Part shown: in pieces, positions 1 to 64,000 of the stretch
How positions within the stretch are numbered: the stretch's first letter is position 1
Layout: every line of letters begins with the position of its first letter
Assembly: GCA_963821525.1 (NCBI GenBank)
Contig: CAWGED010000008.1
Location: forward strand, 227,773 to 291,772
Reading direction: 5' to 3'
DNA length: 64,000 nt
Origin: an uncultured Gemmatimonadales bacterium
GTDB lineage: Bacteria; Gemmatimonadota; Gemmatimonadetes; Gemmatimonadales; GWC2-71-9
Made by a program: the position numbers and the translations under genes
The notes under the pieces: generated by a model
Database searches by the model: none
Told to the model about the DNA's origin: nothing
The model's input: only the letters and a program-made list of their open reading frames with translations

Positions 1-627
1 CCGGATGGTCCCTATACGACAGAATTCATGGAGTCGGTGCTCTCGGATCTGATCGCCCACTCCACATCGGGTCCGCTCGTTGTGGTAGGCCACTCGATGG
101 GTGGACAACTCGCAGCGCAGCTGGCCCTCGATCATCCAGACCGCGTCATTGCCGCGGTTCTGATCGCGCCAGGAGGAGCGGGAATCAGCCCCTTATTCGG
201 AGACACGGCCGGTGTGGCATTCGCCGCCGCGCGGTGGGTCGCGAGCGCCGCGGGCTATGTCCTTCCGGTCCATGATCAGGGGTGGCTCGGCGAAACGAGG
301 GCGAACGCGAAATACATCCCCAGCGAGGATTCATTGGCGCTTGCCGCGTCACGAAAAATCCTGGATCAATTCGACTTCTCGGCAATCAACGGGAGATATG
401 CCGATTTGCATCAGCCGGTGCTGCTCCTCTGGGGCCGGAACGACCCGACGATCCCGCTGGGCATCGGCGAGCGGATCGCCGGTCTGCTGCCCTGCCGCCG
501 ATTCGTGGTCCTGAACGCGACGCTGCACCGTCCCCAGCAGACCAGGCCCGACACTGTCGCGACCGAGATGCTACGGTTCCTCGATCACCCCACCTGCGAC
601 AAGTCATCCGAGCCACCTGCCGAGTAA
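1..627 (+). CDS. alpha/beta-fold hydrolase (5' partial)
   Basis: GHSMGG nucleophile elbow, 'LLLWGRNDPTIP' acid motif and C-terminal His; frame is open to base 1. Confidence 0.85.
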   Translation, partial: PDGPYTTEFMESVLSDLIAHSTSGPLVVVGHSMGGQLAAQLALDHPDRVIAAVLIAPGGAGISPLFGDTAGVAFAAARWVASAAGYVLPVHDQGWLGETRANAKYIPSEDSLALAASRKILDQFDFSAINGRYADLHQPVLLLWGRNDPTIPLGIGERIAGLLPCRRFVVLNATLHRPQQTRPDTVATEMLRFLDHPTCDKSSEPPAE

Positions 628-826
628 GCCAAATCTGCTGCTCGGCACGTTTGCTCGTAAGGCATTACAGGGTAACATGTTAAGGTTATTTCCAAGGAAG
701 GGCGTGACAATCCGACCCGCAAACGTGGCGTAACTTCAACCCTCCGACTATTTTCACGCCCCGATTTCCCAACATGGGGGCTTTCTGGAGCTACCGAACC
801 ACCACCGGGTTCCTCTGACATGGCTG

Positions 827-1897
827 TTGGCCCATGGCGGAGAGGTAATCCGTTACCGAACACATGCCGAACTGGCGCCGCCTGGAACGGTGGCATCCGA
901 GACCCTTGAAGCCGATCGCGCCGCCATCGAGTCGGGGAAGGCGGCCCAAGGCGTCATCAAGAAGCAAAAGGAGACAGGGGTCTGGGGCGGTAACATGCTC
1001 GGCCTCGCAGCGGCCCCGGCACAGGGCATCAGGGATGTAGGCACCATTCCTCAGTATCGGCGCCTGATTCAGCTCTCCTTGCCGCCGTCGCAGAGGCCAT
1101 TCAAGCTGGCGGACCGAGTCCTGTTCCGGCTGCTGTCGCGGGACGAGGATCCCAGTCTGCTGTTCGAGTTCCTGAAATTCGCGAAGTCGGAGCCTCGCGC
1201 CGTCGAGTGGGCGCGAAACGTCCTCCGTGAAGCTGCCTCGGCCGCACTAGCCGAGGGCGGGCACATAGAGGATCCTCGTTTGCGGGGCGCGGCGCACAAG
1301 ATCGCGTCCAACGTATCGCAATTCCTTCGCAGTCCGATTGCCGAAAAGCCATTCGTGCGCTCGGGCAGCGCCTCAGTGCTTCATCCCGAAGCCTATCCGC
1401 CAACCTGGTATTCGGTGGCGATGATCGCCGCAATGCCGAACCTCCAGCGGGAGCGGGCGGGATTCACCGAGCGGCTGGGACACTACCTGGCTCAACCGGC
1501 GCCCAAGAAGGCGTACGCCATCGCGCTGGGGAAGAAACGCATCAAGCCGCAGCATCTCCTCCTGGGAGATCCGATCGAAGCCGACGGCAAGGGGATGCCG
1601 AAAGATCTGCCCCTCGCCCTGCACTTCATCGAGTTGCTCGCCCGCATCGGGGCGCTGCACACGGCTCCGGTCGCCACGAAGGTTCTTGCCCGCCTGCTCA
1701 AGGACTGCGATGAGTTCGGGATCTGGAGTCCAAAAGGACTCCGCGGGGCGCCAAAGGCTCTCAACAAGATCACGTATCACTGCTTCCCGCTGGACGTCGA
1801 TGCGAAGGAACCTGACTCGCGGCAGACCGACGTGACCTTCCGGCTGGCATTAATCGCGAAGACCCTGGGCTGGCAGCTCGAGTACGTGCAGAAGTAA
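827..1897 (+). CDS. conserved hypothetical protein, possible alpha/alpha-barrel (prenyltransferase/squalene cyclase-like); true start probably near 774
   Basis: 356-aa ORF with QW-like 'KKQKETGVWGG' and 'DEFGIW'. The frame stays open upstream (..LELPNHHRVPLTWL..); ATG at 774 is one G short of being in frame. Confidence 0.65.
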   Translation: MAHGGEVIRYRTHAELAPPGTVASETLEADRAAIESGKAAQGVIKKQKETGVWGGNMLGLAAAPAQGIRDVGTIPQYRRLIQLSLPPSQRPFKLADRVLFRLLSRDEDPSLLFEFLKFAKSEPRAVEWARNVLREAASAALAEGGHIEDPRLRGAAHKIASNVSQFLRSPIAEKPFVRSGSASVLHPEAYPPTWYSVAMIAAMPNLQRERAGFTERLGHYLAQPAPKKAYAIALGKKRIKPQHLLLGDPIEADGKGMPKDLPLALHFIELLARIGALHTAPVATKVLARLLKDCDEFGIWSPKGLRGAPKALNKITYHCFPLDVDAKEPDSRQTDVTFRLALIAKTLGWQLEYVQK

Positions 1898-1905
1898 CTG
1901 CTCAA

Positions 1906-1989
1906 ACGCGGAAGACGCGGAACACGCAGATGGCCGCGGAAATTCAAAAGTGTTCCGCGTGATCAGCGTTCTTCCGCGTGCTCCGCGGT
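1906..1989. repeat. fold-back array of ~9-nt repeats (ACGCGGAAN / NTTCCGCGT)
   Basis: ACGCGGAAG ACGCGGAAC ACGCAGATG GCCGCGGAA ... TTCCGCGTG ATCAGCGTT CTTCCGCGT GCTCCGCGG. Confidence 0.8.
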
Positions 1990-2060
1990 ATGCTTTTGAG
2001 ATCTCTCCGATTACTCGAAATCACTGAACTGGGCTTCAGAGTTCTTGCACCGGCGCAGAA

Positions 2061-2076
2061 AGTAGCCCATACTACT
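2061..2076. promoter_or_regulatory. candidate TrmB autoregulatory operator over a leaderless -10 box
   Basis: AGTAG-N6-CTACT inverted repeat ending 3 nt before ATG 2080; CATACT lies 6 nt before the ATG and there is no SD. Confidence 0.4.
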
Positions 2077-2079
2077 ACC

Positions 2080-2772
2080 ATGCCGGCTCCGCCGATCGAT
2101 CTCACACCATTCGGCTTTACTCCCACCGAAAGCCGGGTATATGAGGTTCTTCTGGCGGATGGCCCCGGTACCGGGTACGCCATAGCCCGCTCCGCGGGAC
2201 TCGCTCGGGCCAATGCCTATAGCGCGCTGGAAGGGCTGGTCACCAAGGGCGCGGCGAGGCATGACGACGGACAGCCCAAACGATTCCGCCCCGAGCCACC
2301 CCAGGCAGTCCTCGCCCGAATCTCCAGCGCCCAGGGGCAGGCCATCGAGGAATTGAGTCGGGCCCTGGACTCCTTCGGCGCCCCGGCATCCGCCGCCATC
2401 GTGGAAATCGAATCGCCGAAGGCGGCTCTTCAACTGCTCACACATGACATCGGCCGGGCCGAGCGTTCGGTGAACCTGATCGCCCCGGCCGAAGCCTATC
2501 CGCTGCTGGCCCTCGTGCTCCGGCGCGCCGTCGCGGCCCAGCTCTCCGTCTCCCTCTACGCCCAGGTTCAGGTGAGCCTTCCGTTCGCACGGATTGAAGC
2601 GATTCCCGGCGGATTTGACTGGCCGGGAATTCCCCTCGTGGCCATCGTCGACGAGCGAACCGCGGTCATCGCCTCGCGCGATAATTCCGAGGTGCGCGGG
2701 CATTGGAGCATGACACCAGCCTTCATCGCGGCGGCCCGACTGGCCTTTGACGGTCTCCGGGGATCAGCATGA
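2080..2772 (+). CDS. TrmB-family transcriptional regulator
   Basis: 'FGFTPTESRVYEVLL..GTGYAIARSAGLARANAYSALEGL..KG' TrmB wHTH; the stop overlaps the next ATG (ATGA). Confidence 0.85.
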   Translation: MPAPPIDLTPFGFTPTESRVYEVLLADGPGTGYAIARSAGLARANAYSALEGLVTKGAARHDDGQPKRFRPEPPQAVLARISSAQGQAIEELSRALDSFGAPASAAIVEIESPKAALQLLTHDIGRAERSVNLIAPAEAYPLLALVLRRAVAAQLSVSLYAQVQVSLPFARIEAIPGGFDWPGIPLVAIVDERTAVIASRDNSEVRGHWSMTPAFIAAARLAFDGLRGSA

Positions 2773-4391
2773 CGGACGAGCTCGACGAAGCCCTGGGTCA
2801 GCTGCGCCGCGAGTACCTGCTCGAAGCGCCGGGTCGACTCGCGGAGCTGCGAAAGGACCTCGCGGCCTTCCGCTCAGGAGAGACCGATGCGGCTGATTCG
2901 CTGACCCGGCGGTTCCACCGCCTCTCGGGCTCGGGCGGTTCCTACGGATTCCCCTCAATCAGCGAGATCAGTAAGCAGACCGAACACTGGCTCCAGGCTG
3001 AGCGGCCCTCCCCGACGCCAGAGCACGCTGCCCGGCTGGACGACGCGGTCAATCGTCTCTCGGCGGCCTTCGACGCGGCGGCGATCGAGATGGGCCTGCC
3101 CGACGCCGGTCCAGCGATGGCGGAGTTTGGATGGCGTGCCTTGGCGATCGGCCAGCCGGGGAAGCTGCGCGAGGAGATCGAGACCGCGATGCGGCTGAGC
3201 GGATTTCTGGTGCGAACCGAAACCGGCCTGGGAGAGCCCAAGGAGACCCATCTCTCGGAGCGCCCGGACCTGGTGGTAATCATCGCGGAGCCGGATACCG
3301 ACTCTTATGCTACGGCGACGGCGTGGTCACGCGCCGGAGTAGCGCGACCCCGCGCCATTGTGCTGGTAGACAAGACTGATACGACCGACCGGGTCCGCGC
3401 TCTCGCAGCTGGAATCGACGTGGTGATGCCGGCGGCGCGGGTGGGAGTCGAACTTCCCAAGTACGCCAAGACTCTCGCCCGGATTGGAAGCCCGCCGCCT
3501 CGAGTGCTCCTGATCGAGGAAGACACCGAGCAGGCGCATCTCATCACCTCGTGGCTCGAGCAGGTGAACGCTCGAGTGACTCACTGCCGAGACGGGCTCA
3601 CGGCGCGGGAAACGCTGATCCGCGAGACGCCGGATCTGGTGTTGATGGACACCCGTCTGCCGGGTCTCGATGGCCTCTCCCTCGCCCGGCTGATGCGGCA
3701 GGATTCACGATTCGGTCTCACTCCGATTGTGTTCCTGACCGCGCAGGACGGAGTCGCTACCCAGATCGAGGCTCTGCGGGCTGGGGCCGACCATTTCCTC
3801 ATCGAACCGGTAGATCGAGACCTGCTGGCCCACCTCGTCATCAATCGGGCCGAGCGGGGAAGACGTCTCAGAGAAATGGTCCACCGTGATGGGCTCACCG
3901 GCCTGCTTAATCACGCGACCCTGATGGCGGAGCTGGAGCACACGATCGAATACTCCCGCCGTCACGGTGAGGGCTTCGTCTTCATGATGGTGGACGTGGA
4001 CCACTTCAAACGGGTGAACGACCGGTACGGTCACCTGATCGGAGACCAGGCCCTGCTTCACGTCGCCAAGGTCTTCCAGACTACGGCGCGGGCGAGCGAC
4101 CTGATCGGCCGGTACGGCGGTGAAGAGTTCGGCCTGATCCTGCGCCGCACCGATCGGCAGGGCGCCGGGGTGCTCGCCAACAAGCTGCGCCAAGCCCTCG
4201 TGGAGCATCCGGCCGCGGTAGGGTCCGGAGAGAACATTTCGATCCGGGTTTGCATCGGAATCGCCTGCTTCCCGGATGACGCGCTCACGGCTGGCTCCCT
4301 GACCGAAAGCGCCGACCGGGCGCTCTACTGCGCCAAGAGCGCGGGCCGGGACCAGATCGCCTTCGCCAGTCCGGAGCCGGTGCGCCAATAG
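2769..4391 (+). CDS. diguanylate cyclase (Hpt - degenerate REC - REC - GGDEF)
   Basis: Hpt 'FHRLSGSGGSYG', REC 'PDLVLMD..LPGLDG', 'DVDHFKRVND.YGH..GD', GGEEF with RASD I-site. Confidence 0.92.
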   Translation: MTDELDEALGQLRREYLLEAPGRLAELRKDLAAFRSGETDAADSLTRRFHRLSGSGGSYGFPSISEISKQTEHWLQAERPSPTPEHAARLDDAVNRLSAAFDAAAIEMGLPDAGPAMAEFGWRALAIGQPGKLREEIETAMRLSGFLVRTETGLGEPKETHLSERPDLVVIIAEPDTDSYATATAWSRAGVARPRAIVLVDKTDTTDRVRALAAGIDVVMPAARVGVELPKYAKTLARIGSPPPRVLLIEEDTEQAHLITSWLEQVNARVTHCRDGLTARETLIRETPDLVLMDTRLPGLDGLSLARLMRQDSRFGLTPIVFLTAQDGVATQIEALRAGADHFLIEPVDRDLLAHLVINRAERGRRLREMVHRDGLTGLLNHATLMAELEHTIEYSRRHGEGFVFMMVDVDHFKRVNDRYGHLIGDQALLHVAKVFQTTARASDLIGRYGGEEFGLILRRTDRQGAGVLANKLRQALVEHPAAVGSGENISIRVCIGIACFPDDALTAGSLTESADRALYCAKSAGRDQIAFASPEPVRQ

Positions 4392-4413
4392 CGCGTCGGC
4401 TTGGATGAGCTAT

Positions 4414-4433
4414 TTTCAACCCAACGGTTGAAA
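4414..4433. promoter_or_regulatory. candidate TetR operator
   Basis: Perfect 8-bp inverted repeat TTTCAACC-CAAC-GGTTGAAA ending 10 nt before the tetR ATG. Confidence 0.65.
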
Positions 4434-4443
4434 TGGCCCATCC

Positions 4444-5001
4444 ATGACCCATCGCGACCCTCCCGCGACTCAGCGGTTGCTCCAGGCCGGCGTGGCCGAA
4501 TTCGCCCGTTTTCGGCGAGCCGGGGCCCGCACCTCCCGTATCGCTGCTGCGGCGGCGGTCAACAAGCAGCTGATCCATTACTACTTCGGGAACAAGGATG
4601 GCCTCTACTCGGCCGTCCTGGTACACGTCGCACAGGAGGCGGCTCAGGCACTGACCAGCCTGCCCCTGGTTGGCCTCACGGCGGTCGAGCGGCTGCGCCG
4701 GCTCATTCGGGGACAGTTCGACTTCTTCGCCCAGCACGATGCCCACACCCGGGTCCTCCTGGAGGCGGAATCGGGCGAGGAGTGGGCCGATGCGGCTGTC
4801 CGACCCGTGGTTGAGCTACTCACCGAGGGGCAGGCCACCGGATTCTTCCGGGACGACATAGACCCGCTCACTCACGCGAGGCAGGCGCTGGTGCTGCAGC
4901 TGGGATATTTCGCGATACAACCGGTCACCTCGGCCTGGGGCGATCGAGTCCTCTGGCGGGACCGGGCCGCCGATCTCGTGGTTCGTGGCTGCACCTGGTA
5001 G
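4444..5001 (+). CDS. TetR/AcrR-family regulator
   Basis: HTH 'RIAAAAAVNKQLIHYYFGNKDGLY'. Confidence 0.9.
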   Translation: MTHRDPPATQRLLQAGVAEFARFRRAGARTSRIAAAAAVNKQLIHYYFGNKDGLYSAVLVHVAQEAAQALTSLPLVGLTAVERLRRLIRGQFDFFAQHDAHTRVLLEAESGEEWADAAVRPVVELLTEGQATGFFRDDIDPLTHARQALVLQLGYFAIQPVTSAWGDRVLWRDRAADLVVRGCTW

Positions 5002-5033
5002 GCTCGAAACCAGACTGAAACTGGAGGCTTCGA

Positions 5034-5912
5034 ATGGCCGGCACCGCTCTGCGCCGAATCGGAATGGCCGCCGCCGTTTTGGTGGGACTGTTGCTCATCC
5101 TCCTGCTCGGCATCTACGGGATCAGCAGGTCGAAGATGCGTCGCACCTACGTGATCAAAGCCGAGACGCTGGACCTCACGAGCGACAGCGCCACGATGGT
5201 GCAGGCCCGGCATCTCGTCACCGCCATCAACAAGTGCGTGGACTGCCACGGCGAGGACTTCGGTGGGACGACGATGGATCTCGGGCCCGTGGGAAAACTC
5301 CACCCGAGCAATCTGACTACTGGCAAAGGCGGTGTCGCGCCGATGAGCGACGCCGAGTGGATACGCGCCATCCGACACGGCGTCCGCAAGGATGGGCGAC
5401 CCCTCGTGTTCATGCCATCCAGCGCGTTCGCCGCCATGGACGCCTCCGATCTGGCGGCCGTCATCGCGTACCTCAAGCAACTGCCTCCGGTCGACCGCGA
5501 ACTTCCACCAACCCAGGTCGGAATGCTGGGCCGGTTCCTCATCGTCTCTAAACCCGGGCGGTTGCTTCAGGCGGAAGGCATTGATCACGAGGCGGCGATT
5601 CCCGCCGGAGTGCCGCACCAGCCATCAACGGAATACGGACGCTATCTCGCCACTACCAGCGGCTGCACCTACTGCCATGGCGATAATCTGAAGGGCGGGC
5701 TCAAGGAAGGACCGCCAGGAACCCCGGCCAGCGCCGACCTGACGTCTACCGGACAACTGGCCAATTGGAGTGAAGACGATTTCCGTCGTGCCCTCAGAAC
5801 CGGAATGCGGCCCGATGACAGCGTCATAAACCCGTTCATGCCGTGGCGACTGACCCGCCTGATGACGGACGATGAGATCAAGGCGGTGTGGTTGTACCTG
5901 AAGACCCTCTGA
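5034..5912 (+). CDS. membrane-anchored di-haem c-type cytochrome
   Basis: N-terminal TM helix; CVDCH and CTYCH haem motifs, each followed by an MP(S/W) axial-Met segment. Confidence 0.9.
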   Translation: MAGTALRRIGMAAAVLVGLLLILLLGIYGISRSKMRRTYVIKAETLDLTSDSATMVQARHLVTAINKCVDCHGEDFGGTTMDLGPVGKLHPSNLTTGKGGVAPMSDAEWIRAIRHGVRKDGRPLVFMPSSAFAAMDASDLAAVIAYLKQLPPVDRELPPTQVGMLGRFLIVSKPGRLLQAEGIDHEAAIPAGVPHQPSTEYGRYLATTSGCTYCHGDNLKGGLKEGPPGTPASADLTSTGQLANWSEDDFRRALRTGMRPDDSVINPFMPWRLTRLMTDDEIKAVWLYLKTL

Positions 5913-5947
5913 AAAAGAGAACTCCGGCCAGGTGGTCCTGACCGGAG
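5912..5947 (-). terminator. intrinsic terminator of lon
   Basis: Minus strand CTCCGGTCAGG-ACCA-CCTGGCCGGAG (one G-U pair) followed by TTCTCTTTTT. Confidence 0.7.
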
Positions 5948-5968
5948 GTCCTAATGCTGGCTGGCCGA

Positions 5969-8494
5969 TTAGTGATGGAACTGGGCCAGCGGGGTGACGT
6001 CTCTCGGATTCTCCTCGCCGAACAGCAGGCGACCCTCCTTGAAGGTTGCTCCGCGGAGCGTCAGGGCGAGTGCCTCACCCAGATTCTCCACCGGGTGGAC
6101 CTCGACCATCTTGAGCACCTCTTCGGGCAGATCCTGGAGATCCGGCTCGTTCTTCTTCGGCAGTACGATCCGCGTGATACCGGATCGCACCGCGCCCAGG
6201 ACCTTCTCCTTCACTCCACCGATCGGTAGCACGTGACCCCGCAGGGTGATCTCGCCGGTCATCGCGATATCGTTCCGCACCGGCCGGCCTGACAGCACCG
6301 ACACCAGCGCTGTGGCCATCGCCACGCCCGCCGAGGGACCTTCCTTGGGTATCGCACCCGCGGGAACGTGAATGTGCACGTCTCGGTCGAACATCTCTTC
6401 CTTGATGTGCAGTCCGGCCGCGTGGGAGCGAGCGTAGGTCCAAGCCGCGCGGGCCGACTCCTTCATCACGTCACCCAGCTGCCCGGTGAGCACCAGCTCG
6501 CCCTTGCCCCGCATGGTGGAGGCTTCGACGAACATGATGTCGCCACCGGTCGGGGTGTAATACATCCCAGTCGCGACGCCGATCTGATCCTCTCGCGCGG
6601 CGCGCTCCGGATGCACCCTGGGCCGTCCCAACAGCTCGGGCACCAGCGCGGCAGTCACGGTGACCCGCTCCGACTCCTTCGCCGCGATCTTGCGTGCCAC
6701 TTTCCGCCCCAGCTTGCCGATTTCCCGCTCGAGCTGACGGACTCCGGACTCCCTGGTATAGCCGGTAATCAACTCGGCAACCGCCTCGTCCTGGAACTCG
6801 ATCTGTTCCGGGGACAACCCGTTCTCCGCTCGCTGCCGCGGGATCAGGTAATTCCGCGCGATCATGAGCTTCTCGCGCTCGGTGTAGCCGGTGAACTCAA
6901 CGAACTCCATCCGGTCGAGCAACGGCGCGGGAATGGCCTGCACGAAGTTGGCGGTGCAGATGAACAAGACCTCGCTCAGATCGAACGGCACGCCGAGGTA
7001 ATGATCCACGAAGGTGTCGTTCTGGGCCGGGTCCAGCACCTCGAGCAGCGCGCTGGCCGGGTCTCCCTGGAAGGAGACGCCGAGCTTGTCCACTTCGTCC
7101 AGCAGAAACACCGGGTTCTTGCTTCCCGCCTGCTTCATTCCCTGGATGATCCGTCCCGGCATCGCACCAACGTAGGTCCGCCGGTGGCCGCGAATATCAG
7201 CCTCGTCGCGGGCGCCGCCCAGAGAGATACGAACGTACTTCCGTCCCATGGCCCGTGCGATCGACTTGGCCACCGAGGTCTTACCGACGCCGGGAGGGCC
7301 AACGAAGAGCAGAATCGGACCCTTGGCGACCTTGTCGTCGGGGTTGCCCGGGATCTCCCGCTCCTTCTCCTCGGCCGGGGTCGGCGCTGAACTGGTCGCT
7401 GCCGCACCGTCACCCTCAGAGGAGGAGGGCGGAGTGCTCGTCTCATCCTTGTTCGCTGTCGGCACGCCCTTCAGGGCGCGAACGGCCAGGAACTCCAGCA
7501 CCCGATCCTTCACGTCTCCCAGGGCGTAGTGATCTTCGTCGAGAATGCGCTGGGCCTCGACCAGGTCGAGGTGCTCCTGGCTGCGCTCGTTCCAGGGTAG
7601 CTCCGCGATGTTCTCGAGGAACGTCCGGATGACCTGCGACTCCATGGACTCGCGGCTCATGCGGCCCAGGCGACCCAGCTCGCGATCGACTTCCTTGCGA
7701 GCCTCGGGCGGCAGGTTCAGCGCTTCGAGCTTCTGCTTCAGCTCCTCCAGCTCGTTCGAGCCCTCGTCATCCTCGCCCAGTTCCTTCCGGATCTGCTTCA
7801 TCTGCTCCCGGAGGAACATCTCGCGCTGACGCTCACCCAGCTCCTCCTGCACCTGGGACTTGATGTCCTCCTGGGCATCGAGCACGCTGATCTGGCGCTG
7901 GACGTGCACCAGCACCCGGCGCAGACGCTCTTCAACCGACAGAGTCTCCAGCAGGATCTGGCGTTGCTGAGGCGAGATGTCGAGGTAGCCCGCTACGAGG
8001 TCGGCGAAACGGCCGGGCTCATGAACTCCAGCCAGGACCTGTTGCACCACTTCCTCGGGCAATCCCGACTTCTGGCCCAGCTCGGCCGCGCGGGAACGAA
8101 CCTCGCGGTAGAGTCCCACGAAGGCGGGATCTTCCGCGTTGAGCGGGAGCATCTCCTCGGCGTCGCGAACGATGGAGTGGAGATAGCCGTCCTTTTCGGT
8201 CACGTGCATCGCGATGCCACGCCGCTCGCCGTGCAGCAGGAGCTGCATGCCAGCGAGCCCGCGCTGCAGTTGACCGATGCGCGCAATGGTACCGATTGTG
8301 TGGAGGCCCTCTGGGGCAACCGACTCGATATTCTGGCGCTGTGAAACGGCGAAGATCAGCCGGTCAGGGGTAGCCAACGCAGCCTCGATGGCGCGCAGCG
8401 TTCCAGGACGGCCGGCACCGATGGGTGCCGTGATCCCCGGAAAGAGGACTACTTCGCGCAGAGGCAACACGGGAAGCGTCAGACGTTCACTCAT
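5969..8494 (-). CDS. lon: ATP-dependent Lon protease
   Basis: LON N-domain, GPPGVGKT Walker A, 'LLDEVDK', catalytic 'PKEGPSAG' and 'IGGVKEK'. Confidence 0.98.
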
Positions 8495-8557
8495 CGTATT
8501 CCTATTCCTTCCTTTGCAGGCAATTTGGCAGGTTTGCCAAACAAGTCACCCCCAAGG

Positions 8558-8574
8558 TGCACCGGGTGTGCCAA
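8558..8574 (-). promoter_or_regulatory. candidate sigma-54 (-24/-12) promoter of lon
   Basis: Minus strand TTGGCAC-ACCCG-GTGCA (GG-N10-GC) about 65 nt upstream of the start; palindrome TTTGGCA-GGTT-TGCCAAA at 8524-8541. Confidence 0.5.
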
Positions 8575-8753
8575 ATCCTTGTGCCGGGGAATTTGGGGGT
8601 CCGAACCAAATCGGAACAGCGTCGCCTGCCAATCGCGCCTCCTTGGAGGGGCCTGACCTGCCGAACTGTCCGAATCGCCAAGCCCAACATGAAGCCGTGC
8701 CTTGTCCCTCTTGCTTTGGTCTGCTAAATCTATGAGGCTTTTACCGATACCTA

Positions 8754-10646
8754 ATGACAGATCCGACCTCGCCGCTTGCTCCACGCCTGGCCGAAGCGCT
8801 GGGCAATGCCTACACGATCGAGGGCGAAATCGGGCGCGGCGGTATGGGCGTCGTCTATCGCGCGCGCGACGAACGGCTGAAACGCCGCGTCGCTATCAAG
8901 GTCCTCCCTCCCGAGCTGGCCTTCCAACAGGACATCAGGGCTCGTTTCACGCGCGAGGCTGAAACCGCGGCGCGGCTGTCTCATCCCCACATCGTCCCCA
9001 TTCACTCGGTCGGTGAGGGGAACGGTCTGGTCTACTTCATCATGGGGTACGTTGACGGCGAGTCGCTTGGCGCCCGTCTCAAACGACGGGGCAGGCTTCC
9101 GGTGGAAGAGGCCCGCCGCATCATGAAAGAAACGGCGGATGCCCTGAGCGCCGCCCATGCCATGTCCGTCATTCACCGCGACATCAAGCCGGACAACATC
9201 CTCCTCGAAGGCACCCGAGGTCGAGTCATGGTCACCGATTTCGGCATCGCCAAGGCGATGTCGGGCGGTTCGGGGGGCACCCTCACCAGCGCCGGCGTGG
9301 CGATTGGCACACCCCAGTACATGAGCCCGGAGCAGGCCGCTGGCGAAAAGGAGATCGACGGCCGGAGCGACCTCTACAGCCTGGGCATCGTCAGCTATCA
9401 AATGCTGACGGGTGAGCTTCCGTTTAATGCACCATCGGTCGCGGGCATCCTGATGAAGCAGATCGGCGAGATGGCCGAGCCGATCAAGACGCTGCGAACC
9501 GAGGTGCCCGAGGACCTCGACCTCGCAGTGACCCGGTGTCTCGAGAAGGATCCGGAGAGCAGATGGCCTTCGGCCGATGCCCTCCGTCGCGCCCTCGAGA
9601 GCCGTACCGTGACCGGCTACCGTCCTACGGGCCAGACGAGGGGGCAGTCGCGTTCGGGACTACAGCGTCCATCCCGGCCGAGCGCGGGCCGTCCGCTCGC
9701 CGGCCAAGCCCCGCCGCCACTCCCCGGTCCGCCCCGCGCCCGTGATGACTGGCGTGCGAGGCTCGACCGGCACACGGAGCGGGCAAGCCGTCGCATGGAG
9801 CGGCGGGACGACACTCCGCTCCCGGTGCCCGATACAGGCGAGCCAAAGATCGTCCAGAAGACCCGGGCCTACTTCGCGCGCTGGGCCGCGATCTCGGCGG
9901 GCTGCTTCATGGTCAACATAGCGACCGGGATCGGTGAGCCCTGGTTCCTGTTCCCGATGATGGGAATGGGCTTCGGACTAGTGACGCACTACTCCAAGCT
10001 CTGGCAGGCGGGATATACCTGGCGCGACGTACTGAGCCGTCCCCCAGCACCCGATGCGCGTCTGGTTCCCGGGGGCAAGGGTCACAAGGGCGTGAAGCAG
10101 ATCGCAGCACCGACCCGGGACGAATTTGGTGCCCACCACCAGGCAGTCAATCAGGCGTTCGGGGACCGGACGGCGATCTACAAGCTGCTGGATCGCATGA
10201 CGCCGGCAGAGCGGCAGATGCTTCCCGAGGACGTGGCATCAACGGTAGACGGGCTCTACCTCCGCGCTTCCGAGCTGGCGCGGACTCTTCAGGCCATGGA
10301 CAGCAACGTGGCCACTGAGGACCTCGGCCGAATCAGAGAGCGGATAACGGCGCTTTCCCGGGAGCCCGACGATGAGGAACGGGCCCGCAGGCTGGCGCTG
10401 CTGGAGCGGCAGGAGAAAGCGATCCGTGACCTGGGCGGACGGCGCGATCAGATCGCCGGCCAATTCGAGTCCTGCTGTCTGGCGATGCAGAATGTGCGCT
10501 TCGATCTGTTGCGGCTCCGTTCGGCCGACGCGGCCGCGGCACTCGGCGATCTCACGATGGCGACCCAGCAGGCCCGGGCGCTTTCGCGCGACGTGGACAA
10601 TGCGATTGTGGCGGCGAGCGAGATACGTGAAGTCTTAGGTAAGTAA
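8754..10646 (+). CDS. Hanks-type Ser/Thr kinase with a 2-TM segment and C-terminal coiled coil
   Basis: GRGGMG, HRDIKPDN, DFG, GTPQYMSPE; two hydrophobic helices near residues 375-415. Confidence 0.92.
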   Translation: MTDPTSPLAPRLAEALGNAYTIEGEIGRGGMGVVYRARDERLKRRVAIKVLPPELAFQQDIRARFTREAETAARLSHPHIVPIHSVGEGNGLVYFIMGYVDGESLGARLKRRGRLPVEEARRIMKETADALSAAHAMSVIHRDIKPDNILLEGTRGRVMVTDFGIAKAMSGGSGGTLTSAGVAIGTPQYMSPEQAAGEKEIDGRSDLYSLGIVSYQMLTGELPFNAPSVAGILMKQIGEMAEPIKTLRTEVPEDLDLAVTRCLEKDPESRWPSADALRRALESRTVTGYRPTGQTRGQSRSGLQRPSRPSAGRPLAGQAPPPLPGPPRARDDWRARLDRHTERASRRMERRDDTPLPVPDTGEPKIVQKTRAYFARWAAISAGCFMVNIATGIGEPWFLFPMMGMGFGLVTHYSKLWQAGYTWRDVLSRPPAPDARLVPGGKGHKGVKQIAAPTRDEFGAHHQAVNQAFGDRTAIYKLLDRMTPAERQMLPEDVASTVDGLYLRASELARTLQAMDSNVATEDLGRIRERITALSREPDDEERARRLALLERQEKAIRDLGGRRDQIAGQFESCCLAMQNVRFDLLRLRSADAAAALGDLTMATQQARALSRDVDNAIVAASEIREVLGK

Positions 10647-10722
10647 CGAGTACCGAGTACCTAGTACCTAGTAACAGCAGGATGGTCTCACTCGGTACTA
10701 GGTACCAGGTACTAGGTACTAG
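10642..10722. repeat. fold-back heptamer array (AGTACCT)n ... (ACTAGGT)n
   Basis: About 5 units per arm, inverted; contains the stop codons of both convergent genes. Confidence 0.9.
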
Positions 10723-11033
10723 TGTTTGTCATGTCTCAGGTCCCACCGGTCGATCCTCAGATCCCGATGATCCCGACGGAAGTCGCGACGATCGTGGCGA
10801 TGCTCACCCCGCCCGGCCCGATGCCGGATGTCTCGGCGAATCTCACGATGATCCCAGCGCAGCTGATGTCGATCCATCCGGATTTCGTGGCGATCCCGGC
10901 GCAATTCCCGCCGTTCGTGCATTTCCATCCGCGACTGGCGCAGGGCGCGGTCAGGAGTGACCGACTGGGCGTTGAGCTCGTGGCCAACCGCCAGGAGGAG
11001 CATGGCGGTCATGCCGAGGGTCATGCCTCGCAT
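10719..11033 (-). CDS. small secreted protein with Arg/Asp/His heptad repeats
   Basis: SD GAGAGG before ATG 11033; signal peptide ending LNA-Q; repeats RELRRDR/HEIRMDR/HQLRWDH. Confidence 0.7.
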   Translation of the reverse strand: MRGMTLGMTAMLLLAVGHELNAQSVTPDRALRQSRMEMHERRELRRDRHEIRMDRHQLRWDHREIRRDIRHRAGRGEHRHDRRDFRRDHRDLRIDRWDLRHDKH

Positions 11034-11123
11034 CGTTTCCTCTCTGTCATGAGTGAGTCTACGGTGCAGCCAAACCACGCAAGGAAGACGCAGGGCCGGG
11101 CCCTGCGTTAAACCGAATCCACC

Positions 11124-11837
11124 GTGCCGATCGGCTTCGCCGGGATCTACCACCTGGCCTGGTTCGGGTTGTTCCTGCCCTGGGCTGCATTCCGCTCGGG
11201 CCGGAAATTCGACACCCATCCCCTCCCGCCGCGGTCGCGGCTATTCCTCTCGATCATTGTCCAGCAGGTCGCGTTCGCCGCGCTGTCGCTGCTCGTTGCC
11301 TGGGGAGAGCACATCCCCCTCTTTCCACCGCTCAATTTCCGCCCGGGCGTCCTGGCGCTGGGAGCGGGTGTGCTCGCCGTGGGATTCGCGTTGCTGGGAC
11401 CCCGCTGGCGGCACGCCGTCGAACAACGGGAACGAAGGCTCTACATGTGCATGCCGCGGACGCCTCGGGAGCGGTGGCTGTGGGGCGGAGTTTCTGTGGC
11501 GGCGGGTTTCGGAGAAGAAGTGACCTACCGCGGGGTGATGTTCATTCTGCTATCGCGACTGCTGGGAGGGCCACTGCCGGCTGCGCTCATCGCCTCAGCC
11601 GTATTCGGCTTATCTCACATTCTGCAGGGATGGAAGAATGCCGTGATAATCGGAATCGTGGCGCTGGCTATGCACGGCCTGGTGATCTGGTCGGGGTCGC
11701 TCTACATCGCCATGGCGGTGCATGCGATCTACGACCTCGTGGCAGGATTTACCTACGGCAGACTCGGGGAGCGGCTCGGATACCCGCAGGAGGGAATCGA
11801 GGTACCGGCGCCGGGTGTGCCGAGCCCGGCTCAGTAA
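11124..11837 (+). CDS. CPBP (Abi/CAAX) intramembrane metalloprotease
   Basis: EEVTYRG, FGLSH and HAIYD motifs; multiple TM helices. Confidence 0.9.
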
Positions 11838-13957
11838 CCCGCGATTTCGATCATCGCCGTGCGGAGATGTTCGACCTGCGGCAGGATCACGTCTTCCAGC
11901 TGCGGGGCATACGCTACGAAGGTGTCGGTCGAGGCAACTCGACGGACCGGAGCGTCGAGCCACTCGAAGGCCTCATCGGCAATGCGGGCCGCCAGCTCGG
12001 CTCCGTAGCCCCAGGAGAGAGAATCCTCGTAGGCGACAATGACCCGGTTGGTCTTCCGCACTGAGCCCATGACGGCATCCCAGTCGACCGGCGTCAGGCT
12101 CCGCAGGTCGATCACTTCCACGCTCAAGCCGTGCGCTTCCTCGGCTTCCTTCGCCGCGGTGATCGCGCGCTGCACGACCGCACCGTAGGTCACCAGTGTC
12201 AGGTCGGTTCCCTCTCGAACAACCTTGGCCTTGCCGAACGGGATCATGAAGTTGGGTCCCGGATTCGGCGCCTTGTTGTAGGTCTGCCGGTACAGGTGCT
12301 TGTGCTCGAGGAAGAGCACCGGATCTTCGCAGCGAATCGCGGTCCGTAGCAGACCGTTGGCATCGAGCGCGGTCGACGGACACACGACGCGAAGGCCGGG
12401 CACGCTGGTGAACACCACGGCCCCGGTCTGCGAGTGGTAGACGGAGCCGCCCTTCAGATACCCGCCGTAGGTGGTCCGGACCACGACCGGGGAACTGAAA
12501 GCATTGTTCGAGCGCCAGCGCATGAGAGCCAGCTCGTCGCGCAGCTGCATGTAGGCCGGCCAGATGTAATCGAAGAACTGGATCTCGACCACCGGCTTTA
12601 GCCCGCGGGTCGCCAGGCCGATAGCCCGCCCCACGATGTTGGCTTCCGCCAGAGGCGAGTTGTACACCCGATCGGAGCCGAAGGCCTTCTGAAGTCCCCA
12701 CGTCACCTTGAAGACGCCCCCTTTGCCCTTCACCTCGGCGAGCTGCGCTTCGCGGCTCGCGTCGGCAACGTCTTGCCCAAACACCACGATCCGGGGATCC
12801 CGGGCCATCTCGTCCTTGAGGCAGCTGTTCAGCAGGTCCACCATCGTGGTGGGGTCGCCGGTAAAACGAGGATCGTCTTCGGTGTCGAACTGCTCCGACG
12901 TGGGATCGACATCGGGGGAGTAGACGTACTGGTAGACCGTATCGAGCGCCGGCTGGGGGGAGGCCAGCGCGGTCTCGCTCGCGATCCGTACCTCTTCCTC
13001 TACTTCGGCTCGGATCGCCTCCAGCTCGACTTCCGTCGCGAGCCCCTGCTCGACCAGGTGGCGGGGGAAGCGGGTGACCGGGTCTTTCTTCGCGTCCTCC
13101 TCCCGCTCTGCTGCACTGCGATAATGCACCTCATCGTCGGAAAGCGAATGGCTGTATGGCCGGATCACGTGGGCATGAACCAGCGCGGGACCCTTCCGGG
13201 TCCGACAATAGTCCACCGCCCGGAGCAGGGTATCAAACGAGGCGATGGGATCGCAGCCGTCTACTTCCTCGATGAACAGGTTGGGAAACCCGGTCAACAG
13301 CTTCGAGATCGATCCGCCGGCCGTGTTCACCTCGACCGGAACCGAGATGGCGTACTTGTTGTCTTCGATCAGGAACACGACCGGCAGCTTGAGATTGCAG
13401 GCCGAGTTCATCGCTTCCCAGAATTCGCCCTCGCTGGTGGTGCCGTCTCCCGACGAGCAGAAAACGACCTCGTCGCCGTAGGGGCCGGTCACGCTATCGG
13501 GAAGGCCCTGCACCTTGCTGTAGCGGAGCCAAGCCTCGGCGCATCCGACAGCCTGGAGAAACTGGGTGCCGGTCGGACTCGAGGCGCTGACGATGTTGTA
13601 GTCTTTGTGCCCCCAGTGAGAGGGCATCTGGCGGCCGCCCGAGTTGGGATCATCGGCCGCGCCGACGGCGGAGAGCAGCTGCTCGGTGGCCGTCATGCCC
13701 AGGCCGAGGCAGAGCGCCCGGTCGCGATAGTAGGTGTAGAACCAGTCGTAGCCCGAACGGAAAACCTTGGCAGCCGCCGCCAGGACCGCCTCGTGGCCGG
13801 CACCCGAGATCTGGAAAAAGATCTTGTTCTGCCGCTTGAGCTGGATCTCCCGGTCGTCGAGACGCCGGGAGAGCAGGATCAGGCGGTAGATGTCGAGGAG
13901 ATCGGCCTTGGAGAGTATTCGGGAGGTCTTCGGCGCGTTGCGGGAACGGGTGGCCAT
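11831..13957 (-). CDS. fused E1 alpha/beta 2-oxoacid dehydrogenase (probably branched-chain)
   Basis: TPP motif GDGTTSEG..N, 'SGGRQMPSH', beta-part 'SPLAE', 'EIQFFDY'. Confidence 0.93.
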
Positions 13958-13994
13958 GCCACAAAGATGAAAGGCCAGCGGGGGTGGGACAAGG

Positions 13995-14137
13995 CAGGGA
14001 TGTGAGGATTGAGGGATTGAGGATGTAAGGATTGAGGAATCGGGACGGGCGTGGGACGTGACGCGAAGCATGTCCTAGGTCCACACATTTCATCTCGATC
14101 CCCAATCCTGAATCCTCACATCCCTCAAACCCTAATG
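13995..14137. repeat. fold-back array of ~8-nt repeats (GAGGATTG / CAATCCTC)
   Basis: gggatgtgaggattgagggattgaggatgtaaggattgagg ... ccaatcctgaatcctcacatccctcaaaccct. Confidence 0.75.
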
Positions 14138-14145
14138 CTTCCCGC

Positions 14146-15718
14146 TCAGCCCTCACTGATCCGGTTGGTGTAATCTGAGGCCGCCCGGATATCGGGGTCA
14201 TTCCGCAGCAGGATGTCCTCAAGGGCGTCGGGACCCCAGCGTACTTCGGTGACGCGATAGGCCAATATCCGGCCCAGTCGAGCAGCGAGGGCGGAGTCGG
14301 GCTCGGCGGTGACCTGAAGTCGGGAGTGGACCCGGTCAAGAAAGGGCTTGACCAGGCTGGTCTGCCACTCGGAAACCGCGTCGAACCATTTCGCCCGGGC
14401 GGCGGGATCCTTGGGCAGGGTGGCGGCGACACTGTCGGAGACCGCTGTATCGAAGCCGCTGTCAGAGGCGGCGAAGAACCAGGGTGGCAGCATCACCGGT
14501 TCCGGCAGGGTGATATCGGGAACGATTCCCCCTCCTCCTCGCACGCTCCTGCCATGCTGGGTCTGGTAGGTCTTGAGCGTGTCCTGTTCGGCACCGGACT
14601 TTCCGGCGAAGCTGTAGTACTGCTCGGTCTTGAGACCGTGATACGCCCTCTGAATGACGCGGCCACTGGGTGTGACCACGTGGCCAACGGTGAGCCAGAC
14701 CATGTCGCCCTGAGGTGGGACCGGGAGGGCCTGCTGCATCAATGCCTTTCCAAACGTCCGGCGGCCGAGCAATAGCGCGCGATCGTGATCCTGGAGTGAG
14801 GCCGCCAGGGCCTCCGCCGCGGAGGCGCTGCCGTGATCAACCAGGACCACGAGCGGCATGTCACTGAACGCGCCGTCCTTCTCGGTGTTGTATTCGCGGT
14901 TGGCGCTGCGGATCCTGCCCTCGGTCCGGAAGACAAGCGTGCCCTTCTTGAAGAAGAGAGATGCGATGTCCACCGCAGCGAAGACGAGCCCACCCGGATT
15001 GCCCCTCAGGTCCAGGACCACACGTTGGGCGCCATCGCCCTTGAGTTTGCGGAACGCGTCGCTCATTTCGTGCCCGCCCTTTTCCTCGAAACCTTCCAGC
15101 CGGAGATACCCGGTGGACGCATCGAGCATCCGCACCCTGCTCACCGACCTGGGCTTGATGAAGTCGTGCTTCACTGAGACGGTGATTGTCTGCGGCGACA
15201 GTCTCGGGCCGCGTTCGATCGACGATCTGTGCCTTGCTCCCCTTCTCTCCCAGCAGCCGCAATTGGATGGCCTCGGCGCGGAGACCCGCGACGGAGGTGT
15301 CGTTGATGGAAAGCAGCCGGTCTCCGGCCTGGACTCCGGCCCGGGCCGCGGGGCTTCCCGAAAGCACGGTCAGGACTGTGGGGACGTCGTCCACGTCCTC
15401 CAGCACGATGCCCGTACCGGCAACTTCCCCCGCCTCGTAGGCTTTCTTTCGCTCGTCCTCGCTGAGCGTCTCGAAGCGACTGTGGGGGTCGAGGGACGCG
15501 AGCACACCATCGATGGCCGCATGGACCAACTCGGCATACGTCACCGAGTCGACGTAATTCAAACGGATCTGGTTGATGATGCTGGAGAAGGTCTGGAGCT
15601 GCTCGTAGGAAGACTGCGCCGCCAACGGCGCGCGTCCGACGAGAAGACCGATCAGCACGATGGCGATCTGAACCAGTCGAGACTGTCTATGCATGGGGCC
15701 GCGCTGCTCCGGGCTCAC
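14146..15718 (-). CDS. S41 carboxy-terminal processing protease with PDZ (frameshift ~15200)
   Basis: 'LDPHS', PDZ 'GSPAARAG..GDRL', 'LDLRGNPGG', 'SASAAE', 'TFGKA' across two frames; GTG start overlaps the upstream TGA. Confidence 0.88.
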
Positions 15719-16930
15719 TGGGGAAGCTTGGCGAGACGATCCTTGGCCGACGCTATCTGTTTGTCGTACCGGCTCGGGGCCATCTCGATGAAATGGGTGA
15801 ACGACATTCGGGCGTCAGGAATGCGATTCAACTGGACATATCCGATGCCCAGCCAGTAAAGCGGGCGGGAATCCCGGGGGTTGGCATCCGCAGCACGCTC
15901 CAGCATCGCAACCGCCTCCTCCATCTGGCCCGCCTTGCCCAAGGTCACGCCGAGGTCGGTGAGGAGGCTGGGATCGTCGGGATTGGCATCCACCGCGCGG
16001 CGCCGCTCGACGATCGCGGTCGTGAAGTCACGCTCCATCTCCGCCAGCCCGGCCAGCTGGACGTGCGCCATGTAGAGCCCGATGTCGTTGGCCAGCGCTT
16101 CCTGGTACAGCTGCCGCGCCTCGGTGAGCTTCCCGGCGGCCTGGTGGATGGTGGCGAGGGTGTAGCGATACTCGTTGGTCCGCAGTGAAAGCGGTGGATC
16201 GTATCCCTTCTTTTCTCGCTCCTTGGCACGGGTCGAGTCGCGGCTCATCAGGGTGCGGAAATGAGCGATGGCGTCGTCGTACTTGGCGATGTGCGCCGCG
16301 GCGAGCCCCTTATACCAGAACACGGCATCCGGGACCCGGTCGTCGTAGTGGTCGCCGTCGATGGACTTAATGAAGGCGGCGAAGCGGCCGTTGCAGTCCT
16401 CGTATTTCCCTTCCTGGCAGTCCACATAGCCCTGGAGGTACAGGCCCCATTCTTCACCCCAGGCCTTGGTAATGCCGACGAAATCGGGGCTTGATGGAGT
16501 GACCGCGCCGATGATCCGCAGATCCACCAGCGGGTCGATCATGAATGCGTGGCGGAACTCCCGGTCCGCCTCTTCGAGCTTCGGCTTCCACTCGGCGGGC
16601 ACCTCGTCCTCGTAAGCCTCAACGAAAAGCTTGGATCGCCGGGCATAATGGCAGGTAGGCAAGACCCAGAGTGTGCTACCGCGAAGCGAGGCTCCACCTG
16701 AATCGCGGCTCTGAGCTGCTTTTCCGCTTCGTCGTAGCGCTTCTCGCTCCAGTAACCCAGGGCGAGGTTGTAGTGGGCCGCGGCGTCGTTGGAGTCTTGC
16801 TTGACCCGCGCCTCAAGCTCGGGAAGCTTGAGTCCGACGTCTTGATGCGCTGCGCGGAGCCGTTCGAAGGAAGTGCCGCCACCATGAGGATGGCGACAGA
16901 GGCGGACATCCAAATCCGTAGCTTGCTCAT
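15715..16930 (-). CDS. exported TPR protein (frameshifts ~16840 and ~16670)
   Basis: Signal peptide and TPR repeats; three ORF pieces are collinear with the upstream paralog. Confidence 0.8.
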
Positions 16931-18106
16931 TTCATGGTCTCCAGTCGGTGGCCAGCCTCCACGATCTGCTCCTGGAACCTGCTGGGCGCCATCGCGATGA
17001 ATCGGGTGTAGGCCTCTTTAGCCTCCTCTGTTCTGCTCCAGCTTTTGCGCGACCGATCCGAACATGTAGAGAGCGCGTGCGCTTCTCGGATTGGCCTGGA
17101 CCGCTTTCTCCAGGAACCCGTAGGCGTCGGAGAGCTCGCCGGCGCGGTAGAGGGCTTCGCCCATGTCGTACAGCAGGGCGGGATCCTCGGGACTCGCCTC
17201 GAGCGCACGGCGCCGCTCCTGCAAGGCGCTCTTGGTGCGATGCTGCTCCTCGTACATCTCGGCCAGCCTTACATGAGCCATGTAGAGGCCGAGGTCGTTG
17301 GTCACGGCCTCCTGAAGGAGCTTGATCGCCTCGGCCTGCTGTCCCGCCTTGTCCAGGATCACCGCCAGGGCATAGCGAAACTCGTTGGCATCAGCGAACG
17401 CCACCAACTCATTGGAATCGGGATTCTCCCGCGCCACCGCGCGGTCGAGGAGAATGCGGAAGTCGCTGACTCCGCGGGAATACTGGAGGGTGTGGGTTGC
17501 CGAGAGGCCTTCGTACCAGAGGAACCAGTCAGCGAATTTCTTGCGTTCTTCCTCCGTGTAGCCTTCCGCGATGGAGCTGAAGAACTGGTAGGACTTGCTG
17601 TAGTCGCCGGTCCAGAAACGGCCCAGCCCGTTCATGATGTAGGTGTAGATCGCGGCATCGCGCCGCGACAGGCCGAAGGTGCCGGTTGGCGGAATCATCA
17701 GCGCTAGGGGCCTGAGATCCACCAGCGGGTCCAGCAGGTAGGCTTGATTGCGCAGGTGGTACGCCTCTTCCACCTTCGGCAACCACTCCGCCGAGACCTT
17801 TCCCTTCTCTACATCGCCCCAGAGCCCCGAGTTGCGGGCGAATGGGAGGTAGGAGAGGGCGAGGTAGGCCGTCGCCGTCTTCGGCTCGATCGCGATCGCC
17901 TCGCGCAGATGCGCTTCGGCAAGATCGTATTTCTTCGCGAGCCAGTAGCCGAGCGCGACTTCGTAGTGGGCGGGTGCATCATTCGAATCGCGCTGCACCC
18001 GAGCGATGAGAGAATCCAACGGAACCAACAGCTTCGCCTTCTGAGCCTGAAGCGGGGTCGCCGCCAGCAGGCACACACACGCCAGCATCCCTCTCTTGAG
18101 GAACAT
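16927..18106 (-). CDS. exported TPR protein (frameshift ~17030)
   Basis: Signal peptide (..LQA-Q) and TPR repeats; last helix 'EEAKEAYTRFIAMAPSR' is in another frame and ends with an ATGA overlap. Confidence 0.82.
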
Positions 18107-18144
18107 CTGGGCAGGCTCGCTGAAATGGGATGAGAAGAGTATGA

Positions 18145-18179
18145 CAGAAACCCCCGCGTGGCGCTAGCGGGGGTTTCTG
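18145..18179. terminator. hairpin, probable terminator of the amidohydrolase gene
   Basis: 13-bp perfect stem CAGAAACCCCCGC-N9-GCGGGGGTTTCTG. Confidence 0.6.
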
Positions 18180-18249
18180 AAAATTTCTTGTGCCGTCAAG
18201 AAATACGACGAATTAATCTGAGGTGTCGGATTTTTGCTAAGGGTTTCTC

Positions 18250-19913
18250 CTACTGACCGCCGGACTTCGCTTCGTAGACCACTTTTCCCCCCACGACCGT
18301 TGCACGGACCTGCGCCGATTCGATCGCTTCAGGCTGAATGGAGAATAGATCCTGGTCCAGTAGCACCAGGTCGGCCCGGTACCCGCGTCTTGATCATGCC
18401 CCTCGTCTTCTCGGCAAACACCCCGTAGGCATTCCCGCCGGTGTAAGCACGGAGCGCCTCATCGAGCGAGATCTTCTGATCGGGGAGCCAGCCACCGGGA
18501 TTCTTGCCATCCAGCGTCCGGCGAGTGACGGCGGCATAGAGGCCGAGGATCGGGTCGATGGGCGCCACGGTCCAGTCGGAGCCGAAGGCGAGGTGCGCTC
18601 CCTTGTCCAGCAAGGAGCGGAAGACATAGCTGTCGTGCACCCGCACGGGGCCGAGGCGCTTCTCCGCCCAGCGGCCGTCGTCGATGACGTGATACGGCTG
18701 CATCGAGGCAATCACGCCGAGTCGCGCAATCCGCTCGACGTCCTGGGGTCGAAGGTGCTGGGCGTGCTCGATGCGGAACCGGCGGTCCCGGGTTCCGTGC
18801 GCGCTGCCCACGCTGTCGTAGATGTCGAGCAGCATCGCGTTGGCTCGCTCGCCGATGGCGTGCACTACCACTTGCAGGCCCGCGGAATCCGCGGCACCGA
18901 TCCAGGCTTTCATCGAATCGGGGGGATTGGTCAGCAGGCCTGAAGTGGACGGGTCGTCGCTGTAGGGTTCGAAGAAGTACGCCGTGGTCGAACCCAGCGA
19001 ACCATCCATGAATCCCTTCACGCCATCCAGACGGACCCAATCGTCTCCCGGACCGTCAGCCGCGACGGTGTCCGCTACCCGGTGCCAGTCGGCGAGGGCC
19101 GGGAAGAGAGCCACCCGCACGGTCAGCGTGCCATTGTGCCGGGCGCGTTTCACCGCCGCCACCTGCTTCCATCCCGCGCTCACCGATGCGATCGCGGTGA
19201 CACCCTTCGAGGCGAGAAACTCCATGGCGCGAGCCACCGCACGGTCGTCTTCCTCGGCGGAGTTGTCCGGCACCGCCTCATAGGCCGGATCCATCGCCCC
19301 ATCCTTGAGCACGCCGGTCGGGTTCACCGGTGCGCCGGTCGCGCACGATGACGCCACCTGGGATGTCAGGAGTCTTGCGATTGATCCCTGCCGCCTTGAG
19401 GGCCAGGCTGTTTGCCAGCGCCATGTGGCCGTCGAGCCGGCTTACCAGCACCGGATTCCTGGGCGTGACGGAATCGATCCACTCCTTGCGCGGGAGTGGA
19501 GTGCCGGGCCAGCGCTCGTGATCCCAGTCTCCGCCGAGAATCCATTCTCCGGGGCGGCGTTCGGCCGCGAAATTCTTGAGGCGTGTGATGAATTCGGCCG
19601 GCGTCTCGGCGCTCCGGAGATCCACGCTCGCGAGCTGGTAGCCTCCGTCGAGGAAGTGCACGTGCCCGTCCATGAATCCGGGAGTCACCAGCGCTTTTCC
19701 GTTGGACAGGATCCGAGTGCCATCTCCCGCGTACCGCGCGATGTCCGCGCTGTCACCCACCCCGATGATGGTGTCGCCGCGAGTGGCGACCGCCTGAGCC
19801 CACGGTGCCGCGGAATCCCCGGTCCAGATCCGGCCGAAGACGACGAGGTCGGCAGGACGGGAGGGGGCGCATGAAAGGGCGAACAGGGCGAACAGGATGG
19901 ACATGGCGGACAT
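18250..19913 (-). CDS. amidohydrolase-3 family (YtcJ-like) lipoprotein (frameshifts ~19320 and ~18385)
   Basis: PGFMDGHVH, 'KGFMDGSLGS', HAIGE, RIEHAQ, FGSDW; C-terminal 'GYRADLVLLD..TVVGGKVVYE' in a third frame. Confidence 0.9.
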
Positions 19914-19944
19914 GGTGGACCGGCACGAGGTAATGGGACGAGGA

Positions 19945-20169
19945 TTAACCATCACTCTTGGATCCGGGGATTGAAGAAGCCGGTGGAAGCACGCGCGAGG
20001 TCATCAGCAGGTCACGGATGTCGAGCAGGATCTCCAGCATGAGCTGATCGCGCTGATAACCCGCGTCGAGCTCCGCCATGCGGCCAGTCTGCTGCTCGGT
20101 TCGGGCCCGATCGTACTGCTCGCGATAGGTGGCTTCGAGATTGGCCAGAATGCGATCTCGGGGGCGCAT
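19945..20169 (-). CDS. small hypothetical protein
   Basis: 74-aa helical ORF ('YQRDQLMLEILLDIRDLL') filling the gap upstream of the amidohydrolase. Confidence 0.6.
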   Translation of the reverse strand: MRPRDRILANLEATYREQYDRARTEQQTGRMAELDAGYQRDQLMLEILLDIRDLLMTSRVLPPASSIPGSKSDG

Positions 20170-20252
20170 GGTCGTCGTCGGATGAATGTGCGGGAGATAC
20201 TCGGGCGCAGTAGCTTAAAGCATCCCCAGCCTTCCGCCAACCTCCGAGGACC

Positions 20253-21503
20253 ATGGCGCGTTGCTTTCCGGTCAGGACACTCTGTCTCGGCTTGCTGATC
20301 GCGCTGCCGAGCGTCCTCCTATCCCAGCAGACAAAGCCGCGAGCCCGTGACTGGGGCATTCCCTTCGGCGGAACCCCTGGACCGCTCAACGCCATCACCG
20401 ACGTAAAGGGTATCGAGGTCGGTCAGGTGACGCTGATCGAAGGTGAGGGGAAGCTGCAGCGGGGCAAGGGTCCGGTCCGCACCGGGGTTACCGCCATTCT
20501 GCCGAGGGGGAAGAAGGATTCCGATCCGGTCTTCGCCGCCTGGTGGACCCTGAACGGCAATGGCGAAATGACCGGGACGACGTGGGTCGAGGAGTCCGGG
20601 TTCCTGTGGGGCCCGGTGATGATCACCAATACGATGAGCGTCGGCGTCGTGCGTGACGCGGTAATCGAATGGGCCATCGAACGGGGCTACGACGATTTTC
20701 TCTGGGCGCTCCCGGTCGTGGCGGAGACCTGGGATGGCGGGCTCAACGACATCGACGGCTTTCACATCACCAAGCAGCACGCGTTCGATGCGCTGGATAA
20801 GGCGGCAGGGGGGCCGGTCACCGAAGGCAATGTCGGCGGCGGGACCGGGATGGTCTGTCACGAGTTCAAAGGCGGGATCGGGACTTCGTCCCGCAAGCTG
20901 AGCAGCGCGGCCGGCGGTTTTACGGTCGGCGTACTGGTGCAATGCAACTATGGCATCCGCCGCCGGCTGAGCATCGCGGGAGTGCCGATCGGTCAGGAGA
21001 TTTCAGATCTGATGCCCTGCTACGTCGCGGGGCCGCCGGTGGAGTCGCCGGGTCCGGAGTATCCGACCTGCGGCGGGAAAGCCACCGGGCTCATCCCCGA
21101 GGACCCGGGGGCCGAACGCGGTTCCATCATCATCGTGGTCGCGACCGACGCGCCGCTCCTGCCCCACCAGCTGAAGCGCCTCGCAAAGCGGGCGGCACTT
21201 GGCGTGGGACGCATGGGCGGACTGGGCGGGGATTCCTCAGGAGACATCTTCATCGCATTTTCGACTGCCAATCCCCATGCCGCGGTCGCCGACAGCGGCG
21301 CCCGCACGGTTCAGCTGTGGCCCAACGACCGGATCAACTCGCTTTTTGAAGCGACGGTCGACGCCACCGAGGAAGCGATTACCAACGCGATGGTAGCCGC
21401 GGAGACGATGACCGGCGCCAACAGTCTTCGGGTCTTTGCGTTGCCGAGGGAGAGGGTCGTGGAGTCGCTGCGAGCGCACGGACGGATAGTTCGGAAGCCT
21501 TAA
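20253..21503 (+). CDS. dmpA: DmpA-type (P1/S58) aminopeptidase, exported
   Basis: 'NAITDV.G..VG', 'GNVGGGTGM', autocleavage site 'G-SIIIVVATD', 'SSGDIF'. Confidence 0.9.
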   Translation: MARCFPVRTLCLGLLIALPSVLLSQQTKPRARDWGIPFGGTPGPLNAITDVKGIEVGQVTLIEGEGKLQRGKGPVRTGVTAILPRGKKDSDPVFAAWWTLNGNGEMTGTTWVEESGFLWGPVMITNTMSVGVVRDAVIEWAIERGYDDFLWALPVVAETWDGGLNDIDGFHITKQHAFDALDKAAGGPVTEGNVGGGTGMVCHEFKGGIGTSSRKLSSAAGGFTVGVLVQCNYGIRRRLSIAGVPIGQEISDLMPCYVAGPPVESPGPEYPTCGGKATGLIPEDPGAERGSIIIVVATDAPLLPHQLKRLAKRAALGVGRMGGLGGDSSGDIFIAFSTANPHAAVADSGARTVQLWPNDRINSLFEATVDATEEAITNAMVAAETMTGANSLRVFALPRERVVESLRAHGRIVRKP

Positions 21504-21524
21504 GGCACTCAACCCAAGAACAAG

Positions 21525-22319
21525 ATGACCGAGCCACGACCCACAGCTCTTGTCACGGGTGCATCGAGCGGCATCGGGCTCGAGCTGGCCCGGCTCTTCG
21601 CCAAGGGCGGCCACGATCTCATCCTGGTCGCCCGGAACGAAGCCAAGATGAACGAGCTCGCGCTCTATCTCGGCAAGATGTACCGCTGCAGCGTCGAGGT
21701 CATTCCGGCCGATCTCAGCCAGCCCGAAGTTCCCGAGGCGCTGGTGGAGGAACTGAAGACTCGGGGACTCACCGTGGACGTGCTGGTCAACAACGCGGGG
21801 TTCGGCGAGAGCAAGCCGTTCGTGGAGCAGGATCTCCGGCGGATCATGGAAATGATCCAGCTCAACATGACGACGCTGACTCAGCTCACCCGGCTCATCC
21901 TGCCCCGCATGATCGCCGCCAAGCAGGGGAGGATTCTCAACGTTGCCTCGACGGCCGCGTTCGCTCCGGGCCCCCTGATGGCGGTCTACTACGCAACCAA
22001 AGCGTACGTGCTCTCGTTCTCCGAGGCGATAGGCAACGAGCTCAAGGGGACCGGCGTCACCGTGACGGCGCTCTGTCCCGGGCCTACCCGGACTGGTTTC
22101 GCGACGGCGGCGGGCGTGACCAACACCAATTTGTTCAACGCTCCCGGCGTCATGGACGCCGCACCCGTGGCAGAGGCCGGTTACCGCGGGTGTATGAAGG
22201 GGAAGGCCGTCGTCATTCCAGGCTTGCTGAACAAGGTGCTGGTGTGGGGGATCGCGCTTAGCCCCCGGTGGATGGTGACGCCGATCTCTCGGCGGTTGCA
22301 GGAGCGGAAGGTGGAGTAG
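21525..22319 (+). CDS. short-chain dehydrogenase/reductase
   Basis: TGASSGIG, NNAG and YYATK motifs. Confidence 0.93.
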   Translation: MTEPRPTALVTGASSGIGLELARLFAKGGHDLILVARNEAKMNELALYLGKMYRCSVEVIPADLSQPEVPEALVEELKTRGLTVDVLVNNAGFGESKPFVEQDLRRIMEMIQLNMTTLTQLTRLILPRMIAAKQGRILNVASTAAFAPGPLMAVYYATKAYVLSFSEAIGNELKGTGVTVTALCPGPTRTGFATAAGVTNTNLFNAPGVMDAAPVAEAGYRGCMKGKAVVIPGLLNKVLVWGIALSPRWMVTPISRRLQERKVE

Positions 22320-22438
22320 TCGATGGGTCGTGAGTCTTGGTCATGAGAGTCTCAGGCTGAGTTCGGTCTCTCCCCAAGCGTCGACCATGACTCACGACCC
22401 ATCGACCCATCGACTCACGACTCAAGACTCAACGACCC
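22317..22438. repeat. fold-back heptamer array (TGAGTCG)n ... (CGACTCA/CGACCCA)n
   Basis: Starts at the SDR stop; right arm gactcacgacccatcgacccatcgactcacgactcaagactc. Confidence 0.8.
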
Positions 22439-22445
22439 ACACGCC

Positions 22446-22766
22446 ATGACTCTCCGCGACAGCCAAGCCCGGGTCGACGCCTGGATCAGCCAGTTCGAAG
22501 AAGGCTATTTCCCGCCGCTCACCAACATGGCCCGCCTCAGCGAGGAGGTGGGTGAGCTGGCGCGCGAGATCAACCACCGCTTCGGGCAGAAGACCAAGAA
22601 GAAGGACGAGCCCGAGGGCGATCTCGCCATGGAGATGGCCGACATCCTGTTCGTCATCATCTGCATGGCGAATCGGGAAGGGATCGATCTGCAGGAAGCG
22701 TTCGACCGGATGATGGCAAAGGTCGAGCACCGGGACACGACGCGCTGGACCAAAAAAGGGCGCTGA
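22446..22766 (+). CDS. MazG-like nucleotide pyrophosphohydrolase (YpjD family)
   Basis: 'YFPPLTNMARLSEEVGELARE' and 'EMADILFV'. Confidence 0.9.
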   Translation: MTLRDSQARVDAWISQFEEGYFPPLTNMARLSEEVGELAREINHRFGQKTKKKDEPEGDLAMEMADILFVIICMANREGIDLQEAFDRMMAKVEHRDTTRWTKKGR

Positions 22767-25672
22767 ATGGACGACTCGCTCGAACGACTCTCAGCCGCCC
22801 TGGCCGGCCGCTACACGATCGAGAGCCGGGCTGGTCAGGGCGGAATGGCCACGGTCTACCGGGCGATGGATCAGAAGCATCACCGGCTGGTGGCCATCAA
22901 GGTGCTGCGCCCCGAGTTGTCGGCCACGGTCGGATCCGAGCGCTTCCTGCGCGAAATCGACATGTCGGCCCGCCTGCAGCATCCCCACATCGTGCCGGTG
23001 TATGACTCGGGAGACGCGAACGGCGTCCTCTACTATGTGATGCCCTTCGTCGAAGGAGAATCGCTGCGCGACCGGCTCACCCGGGAAGGGAAGCTGCCGT
23101 TCGAAGAAGCGGTCCGCCTCAACGGCGAAGTCGCCAGCGCGCTCGCCTACGCCCACGCTCACGGCATCATCCACCGCGACATCAAGCCGGAGAACATCAT
23201 GCTGTCGGGCGGGCACGCCGTGGTGACCGACTTCGGCATTGCCCGGGCGCTCAGCGCCGCCACCGACGGGGGACCCCAACTCACCGGCCTCGGCCTCGCG
23301 ATCGGGACGCCGGCGTACATGAGTCCCGAGCAGGCGACCGCCAGCGAGGTCGATGCCCGGAGCGATCAGTATTCGCTCGCCTGCGTCTTCTACGAGATGG
23401 CGACCGGCCAGGCCCCCTTCCGCGGGGCCCAGGTCCAGGCCGTCATCACCCAGAGCCTCACGGGGCCGAGGCCGCGGGTCAGCAGGGTCAACCGAGAGAC
23501 TCCACAAGAAGCCGACGCGCCGGTACAGCGAGCGATGGCCGCCGATCCGGCTGCCCGCTATGCCACCGTTCAGGAATTCGCCGCGGCGCTGGAGAAGATC
23601 GCCGGCGGTGGCGCAGGCGCGGTCGAGGAGCGTCGCCGGCTCAAGCGCCTGGTGATCGGTTTGCCAGTGGGCGTCGCCTTGCTGGCGCTAGGGTGGATCC
23701 TCTTCGGACCCCGACGCAGCGGACCGGTGATGCAGGGGGCCGAGAGCATCGCCGTGCTTCCCTTCACTGCGTCGGGTCAGGGAGTAGACCTGATGGGCGA
23801 GGGGATGGTCGATCTCCTCACCACCAACCTGAATTCCGTGGGCGGCATCCGTGCGGTGGATCCCCGTACGGTAATGGCCCGGGTGAAAAAGGCCGGTGCC
23901 ACGTCGGGCATAGATCTTCAAACGGGACTCAGCATTGCCCGCGACGTGAAGGCACAGGCGGTCGTGCTGGGAAGCATCGTGGCAACCGGAAATGCGGTGA
24001 GGATCAGCGCCGACCTCTACGGCCAGGATGGGAAATCGCTGGCCCATGCCCAGGTAGACGGAGCGGCGGACAGCGTGCTGCCGCTGGTAGATGGCCTGAG
24101 TCGTGAGCTGGTGAGAGAAATCTGGCGATCGAAGGAGCCGGTTCCTTCACTCCGGGTGAGCGGACTGACGACGGGCTCCCTCACCGCGATGCGAGACTAC
24201 CTGACGGGTGAGCAGTTCTACCGCCGCGCCGAATGGGACTCGGCGGCCGCCGCGTTTGGTGCCGCGGTCGAGGAAGATTCGACGTTCGCCCTCGCGCAAT
24301 TCCGGCTGGCGATGGCGCTCGGCTGGAAGGGCGGGTACGCCCTGCCCCAGGCCCGCGCGGCCAGCGAAGCCGCCCTTCGCTTCGCGACCCGCTTGCCACC
24401 GAGAGAAAAAGCGTTGGTTACGGCCTACCAGCTCTTTTCTTACGGGCGTACCGCCGCTGTGGACAGCATGCGAAAGTATGTCGCAGCGTGGCCGGACGAC
24501 ATCGAGGGCTGGAACCTGCTGGGAGAAACCCAGTATCACACCCGGGAGCGGAACGGCCTCGACCCAGCGACGCTGGAGCAGCCGTTCGACAAGGTGATCG
24601 CGGCGGATTCCTCGCTCACTCCGTCGATGATCCATCCGATGGAGCTGGCGCTGGGGATCCGGGACTCGGTCAAGTTCAACCGGTACCTGGCGCTGTTTCG
24701 CTCGGGAGCGACTCGCCGGAGAGTACGAGGCGTTTCAAGGCCGCTGGCGATCTGGTCTGGCGTGGGATCCCGCCCGACAGCCAGGCGATCAAGCATCTGG
24801 CCAGCCAAATCGGCGCGCTGATGGCCACGTTCAAGGCTGCGCAGGTCGATCCCAAGACCAGCTCCGATATGGTGCTGGACCGCTACGCCATCGTCGCGAA
24901 GACAGCCCTGGTCGCGCAGCCAACCGATCAGAATCGGCTGCAGCAGATCGCCGCCCGGGGGATGCTCCTGACCAGTCTCGGCCGGTTTGCCGAGGCGAGA
25001 CGCCTGGCCGACTCGATGGGCGCGACGGGTCCGGCGGCACTGCACACGTCCGGTGCCATTTATGTCTTTCCCGTGTTGCTGGGTATCGCTCCACCGGGTT
25101 ACGCCGATTCCACGATCGCGCACATGTCAAAGATTCCGATCAACAGCCCCTTCGAGGGCTTCGTCGTCGCCGAGACCTATCTCGGTCACGGCGATGTAGC
25201 GCGGGGTGGCCGAATCATCGACAGCCTGTTGGCCAGCGACACCACGAAGTACCCGGATTTCCTCCGCGGGGCGCTGGTTGCGGGTCAGGGCTGGAAGAGG
25301 ATGGCCGCCGGGGATACGGCGGGCGGGATTGCACAGATGAGGCGGGGCATCGAGGCATTGGGCCTCCAGGGCGGGCCGATCATCAGCGGCGCGGTCCGCC
25401 TCCAGTTCGCGCTCGGTCTGGCCTCTCAGGCAGCCACGCGGGAAGAAGGAATTCGGCTTCTCGAAAATGGCTTCGACAGCGACCTCCTCTTTACGCCTCT
25501 CACGTTTCTCGCGCTGGGTCGGGCGTACGAGGCGGCCGGCAATCGCCCCGCCGCGGCGGATGCGTATGCGCAATTCCTGAGACTCTGGGACAAGGCCGAT
25601 CCCAAGGTCCAGGGGAGAGTGCAGCAGGCGAAGGATGGGCTGGTGCGGGTGACGGGGGAGCCGAAGAACTGA
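22767..25672 (+). CDS. Ser/Thr kinase - TM - TolB-like/TPR domain (frameshift ~24715)
   Basis: Kinase motifs, 'SIAVLPF', C-terminal TPR 'LGRAYEAAGN..AA.AY..FLRLWDKAD' in a second frame. Confidence 0.88.
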
Positions 25673-25775
25673 AATTGCAGAATTGAAGATTGCAGATTGA
25701 CGATTTATTGAGGGATTAGGGATAGAGAATTGCAGGCAGTTCAATCTTCAATCTGCAATTTTCAATCTGCAATTC
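25670..25775. repeat. fold-back heptamer array (CAGATTG/AAGATTG)n ... (CAATCTG/CAATCTT)n
   Basis: Lies between convergent genes; both stops fall within the arms. Confidence 0.85.
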
Positions 25776-27397
25776 CCCCCCTTCGAACGGGCCTGAGGGT
25801 ATCCACCCGCTCCTTCCAGCGCTTCCGGTCATCCGAGAGTGCTTCGAGAAATTCGGCGAGCACCTTGGATCGCACGATGCTATAGAGGATGATCGCCACG
25901 GAAGGCACGAGCACCGCCACAAAAATCCCCACTCTCAGCCAGCCAAGGTTGGTCGGCGTAGGCGAAGAGATTCATCCCCAGGATTCCCGTCGCGACCGTT
26001 CCGATCAGGCCTAGCGCGGTGACTACCGTGAGCCGCACCACGGTATTCGCTTGTCGCCGCAGGCTGTCGCTGTCCAGGTAGTCATTCATGTCCTTTACTT
26101 CCTCCCGCACTTCGGCGAACAACTGGTCGGTCCCCAAATGGCTGGCCCACATCCGGAATAGCGCCCGCGCTTGATCCTGGGTGGAAACTTCGTGGAACCA
26201 GTAGCGGTGAGTGAACCGGAGGAACGTCTCCATGGTTCGCCGGATGACGCGCTTGAAAATTTTGACCGATTCGACATCCCGCACGTTGAGCCGGCTGATT
26301 GCGAGCACGAGGCGGTCAGACAGCATCAGCAGCGAGGCGCGATGGAAGTGGCTCAGCAGTCCGAGCCTCGCGTACTGGTGGCGGAACTGGCCGAGCAGGC
26401 CCCCCTCAGGGTCTACGAAGAAGGGATCGTTCGCGCTCCCTACCATGGCGAAGGCATGCCCGGAGCAGAGATACCGGGTATTGGTGTCATGGGGCCGTCC
26501 GCCGGTGCCCAGTAGCGGTCGTAGCAGTAGCGGGACTCGAAGTCCATCAGCGATCGAGCCGAGAAGGGCAGCGTGTCCGCATCCCGGAAGGGGCGCCGAG
26601 GGCCAGGCGGGCAAAGGTCGCGCGGCTAAGGGCGGCCGGGTTGTCGAGCGCCAGGTAGGCCATCCACGGCATGCGGGTAGTACTCGATTTGCCGGTAGCG
26701 CGAGAGGGCCTGGCTTGTCGCTGTCATGACCCACCAGCGGCTCCAGCAGGTATTCCCAGTGGGAAGCGATACAGGCAGTCCGATGCTCCGCCACGAAGCG
26801 GAGGTAGCGATCTCGTTGCTCGAAGTCCGAGGTGGCGAGAACGGCCCCGTTGGACGAGATCCACTCTACCCGCTCGAGGCAGTGGCCGCCTCGCCCGTCG
26901 GTATTCCAGAAGGCGGGGAAGGCACGGCCGAAGCGAAACAGGGTGTCCTGAATGGTGGGAAGTGGCAGATCCTCGGCGCGGATCTCGAGGGCGAGAACAA
27001 CAATCTCTACATCGAAGAAGAAGTAGAGCTGGACGCTCTCTACCGCGAAATCGATCGGTTGGGAACCGCGCTCGAAGGTGAGGCGGGCCGTTGCGATATC
27101 GTCGCGCTGGAGGATCCGGATGGGCGATTGCCCTGGAGTCCCCTCTGATCCCTGCGGCTCACCGTACAGGCAGCGCTGCACATAGGGCAGGAAGCTTACG
27201 AACTCACTGTACTGCTGTTCCCTGGAGAGATCGGCACCGACGCCACGCACCTTCCGCCAAGGGCCGGCCAGGCTTTCCAGCACCTCCCACGGTGGTGTAC
27301 CCCTGCTGGCCTCGACCGAAACCAGCTGCAGAGGCCACAGCAGGATCGCGTGGAAGCGTCGGACCTGGGGCGGAGATCCAGCGGCAGCGGTCGTCAT
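25762..27397 (-). CDS. protein with CorA-like C-terminal 2-TM domain (several frameshifts)
   Basis: 'RLTVVT..G..ATGILGMN' CorA signature; second TM is in an alternate frame ending TGA 25762; 26500-26700 is garbled by indels. Confidence 0.75.
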
Positions 27398-27464
27398 GAG
27401 AGTGATCCGGAGATGAACTCCATATGACCACCGCCGTTGCCCGGATCGGCAAGAGGCGAGGGTC

Positions 27465-28376
27465 TTACTCCCAATGCCGGGGGGCGTCCTCCAGCTCGGC
27501 GAGGAGCACCCGATAGCTCTCCATCCGGTCGGCGCTAACCTCGCCCCGCTCCACCGCGGCGGTCACCGCGCAGCCAGGCTCGCCCATGTGCCGGCAATCG
27601 GGATACCGGCAGAATCCCAGCAGCGGCTGCAGCTCTGGAAAGCAGCGCGGCAGATCGCCGGGATCGATCCCCCAGAGCCCGACGTCGCTGAACCCGGGTG
27701 TGTCTACGATGAAGGCGTCGTGTCCGACCGGGACCATCACGGCGGAGACGGTGGTGTTGGCACCCCGCTTGATCCGGGCACTGATTTCTCCGGTACGAAG
27801 GTCCAGGCCCGGCGCGAGCGCATTCAGCAGACTCGATTTCCCCGCTCCTGAAGGGCCGGCCACGACGGTCACCCGGCCTGCCAGTCGCTCCTTCAGCAAT
27901 TCGAGACCCGCGCCGGTCCGGACGCTGGTACGGAACACCGGATAGCCGGCGCGCTGGAACCGGGCCGCCAGCTCATCTCCCGGATCGAGATCGGTCTTGT
28001 TGAGGACGACTGCCGCCGCGATATCATTCGCCGCGGCGACGACGAGAAGTCGATCGATCAGCTGGGGAATCGGGAGAGGATTGATGGTCGCGGTGACGAC
28101 GAGAACTTCATCCACGTTCGCGGCCACCGGGCGGGTTCCACGGCCATCGGGGACTCGCCTCGCGAGGAGACTGTGCCGCTCCTCGACCTGCGAGATCCCG
28201 AAGGCATCGGCCACGCCGGATTCGGCGTCGAGCCGCACGTGGTCGCCAACCACCACGCGAGTCTCGCCCCTTTTCGCCTTGCCCCGCAGGATGGCCCGAA
28301 CGATTCCCTGCTCGGTCGCGACCCGGTAGACGGAACCGTCGCGCTCCAGCACCGTGCCGCGAAGCAGAGTCACCAC
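27465..28376 (-). CDS. rsgA: ribosome small subunit-dependent GTPase A
   Basis: Circularly permuted NKTD..GPSGAGKSS..DTPG and zinc site CRYPDCRH..EPGC. Confidence 0.96.
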   Translation of the reverse strand: MVTLLRGTVLERDGSVYRVATEQGIVRAILRGKAKRGETRVVVGDHVRLDAESGVADAFGISQVEERHSLLARRVPDGRGTRPVAANVDEVLVVTATINPLPIPQLIDRLLVVAAANDIAAAVVLNKTDLDPGDELAARFQRAGYPVFRTSVRTGAGLELLKERLAGRVTVVAGPSGAGKSSLLNALAPGLDLRTGEISARIKRGANTTVSAVMVPVGHDAFIVDTPGFSDVGLWGIDPGDLPRCFPELQPLLGFCRYPDCRHMGEPGCAVTAAVERGEVSADRMESYRVLLAELEDAPRHWE

Positions 28377-28687
28377 TCCCCCGGACCGCGGGCGATGGCT
28401 TCATCGAGCGCGCTTTTCACGTCGTAGAGCGAAAGCGCCTTGATCCGCTCCTCCGCCTCGCTCGCGTTCCGGCCCCAGGCCAGGACTTCGGTTTCGACGT
28501 GTCCGACCGGACGGTCGCCGGCGGGAGACCAGCGCACGAACAAGAGCGAGGCGCCATAGCGTCCCCGCTCGTCGGGCTGCTCCTCCACGAAGATGCCGAC
28601 CGAATACGGTTGCCCGTCCTGCCCCGTGAAGGCCGCTGCACGGCCGTGCTTCGCCATGTAGCCGCCCAGGGTGGCCTCGCTGCTCAC
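28370..28687 (-). CDS. conserved hypothetical protein
   Basis: GTG start overlaps the proline dehydrogenase stop (GTGA); 3' end overlaps the rsgA start. Confidence 0.65.
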   Translation of the reverse strand: MSSEATLGGYMAKHGRAAAFTGQDGQPYSVGIFVEEQPDERGRYGASLLFVRWSPAGDRPVGHVETEVLAWGRNASEAEERIKALSLYDVKSALDEAIARGPGEW

Positions 28688-29613
28688 GACCGGGATACGG
28701 CTTCCCTCACGACGCTGCCCATGATGAACGCGATGTTGGCGGGCCGCTCGGCAAGCCGCCGCATGAGATAGGGGTACCACTGAGTTCCGAATGGGATATA
28801 CACCCGCATGTTCCAACCCTCCCGGCGCAGCCGCTCCTGGAGATCGCGCCGGACCCCGTAGAGCATCTGGAACTCGAAGCGCGACGGGTCAATGCCCTCC
28901 CGCTTGGCGTAGTCCTTCGCCTCGGTGATGATGTGCTCGTCGTGGGTGGCAATGCCGGGATAGTTGCCGTTCGCCATCAGCCGCTTCATCAGCTCGACAT
29001 AGGACCGGTCCACGTCGCGCTTGTCGGGAAAGGCCACGGCAGGCGGTTCGAGATACGCCCCTTTGCAGAGCCGGACCCGCGCCTTCATCTCGATGAGGCG
29101 ATCGATGTCCTCCGGAGATCGGCGCAGGCAGGACTGGATGACGACCCCGGTGACCGCCGCGTAGGAACCAAAGAGTTTCCGGGAGAAGAAGTCGAGGGTC
29201 TTCTGGGTGTAGTCCGACCCTTCCATGTCGAGGCGCACGAAGGTATTCAGGGCCTTGGCCTTGTCGAGGATCGTCCGCATATTGGCGAGGCAGAGATCCT
29301 CACTGATATCGAAGCCCATCTGGGTCAGCTTCAGCGACACATTGGAATTCACCCGGGTTTCCGCGATCCGATCCAGCATGCCAAGGTAGGTGTCCCGGGC
29401 GGAGGCGGCCTCGGACTCCTGGGTCACACTCTCGCCCAGGAGATCGAGCGACGCGGTGATGCCCTTGGGATTCACCGAGCGGACCGCCTCGATGGCCGAC
29501 TCGACCGTCTCTCCGGCTACGAAGCGCGAGGCGAATTTGCGGGCGAGGGGATTTTTGCGGACGAAGTTGAAGATCTTCGGCTGCTCGGAGAGCCAGAGAA
29601 GGCCTTTGCGCAT
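28684..29613 (-). CDS. monofunctional proline dehydrogenase
   Basis: 'RFVAGE', 'RLCKGAY.EP', 'IATHD', 'EFQMLYG', 'YLMRRLAERPAN'. Confidence 0.95.
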   Translation of the reverse strand: MRKGLLWLSEQPKIFNFVRKNPLARKFASRFVAGETVESAIEAVRSVNPKGITASLDLLGESVTQESEAASARDTYLGMLDRIAETRVNSNVSLKLTQMGFDISEDLCLANMRTILDKAKALNTFVRLDMEGSDYTQKTLDFFSRKLFGSYAAVTGVVIQSCLRRSPEDIDRLIEMKARVRLCKGAYLEPPAVAFPDKRDVDRSYVELMKRLMANGNYPGIATHDEHIITEAKDYAKREGIDPSRFEFQMLYGVRRDLQERLRREGWNMRVYIPFGTQWYPYLMRRLAERPANIAFIMGSVVREAVSRS

Positions 29614-29721
29614 CGGAAACGGTTGTGGGGAGTCGGAAACGACTGGGCGAGGTCAACGTAACGTTCCCCGGAGACCCCAACAAGCTTGAATAAAGATGCA
29701 GGCGGCTCCCCCGCCCGGCCG

Positions 29722-30450
29722 ATGACCCGGATCGCCATGTGGTCAGGGCCTCGCAACATCTCGACCGCCATGATGCGAGCCTGGGAGAACCGGCCGGACA
29801 CCTGGGTGGTGGACGAGCCGCTGTACGCCCACTATCTCACCCAGGTCCAGGTCAATCATCCGGGGGTTGATGAGGTCATCGCCTCGGGCGATACCGACTG
29901 GCGACGGGTGGTGAGCGGCCTGGTTGGAGAGATTCCGCGGGGCCGCGTCATTTACTACCAGAAGCACATGGCCCATCACTACCTGCCACACTTGCGGGGG
30001 GATTGGGTCCTGAGCCTGACCAACGCCTTCCTGATCAGGCACCCGGCAGAAATGCTGGTGTCTCTCGCCGCGAAAATGGGACCGCCGGCGCTTCGGGACA
30101 CCGGCTTGCCGCAACAGGTGGAAATTTTCCGGCTGGTGCGCGAACGCCTGGGAACGACACCACCGGTGCTGGACGCGGAGGACGTACTTCGGGACCCCAG
30201 AGGCGCCCTCCAGAAATTCTGCGCGGCAGTCGGGGTCGGCTTCAGCGAGCGAATGCTGAGCTGGCCCGCCGGTCCCCGGGAAACCGACGGCGTCTGGAGC
30301 AAGTACTGGTACGACGCGGTGGAGCGCTCGACCGGCTTCGAGCCCTATCAGCCGCGCTCCCGCGAGGTGCCGAAGTCGCTCGAGCCACTTCTCGCGGAAT
30401 GCCTGCCTCACTACGAGGAGCTCGCTCGGTACCGTCTGGTTTCAGCCTGA
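29722..30450 (+). CDS. sulfotransferase-like protein of the aminotransferase-IV-associated family
   Basis: 'RIAMWSGPRNISTAMMR', 'DEPLYA.YL', 'YQKHMAHH', 'DGVW..YWY..V..STGF'. Confidence 0.85.
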   Translation: MTRIAMWSGPRNISTAMMRAWENRPDTWVVDEPLYAHYLTQVQVNHPGVDEVIASGDTDWRRVVSGLVGEIPRGRVIYYQKHMAHHYLPHLRGDWVLSLTNAFLIRHPAEMLVSLAAKMGPPALRDTGLPQQVEIFRLVRERLGTTPPVLDAEDVLRDPRGALQKFCAAVGVGFSERMLSWPAGPRETDGVWSKYWYDAVERSTGFEPYQPRSREVPKSLEPLLAECLPHYEELARYRLVSA

Positions 30451-30463
30451 AAGGATTCACTCG

Positions 30464-32581
30464 ATGAGGCGCTTCGCTACTCTGGTCCTGCTGCTGGCGA
30501 CGGCGGCCACGGCCCATTCCCAGCAGATCGCCTACCCGCCAAGCAACCGGCAGGATGTCACCGACAATTACTTCGGCCGTTCCGTCCCCGATCCATATCG
30601 CTGGATGGAGGATCTGGACAGTCCCGCAACCAAGAGCTGGGTCGAGGCCGAGAACGCAGTCACGTTCGCCTACCTGGGCAAGCTGCCGCAGCGTGACTCC
30701 ATTCGCGACCGGCTGACCAAGCTGTGGAATTATCCGAGAACCCAGGTTCCCGTGAGAGTGGCGGGAGAAATCTTCTACCGGCGCAACGAGGGCCTGCAGA
30801 AGCAATCGGTCCTGTTTCGCCAGAAGACGCTTGCTGCGGAACCCGGAGCGGTCCTCGATCCGAATACGCTCTCGCCCGACGGATCACTCGCCGTAGCGGG
30901 ATGGTCGGTGGCGCCGGACGGGAAATATCTGGCCTACACCACGGCCGAAGGTGGCTCGGACCTGCAGGACATCAGGCTGCGAGATCTCACGACCGGCAAG
31001 GACCTGGATGAGCGGGTGGCCCGGGTCAAGTTCACCGGAATTACCTGGACCAATGACGCGAAGGGCTTCTACTACTCTCGATTCAAAGGCTCGACCGAAG
31101 GAGCCGACCTTCAGGCGGCCAACAAGTTCCACCAGGTCTGGTATCACACGATCGGCTCCGCCAGCGATCGCCTGATCTTCGAACGGCCCGACAACCCGGG
31201 AGACGGGGTTGGTATCAGCGTGAGCGACGATGGCCGCTGGCTCTTCGCCTTCAGCTCCAGCGGGACCTCGAACAACCGGATGTGGATCGGGGACCTTGGC
31301 AAGCCAAAGCAGCCGAATCTCTCGACGCCACTTACCGTGGTGGCGCCGGATGAGGACGCGATCTACAACCCGCTGGGCGTGGTAGGGCGAACCCTCTACC
31401 TCTACACTACCTGGAACGCGCCGAATGGACGCATCGTCGCGGCGACGGTGGGAGACACCAGCCGCACCGGGTGGCGAGATGTGGTTCCCACGGGCGAGAA
31501 CGCCATCAGTGAGAGCATGCTCGTGGGAGACCGGATCGCGATCGTGTACCTGGTGGATGTCCAGAGCAGGCTCAGTCTCTTCGATCTGAAGGGCGCACCA
31601 CGGGGCGAGGTGAAGCTGCCGGAGCCTGGAACCGCCGCGGGGTTGAGCGGCAGGAACGACGGGACCGATTTCTTCTTCGCGTTCAGCTCCTACCTCCGTC
31701 CGACCACGATCTATCGCTACGACCTGAAGGCGGGCACACTTTCACCTTTCCATGCCGCCGCCACTCCATTCGACGCATCGGCCTACGAAACCCGGGCGGC
31801 ATTCTACCAGTCGAAGGATGGCACCAAGGTTCCGATCTTCATCACGGCCCGGAAAGGAATCACGCTCGACGGGAGCCACCCCACCCTGCTCTACGGCTAC
31901 GGCGGATTCAATGTCAGCATCCAGCCGTTCTATTCACCGGCGAGCGCGGCCTGGATCGAGCTCGGCGGGGTCTATGCGGTGGCCAATCTTCGAGGTGGCA
32001 GCGAGTATGGTGAAGCGTGGCATCATGCGGGAATGCGGGACAAGAAGCAGAACGTCTTCGACGACTTCATCGCGGCCGCCGAGTTCCTGATCCACGAGGG
32101 CTACACCATCCCGCAGAATCTCGCGATTCAGGGTGGGTCCAATGGCGGGCTCCTGGTGGGCGCGGCGATGACCCAACGCCCCGACTTGTTCGGGGTGGCG
32201 CTGCCCGCGGTGGGCGTCATGGACATGCTGCGCTATCAGGACTTTACCGGCGGCCGGTTCTGGGCCGAGGAGTACGGTTCGTCGGAGGATTCGACCGCGG
32301 TGGGGTATCTTCTGGCTTATTCGCCTCTGCACAACATCAAGCCGGGAACCTGCTATCCGGCGACGCTGGTGACGACCGCGGATCACGATGACCGGGTGGT
32401 CCCCAGTCACTCATTCAAATTCGCGGCGACGCTGCAGGCGGCTCAGTCCTGCGCCAAGCCGGCCCTCATTCGGATCGAGACCTCGGGAAGTCACGGCTAT
32501 CGTCCGACCGACCGGATCATCGCCGAGATCGCCGATGAGTTCGCCTTCGCGTTGGCCAATCTGGGCAACAGCGCACCCTGA
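30464..32581 (+). CDS. prolyl oligopeptidase (S9A), exported
   Basis: Signal peptide, 'DPYRWME', GGSNGG, 'DDRVVP.H' and 'GSHG'. Confidence 0.95.
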   Translation: MRRFATLVLLLATAATAHSQQIAYPPSNRQDVTDNYFGRSVPDPYRWMEDLDSPATKSWVEAENAVTFAYLGKLPQRDSIRDRLTKLWNYPRTQVPVRVAGEIFYRRNEGLQKQSVLFRQKTLAAEPGAVLDPNTLSPDGSLAVAGWSVAPDGKYLAYTTAEGGSDLQDIRLRDLTTGKDLDERVARVKFTGITWTNDAKGFYYSRFKGSTEGADLQAANKFHQVWYHTIGSASDRLIFERPDNPGDGVGISVSDDGRWLFAFSSSGTSNNRMWIGDLGKPKQPNLSTPLTVVAPDEDAIYNPLGVVGRTLYLYTTWNAPNGRIVAATVGDTSRTGWRDVVPTGENAISESMLVGDRIAIVYLVDVQSRLSLFDLKGAPRGEVKLPEPGTAAGLSGRNDGTDFFFAFSSYLRPTTIYRYDLKAGTLSPFHAAATPFDASAYETRAAFYQSKDGTKVPIFITARKGITLDGSHPTLLYGYGGFNVSIQPFYSPASAAWIELGGVYAVANLRGGSEYGEAWHHAGMRDKKQNVFDDFIAAAEFLIHEGYTIPQNLAIQGGSNGGLLVGAAMTQRPDLFGVALPAVGVMDMLRYQDFTGGRFWAEEYGSSEDSTAVGYLLAYSPLHNIKPGTCYPATLVTTADHDDRVVPSHSFKFAATLQAAQSCAKPALIRIETSGSHGYRPTDRIIAEIADEFAFALANLGNSAP

Positions 32582-32601
32582 ACCGTCGAGGCACGACGCC
32601 C

Positions 32602-33507
32602 ATGCTGCAGGCCTTCGATCCGCGGAACAAGGATCTGGTCGTCAACATCAACGGCCGGCTGGTGCATCGTGACCAGGCGGGGGTCAGCCCGTTCGACTCC
32701 GCGGTTCAGGGAGGCGACGCGGTGTGGGAAGGGCTGAGACTCTACCGGGGACGCGTCTTCCGTTTGACGGAGCATCTCGACCGGCTCCGCCATTCGGCCA
32801 CGGCGCTCGCGTTCCAGGAAGTCCCCTCGCACGAAACCATCACCGCCGAAATCCGCCGCACGCTCGAAGCCAACAAGATGACCGACGGAGTCCACATCCG
32901 GCTCACCCTGACCCGCGGGGTGAAAATCACTTCGGGTATGGACCCCAGACTCAACCAGTCCGGCCCCACGCTCATCGTGCTGGCGGAGCACAAGCCTCCG
33001 GTGTACGCGAGGGCCGGACTCCGGCTCATCACCAGCTCGATCCGGCGATTCCCGCCCGATTGTCTCGATCCCAAGATCCATCACAACAACCTGCTTCAGT
33101 CGATTCTCGCCAAGATCGAGGCGAATACCGCGGGCGCGGATGACGCGATCATGCTCGATGTTCACGGCTTCGTGGCGGAGACCAACGCCACCCATCTCTT
33201 CTTCGTCGAAGGGGGCGTCGTGAGCACCAGCCGCACCGTAGCCTGTCCCGAGGGGATCACCCGCGCCGCCGTTCTCGAGCTCTGTCTGGAGCATGGGATT
33301 CCGCACCAGGTGCGCGACCTTTCACCCTCCGAGATCTACCGGGCGGATGAGGCGTTCTGTACCGGAACAATGGGAGAGATAGCCGGCGTAAGCTGGATTG
33401 ACGGCCGCGCAATCGGAGCGGGCAAGCCGACCCCAATGACCGAGCGGTTGCAGACGCTGTTTCGGGAGTTGACGACGCGGGAGGGGACAGTGGTGGTGGA
33501 AACGTGA
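32602..33507 (+). CDS. class IV PLP-dependent aminotransferase-like protein
   Basis: 'GDAVWEGLR', 'HLDRL', 'AETNAT', 'EGITR', 'CTGTMGE'. Confidence 0.9.
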   Translation: MLQAFDPRNKDLVVNINGRLVHRDQAGVSPFDSAVQGGDAVWEGLRLYRGRVFRLTEHLDRLRHSATALAFQEVPSHETITAEIRRTLEANKMTDGVHIRLTLTRGVKITSGMDPRLNQSGPTLIVLAEHKPPVYARAGLRLITSSIRRFPPDCLDPKIHHNNLLQSILAKIEANTAGADDAIMLDVHGFVAETNATHLFFVEGGVVSTSRTVACPEGITRAAVLELCLEHGIPHQVRDLSPSEIYRADEAFCTGTMGEIAGVSWIDGRAIGAGKPTPMTERLQTLFRELTTREGTVVVET

Positions 33508-33637
33508 GAAGTAAGACGTGGGTTGTGGGTAGTGGCGAGTTAGGGCTGATGGCTTAAGGCCTATGGCTGGTTCGAGTTCCTGGCTGCTAACAGCTAACCG
33601 CTGAAGGCTGACGGCTGAAGGCTGACGGCTGACGGCT
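33504..33637. repeat. heptamer arrays (GTGRGNN)n then (GGCTGAC/GGCTGAA)n
   Basis: Starts at the aminotransferase stop; gctgaaggctgacggctgaaggctgacggctgacggct abuts the convergent gene's stop. Confidence 0.75.
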
Positions 33638-33640
33638 CCC

Positions 33641-34075
33641 TCAAGGGTCAAACCGCTTCCTTAACTCGACGGGCGCGACCGGACACGTATCAGACGGAGT
33701 CGCGAAGAGCCGCTTCCGAATCCTCGCGACCGCATCGTAGGCCAGATCTCCCAGCCAGTTCGGCAGCAACCAGCCGGCGTCCGCCAGACGAGCGGAGAGT
33801 CCGCCCGCTTTCTGGCCGATATGCAGCACCGCGGGCCAGCGGGTAAGGGTGCGGCCATCCGCGGTGCGAATCACGATGCTGTCGGGCAGCTGGCTGCGGG
33901 CCGAGGGAGAGAAGGCGGCAAGGAAGGTCGGTCCGCCCAGCGGCGCGAATCGGAACGCGGTACCGGCGGGATCGTGGTCGACCACGAACCGGACCGCTCC
34001 GTGGCAGAGGCCGCACTCCCCGTCGTAGAAGAGGCGATCGGGCTGGTCGGGGACTGGGGAGAGCGACGAGGACAT
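33641..34075 (-). CDS. DCC1-like thiol-disulfide oxidoreductase (DUF393)
   Basis: 'FYDGECGLC' DxxCxxC and 'YDAVARIR..LF'. Confidence 0.9.
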   Translation of the reverse strand: MSSSLSPVPDQPDRLFYDGECGLCHGAVRFVVDHDPAGTAFRFAPLGGPTFLAAFSPSARSQLPDSIVIRTADGRTLTRWPAVLHIGQKAGGLSARLADAGWLLPNWLGDLAYDAVARIRKRLFATPSDTCPVAPVELRKRFDP

Positions 34076-34144
34076 CAAGGCGGACGTGAGTTCCTGGGTA
34101 CGCAGGACGTCAAAGGGCCTACCGTCTTATATTGTATCTGCTGC

Positions 34145-35281
34145 ATGAACGACACCACCCCCCTGGGAATCCTAGAAGTAACTGATCGCGGTGCGGGTTT
34201 CGTCCGTCGCCGCCAGTTCAGTTATTTGCCGGAAGACGGCGACCTCTACGTCGCTCCACGCCTGATCAGTCAGCTGGGGCTCCGCTCGGGCGACGAGCTT
34301 ACCGGCCAGGCCGGACGCTCCCCGGGCCGAGGGAAGGCGCCACCTCTCGAGCGGGTCGACCAGGTGAATGGCCGCCCCGCCTCCGAAGCGCGTCAGCGAC
34401 CCGATTTTGGCAACCTCGGCGCCATCCATCCCAACGAACAGCTGACCCTCGACTGCAATCTCCGGCGGTTCGGCCAGCCGGATTACACCAACCGGGTGAT
34501 CGACCTCCTCTGTCCCTTCGGGAAGGGAACCCGCGCCCTGATCGTCGCACCGGCGAAAGCGGGAAAGACCATGGTGCTTCAGGCCGTGGCGGAGGGCGTG
34601 GCGAAGAACTATCCGCACGCCATGCTGCTGATTCTTCTCGTGGACGAGCGGCCCGAGGAAGTAACCGAGATGGAGATGTGCGGCTTCGGCGAGGTCGTCT
34701 CATCGAGCTTTGATTGTCCCGCCGAAAGGCACGTCGAAGTCGCGGAGCTGACGCTGGAGCGGGCACGCCGCCGAGTGGAGCAGGGAGAGGACGTCGTTCT
34801 CATTCTCGATTCGATCACCCGGCTGGCGCGGGCGTACAATACGGTCGAAAGGGGAACCGGCCGCACTCTTACCGGCGGGCTCGATTCCAACGCACTCGAG
34901 AAGCCCAAGCGCTTCCTCGGCAGCGCCCGGAAAATCGACGCGGCGCGGGGAGGAGGCTCGCTCACCATCATCGGAACGGCGCTGATCGACACCGGCTCCA
35001 AGATGGACCAGGTGATCTTCGAGGAGTTCAAGGGAACCGGCAACAGCGAGCTGGTGTTGAGCCGGGAATTGGCGGAGCGGCGGATTTTCCCTGCGATCGA
35101 CCTCAAGGCCAGCGGCACGAGAAAGGAAGAGCTGTTACTTCCGCCCCCGCTCCTCGCGGTATCTCAGACCCTCCGCGGACGCTTCGCTCCAATGACCGCC
35201 ATCGATGCCATGCAGCAGGTGCTGACGTTGATGAAGCGATCCCCTTCGAATGGCGACCTGGTTAAGGAAGTGAACGGGTGA
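34145..35281 (+). CDS. rho: transcription termination factor Rho, short paralog
   Basis: OB 'GILE..GFVR', Walker A 'APAKAGKT', 'DERPEE', 'DSITRLARAYN', 'FKGTGN.EL'; no N-terminal helical bundle. Confidence 0.9.
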   Translation: MNDTTPLGILEVTDRGAGFVRRRQFSYLPEDGDLYVAPRLISQLGLRSGDELTGQAGRSPGRGKAPPLERVDQVNGRPASEARQRPDFGNLGAIHPNEQLTLDCNLRRFGQPDYTNRVIDLLCPFGKGTRALIVAPAKAGKTMVLQAVAEGVAKNYPHAMLLILLVDERPEEVTEMEMCGFGEVVSSSFDCPAERHVEVAELTLERARRRVEQGEDVVLILDSITRLARAYNTVERGTGRTLTGGLDSNALEKPKRFLGSARKIDAARGGGSLTIIGTALIDTGSKMDQVIFEEFKGTGNSELVLSRELAERRIFPAIDLKASGTRKEELLLPPPLLAVSQTLRGRFAPMTAIDAMQQVLTLMKRSPSNGDLVKEVNG

Positions 35282-35291
35282 GGGCAGCCCG

Positions 35292-36353
35292 GTGAGCCCG
35301 CAAGACGAACACATCGAGGCCGCCCAGCTGGCCGGGCTGCGCTATGTCTCCGATTCGCAGCCGGGAATCCGGCGGCAGCGCTCCGGCTCAGGATTTCGCT
35401 ATCTCGACCATGAGGGGAAGCCGATCAAGGACCCGGCACTCCTGACCCGGATCCGCGGGCTGGTCATTCCCCCCGCCTGGACCGAGGTCTGGATCTGTCC
35501 CACTCCCGACGGCCACATCCAGGCGACCGCCCGGGACGCCGCGGGCCGGAAGCAGTACCGCTATCACCCGCGATATCGCGCCATCCGCGACGAGACCAAG
35601 TTCGACCGGATGTTCGAGTTCAGCGAAGTGCTACCCAAGATCCGGGAACAGGTCGAGAAAGACCTGGCGCTGACCGGTCATCCCCGGGCCAAGATCCTCG
35701 CCACGGTGGTCCGGCTGCTGGAGAAAACGCTGATCCGGGTGGGCAACGCGGAGTATGCGAGAGACAACCGGTCGTTCGGGCTGACCACCCTGCGCCGGCG
35801 CCACGTGGACGTCAGCGGCGACACGATGGCATTCGAATTCCGGGGAAAGAGCGGCGTGGTACATCAGGTCAGGATTTCCGACCGCCGCCTCGCTCGCATC
35901 GTGCAGCACTGCCAGACGCTGCCCGGCGAGGAGTTGTTCAAGTACCTCGACGACGACGGCAAGCGGCAGACGGTGGACTCAGGAGACGTGAACGCCTATC
36001 TCCGGGAGATCGCGGGCCGCGAGATCACCGCCAAGGACTTCCGCACCTGGGCCGGCACGATGCACGCCGCGGCCGCGCTGCGCGACCTGGGGCCCAGCGA
36101 GGCGGAGCGGGAAGCCAAGCGTAATGTGGTCCAGGCGATCGATCAGGTAGCGGAGCGGCTCGGTAATACCCGCGCGGTGTGCCGCAAGTACTACGTGCAC
36201 CCCGTGGTTATCGAAGCGTACTTGCGCGGTATCGTTCCCCCGATCCCACCCAAGCCCAAGGACCCCAAGCGGGAGAGACCGGGAGCCGCGATTCGTCGAG
36301 AGGAAGCTGCGGTACTGGAGTTCATTCAACAGCAGAGCCAGACCAGGCAGTAA
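35292..36353 (+). CDS. DNA topoisomerase IB
   Basis: 'IPPAW', 'GRKQYRYH', 'IRVGN..Y', 'F.GKSG', 'KDFRTW', 'LGNT..VCRKYYVHP'. Confidence 0.95.
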   Translation: MSPQDEHIEAAQLAGLRYVSDSQPGIRRQRSGSGFRYLDHEGKPIKDPALLTRIRGLVIPPAWTEVWICPTPDGHIQATARDAAGRKQYRYHPRYRAIRDETKFDRMFEFSEVLPKIREQVEKDLALTGHPRAKILATVVRLLEKTLIRVGNAEYARDNRSFGLTTLRRRHVDVSGDTMAFEFRGKSGVVHQVRISDRRLARIVQHCQTLPGEELFKYLDDDGKRQTVDSGDVNAYLREIAGREITAKDFRTWAGTMHAAAALRDLGPSEAEREAKRNVVQAIDQVAERLGNTRAVCRKYYVHPVVIEAYLRGIVPPIPPKPKDPKRERPGAAIRREEAAVLEFIQQQSQTRQ

Positions 36354-36356
36354 GTC

Positions 36357-37040
36357 TCAGGCCGTGGCGTGCCCCGTCGAGGAGCGCTGGTGGATGTCCT
36401 CGGGGGGATAGGTCTCTTCGGTCGCCAGGAGTTCCGGATCCAGCTCGGGATCCTGGGAGTACTGCGCCGCGAGATGTTCCCCCGCCACCGCCGCCTTCAC
36501 CCGCTGCAGTACCGTCTGCGCCGCCCCAAGCGGCAGCGAGAAAGCCCTCAGGTATTCCGCCGTCGCACGCTCCACCGGCATCACTCCCCGAAGCAGCTCG
36601 GAGAAATCAGCGGCGTTCTGGACGTGCGTGGCGGTGACCACCTCGGAAGATCGCGCGCCGACCATGCGGGCCAGCTCGTGAGTCTTCTCGTTGTAGTTGC
36701 GCCGGTACTGGAGCAGCTTGAGGATCAGATCGAGCCGCAGCCAGCGCATCCCACTGAGGGTGGGAAGCGGAGTCTGAGCCGAGAGGCTGTCGAGATCGAG
36801 CGTAGCAAGCGTGCGGGTCCAGACTGCTTCCTGCATCTCGCCGGGCACCGGCACAACGGCGCAATAGAGCTCGAGCGCCTGGGTGGCCGACACGCGATGC
36901 GCGAATTCTCCGATGAACTGCTGGGCCTGTCCCGTGTGCGAATCCACCAGCGTTTCCCAGTAAAGCGCGAGCGCCACCTGGATCCGGGTGCGCATTGCCG
37001 AAGGGAAATTGCGAAGCGGGATTTGGCTGGGGACGGGCAT
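36357..37040 (-). CDS. hypothetical protein with two homologous helical repeats
   Basis: SD GGAGG before ATG; internal duplication. Confidence 0.7.
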   Translation of the reverse strand: MPVPSQIPLRNFPSAMRTRIQVALALYWETLVDSHTGQAQQFIGEFAHRVSATQALELYCAVVPVPGEMQEAVWTRTLATLDLDSLSAQTPLPTLSGMRWLRLDLILKLLQYRRNYNEKTHELARMVGARSSEVVTATHVQNAADFSELLRGVMPVERATAEYLRAFSLPLGAAQTVLQRVKAAVAGEHLAAQYSQDPELDPELLATEETYPPEDIHQRSSTGHATA

Positions 37041-37219
37041 TCCACCTCCGTTAACCGTCTAACAACTGCACGTTTCTGGACTTGCAGCAATGCCTAAAGT
37101 AGGTGATCGGCCGCCCGGCGCAATGGCTGATACCATTACACTGCAATGCGTTATGGTAAGTTGCCTTGCCACATCGAGTTCCCGAACCACGCCAGACTTG
37201 CCTGCCCAGAAATGCGACG

Positions 37220-39471
37220 CTAGCTAAGTCCCATCCGGACCAGCAGTTCCCGATACCGAGGGTGCTGGCGCAGTCCATCGAAGAGGGGCTCAACCCGCAT
37301 GTAGGCAAGCCAACCGCGACGTTCGAGCATGGATCGTTCCGCGTATTGGAAGGCTTCGTCGATTTCGCCCAGCGCGAGGAACAGCTTGGCGAAGTCGGTG
37401 GGAGAGACGTACCGGTAGGTGGTCATCCGGTGGAACTCATCCAGCGTGGCCCTGGCCTCTTCCGGCCGTTCCTGGAGAATCGCCAAGCGAGCGAGAGCGG
37501 CCATCGCATGGGTATCCCCGGGCTGGAGTACCAGCGCCTCCCGGAAAGCGGCCTCGGCCTCCGGGTAGCGGCCCGCCATGCAGAGCGACAGCCCCATGAT
37601 GATATGAGTCTCGAACGAGGTCGGGTTCATCATCAGGGCCCGTTCCAGGTGCTCGATCGCGAGCTCGGGCTCGTGCGCGTAGTACTGCAGCCACCCCATC
37701 GCCCGGCGGATGGAGACCGAGGCGGGGTCCAGTTCGATCGCCATCTTTCCCTGGATCAGGGCCTCGCCGGTACGGCCCATGGCCGCGAGGTACCAGGCGT
37801 ACCACTGACGCCCGGTTGCATAACGAGGATTGAGCGCGATACTGCGCTCGAAGTGATACCGGGCCTTCTCCCACTCCCAGTCGTGGATGAAGATGACCCA
37901 GGCAAGGGAGGTGTGCGCCTCGGCCAGCGTGTCGTCGAGGGCGATCGCGTGGAGGGCCTCCTCCTTCGCGCGCCGCATTCCCTCATCGACCGGCGCCGCG
38001 CGATAGTCGAGCTGCAGGGCGTAGGAATCGGCCAGCCCGGTATAGGCCAGGGCGTATTCAGGATCCTCCGCGATGGCCTGCTCGAAGTACTCGATGGCCT
38101 CGCTGATGCCCTCGGGTGTGCGCTTGTTCCAGCAGAACCTCCCTCTCAGGTAGAAGTTGTAGGCCTTCAGATTCTGGGTATACCGCCGAGGGACCGGCTC
38201 TCCCATTTCGCCGAGGAAGCTGGCCCGCAGGGTATTCACGATGGTCCGCGCGATCTCATCCTGGATGGCGAAGACATCGGTGTCTTCCCGGTCGAAGCGC
38301 TCCGACCAGAGCAGTCTCCCATCGTTCACATTGATCAGCTGCGCCGTGATCCGGAGACGGGACCCCGCCTTTCGTACCGTCCCCTCCAGGACCGCCGAGA
38401 CATTGAGCATCGCCCCGATGGTTCTGACATCTTCCCGTCTCCCCTTTAGAGCGAACGCCGAGGTGCGCGACGCGACGACCAGTCCCTCGACATTGGCCAG
38501 GGCATTGATCAGCTCATCAGTCATCCCGTCGCTGAAGTACTCGTTCTCCTGATCCGCGCTGGCGTTGACGAAGGGGAGAACCGCGACTGACCGGGCCCGA
38601 GAGGACGAGGAAGTCGAGGTCGGAGCCGAGAGTCCGGACAGCGGGGTGACGAGCGCCTCGGCGAATTCCGCGGCGGTTGTGAAACGGCGGGACGGTTCCT
38701 TCGAGAGCGCGCGCAGCAAGGCGTGCTCCACCGCTACGGGGACTTCCGCGCGGAGCTGGCGAACCGGAGGTGGAGGCTCCACCGAATGACGCGCCATCGT
38801 CGCCCGGGGGCTGGTGCCGGCGAAGGGAGGCTGTCCCGCCAGCATCTCGTGGAGCACGCAGGCGAGGGAATACTGGTCGCTCCGGCCGTCGTCTCCCGGT
38901 CTCCGCTCGCCTGTTCCGGACTCATGTAGGCCGGCGTGCCGATGGCGAGGCCCGGCTCGGTGACGATGTCGGTGCTCGCCTCCGAGATCGCGCGGGCGAC
39001 GCCGAAGTCGGCTACGAGCGCTTCGCCCTCATGGAGCAGGATGTTTTCCGGTTTGATGTCGCGGTGCAGGATGCCCTGGCGGTGGGCGTAGTCCAGAGCC
39101 TGTGCCACCGCGCGAGCAATGCGAAGGGCCTGGTCTACCGGGAGACGAGTCTCGCGAGACAGCCGGTCGCGCAGCGATTCGCCACCGATCAACGGCATGA
39201 CGTAGTACAGCACGCCGTCGCGCTCGCCGGAATCGTGGACCGGAACGATCTGGGGATGGGTGAGCCGTGCGGCGATGCGGACTTCGCGGAGGAATCGCTC
39301 CGGCTCGTACCCGCCTCGCTGGCCCGGCCGCAGCACTTTGACGGCGACCGGGCGAGAGTGGCGCAGGTCCTCGGCCCGGTAGACGGTCGCCATACCGCCG
39401 CGTCCCAGCTCGGACTCGAAGCGATACTGCGCTCCGAGCGTGGCGTTTAGGCGATCGATCGGGTCGGACAC
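37220..39471 (-). CDS. cytoplasmic Ser/Thr kinase - TolB-like - TPR (frameshift ~38880)
   Basis: Kinase motifs, 'SVAVLPFVN..EYFSDGMTDELI' and TPR repeats; TATACT and GGAGG upstream. Confidence 0.9.
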
Positions 39472-39528
39472 TGCCCCAGCCCTCCGAAGATTCAGGCCTT
39501 CAAGTATACCGCGCGCCCTGCCTCGTGT

Positions 39529-40377
39529 TCACGGGCCCCGAAGCGTGCCAAGGAAGCGTCGAATACCCGCCTCGTAAGCCTCGGCACCCGTTTCGAATGC
39601 GTCGTCATGCCCGCCCGGAACTTCCAGGAACGTCTTCGGCTCGGGAGCCGCCGCAAACAGCCGCCGGCCCTGAGCCAGCGGAACCGTCATGTCGTTGCGA
39701 CCATGGATCATCAGCAACGGCATGCGAAGGTTTCCAATACGGCCTTTGGAATCGAACCGGTTTCGGGAGAGCCAGCGGACCGGCACCCAGGGATAAATCT
39801 CCTGGCCCAGATCGGCGACAGAGGTGAAGCTGCCCTCGAGGATGAGGCCGGCTGCGTCAACCGAGGTCGCGAGCTGGGTCGCGACGGCGGAGCCGAGCGA
39901 GTGGCCGTAGATCACGATGCGGTTTGGCGGAATCCGAAGGCTGTCCCGCAGAAAATCATAGGCAGAGCGTGCGTCGGCGTAGAGTCCCGCCTCGCTCGGC
40001 TTGCCTTCGCTCTCGCCGTAACCCCGGTAGTCCGGCGCCAGGATACCCAGTCCCAGATCGTGGAGCTGACGGTCATGCTCGGGACGGCCTGGCGTCGCGA
40101 GATTGCCGGCGTTCCCATGAAGGATGAGAACCCATCGAGCGGAATCCGCGGGAGCCGGTGGGGGTATCACCCAGGCCACCAGCCTGCCGCCCTGACCTGT
40201 GAAGCGCGCGGCCCTGGCCTCACCGCCCAGGAAAGCCGGCGGAGTCGGGAATCCTTGCCGCCCTCTGGGAAGAAGACGAGGCTGTCCTGGTTGGCCCAGA
40301 ACCAGAGCAAGAATCAGCAGGTAGAGCGCGAGACCCACCGCGAGAATGGAGAGCACGATGCGGCGGGCGATCCTCAC
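39529..40377 (-). CDS. membrane-anchored alpha/beta hydrolase
   Basis: HGNAG, DYRGYG, GHSLG, 'HGRND', 'GGHDD'. Confidence 0.9.
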   Translation of the reverse strand: MRIARRIVLSILAVGLALYLLILALVLGQPGQPRLLPRGRQGFPTPPAFLGGEARAARFTGQGGRLVAWVIPPPAPADSARWVLILHGNAGNLATPGRPEHDRQLHDLGLGILAPDYRGYGESEGKPSEAGLYADARSAYDFLRDSLRIPPNRIVIYGHSLGSAVATQLATSVDAAGLILEGSFTSVADLGQEIYPWVPVRWLSRNRFDSKGRIGNLRMPLLMIHGRNDMTVPLAQGRRLFAAAPEPKTFLEVPGGHDDAFETGAEAYEAGIRRFLGTLRGP

Positions 40378-40381
40378 ACGA

Positions 40382-42512
40382 TCATGCGGGATAGAACCGG
40401 CCGCCCTGCTCCGCCAGCTCCACCAGGGTCGGCGCAGGATTGAACCGTGCTCCGTACTGGCTCTCGAGCTGGCGCAGGACGCTCACCACGTTGGCCGCGC
40501 CCAGGTCGTCGATGTAACGGAGCGGTCCGCCCCGGAAGGGAGGATAGCCGAAGCCGAAGATGGCGCCGATGTCACCGTCTCTTGGCGAGCGCACGACGCC
40601 TTCTCCAGCCGCCATCGCGGCCTCGTTGAGCATGATGTACACCAGTCGCTGCTCGATCTGGGTGAGTGTCGTGCGGCTTCACCGGACGGATGCCGAGCAG
40701 GTCGTAGGCCGCCTCGTCGGGACCGGTCCGCAGGTTGTTGTGATAGTGGTAGAAGCCTCTCCCGTTCTTCCGTCCGTAGCGTTCGGCCTTGATCATCGGC
40801 TCCACCACATCAGACGGAATCATCCGCTCGCCGAAGGCACGGTGCATCACCTCTCCCGCCTTGGCGCCGACATCGATCCCGACTTCGTCCAGCAGCGTGA
40901 ACGGACCGACCGGGAACCCGAATCGGGTCATCAGGCGATCGATCACGTCCATCGGCACGCCTTCCCGGAGCAGGAATCCCGCCTCGTTCATGTAGGGCGT
41001 GAGGATCCGGTTGACCCAGAAGCCGGGACGGTCCCGCACCACGATCACCGTCTTCCCCAGCTTCCGTCCGAATTGGACCGCGGTGACGATGGTTTCGGCG
41101 CTGGTCTGTTCGGTCGGAATGATCTCGAGCAGCGGCATCCGGTCCACCGGGGAGAAGAAGTGCATGCCAACCACCCGGTCGGGACGGGCAGCCTCCGCGG
41201 CGATTTCCGAGATGGGAATGGTCGAGGTATTGGTGGCGAACACGGCAGTGGTCGGAATCGCGGCCTCTGTCTCCATCAGGACCCGGCGCTTGAGCTCGAG
41301 ATCTTCGAACACCGCCTCGACGACCAGATCGATCAGGCCGAAGCCGGAATAATCCGCTCCACCCGAGAGCAGGGCCGAGAGTCGCTGATACTCGAAGCGG
41401 GAGATCCGGCGACGCTTGAGCCGGTGGTTGAGAATGTCGCCCGCGGCCTTGAGTCCCTTGCCGACGCGGGTGAGGTCGGTGTCCTTGAGGCGCACGTCCA
41501 CGCCCGCGGTGGTCACCGCGGTCCCGGCGATGCCCGATCCCATGAACCCGGAGCCGATCACGCCGAGTCGCTTGACTGGCCGGGGTTGGGCGCTGCCGGG
41601 AGGAATCCCGTCGTCCTTCTTGAGCGCATTGGTGGCGAAGAAGATCTGCACCAGCTTGCGGGAGACGTCGGTGACCGCGAGCTCCCCGAACTTCCGATGC
41701 TCCATCTCGTATCCGGCCGCGGCGCCCTCCTCCATTCCGGTCTTGACCACCTCGAGTGCCTCGAAGGGGGCAGGGTAGTTGCCGCGGGTCTCCTTTTCGA
41801 TTCCTCGCCGTGAGATCGCGTAGACCAGCTTTCGCCCGAGCGGATTCTTCTCCAGCAGCCAGGCCATGAAGCCGCCCGGTGGCTCGCGCTGAGGCAGACC
41901 ATTCGCCGCGAGTCGAGCAGCGGCACGCAGCGCGATGTCGAGCAGGATGCTCGGAGGAACCACTTCGTCCACCAGGCCCAGGCGCAGCGCCTGGGACCCC
42001 CGCTTGCCGCGCGAGGAGAGAATCATCTCGAGCGCGGCCCGCAGACCGATCAGTCGCGGCAGCCGCTCGCATCCGCCGGCGCCGGGCAGGAGTCCCAGCC
42101 GAACCTCGGGAAGCGCCAGCTCGGTCTTCGGGTGATCGGTCGCGATGCGATAGTGACAGGCGAGGGCAAGCTCCAGTCCACCGCCCAGACACGCGCCATT
42201 GATGGCCGCGACCACCGGCTTGGGAAAGTCGGCGATCCGCTGCAGCATCTCCTGCCCCTCGCGGGAGAGCCGCTCGAATTCCTCCCGGGTGGAGAGCCGG
42301 GTGAACTCTTCGATGTCGGCGCCGGCAATGAAGGTGTCTGGCTTTCCGGAGCGAATCACCACCGAGTTGCAGGCCGGATTGCCCCTGATCTCCTCGAACG
42401 CCGCCTCGAGCTCCGTCTTCACGGCGCTATTCAGCTTGTTCACCGGCTCGCCTGGGAGGTCCAGGGTGAGGACGGCGGTGGGGCCGGAGGTGGAGATAGA
42501 GATCGCGGTCAT
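40382..42512 (-). CDS. fadJ: fatty-acid oxidation complex alpha subunit (frameshift ~40670)
   Basis: Crotonase 'FIAGADI', 'GGGLE.AL'; HADH 'GSGFMGSGIA', 'GMHFFSP'; C-terminal 'GFGYPPFRGGP' in a second frame. Confidence 0.9.
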
Positions 42513-42526
42513 GACTCGAAAGGGTG

Positions 42527-42585
42527 GTAGGGAGTAGGGGGTAGGGAGTAGGGCCCTATTCCCCACTCCCTACTCCCTATTCCCT
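42527..42585. repeat. fold-back heptamer array (GTAGGGA)n-(CCCTACT)n within fadI-fadJ
   Basis: Near-perfect hairpin centred on GGGCCC at 42551-42556. Confidence 0.9.
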
Positions 42586-42593
42586 GCTTCTCC

Positions 42594-43886
42594 TCACCTG
42601 ACATTCTGCAGCACCATGGCAAACCCCATCCCGCCCTGGGCACAGATCGAGATGAGGCCGAACTCGACGTCGCGGCGGCGCATTTCGTTGGCGAGCGAGG
42701 TGGCGAGTCGCGCACCAGTGGCGCCAAAGGGATGGCCGATCGCGATCGAGCCCCCCATCACATTGGTCCGATCCCAGTCTACCTGTCCCACCGGAGCCTT
42801 GCGACCGAGCCGCTCCGCCCAGGCCTGCGATCCCCAGGCCTGCACATTGGACAGTACCTGCGCCGCGAATGCCTCGTGGATTTCGACCAGGCCCAGATCC
42901 TTCCAACTGATTCCCGCGCGATCGAGGGCTTTGGGCACCGCCCAGACCGGACCCATCAGCAATTGCCAGCCGGGATCCACCGCGGCCACTGCGTAACTCC
43001 GCACCGCCGCGAGCGGCTGGTAGCCCAGCGATCGCGCTTTCGATTCTTCCATGAGGAGCGTGACCGCGGCACCATCGGTGAGCGGTGACGAGTTGCCCGC
43101 GGTCACCGAGCCGTAACGCTTGTCGAATACCGGCTTGAGCTTGGCAAGCGCCTCCAGCGAAGTGTCGGCCCGGATCAGATTGTCGGTAGTTACGATCTGA
43201 TCCATGGCGCGACCGCCAAACCATGGCGCAATCTCCCGTCCCAGCCGGCCATCCTGAGTCGCGGCGCTGGCACGCTGATGGGAGAGGAGAGCAACGCGAT
43301 CCTGCTCCTCTCTGCTGATGCCGTTCTCCTTCGCCATCTTCTCCGCAGACTGACCCATGGACTCCCCGGTGGATGGCTCGGCAATCGCCGGTGCCACCGG
43401 AATCAGATCCTTGAACCGGATCTTGGAGAAGATGGCCAGCCGTTGCCCCAGGGATCTCGCCTTGCTCGCATCCATCAGGATCTGGCTCATCCGCTTGGAG
43501 TGCAGAATCGGAATATCGGAGAGCGACTCGACTCCGCCCGCCAGCACCACGTCGGCGTTGCCCAGGACGATCTGATCGGCGGCGTAGCTGATGGCCTGTC
43601 CCGAGGAAGCGCAGGCCCGATTGAGGGAGAAGGCGGGAACCGTGGCGGGGAATTGCGGTAAGAGACTCACCTCGCGCGCCACATTCGGTGCCAGAGGAGA
43701 AGCGACCACCTGGCCGAACACCACTTCGTCGACCAGCGACCCGTCCAGCTCGGAGCGGTGCAGCAGCTCCTCAGTGACCCGGCGGGCGAGTTGGACTGCG
43801 GTCACATCTTTGAATACAGTGCCGCTCTTGGCGAAGGGAGTGCGCAGGCCGGCGACGATGACCGGGCGGCGGGCAGGGTGGGACAT
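42594..43886 (-). CDS. fadI: acetyl-CoA C-acyltransferase (thiolase)
   Basis: 'NRACAS', 'HEAFA', 'GHPFGATG', 'CAQGG'. Confidence 0.93.
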   Translation of the reverse strand: MSHPARRPVIVAGLRTPFAKSGTVFKDVTAVQLARRVTEELLHRSELDGSLVDEVVFGQVVASPLAPNVAREVSLLPQFPATVPAFSLNRACASSGQAISYAADQIVLGNADVVLAGGVESLSDIPILHSKRMSQILMDASKARSLGQRLAIFSKIRFKDLIPVAPAIAEPSTGESMGQSAEKMAKENGISREEQDRVALLSHQRASAATQDGRLGREIAPWFGGRAMDQIVTTDNLIRADTSLEALAKLKPVFDKRYGSVTAGNSSPLTDGAAVTLLMEESKARSLGYQPLAAVRSYAVAAVDPGWQLLMGPVWAVPKALDRAGISWKDLGLVEIHEAFAAQVLSNVQAWGSQAWAERLGRKAPVGQVDWDRTNVMGGSIAIGHPFGATGARLATSLANEMRRRDVEFGLISICAQGGMGFAMVLQNVR

Positions 43887-43970
43887 GCGGGAAAGGTAGT
43901 GGGACCGGGAAACGGGGCGGCACCTTGTCTTTGAGCCGGTCCGCCCTTAGCCCTTGGTAGGCTAGGCGAT

Positions 43971-44534
43971 CTACCTCTTCTGAGCCACGACGCTCGCCAC
44001 CGCGCGGACTTTCGTCGCGTCGATCGGCTCGAACACCTCCCGGCCGTGCAGCACTTCGAGCGGCGCGATGAGCTGCGACAGCTCACCGGGTTTGAGCAGA
44101 TGCTCCTCGCGGGTGGGACCCCAGCCCAGGTCCCGCTGCCAGTCGAGGTAGGTTTCCATGAACAGGAGTCCGCCCGGCGCCACCAGCCGTACAATGTCGG
44201 CTATGCGCCCGCGGTCCAGATAATTGAACACCATCACCGCATCGAAAGGGCCAAGCTGCGGCCACTCGCCCTCGAGATCCACCATTCGCCAGTCCACCGT
44301 CACGCCCAATCGTGATCCGGCTTCGCGCGCCGTATCCAGCTTGGAATCGTCCTGGTCGATGCCGGTGACCGTCCCTCCCCACTGCGCCGCTTTCAGCGCA
44401 TGCCGCCCTTCGCCGCAGGCGATGTCCAGCACCCGCTTTCCCGGCCCGAACAAGTAGTCATGCCAGAGCAGCCAGGCGCTGGGACGCGGGAGATACAGCA
44501 CAGGCGGGGGAGCACCCCGGGTGAGATCTGGCAT
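43971..44534 (-). CDS. class I SAM-dependent methyltransferase
   Basis: 'VLDIACGEGRH', 'FNYLDR', 'LLKPGEL'. Confidence 0.88.
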   Translation of the reverse strand: MPDLTRGAPPPVLYLPRPSAWLLWHDYLFGPGKRVLDIACGEGRHALKAAQWGGTVTGIDQDDSKLDTAREAGSRLGVTVDWRMVDLEGEWPQLGPFDAVMVFNYLDRGRIADIVRLVAPGGLLFMETYLDWQRDLGWGPTREEHLLKPGELSQLIAPLEVLHGREVFEPIDATKVRAVASVVAQKR

Positions 44535-44544
44535 CGTTCCTCAT

Positions 44545-46283
44545 TGCAAGTTCTGACCAGCGAACCAGCCGACCTGTTGGTGATCGGTGGCGGGATCACG
44601 GGCGCCGGGATCGCCAGAGACGCGGCGATGCGGGGGCTCGCGACCGTGCTGGTGGATCAATCGGACTTCAGCGCGGGGACCAGCTCAAGATCGAGCCGAT
44701 TGGTCCACGGGGGACTGCGCTACCTCGAGCAGGGAGATTACCGCCTCGTCTTCGAGGCACTGCACGAGCGCCGGATCCTGCTCAACATCGCCCCACACCT
44801 GGTCCGCCCCCTGCCATTCGTCTTTCCGGTGCACCAGGGTGACCGGGTGCCCTTCTGGAAGCTCACGGCCGGGGTGGGCCTCTACGCCCTCCTCGCACTC
44901 TTCCGCAATGTGGGGTCCATCCGCATCCTCGGCAAGCGCGCCCTGCTCGCCGCCGAACCGGCCCTGCGGGAGCGGGGCCTGGTAGGCGCGACTCGCTACT
45001 ACGACGCCCAGTGTGACGACGCTCGCCTCGTGCTTGCCACAATCCGCTCAGCGATGCGCCACGGCGCCCGGGTCGCGAACTACATGGAAGTAGACGCCCT
45101 CGAGAAGGCGGGCGGCGTGGTTCACGGCGCCAAGGTAAGAGACGTTCTGAACGGAGAGACCGGAACCATCCAGGCCAAGGTCGTGGTGAACGCCACGGGG
45201 CCCTGGAGCGATCTGCTCAGGCGGCTGGAAGATCCCAACGCGAAACCGTTGCTGCGCATCACCAAGGGCGCGCACGTGATGGTGCCCAGGTCTCGCATCG
45301 GCCATGAATCCGCAATCACCATGACGAGTCCGATCGACGGACGGGTCATGTTCGCACTGCCCTGGGGTGAGTTCTCCTACATCGGAACGACCGATACCGA
45401 CACCACGGAGTCAGGCGATCGAGTGCGCGTCTCCGAGGAGGACGTGGTCTACCTCCTCCGTTCGGCCAATGCCTACTTCCCCAACGCTCACCTTACCGAA
45501 TCCGACATCGTGTCGTCCTGGGCCGGACTGCGCCCCATGGTCGCTCCCACATCGGCGATGGGAGCGTCGGAAGTTCCCCGCGAGCACCAGATCACCCGCG
45601 GCCCGGAAGGAATGCTGAGCATCATCGGCGGAAAACTCACCACCTACCGCCGGATGGCGGCGGAAATGGTGGACCGGGTGGAGGAAGAACTGCACCGGAT
45701 GGATGGACGCGCCCGCGGCGAAAAGGCGGAGACCGATATCGAGCCCTTGCCCGGCGGTGAAGCGAGAGCATTCGAGACTTTCCGTCAGACCGGATTGGAC
45801 CTCGGTCTCTCGGACAAGACGGTGGAGCACCTGCTCTCCCACTACGGCACCGAAGCCGCGGCCATCAATAACCTGGTGCGCGAGAACCGCTCACTCATGA
45901 CCCCGCTCGCACCACCGCATCCCGCGATCGAAGCCGAAGTGGTTCATGTGACTCGACGCGAAATGGCCCAGCGGGTAGAGGACGTCCTGATTCGGCGAGT
46001 GCACTTGTACTACGAGACGCGGGACCAAGGCGCCTCGGCCGCTCACCGGGTGGCGGAGTTGATGGGGAAGGAGCTGGGGTGGGATGAGGCGAGGGTGGGG
46101 GCGGAGGCGGGGCGGTATCGGGAGACAGTAGACGGGAGACGGGAGATGGGAACAGCGAGGCGCGTAACTGCGTCACCTCATCCCGAGCGCAGCGAGGGAT
46201 CTCACCGTCTCCCGTCTTCCGTCTACTGCACCACCAGCTCCCCCGTCATCGGCGGCCCGTCGGGCGTGCTCTCATACGTGTAG
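44545..46283 (+). CDS. glpD: FAD-dependent glycerol-3-phosphate dehydrogenase (both ends uncertain)
   Basis: GGGITG, 'GTSSRSSRLVHGGLRYLE', 'DDARL', 'GGKLTTYR'; the ORF reads through a repeat after ~46130. Confidence 0.9.
46121..46225. repeat. heptamer fold-back (GACGGGA)n...(TCCCGTC)n enclosing a REP at 46176-46203
   Basis: CCTCATCCCGAGCGCAGCGAGGGATCTC lies between the arms. Confidence 0.8.
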
Positions 46284-47215
46284 GTGCCCGGGGTCGTAAA
46301 AATGAACTGGTAGCTCGTGTTGGAACCGCCAGTCAGGAGACCGCTGTCGAACGCAACCGGGCCGCTGGTTGAGGTGACGGTGTGGGGCACGGGGCTCGCC
46401 TTATCCCAGATGACCGTGGTCCCCACTGTGACCGTATCGATTGCGGGGTTCTCGGTGCCGTTGTGGAGACTACGGAAGAAGTTGTTGCCCAGCATGATGT
46501 GGAACTGCGGAGCGGTCACCTCGAGATCGAACGTCACCGAGGACAAACCCCCGACCGGCTCCGCGGTAACCTGCGCCGGTCCGACGGTGTTACCGGCCGC
46601 AACGGAGAGGGAGGTAGCGCCGTCGGCCTGCGTAATACTGACGGGACCATCCAGTACCACCGATCCTGAAGTCACCGACCAATCCACCTCGATCGACGGC
46701 ACTCCGTTACCGAAGTTGTCGGTGACCTGGAGCGACATCGGAAGTGCGAATGACAATCCGACTTCCTGCGACTGGTTGTCACCTGCTGTTTTCTCGATCG
46801 AGGTGGGATTACCGGGGTTCGCAGTGGCCGAGAAGTTGACGGGAGAACCGGTCGCGCCGTCGACTGTCGCGGTCGCGGCCTGAGGTCCCGCGGTTTGCGA
46901 CAGCTTCCAGGTCGTCTGGGCGATCCCGTTGGGATCCGTCAGCGCCGAGGTGCCGATGGTAGAGCCGGGTCCGGACGTCGCCCACTCGACGGTGACTCCC
47001 TCGACGGGAACCCCGAGTTCCGTAACAATGACCCGAAGGGGAATCGGCAACAGCGCGTCCACCGAGGCAGTCTGGTTGTTGCCGTTGGGCGCCGGCGCCA
47101 ACTCGAGGACCTGGCCGGCGGGGCCGCCACCCCCGCCTCCATTGTCGCTGCTGCTGCAGGAAAGGCCAACCGCAACTGCTACGGCCAGAACAACCGGAGT
47201 TACTGCTGTTCGCAT
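46223..47215 (-). CDS. lipoprotein: two Ig-like domains + cupredoxin-like domain with degenerate Cu site
   Basis: Lipobox GLSC; Big-type repeats; C-terminal 'HTVTS..YTYESTPDGPPMTG'. Confidence 0.8.
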   Translation of the reverse strand: MRTAVTPVVLAVAVAVGLSCSSSDNGGGGGGPAGQVLELAPAPNGNNQTASVDALLPIPLRVIVTELGVPVEGVTVEWATSGPGSTIGTSALTDPNGIAQTTWKLSQTAGPQAATATVDGATGSPVNFSATANPGNPTSIEKTAGDNQSQEVGLSFALPMSLQVTDNFGNGVPSIEVDWSVTSGSVVLDGPVSITQADGATSLSVAAGNTVGPAQVTAEPVGGLSSVTFDLEVTAPQFHIMLGNNFFRSLHNGTENPAIDTVTVGTTVIWDKASPVPHTVTSTSGPVAFDSGLLTGGSNTSYQFIFTTPGTYTYESTPDGPPMTGELVVQ

Positions 47216-47240
47216 GGCGGTCTCCTGTCGGGCCTAGGGA

Positions 47241-48230
47241 TCACTGCACCTCGATACTTCCCGCCATCCCCCCACCGGCCGCAGTACCGTGGTTGGAGCA
47301 GTGATACCGGTATGTCCCCGCCGTGTTGAACGTGAGCGGACCGTAAGTAAAGGGGGCGCTCTGCAGCGGGGTATCTGAGGTAAACGACGGCGGCCCATCC
47401 GAGATAATGCTGTGGCCGATAGCGCCAGCAGCCCAGGTCCAGGTGACCGTTCCACCCACCGCTACGATCCCCACCTTCGGAGTGAAAGAGTTGTTGGCGA
47501 CAGTGATCGTGATGGCTGTCGGCAGCGCAATCGAGGTCTCGGTGAAGGTCTGCGGCGAGCCGGTCAGGCCGGTCACCTCTGCATCCACCGTCACGTCGCC
47601 CGCGGTGGGACCAAACGTCAGCTCCGTCTCGGCGATCCCGTTGGCGTCAGTGTCTGAGGTTCCGGGCGCCACGGTCCCGTCTCCGCTGGTCACGGTCCAG
47701 GTGACGGTCACTCCTGGTACACCGTTTCCGAACTGGTCCGCGACCTTCGCCTGCAGCGGTGGCAGGGTGGAGTTGACCGCTCCCTGCTGGCCGTCTCCAC
47801 CAGCGATCGAGAGTTCAGCCGGGGCATCGGGATCGGCGGTCGCCGTGAAGGTGACGGGGGAGCCCCCGGCGCCGGCCAGTGTGGCCGTCGCGGTGACCGG
47901 CCCTGAGGTGTTGCCGAGGGTCCAGTCGGCCGTGGCCACTCCGTCCACATCGGTGGTCGAGGTCGCGTCGATGGTGCCAGACGGGCTCTCCCAAGTCACG
48001 TCGACACCCTGCTGCGCGGTGCCGTTCATCGTCACAATGACCCGCAACGGCAACGCCAGCGGCTGAGCGACCGTGGCGGTCTGGGCATCACCACTGTTGG
48101 TTGCAGTCTTGGCTATATCCGTCGTTGGATTTGGGCCACCGCCGCTGTCACTACTACTGCAGGCAAGAGCCAGCCCGCCGACCAGCAGGCTCGCCCCGGC
48201 AATGAGTTTAAGGGGAACGTACACGCGCAC
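47241..48230 (-). CDS. lipoprotein: two Ig-like domains + plastocyanin-like domain
   Basis: Lipobox ALAC; 'HSI..YRYHCSNH..GGMAG' gives His/Cys/His/Met type-1 Cu ligands. Confidence 0.85.
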   Translation of the reverse strand: MRVYVPLKLIAGASLLVGGLALACSSSDSGGGPNPTTDIAKTATNSGDAQTATVAQPLALPLRVIVTMNGTAQQGVDVTWESPSGTIDATSTTDVDGVATADWTLGNTSGPVTATATLAGAGGSPVTFTATADPDAPAELSIAGGDGQQGAVNSTLPPLQAKVADQFGNGVPGVTVTWTVTSGDGTVAPGTSDTDANGIAETELTFGPTAGDVTVDAEVTGLTGSPQTFTETSIALPTAITITVANNSFTPKVGIVAVGGTVTWTWAAGAIGHSIISDGPPSFTSDTPLQSAPFTYGPLTFNTAGTYRYHCSNHGTAAGGGMAGSIEVQ

Positions 48231-48395
48231 CGCAAAACCCTCCCTTCATGATTGTTGCAAGGCTCGTTTCAATCCGAGCAGGACCAGGTAAGCATACGTT
48301 TAAGACGGAACCGGGCAAGCCGGGAAACACGTAGGACGTTGGCTGACAAAAGGCCCAATAGGAGCGGATCAATCAGGATAGGGGCACATCAAGGA

Positions 48396-49088
48396 TCATG
48401 GGGGCGCAACAGTGAGATGAAACACAACGGACGGGGACCCGCCCGCCAGGGCGGCACTGACTGTTGCCGCACCGCCCAGGGGACCGGCTGTAAGCTCTAC
48501 TTCAGCGATCCCATCCGTTCCGCTATTGGTGACCGCTGCGTCGAGAATCACCGAGCCCGTAGTAACCTGCCACTGCACCGGAACTTGCGCGACACGGTTG
48601 CTCAAGCGGTCGGTCACCCTTACAGCCAGCGGCTCAGTAAAGACCAAACCCGAGGTCTGGTTCTGACCATCGCCCGACTCGATGAGAATCCTGCTGGGCG
48701 GGCCTGGTAGCGCAGTGGCCACGAACGTCACCGGCGATCCTGAGGCGCCGGAAACCGTGGCTGTGGCCACCTGGGGGCCTGCGGTGTTGGGCAGCTTCCA
48801 AAACGTCTGCGCCATGCCGTCCTGGCCTGTGAGTGTGGATTGGCCCACGGTGGCTCCCTGGCCCGAGGTCTCCCAGACTACCAAGACGCCCGCCTTCGGG
48901 GTGCCCTCTTCCGTAACAACCACCCGGATGGGATCGTGCAGATATGTATCCACCAGCTGCGTCTGCCCATTACCGTTCGCCGAATCTGCCTGGCGGACCA
49001 TGAGTGTTGTGGGGCTTTGGTCGGCACAGGCCCCGGACACCAGGCAGGTCAATAGCAGCGGGTTGATTGATGAGGTCGCGGAGCGCAT
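48396..49088 (-). CDS. lipoprotein with two Ig-like domains (paralog without cupredoxin)
   Basis: SGAC lipobox; 'NGNGQT..P.RV.VTE.G.P..GV.V.W.TSG' shared with 46223-47215. Confidence 0.7.
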   Translation of the reverse strand: MRSATSSINPLLLTCLVSGACADQSPTTLMVRQADSANGNGQTQLVDTYLHDPIRVVVTEEGTPKAGVLVVWETSGQGATVGQSTLTGQDGMAQTFWKLPNTAGPQVATATVSGASGSPVTFVATALPGPPSRILIESGDGQNQTSGLVFTEPLAVRVTDRLSNRVAQVPVQWQVTTGSVILDAAVTNSGTDGIAEVELTAGPLGGAATVSAALAGGSPSVVFHLTVAPP

Positions 49089-49172
49089 TTGTGGTATAGG
49101 ACGATTGGCTATCTTCAATCGGGCACGGGGGCCGCTCCCGTGGTACGCAGGCTCGCAGTCAGAAAGGGCAGT

Positions 49173-52100
49173 ATGTCAGCCGATCCCAATGTCTTCGAAA
49201 CCGCCAACGCCGGCTTCGCCCAGGTCATGTACGAGGAGTACTTACGGGATCCCTCCTCGGTAGGACCGGAGTGGCGGCGGCTGTTCGAGAGTGGAGTCGT
49301 AGGGGTCCGACCGGAGAATGGCGAGCCTTCGGGCCATGGTACCGATGGGCAGACCCAGAGTGCGGCCATGCCCGTGGCCGAGCCCCAGCCCGTGCCTGCG
49401 GAGCCGGTTTCGAAGCCCACCGCCGCGGCCGCAGCGCCCCCGGCCCCGCAGCCCCGGCCCTCCTCCAATGCCACCCCGATCACCGGCCCCGCTGCTCGCC
49501 TGGTCGGCAACATGGAGGAGAGCCTCCGCGTCCCCACGGCCACCACGTTCCGGGAGCTGCCGGTCGGGGTTCTGGAAGCCAGACGACGCGAGCTCAACAA
49601 CGCGCTCCGGAATGCAGGCCGGCCCGAAAAGGTCTCCTTCACCCACTTGATCGGATTTGCCCTGGTTCGGGCCGCTCACGCTCATCCGGTGATGACCACG
49701 GTGTTTGACCATTCCGGCGGCACGCCGGCGCGGATCAACACCGGGAAGGTGAACCTCGGTCTCGCAGTGGACGTCGAGCGGAAGGACGGGAGCCGCGGAC
49801 TCGTCGTCCCGGTAATCCAGGATGCGGCGTCCGGAAACTTCGCCCAGTTCCACAGCACCTACGAGTCGCTGGTCGAAAAGGCGCGGGCGAACAAGCTGAT
49901 GCCCGATGCCTTCGCAGGCGGCAACATGACGCTCACGAATCCGGGCGGATTGGGAACCGTAGCCTCAGTACCCAGGCTCATGGCCGGTCAGGGCAGCATC
50001 ATCGCGGTAGGAGCGATCGGCTATCCGCCGGCATTCACCGAGCTGTCCGACGACCGGATCCGGGAGCTGGGGATCTCGAAAGTCATGACGGTCACCAGCA
50101 CCTACGACCATCGGGTGATTCAGGGAGCCGAATCAGGCGAGTTCCTGCGGACCCTCGATGGCCTGATCCAGGGCGAGGAGAAGTTCTACGAGGAGATCTT
50201 CGCGAGTCTGGGCTTGCCGAGCCCGAGCGTCCAGCCAGCTCTGGCGGAGGCGCCGACCGCGAAACTGGGTCGTGGCTCGATGCCGGTCCGGGAGTCTTCC
50301 GTCGCACTCTACCACGTCGCCGCGGCGATGGCGCTGGTGAAGGCATACCGGACTCACGGACATCTCGCGGCGCATCTCGATCCCCTGGGCAGCGAGCCAC
50401 GGGGCGATCCTTCGCTGGATCCCGAACCGCTCGGCCTCACACCGGATGTGATGTCGTCGATACCCGCGGCGGTGCTGCGGGTCGCCACTCCGGGGGAGAC
50501 GCTGGCTGATGCGATCCCCGCGTTGCAGGACGCCTACTGCGGCACCATCGCGTACGAGCTGGAACACATCGCGGTCCACAATGAGCGGGTCTGGCTGCGC
50601 CAGATGATCGAGTCGGGCGCCCATCGCACAGCCACTCCCGGTCGAGGAGCAGAAGTGGTTGCTGCAGCGCCTCACCGAGGTGGAAACCCTCGAGAAATTC
50701 CTCCACAAGGCCTACCTCGGCGCCAAGCGTTTCTCGATCGAAGGAGTGGACATGCTGGTTCCGATGCTCGATCTGATCATCGAGCTGTCGGCCCAGCAGG
50801 GGACCCGCGAGGTGGTGATCGGCATGGCCCATCGCGGCAGGCTCAACGTGCTGGCCCACACCGTGGGACGCCCCTACGAGTCGATCTTCGCCGAGTTCGA
50901 GGGTGGTCGTCATGTAGAGGCTGGCAAGCTGACGCCTGAAGGCGGAACGGGAGACGTGAAATACCACCACGGCGCCGAGGGCTCGTATCGCACTCGGACC
51001 GGGAAGAGTCTCACCGTCACCCTGTCTCCCAATCCGAGCCATCTCGAGTTCGTCGGGCCGGTGGTAGACGGGCGGGCTCGCGCCAAACAGACCTCCCGGC
51101 GCGGGCGCGAAGCGCACCACGATGCGACCGCGGCCCTGCCAGTCATCATCCATGGCGATGCGGCCTTCGCGGGTCAGGGCGTTGTAGCCGAGACGTTCAA
51201 CCTGGGAGCGCTGGCCGGATATCGCACCGGCGGAACGATTCACCTCATCACCAACAACCAGGTCGGATTCACCACCGACATGGTTGACGCGCGCTCGACC
51301 CGGCACGCCAGCGACCTCGCGAAAGGGTTCGACGTGCCGATCATCCACGTGAACGCCGACGATCCGGAGGCCTGTGTCGACGCGGTCCGGCTGGCGATGG
51401 CCTACCGGGAGAAGTTCCGCGAGGACGTGCTGATCGATCTGGTAGGCTACCGCCGGCATGGGCATAACGAAGGCGACGAGCCGAACTACACCCAGCCCCA
51501 GATGTACCAGCGGATTCGCGCGCTGCCGACGGTGCGGGAGATCTACGCGGCAAGCCTGGCGGAGCGGGGCGTGGTTTCGGCCGACGCCGCGAAGAGCGCG
51601 GCCGAAGCTGCCTACCAGCGGCTGGTAGACGTGCAGCAGAGTTTCAAAGCGGGGATGGGCAAGGCGGTTCCGGCCGAGCCGGCGCCAGCGGAACGGTCCA
51701 GCGGCATGGAGGTCGAGACCGCGGTACCGGCGGAGTTGCTGACGGCGATCAACGAGCAGCTGTTGACCTGGCCCGCGGACTTCACGGTTAATCCGAAGCT
51801 CAAGAAGCAACTGGAGCGGCGCCGGCCCGCCTTGGGCGCCGAGGGCGGAATCGATTGGGCCCACGCCGAGGCGCTCGCGCTTTCCACGTTGCTTGTCGAG
51901 GGAATACCGGTCCGTCTAACCGGTCAGGATACCGAGCGGGGCACCTTCAGCCAGCGTCACCTGGTACTGCATGATGGGGAGCGCGACGTGTCGTACGCGC
52001 CCATCGCAAACCTGCCCGGCGCCCTCGCCACGATCGAGCTGCACAACAGCCCGCTCTCGGAACTGGCCCCGCTCGGATTCGAGTACGGGTACAGCGCCGC

Positions 52101-52878
52101 CGCGCCCGAGACACTGGTACTCTGGGAAGCGCAATTCGGAGACTTCGTGAACGCGGCCCAGGTCGTCCTGGACCAGTTCATCGTGTCAGGGCTCTCCAAA
52201 TGGGGACTCACCACCCGGCTGACCCTGTTGCTGCCCCATGGATACGAGGGCCAGGGCCCCGAGCACTCCAGCGCCCGGCTAGAGCGGTTCCTCCAGCTCG
52301 CAGCGGAAGGAAATATCCGGGTCGCCAATCCCACCACGCCGGCGCAGTACTTCCATCTGCTTCGCCGGCAGGCCCGCCGGTCTCGACAGCGTCCGCTCAT
52401 CATCATGACACCGAAGAGTCTGCTGCGCTTGCCGCAGGCTTCCTCTCGGCTCGAAGAGCTGACCAGCGGGACGTTCCAGGCGATTCTGGATGATCCGGTG
52501 GCGGCCCAGCACCGCGATCAGGTCGAGAAGCTCGTGCTCTGCTCCGGGAAGGTCTACTACGACATCATGACGGAAGCGGCCAGCAAGGATCGGAGCCGGG
52601 TGGCGGTGGCGCGGGTCGAGCAGCTTTACACCTTCCCCGCCCCGGAACTGACGGCGCTGCTGGCTCAGTACCCGTCAGTCCGCGAAGTCACCTGGGTCCA
52701 GGAGGAGCCGCGGAACATGGGTGCGTGGCATTTCCTGGAGCAGCGGGTACGGCACGCTCTCAAGCCCGGAATCCCGCTCCGTTACGTGGGTCGCCCGGAA
52801 CGGGCGAGTCCCGCCGAAGGGTACCCTGCGGCGCACGCGGCGGAGCAGAAGCGGATTGTGGAGGAAGCGCTGGGGTGA
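49173..52878 (+). CDS. kgd: multifunctional 2-oxoglutarate dehydrogenase E1 with fused acyltransferase domain (Kgd-type; frameshift ~50640)
   Basis: 'YDHRVIQGAESG', 'GAKRFSIEG', 'GMAHRGRLN', 'HGDAAF.GQG', 'WEAQFGDF', 'GPEHSSAR'. Confidence 0.93.
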
Positions 52879-52900
52879 GGCGCGAGGACTGAGTTAACAG

Positions 52901-53092
52901 CGGGAACGGGGAACGGGGAACGGGGAACGAAGGCGAATGTAACATTCCGAGGAGCCGCCTCGAGCGCAGCGAGGGGAGGAAGCGACGAGGGCCTAATCTC
53001 CTTACCTTGGCGCCAAGGTCAGGATAGTAGGTCCCTCGCTTCGCTCGGGATGAGGTAATCCTGAGCGTCACTTCCTTCCCTGTTCCCGCTTT
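52901..53092. repeat. (GGGAACG)n arm + REP doublet 52943-53055 + TTCCC arm
   Basis: CATTCCGAGGAGC..GCGACGAGGGCCTA-spacer-AGGTCCCTCGCTTCGCTCGGGATGAGG; homologous to 61180-61270. Confidence 0.85.
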
Positions 53093-53093
53093 T

Positions 53094-53564
53094 TCAGATC
53101 GTCGCTGCCGACCCGTTGCCGTTCCCATTCCCGTTCGTGTGCTCCACAAACCGGGGCCGGTTCGAGGGCAGGAACGCGCGCTCGCTGGCCTGGCGGATCA
53201 TGTCCTTCACCAAATCAGACAGATGGTCCCCGTAGTGGAGCAGGAAGACTCCGCGGGACCGGCGCTGCGCGATGAAGGAGATGAAGGGGACGTCGGCTTT
53301 GGCTGCGTTGCAGGGGCGGCAGGCGAGGACCAGGTTGTCGGGCCGGTCGTAGGCTGTCTGGCCTCTGCGGGGGTAAACGTGGTCGAGGGTAGTTCTGTCT
53401 TCGGCGATTTCACTGCCGCAATAGGCACAGATCGATCCGTACTGCTGGATCAGCCACTGACGGTGGCTATCCATGGAGCGACGGCCAAGATTGCGAGCCG
53501 GACGATGCGAATTCGAAGAGGAACGTTTGCGGGAGTTACGTGGCACGTGGTGGAGATCCGTCAA
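53094..53564 (-). CDS. HNH endonuclease (start uncertain: 53564, 53546 or 53474)
   Basis: 'CAYC..TLDHVYP..NLVLACRPCNAAK'. Confidence 0.9.
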   Translation of the reverse strand: MTDLHHVPRNSRKRSSSNSHRPARNLGRRSMDSHRQWLIQQYGSICAYCGSEIAEDRTTLDHVYPRRGQTAYDRPDNLVLACRPCNAAKADVPFISFIAQRRSRGVFLLHYGDHLSDLVKDMIRQASERAFLPSNRPRFVEHTNGNGNGNGSAATI

Positions 53565-53790
53565 AACTTTATCTACTTTTTCTGTTCAGGTTATGATCAG
53601 GCGGCCTAAAGTGGCCGCAGGAACGGACTTAATGTAACGAGTCGGGCCCCGAAACGGTATCCCGCCGAGGTCCCCGCTCCCAATTCCCCGCGGCTTCGCC
53701 TTCTCCCCAGACCCGCAACCCCATTCGGACAACAGGGTTAGCCGGCCCGCACACTTGGGTGCTCTGAGCAAGAGCCCGGCCAGACTGACC

Positions 53791-54327
53791 TCAAGGATGG
53801 TAGCGGGACTTGAGCAGCCGGCCCCACTTCCAGTTGACCAGATAGACCGCCTCCGCTGGTCCTCCGGCATCCACCAACTGCTGACCGCTGTTGGCCCAGG
53901 CGAAGACGCCACCCTCCAGGTACGAGACTCGGGCATAGCCCACCCCCTGAAGCGCCTGAGCCATCGCGGCAGCCGTGGTGCCTGCGGCGTCGTAGACCAC
54001 GACCGGATTGCCCTTGGGGACGTTCGCGACGACGGAGAGATCGGGGGCTGCGGGATCGATCCAGACCGCCCCGTCTATGTGGCTCATCGTGAACTCGGCC
54101 TCGGGCCTGGCATCAACCATGAGCGCCGGCGGCCGGTTGGGATCCGCCCTCCACGCCACCAGTTCGGCCGGAGTCACTGAGCGAACTGACGAGAACTTCG
54201 CCTTCACCGCCTGCCTCAGCACCAGGGAGCCCAGTGGACTCCCGTCCCAGAACAGACCAATCAGGACCAGCGCCGCTAAGGCGAGGAGGAAGATGGTCCG
54301 CTTGGTGAAGCGCTTCTTTGTGCTCAT
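53791..54327 (-). CDS. membrane-anchored rhodanese-like protein
   Basis: 'VDARPE.EF..SHI.GA' and 'LEGG..AW'; the active-site loop reads VYDAAG. Confidence 0.85.
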   Translation of the reverse strand: MSTKKRFTKRTIFLLALAALVLIGLFWDGSPLGSLVLRQAVKAKFSSVRSVTPAELVAWRADPNRPPALMVDARPEAEFTMSHIDGAVWIDPAAPDLSVVANVPKGNPVVVYDAAGTTAAAMAQALQGVGYARVSYLEGGVFAWANSGQQLVDAGGPAEAVYLVNWKWGRLLKSRYHP

Positions 54328-54371
54328 GTGATACGAATCTCGGAAAGGACCGGGGTATCCAAGTCGCAAGC

Positions 54372-54470
54372 ATTAAGCCGTAAGCCTTAAGCTTTTAGCA
54401 ACAGGCGCTTTGCCTATGGCTTCCGGCTTCTGGCTTACGGCTTTTTGCTGGACCGACTGGCTTAAGGCCT
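54372..54470. repeat. fold-back heptamer array (TAAGCCG)n ... (GGCTTMY)n
   Basis: taagccgtaagccttaagct ... ggcttccggcttctggcttacggctt. Confidence 0.75.
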
Positions 54471-54477
54471 GTGACTC

Positions 54478-54999
54478 CTAGCGACGCCCCCGACCCCCGC
54501 CTCGTCCCTCATCGGGCTTGCGGGTCTTGGCCAGCAGCGCTGCCTCGGCGGCTGCCTTGCGGATCATCCGTTCCGGGCTCTCGGCCTTCATGATCGTGCG
54601 CGGCTTGCCGGGCACGAAGTTCACTTTGCCCTCGACCGTCTCGACGGTGAGCGGCCGGCCGGTAGTCAGCTCGAAGACGCCCAGCACATTTTCTCCCGCG
54701 CCCTGTGCCGCCTTCACCCGCTCGGCTAATGCTTCGCGGTCGGGCAGCCCCTCCAGAGATACCGCTGGAGTACCGAAAGGCGTGATCGGCTGGACCAGGA
54801 TGGCGATCTTGGCCCCTCGAAGCGTGGGACCCAGCCGCACATCGCGGCCTCCTATCTCGCGAGCCCAGCGGGTGGCCTCACGCTCGGCCGGAGAGGGCGC
54901 GTTCTTGCCTGTGGCGGAAGCCTCGGCCGCGCCGGCGCCGGGCTTTCTCTGCTCGCGACTCTTGCGAAGCGCTTTCAGGTAATCGGGTTCGTCAGACAC
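54478..54999 (-). CDS. hypothetical protein
   Basis: GGAG SD before GTG 54999; host-like codon usage. Confidence 0.65.
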   Translation of the reverse strand: MSDEPDYLKALRKSREQRKPGAGAAEASATGKNAPSPAEREATRWAREIGGRDVRLGPTLRGAKIAILVQPITPFGTPAVSLEGLPDREALAERVKAAQGAGENVLGVFELTTGRPLTVETVEGKVNFVPGKPRTIMKAESPERMIRKAAAEAALLAKTRKPDEGRGGGRGRR

Positions 55000-55084
55000 G
55001 GTAACAGCTCCAGACAGCAGTGGGACGGGTTCGGGGGAGAAGATACACGGTAGAATGGATGAAGGGGAGAACGGGCGGAGCCCC

Positions 55085-55120
55085 GTCATTGCGAGGGCCT
55101 GCAGGACCCGAAGCAATCCC
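55085..55120 (+). repeat. REP-like palindrome, copy 1
   Basis: GTCATTGCGAG-GGCCTGCAGGACC-CGAAGCAATCCC. Confidence 0.92.
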
Positions 55121-55136
55121 CCTAAGTGTTGGCGGA

Positions 55137-55172
55137 GTCATTGCGAGGCGGCTGAGCCGCCGAAGCAATCCC
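55137..55172 (+). repeat. REP-like palindrome, copy 2
   Basis: GTCATTGCGAG-GCGGCTGAGCCGC-CGAAGCAATCCC. Confidence 0.92.
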
Positions 55173-55257
55173 CGTACATGGCCGCGGAGTCCTCTGCGCC
55201 CGAACGTGCCACCCCTGCCTTGAGGGTCAGTTGAGCCGTGGCGACTACCCTGCACAC

Positions 55258-55554
55258 ATGGGCTCAAGGTCGCAGTCCTACGCTGTATACATCCTGACGA
55301 ACAAGCACCATACCGTCCTCTACACCGGGATAACCAACAATCTCCAACGCAGATTGTTGGAGCACCGCGGCGGCTCAGGACCAGCCTTCACCTATCGTTA
55401 CCAAGCTCACAAGCTCGTGTACTACGAGTTGTTCGGAGGGGCGAGATTAGCAATTGCTCGAGAGAAACAGATTAAGGCGGGACCACGGTCCAGAAAGGTC
55501 GCGCTGATTGAATCTGTGAATCCTGGGTGGCGGGATCTGTCCGAGGATTGGTGA
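55258..55554 (+). CDS. stand-alone GIY-YIG nuclease (YhbQ/UPF0213-like), 98 aa
   Basis: 'YAVYILTN..VLYTGITNNLQRRL.EH', 'AIAREKQIK', 'NP.W.DL'; TACCCT 6 nt before the ATG. Confidence 0.93.
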   Translation: MGSRSQSYAVYILTNKHHTVLYTGITNNLQRRLLEHRGGSGPAFTYRYQAHKLVYYELFGGARLAIAREKQIKAGPRSRKVALIESVNPGWRDLSEDW

Positions 55555-55575
55555 GGGACTCCGATGACACCCACG

Positions 55576-55611
55576 GGGATTGCTTCGCCCGCTACGCGGG
55601 CTCGCAATGAC
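55576..55611 (-). repeat. REP-like palindrome, copy 3 (inverted)
   Basis: Reverse complement reads GTCATTGCGAG-CCCGCGTAGCGGG-CGAAGCAATCCC. Confidence 0.92.
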
Positions 55612-55631
55612 TGCGCTGACACCTATGGGGG

Positions 55632-56488
55632 CTACCTCACCGGCGGCACCGCGCTATCCCCTACTCTGAGCCCATAGCGCCTCAGCCGCGCGCCCAACGC
55701 ATCGGCGCCCTGTCCTCCCATCACAATGACCAACCCCGGCGCCACCAGCCTCGGCAGCCGGCGCAGATCGGGGAGCCGCGCCTCGACGTTGGCGGGATCC
55801 GAGGCGCTGATCGCGAGACAGGCGGGATGGACGGTCCACGACGCATCCACCAGGTCATGCAGCGGCAGGTCCGCGCCCAGGTAGCGGACTCTCCAGCCGG
55901 CACGCGCGAGAAGCACAAGGTGACAGAGCAAGCCCCACTCGTGACGCTCGCCCTGAAGGCAGGCCGCGAGCAGGACCGGTCCCTTGCCGCGTTCGAGCTC
56001 CAGCTCCCGCTTGAGGGTCGTGATCACCACATCACTCGCCAGGTGTTCTACCGCGACTGAAATTTTGCCCAGCGCCCATTGATCGCCGATCAACTCGGCC
56101 AACGGCAGAATCACCTCGCGGACGAAACTCTCGAGCGGCCGGTTCCGATGCTCTTCTTCCAACAGAGCGGCCAGCCGCTCGCGGTCGAAATGGCGAAGCG
56201 CGTCCAGCATGCCCGGCAGGGGGGAGCCGTCATTCACCGAGCCTTCCGCCCGGCTCAGCACCGACTCGACCGGTTCCTGCATCAGTTCACCGATTCGGTC
56301 TCCCCCGCGATCAGCCGGGCGAGGGCGCGCAGCAATGCCACCTGCTCCGAGGTGTAGACCCGGTAGCGATTCTCCAGCCGGCGAGGTCTCACCACCTTGT
56401 AGCGCCGCTCCCAGGCCCGGAGCCGGGCGGGAGCCAGGCCCGTGAGCTCGGCGACTTCCTTGATCTCATAGTTCCGGTTGGCCGTCAT
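55632..56488 (-). CDS. MerR-HTH + cobalamin-binding regulator, CarH/LitR-like (frameshift ~56300)
   Basis: MerR 'LRAWERRY..P.R..YR.Y'; W-x9-EH (WALGKISVAVEH) and ExHxxG (ERHEWG); 'YLGADLP'. Confidence 0.85.
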
Positions 56489-56496
56489 GGCCGGAG

Positions 56497-56525
56497 AAGG
56501 TGCAGGCCGATGGGACGAACGTCAA
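56497..56525 (-). promoter_or_regulatory. sigma-70-like promoter of the CarH-like gene (near-leaderless)
   Basis: TTGACG-N17-CACCTT, 8 nt before the ATG. Confidence 0.55.
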
Positions 56526-56614
56526 ATGTTTAGTCAGGCAAGGATGGACAATTCTGCCGGGTGACTGAACGGCCTTCCACTACTATCTTCTCTGCGCCTC
56601 CACTGGAGACCGCT

Positions 56615-58660
56615 CTGACCGCGCCCGCCACTCTCCCCGAGACCGATCAGCTGACCACCTCTCCCGACTCCGCCTGGCGGACCATCAACAGCCTTCGCGT
56701 CCTCGCGATGGACGCGGTGGAACAGGCCCAATCCGGGCCATCCTGGCACGCCGATGGCCCTGGCGCCTGCGGGCTACCAGTTGTGGGACCGGATGCTGCG
56801 ATTCGACCCGGCCCATCCCCAGTGGGAGGATCGCGATCGTTTCGTGCTCTCGTGCGGGCACGCTTCGATGCTGATCTACGGCTTGCTCCACCTCTCGGGC
56901 TACGATCTCAGCCTCGATGATATCCGCCACTTCCGGCAATTCGGCTCCAAAACTCCAGGCCATCCTGAGCGGGGACACACCGTCGGCATCGAGACTACGA
57001 CCGGTCCGCTGGGCCAGGGCGTCGGGAACTCGGTGGGAATGGCGATCGCCGAGCGGTTCCTGGCCGAATCATTTCAACCGGCCGGGCTTCGAGCTGGTGA
57101 AGCACCGGGTCTGGGCCATGGTCAGCGATGGCGACATGATGGAAGGCGTCGCCAGCGAGGCTGCATCGCTTGCGGGTCACCTGCGGCTGGGCAATCTCAA
57201 GCTGATCTACGACGACAATCACATCACGATCGACGGATCCACCAGTCTCGCCTTCAGCGAAGATGTCGGGCTCCGTTTCGAAGCCTACGGCTGGCAGGTG
57301 CAGCATGTGGGAGACGGCAACGATCTCGACGCCATCGCGCGGGCGCTCGATACTGCCGCCGCGGAAACCACCCGGCCCTCGCTCATCATCCTGCGGACTC
57401 ATATCGGCGATCCGGCGCCCACCAAGCGGGACACGGCCGCAGCCCACGGTTCTCCGCTCGGCGCGGAAGAGGTGGCGAAGACCAAGGCGATTCTGGGATG
57501 GCCGGAGCAGGAGAAGTTCGTCGTGGCGCCCGAAGCGGCGCAGTGGCGCGCTCGCTGTCTCGAAAAGGGCCGCAAGGCGTACGGCGAATGGCAGGAGCTC
57601 TGGGATCGCTATCGCCGCGAGTTCCCCGACCTGGCGTCGGAGTTCGACCGATTGGCAGGCGGGACGGTTGCCGAAGAACTGGGCCGACGGTCTCCCCACC
57701 TTCACCCCCGCGGACGGAAAGCTCGCTACCCGGCAGGCCTCGGCTAAGACGCTGAACGTTCTCGCCGGAAAGCTGGGAAACCTGATCGGTGGATCCGCCG
57801 ATCTCGCCGAGAGCACCGGGTCCGAGATCAAGAACGGGGGCAGCTTCAGCGCGACGGCCGTGGGCCGGAACATCCATTGGGGTGTTCGCGAGCACGCCAT
57901 GGTTTCGAGCCTCAATGGAATGGCGGCCCACGGAGGAATCCGCCCCTTCGGCACCACCTTCCTCATCTTCAGCGACTACTGCCGTCCCTCGCTCCGTCTC
58001 GCGGCGCTGATGAAATTGCCGGTGATCTTCATCGGCACCCACGACTCGATTGGATTGGGTGAGGACGGGCCGACGCACCAGCCGGTCGAGCATCTTGCCA
58101 TACTGCGAGCGACACCCAACATGACCGTGATCCGCCCGGCCGATGCCTCGGAAACGGTCGAGGCGTGGCGATCGGCGATCGAGAAGAAGGATGGGCCCAC
58201 CGTCCTCGCACTGACCCGGCAGAAGCTGGCGGTGCTGGACCGCACGAAACTGGCACCCGCCGAAGGAGCTCGACGCGGCGGCTACGTGCTGCTCGATTGC
58301 AAGGGGACTCCTGAAGCCATCGTGATCGCCACCGGCAGCGAAGTGCACCCCGCCCTCTCCGCGGTGGAGCGCCTGCAGGGCGAAGGGAAAAAGGTGCGAC
58401 TGGTTTCGCTACCCTCCTGGGAGCTGTTCGAAGCGCAGCCGGAGGCGTATCGTGAATCGGTACTCCCCAAGTCAGTGACTGCCCGAGTCTCAGTCGAAGC
58501 AGCCGCGACGTTTGGCTGGAGCCGCTGGGTGGGAGACCGGGGTGTCGCGATCGGACTGGATCACTTCGGTGCTTCGGCCCCGGCGGAGGTGTTGTTCAAG
58601 GAGTTTGGGTTTACGGCGGACAGGATAATGGAAGCGGTGAAGGGCTTGCTTGGTCGGTAG
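56615..58660 (+). CDS. tkt: transketolase (frameshifts ~56735, ~57075, ~57660; start uncertain)
   Basis: 'SG-HPG.PM', 'DRFVLSCGH', 'TTGPLGQG', 'SDGDMMEG', 'GEDGPTHQP'. Confidence 0.93.
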
Positions 58661-58736
58661 GGAGGCCCAGACGGCTCTAGACGGTTCGACGGTTAGGGTC
58701 GGCGATATCCAGATTTCCCATTAAACATTGATGCTC

Positions 58737-59855
58737 ATGGGCACCAACCCTCTCAATATCCTCAACAGCCTCGGGCAAAGCCCCTGGTACGACTACATCA
58801 CCCGCGACCTCATCACCTCGGGTGAGCTGGCGCGGCTGATCGAGCAGGATGGTCTCCGCGGGATGACGACCAACCCGACCATCTTCGAGAAGGCGGTGTC
58901 GGGAGGCGACGTCTACGACGGCGACATCCGGGCTACTCGGCGCCGAGGGCAAGACGCCGGCCCAGGTGTTCGAGGCGCTGGCCGTGGGCGACGTGCGCGC
59001 CGCGTGCGACGTCTTCGCCCCAGTGCATCGGGCCCAGCGGGGACACGACGGACTGGTGTCGCTCGAGGTCTCACCGACCCTGGCACGGGACACGGCGGGG
59101 ACCATTGCGGAGGCCGAACGGCTCTGGGAGCGGATCGGGCGGGGGAACGCGATGATCAAGATTCCGGGCACCAGCGAAGGGCTGCCCGCGATCACCGAGT
59201 GTCTGGCCCAGGGCATCAACGTGAACGTCACCCTGCTCTTCTCGGTCGCCCGCTACCGCGAGGTGATGGACGCGTTCATGGCCGGGCTCGAGCGCCGGGC
59301 GGCGCAGGATCTTCCGATTGAGCGGGATCGCATCGGTGGCGAGCTTCTTCGTCAGCCGGCTCGACGGCAAGGTGGATCCGCTGCTGGAGAAGAATCCCGC
59401 GTCGAATGCCCAATCGCTCCGCTCGACCGCCGCGATCGCCAACGCCTGTGCCGCGTACTCGGCCTTCCAGGAAACCTTCGCCGGCAAGCGCTGGAAGGCG
59501 CTCGCGCGAGAAAGGTGCCCGGGTGCAGCGGCCGCTCTGGGCCTCGACCAGCACCAAGGATCCGCGTCTCCCCGACATCTACTACGTCGAAGCGCTGATC
59601 GCGGAGCAGACGGTGAACACCCTGCCGCCCGCGACCTTCGCCGCCTACCGGGATCACGGCGAGCCCGAGCTGCGTATGGCCGCGGGCCAGCGTGCCGCTC
59701 CGGCCCAGCTTGCCGCACTCAAGAAACTCGGCATTGACCTCGACACCATCACGCAGACGCTCGAGGTCGAGGGCGTCGCGAGCTTCGCCGCGTCCTACGC
59801 ATCGCTGCTCGCGGGGATCGAGGCGAAAATGGGAGCACTGGCGGGGGCTCGGTAA
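58737..59855 (+). CDS. tal: transaldolase (frameshifts ~58940, ~59325, ~59510)
   Basis: 'GMTTNPTIF', 'VSLEVSP', 'MIKIPGT', 'VASFFVSR', 'QRPLWAST'. Confidence 0.93.
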
Positions 59856-59860
59856 CCCCG

Positions 59861-61136
59861 ATGCTCTCGACTCTCAGGCGGATCTCCCTCACCGGCTGGA
59901 TCATCATCGCCACGGTGGTCGGCGCCCTTCTGGGCTGGCTCGACCACGATGTGTGGACCAGCACCGACCTGATTCCGTTCTTCACGCCGCTGTCCAATGT
60001 CTTCCTGAGAATGATCAAGGCGATCGTGGTTCCCCTTCTCTTCGGGAGCCTGGTCGTCGGCATCGCGGGGCACGGCGATGATCTGAAGCGGGTGGGCCGG
60101 CTGGCTCTCCGGTCACTGATCTATTTCGAGATCATGACCACTGTGGCGCTCTTCATCGGTCTGGCGGCGGTCAACCTGGTCCGTCCGGGCGATGGGATCT
60201 CGCTCGCGGCCAGCGCCGAGGCGGGAGAGCAGTTCGCCAGCACCAAGACGACGCTCGCCGGCGTGCTGGAGCATACCGTCCCGACCAGCTTCTTCGACGC
60301 GGCGGCCAAGAACGAAGTCCTTCAGGTGGTGTTCTTCTCGCTGCTCTTCGCCGTCGGCACTGGCCCAGGTGAAGGGCCGCCCCCGGGAGACGATGCTCGC
60401 CTTCTGCGAGAGTCTTTCGGAGATCATGTTCAAGTTCACCAACATCGTGATGAAGTACGCTCCGATCGGCATCGCGGCCGCGATCGGTGCCACGATCAGC
60501 AAGAACGGCCTCGCGGTGATCGGCAACCTGGGGCTGCTCGTCGCGACGCTGTACGGGGCGTTGATCGTGTTCATCCTCGTCGGGCTGTTGCCCGCCGCGA
60601 TCATCGCCCGGATCCCGATCCGTCCCTTCTGGGACCACGCGAAACAACCCTGGCTCATCGCCTTCTCCACCGCTTCCTCCGAAGCGGCCCTGCCGCTGGC
60701 GATGGAGAACATGGAGAAGTTCGGGGTACCGCGGCGCATCGTCTCCTTCGTGCTGCCGACCGGCTACTCCTTCAACCTCGACGGCTCCACCCTCTACCTC
60801 GGCGTCGCCTCGGTGTTCGTGGCGCAGGCCGCCGGGGTGGACATGTCGCTGGGCCAGCAGCTGGTGATGATGCTGACACTCATGCTGACGAGTAAAGGTG
60901 TCGCCGCCGTGCCCCGCGCATCGCTGGTCATTCTCGCCGGCACGCTCTCGACCTTCGGCCTTCCGCTCGAAGGCGTCGCCGTCATCCTGGGCGTGGATGC
61001 CTTCATGGACATGGCCCGCACTTCGGTGAACCTGCTGGGGAATTGCCTGGCCTCGGCGGTGATGGCGAGGTGGGAGGGGGAGCTACAGGTCGGGGTACCG
61101 CAGGCGGCGACGGCTGCCGTGATTGCCAAGTCGTAG
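59861..61136 (+). CDS. dicarboxylate/amino acid:cation symporter (GltP/DctA family; frameshift ~60355)
   Basis: 'FSTASSEAALP', 'GYSFNLDG', 'DMART.VN'. Confidence 0.92.
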
Positions 61137-61318
61137 GCTATCAGCCGTCAGCCGTCAGCGACCTCAGCCGTTAGCCGCCCATCCCGAGGAGCGAAGCGAC
61201 GAGGGACCTAGTCTCCGTGCCTTCGCGCCAAGGCTCGGACAGAAGGTCCCTCGCTGCGCTCGGGATGAGGTGCTTCTGACGGCTGATGGCTGACGGCTAA
61301 CGGCTGACGGCACCTGAC
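61134..61318. repeat. (TCAGCCG)n arm + REP doublet 61180-61270 + (CGGCTGA)n arm
   Basis: CATCCCGAGGAGCGAAGCGACGAGGGACCT-spacer-AGGTCCCTCGCTGCGCTCGGGATGAGG between inverted heptamer arrays. Confidence 0.9.
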
Positions 61319-61376
61319 GATTGCAACCAAATTGCCCTTCCGCACGTCTTTCCGTCGTCTCCAACCCGGATCACCC

Positions 61377-63193
61377 ATGCTGAAGGCTGTACCCGTCCTG
61401 ACGATCGCCGGCCTGGCGCTCACAACCCCGCTCGCGGCCCAGGCTCCGAAGGCTTCCGTTTCGGCCCCCATCTCCCACGTCACTTACGACGTCACGTTCG
61501 ATACGGCCACGGCGAAGAACCGCTCGCTCAAGGTTTCGATGCAGTTCGGCGTCACCGGCCCGGGGGATGTTCTGCTCTCGCTCCCCAGCTGGACGCCGGG
61601 CGCCTACGAGGTGACCAACTTCGCCCGCTGGGTATCGAACTTCACACCCACGTCCGAGGGTAAGGAGCTGGGCTGGGACAAGCTCGACTACGACACCTGG
61701 CGGATCCGCGCCGCGGGCGCCAAGTCGATCACCGTCGCCTTCGATTTCCAGGCCGACACGCTCGACAACGCGATGGCATGGACTCGACCCGACTTCCTTC
61801 TGTTCAACGGCACCAACGTCTTCATGTACCCCGAAGGCCGCAGCCTCACCTTTCCCGCCACGGTGCGGATCCATACCGAGTCAGACTGGCTGGTCGCGAC
61901 CGGGATGCATCGAGGGACTGAAGCCGGAACCTACGGCGAGAAGAATTATCACGACCTGGTGGACATGCCGTTCTTCATCGGGAAATTCGAGCTCGACAGC
62001 AACATGGTGAACGGCAAGATGGCGCGACTCGCGACCTATCCCGTGGGAACCCTCTTCGGTCCGGCGCGCGACTCCACCTGGAATGACATCAAGCGCATGA
62101 TCCCCACCGAGGGCGCGGTGTTCCAGGAGACGCAGTGGGACACCTACAACGTCATGATGATCTTCTCGCCCGATTTCCCGGGCGGGTCGGCGCTCGAACA
62201 CCAGAACTCGCACGTCGGGGTCTACACTCCGCAGCTGATCGGCACGCCGATTCTGCCCTCGATCACTGCCCACGAGATGTTCCATTCGTGGAATGTGAAG
62301 CGGATGCGGCCGTCGGAGATGGTGCCCTACCGCTACGACCAGGCGCAGCCCACCGTGTGGCTCTGGGTGAGCGAAGGGATCACCGACTACTACGCCGATC
62401 TCACCCTGGTCCGCAGCGGGATCGTGGATTCAGCCGCGTTCTTCGAGGAGACCGGCAACAAGATCGCGAACGTCCAGCAGACCGTGCCGGTGGCACTCGA
62501 GGATGCCTCGCTCTCCACCTGGATCCATCCCACCGACGGGACCGGCTACATCTACTATCCCAAGGGCTCTCTCGCCGGCTTCATGCTCGACATCCTGATC
62601 CGCGACGCGAGCGACAACAAGCGCTCGCTCGACGATGTGATGCGGAGCGTCTACCGCTCGACCTACAAGGTCGGCAAAGGCTTCACCGGCACCGACTGGT
62701 GGGCAGCAGTGAGCAAGGCGGCAGGCGGGAAGGACTTCAAGCAGTTCAACGCGCATTACGTCGATGGCCGAGAACCGTATCCCTGGGACAGCATTCTCCC
62801 GCTCGCCGGTCTCCGCCTCCGTAGCGACACGACTCAGGTCCCACGGCTCGGCGTCAGCACCGATCCCGATTCCGCGAGCGGCGGCGCCAGGGTGACCCAG
62901 ATTGTCCCCGGAAGTGCTGCGGAAGGAGCGGGCCTCAAGCTTGGAGACGTCCTTCTTTCGATCGGCGATCTCAAGATCACCACCAATGACTTCGGTCCCG
63001 CCTACCGGCAGATGTATACCGGCAAGGACAGCCTCCCGATTCCCTTCGTGATCAAGCGGGGAGACTCGACCATGACCTTGAACGGCAAGGTCCGGTTGGT
63101 CGAGAACATCGAGACCCACCTGGAGGCGGACCCGAACGCGAGTGCGAAGGCGGCGGGGATAAGGCGTGGGATAATGACGGGACGGTTGAGTAG
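61377..63193 (+). CDS. M61 glycyl aminopeptidase with PDZ domain, exported
   Basis: 'LPSWTPGAY', 'ALEH', HEMFHSWN, 'EGITDYY' and PDZ. The true stop is probably TAG 63191 after a 1-G indel; the ORF track runs to 63326. Confidence 0.9.
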
Positions 63194-63388
63194 GCGGACA
63201 GGACGGACAGGACGGACAGGACGGAGAAAGGGAACGGGAACGGGAACAGGAGTAACAGCGAAACGCTGTCATTCCGAGAGCAAGCGAGATGACGATGCCG
63301 CCTTGTTGGATTCCTGTTCCCCGTGACAGCCTTTATTTCCGTTCCTGTTCTGCCTGTTCGTCCTGTTCCCTGTTCCCTGTTCTTCCCG
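63194..63388. repeat. GGACAGGAC/GGGAAC arrays and inverted TCCTGTTC arrays around a degenerate REP (63268-63293)
   Basis: GTCATTCCGAGAGCAAGCGAGATGAC between a purine-rich and a pyrimidine-rich arm. Confidence 0.7.
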
Positions 63389-63399
63389 CTTTGGCTGCC

Positions 63400-63888
63400 A
63401 TGTCCGAAACATCGTTTTACGCGACGCAGATCCAGGCCACCCAGTCCGGCGATCCCTGGTACGGACCTCCCATCACCCAAGTGGTCGAAGGGCTCACTTC
63501 GCAGCAGGCCTCGGCGCGGCCGATTCCCAACGCGCACTCGATCTGGGAGATCATCCTCCACATGACGAGCTGGGTGCGCGAGGTGAAGCGCCGGCTGGAG
63601 CAGGGCAATCCGCATGAGCCTGACGACGGCGACTGGCCGCCGGTCCCCGATCCCACCGAGGGCAACTGGTGGCAGGCGCTCGATGAATTGGAAACAGCCC
63701 ACGCCGAGTTGCGGGAGCAGCTATTCCGGACCCCGGAGAAAAAGCTGGAGGACATGGTGGGGCCGGTGCGGGATCCGGCGGCCGGGACCGGGGTGTCGTA
63801 TGCGGCGATGATGCAGGGATTGCTGCAGCACGATGCGTATCATCTAGGACAGGTGGCGTTGCTGAAGAAAGCAGTCGAGAGTCGATAG
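63400..63888 (+). CDS. DinB-family protein
   Basis: 'HSIWEIILHM..W' and 'QHDAYHLGQV'. Confidence 0.9.
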   Translation: MSETSFYATQIQATQSGDPWYGPPITQVVEGLTSQQASARPIPNAHSIWEIILHMTSWVREVKRRLEQGNPHEPDDGDWPPVPDPTEGNWWQALDELETAHAELREQLFRTPEKKLEDMVGPVRDPAAGTGVSYAAMMQGLLQHDAYHLGQVALLKKAVESR

Positions 63889-63907
63889 TCCAGAGTCTGA
63901 AAAGCGC

Positions 63908-64000
63908 TCAGTCCTCGTACAACTCGCTCACGTCGCTGGCACCTACTGGCCGAAAAGCTGGAATCAATCCGACGGCCACCGCCGCGGGCCGTGAGAAGCA
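63908..64000 (-). CDS. 3' end of a gene entering from outside the window
   Basis: Open frame '..AVAVGLIPAFRPVGASDVSELYED*'; loosely resembles an ABC-permease C-terminus. Confidence 0.3.
   Translation of the reverse strand, partial: CFSRPAAVAVGLIPAFRPVGASDVSELYED

Follow-up and report, generated by a model that had tools for sequence, protein, structure and literature searches.

What kind of system is formed by a lone 98-aa GIY-YIG gene standing between tagged hairpin repeats, and has it moved to where it now stands? The locus that raises this question lies in the window, the 64-kb stretch of DNA analysed here. Three GTC-tagged repeats of 36 nt bracket the gene, two upstream in direct orientation and one inverted downstream (Table 1). 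In each, a (C/A)GTC tag is followed by a 5-bp basal stem (ATTGC/GCAAT) that encloses a short internal loop and an inner hairpin of 13 nt; the tail is C-rich. A preliminary description of the locus had placed the three repeats correctly, with an 11-nt head and a 12-nt tail identical in all of them, and the repeat pattern gave no match in 100 dinucleotide shuffles of the 64-kb window. The cores had also been described as self-complementary, which is true of repeats 2 and 3, both of which fold better than shuffled sequences (z -2.8 and -2.3), but not fully of repeat 1, whose inner core forms only 4 of 5 pairs and which folds no better than its shuffles (z -0.45). Likewise, the supposed conservation of core length applies to the cassette copies but not to the family, since of 11 copies in this genome 8 have 13-nt cores and 3 have cores of 23-32 nt, and the length varies in relatives. 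Overlooked in that description were the 75-nt imperfect inverted arms at the cassette ends, which are 77% complementary. The right arm ends at the stop codon of the neighbouring host gene, where an outer fourth repeat would be expected to start, and an 86-nt contig from metagenome run X6 retains, as compared by eye, an apparent half of that repeat. The gene is less GC-rich than four neighbouring genes, as had been remarked (GC 0.54 against 0.62-0.68; GC3 0.65 against 0.76-0.80).

Table 1. Features of the cassette and its flanks (window coordinates)
Feature	Position	Strand	Basis
Whole cassette, 552 nt, replacing an older intergenic segment	55079-55630		Junctions in metagenome contigs, congener alignment
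Repeat 1: GTC tag, ATTGC/GCAAT basal stem, internal loop, imperfect inner hairpin	55085-55120	+	Sequence, folding
Repeat 2: orientation as repeat 1, perfect 5-bp inner hairpin	55137-55172	+	Sequence, folding
Left 75-nt arm: spacer, repeat 2, spacer	55118-55192	+	Inverted pair, alignment
TAnnnT hexamer, 6 nt 5' of ATG; possible leaderless -10 box	55246-55251	+	Sequence
ssn gene: 98-aa single-domain GIY-YIG protein; Y11, Y22, E69, Gly75	55258-55554	+	Profile search, alignment
Repeat 3, inverted; tag directed outward from the cassette	55576-55611	-	Sequence, folding
Right 75-nt arm: inverted copy of the left arm	55556-55630	-	Inverted pair, alignment
Host flank outside the cassette: B12-binding (CarH-like) ORF	55632-56282	-	PF02607, PF02310, NF052513 below cut-off
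Host flank outside the cassette: hypothetical gene	54478-54999	-	No Pfam/NCBIfam match

The surroundings of the cassette contain a stand-alone HNH endonuclease ORF (PF01844; 53094-53564, minus strand), 1.5 kb away and with no connection seen, and a further self-matching intergenic palindrome (54363-54449) that is also present in congeners and has no Rfam match. The MerR helix-turn-helix and B12-binding parts of the CarH-like gene are separate ORFs (55632-56488), and several housekeeping genes, identified from their translations, are apparently frameshifted (49089-52878, 56754-58660 and 59861-61136), which suggests indel errors in the assembly. The leaderless -10 box claimed in the preliminary description corresponds to a TAnnnT-type hexamer, and such hexamers occupy the start-proximal position 107 times as opposed to 47 at control positions among the 2379 long ORFs of this genome. 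A leaderless promoter for the ssn gene is plausible from the sequence, and is put no higher because a -35/-10 pair (a full sigma-70 promoter) was sought upstream of the gene and none found, and because the strict hexamer stands 5-6 nt upstream of the start in only 4 of 27 Ssn loci examined. In the contigs of one RNA run the ssn gene had no coverage, and a contig from the CarH side ends at 55575, at the end of repeat 3, a signal too weak to bear on expression. An Rfam scan of the cassette region returned nothing near a gathering score.

The only domain of the 98-aa product is GIY-YIG (PF01541, E 7e-14). Small single-domain GIY-YIG proteins encoded between oriented hairpin repeats have been described as the Ssn family (cd10448; Chenal et al. 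2025, PMC11893778), whose members cleave single-stranded DNA (ssDNA) a few bases upstream (5') of the flanking repeat. That paper, as far as its text was available, admits a protein when it matches SsnA at E<1e-10 over >75% of the SsnA length, has a single domain and does not exceed 150 aa. We let an NTS-flanked N. gonorrhoeae orthologue represent the N. meningitidis protein; it was found among the 34 records of a tblastn search of a plasmid collection and was chosen because it has 94 aa, carries Y6, Y17 and E64 and lies amid 10 NTS copies in 3.3 kb. In tblastn this orthologue matched the present genome at E 1.6e-16 across 86 of its 94 residues, and it is identical to the cassette protein at 39 of 89 positions (44%). 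Residues Y6, Y17 and E64, which SsnA requires for cleavage (PMC11893778), align with Y11, Y22 and E69 of the cassette protein, and their equivalents are kept in 108, 110 and 110 of 111 homologues, respectively. The SRM-flanked homologue of Azospirillum lipoferum 4B, one of the 29 genomes on which the definition in PMC11893778 is built, is 47% identical to the cassette protein; the closest homologues among the matches listed are ~60% identical and belong to other phyla, and the Gly75 proteins of congeners are 47-55% identical. Sought as a solved close relative, only UPF0213 1zg2 was found (E 6e-4).

By homology (measured on the N. gonorrhoeae orthologue), size, single domain, the three cleavage residues and the repeats on its flanks, the cassette is thus placed in the Ssn family, published in 2025, as a variant of an already known system and not as a new one, although the preliminary description had known of no characterised system of this kind. 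It is filed as a variant because the published degenerate SRM pattern, even with up to 2 substitutions allowed, misses all three of its repeats; that pattern occurs near 71% of Ssn homologues and hence is not obligatory (PMC11893778). A literature search, with subscription journals largely outside its coverage, returned PMC11893778 as the only paper on this system and no paper with both repeat motifs. What the locus adds to the accessible text of that paper is modest: a repeat variant, a pairing of residue 75 with repeat type and a polymorphic site.

The repeats accompany the gene well beyond this genome. Among 74 homologues with enough flank, drawn from the best 80 of at least 563 relatives in a scan of a genome collection, a GTC-type repeat, by a general pattern composed after inspection of this genome's repeats, lies within 300 nt in 62, on both sides in 42 and as an outward bracket in 32, and the cassette's own ATTGC type is present in 32. 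Control flanks 900-1200 nt away contained a GTC-type repeat in 6 of 54 cases and the cassette type in 2 of 54. Repeats flanked 16 of 18 Ssn loci of relatives, as opposed to none of 8 weak GIY-YIG homologues and none of 25 CarH-like loci (of 29). The enrichment that the preliminary description proposed to look for is therefore present, and its central suggestion, that the GIY-YIG protein is the hairpin-recognising partner of the flanking repeats, is likely on this association and on the different repeats found with the four Y1 transposase genes of this genome. The published SRM pattern matched within 300 nt in only 2 of the same 74 (best 80 of at least 563) and undercounts Ssn-linked repeats.

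Four Ssn-like genes are present in this genome together with three repeat subtypes of 14, 21 and ~40 copies (0-2 each in three Markov controls). Each subtype is found beside its own Ssn paralogue, and the fourth paralogue has no intact repeat. The repeats are mostly intergenic: 7 of 70 lie inside long ORFs, which span 73% of the genome. The ATTGC type accounts for the 14 copies, in 4.3 Mb, eight of which are located on a 107-kb contig (G000:C6) distant from the cassette. Away from the cassette, the stem is followed by T in 9 of 10 ATTGC copies; in all three cassette copies it is followed by a run of C. This difference in the 3' tail indicates that the newcomer cassette has probably not seeded the dispersed copies.

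Repeat type is matched by a single residue of the protein. Of the homologues next to ATTGC or ATCGC stems, 46 of 47 have glycine at position 75, which corresponds to Trp70 of SsnA, as opposed to none of 44 next to other stems; the sole exception is a homologue with both repeat types. In all, 91 of 111 homologues could be typed, in a set that includes the query and near-duplicates and was gathered with peptide patterns that favoured Gly75 proteins. In a FastTree tree of 110 of the 111 sequences residue 75 changes 5 times, or 14 times with three columns masked, and with its weak support the tree favours neither a single Gly75 clade nor repeated co-evolution. Gly75 may set repeat specificity, and the near-perfect pairing suggests an enzyme specificity unlike that of the four Ssn proteins assayed so far.

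Several other ssn loci in the genus show rearrangement. In one paralogue (L151, G002:C450) the reading frame is cut short by a stop at the codon equivalent to Trp70, with the repeats still present. At G001:C159:12798-12905 (in the L166 region) a repeat dimer stands alone where four genomes carry an ATTCC-type ssn gene, and the same genome has a different ATTCC-type cassette ~5 kb away. At G000:C12:226914-227374 (L163) the ssn gene is reversed relative to three congeners (L152, L155 and L160), to which it is 71-73% identical; the flanks of this site are 81-94% identical to those of congeners, which points to inversion or replacement between repeats.

The cassette is absent from the corresponding site in 4 of 4 congeners, in all of which both flanking genes are syntenic (CarH-like ORF 83-94% identical, hypothetical gene 88-96%). 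Congener homology breaks at 55074-55078 and resumes at 55629-55644. The preliminary description had called for an empty site to be sought in relatives, and the absence was indeed found, but the sites are not clean: 139-258 nt of other DNA with an unrelated palindrome occupy them. This DNA (L006:1324-1492, L007, L008 and L009) contains a different long inverted repeat with an ACGCGGA unit, of which a related copy lies at ~1900-2000 of the window and 26-34 motif matches occur in the genome; in many intergenic slots of this genus, palindromic elements and 7-nt tandem elements are interchanged.

Soil metagenomes, of which contigs from 7 of 24 listed runs were compared with the site, contain both states within the species. 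Contigs of runs X1 and X14 join 55078 directly to 55631 and are cassette-free, and contigs of X14 and X6 have a loose end at 55078 followed by sequence that resembles, by eye, the congener spacer. The cassette-free allele is thus present in contigs of X1, X14 and X6, which represent three studies; cassette sequence was seen in X1, X6, X8, X10, X12 and X14, so that X1, X6 and X14 have both. Flanks around the site are ~99% identical, and from this near-identity the allele with the cassette is likely recent and derived in this species. Its absence from four sister species and from some strains of the same species makes a recent horizontal arrival likely. Having both alleles in a single species, and the left junction known to the base, gives a handle on the question of whether Ssn cassettes are mobile.

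On the left, the junction precedes the first tag by 6 nt, close but not identical to the cut of SsnA, which on our reading of PMC11893778 falls ~3 nt upstream of the NTS. On the right, 19 nt separate the junction from the tag, and it falls where the fourth repeat would have stood. Neither the congeners nor the same-species contigs show the clean empty site or target-site duplication of an insertion sequence or MITE. Of 16 congener Ssn loci, 3 occupy sites that are empty in this genome, 6 are shared orthologues, 3 stand reversed at the C12 site and 4 lack a two-sided match. Among 117 repeat loci of two congeners, 43 are shared, 8 are spanned without a detected repeat, 36 have no syntenic pair and 30 are gaps. 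The tag-side junction lies within 9 nt of the tag in only 7 of 29 gaps lacking the repeat in this genome, with a median distance of 32 nt and a range of -3 to 480 (rows not independent), which rules out a sharp cut-site signature across congeners.

Could the cassette be an active self-mobilising element, whose ends are set by Ssn cuts 5' of the outward tags and which seeds new repeat copies? The outward tags and the left junction so near the first of them fit such an element, as do the junction 3-5 nt from a tag in two of three congener cassettes missing here, the 7 of 29 tag-side junctions close to a tag, and the C12 site with its reversed gene. However, the right junction and the median tag-side distance lie well off the tag, sites have been replaced with no target duplication seen, and the dispersed repeats have another tail. 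Moreover, GIY-YIG enzymes are hydrolases, and the accessible text of PMC11893778 reports no strand transfer by Ssn, unlike TnpA-REP, which joins DNA through a tyrosine link (PMC8266576). We consider self-mobilisation possible, if somewhat unlikely, and the claim of the preliminary description that the protein mobilises or maintains the repeat family is not borne out here, where the dispersed copies differ in tail and the junctions are not clustered at the tag.

A second reading makes the protein a host filter against incoming repeat-bearing ssDNA, with the cassette spreading passively by homologous recombination via the conserved flanking genes. Such a filter has been demonstrated for SsnA in N. 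meningitidis (PMC11893778), and the co-occurrence of both alleles in X1, X6 and X14 fits this reading. A ComEC-family gene is present in this genome, but it is uninformative, because 10 of 14 control genomes have ComEC matches too. With only 14 ATTGC-type copies in 4.3 Mb, and with a cassette that is dispensable within the species, a filter function appears quite unlikely. A third reading, with a generic repair nuclease of the Slx1/YhbQ type and with repeats that are unrelated passengers of a Y1 transposase elsewhere, is extremely improbable and largely refuted: the weak match to 1zg2 and the four Y1 transposase genes of the genome would fit it, but a separate, weakly matching GIY-YIG gene here lacks repeats, the weak homologues are unflanked, the repeats at the Y1 genes are of other kinds, residue 75 goes with repeat type, and the text of Di Nocera et al. 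(2013, PMC3733652) gives no transposase beside CGTC repeats.

The reading that we prefer is that the cassette encodes an Ssn-family nuclease that very probably reads the tag and basal stem on ssDNA and cuts just 5' of the tag. In single-stranded form, the hairpin repeats on its flanks would likely be bound by the protein, and the cut would likely fall a few bases upstream of the tag. By the biochemistry of SsnA, the tag, the basal stem and the following C would be recognised and the inner hairpin may vary; SsnA accepts repeats whose loop has been removed or extended (PMC11893778), and a similar tolerance would explain why the three 13-nt cores are unrelated. Against the Ssn reading stand the replacement of Trp70, the missed SRM pattern and the inactivity of SsnA on a palindrome altered in sequence but not in structure (PMC11893778). 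The members assayed all come from Neisseria and Wolbachia (PMC11893778), and with SsnA so sensitive to its palindrome, activity on a bulged repeat is predicted by extrapolation. Less firmly, Gly75 might adapt the protein to the stem and internal loop of the ATTGC repeat, and the cassette might persist as a semi-selfish unit of nuclease and repeats, which would take over intergenic slots by replacing their content with the help of host repair or recombination rather than by clean cut-and-paste. A bolder version, which we consider unlikely, would have Ssn cassettes live and spreading by nick-primed intergenic replacement with one end set by the Ssn cut, and the Trp-to-Gly change retargeting the enzyme to the bulged ATTGC repeat in many phyla; if true, it would give CGTC-type REPs the motor that they have lacked, and ssDNA nucleases a specificity code of one residue.

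Compared with known systems, the cassette resembles the REPtrons (RAYT/TnpA-REP with GTAG REPs; PMC8266576) in having a nuclease gene between tagged hairpins recognised as ssDNA. In contrast to them, it has no HUH/Y1 domain (PF01797 matches four other loci and nothing in the cassette), its tag is GTC and not GTAG, and no covalent tyrosine strand transfer is expected. A RAYT partner was considered and rejected, as none of the four Y1 genes has cassette repeats within ~1.5 kb. Each of these genes (L001-L004) stands between its own inverted palindromes, and L002 and L003 have the same repeats at the same offsets. The cassette is therefore REPtron-like by layout, as first described, but is not a member of that group. 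The discussion in PMC11893778 itself draws a parallel with REPs and IS200 and raises a domestication hypothesis.

With the CGTC-tagged REP superfamily (PMC3733652), which includes dRS3 of Neisseria, the cassette repeats share an unpaired GTC tag, a stem opening with AT, a short C-rich tail and a mostly intergenic location. They do not fit families 1-4, which, by their published description, have stems of 8-9 bp and loops of 4-5 nt, whereas the cassette repeats have a 5-bp basal stem, an internal loop and a 5-bp inner stem; bulged forms were possibly overlooked, according to Di Nocera et al. (2013). The closest likeness is to Ssn and the SsnA-NTS system: a single-domain GIY-YIG protein of <150 aa with homology above the threshold of PMC11893778 and the three tested residues, with oriented GTC-tagged hairpin repeats on either side of its gene and at other places in the genome. 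The cassette differs from SsnA-NTS in its 5-bp ATTGC basal stem, internal loop, variable inner hairpin and lack of an SRM match, in the glycine at the position of Trp70, in the low copy number of its repeat in this genome, in the several paralogues with different repeats in one genome, and in its presence or absence among strains of one species.
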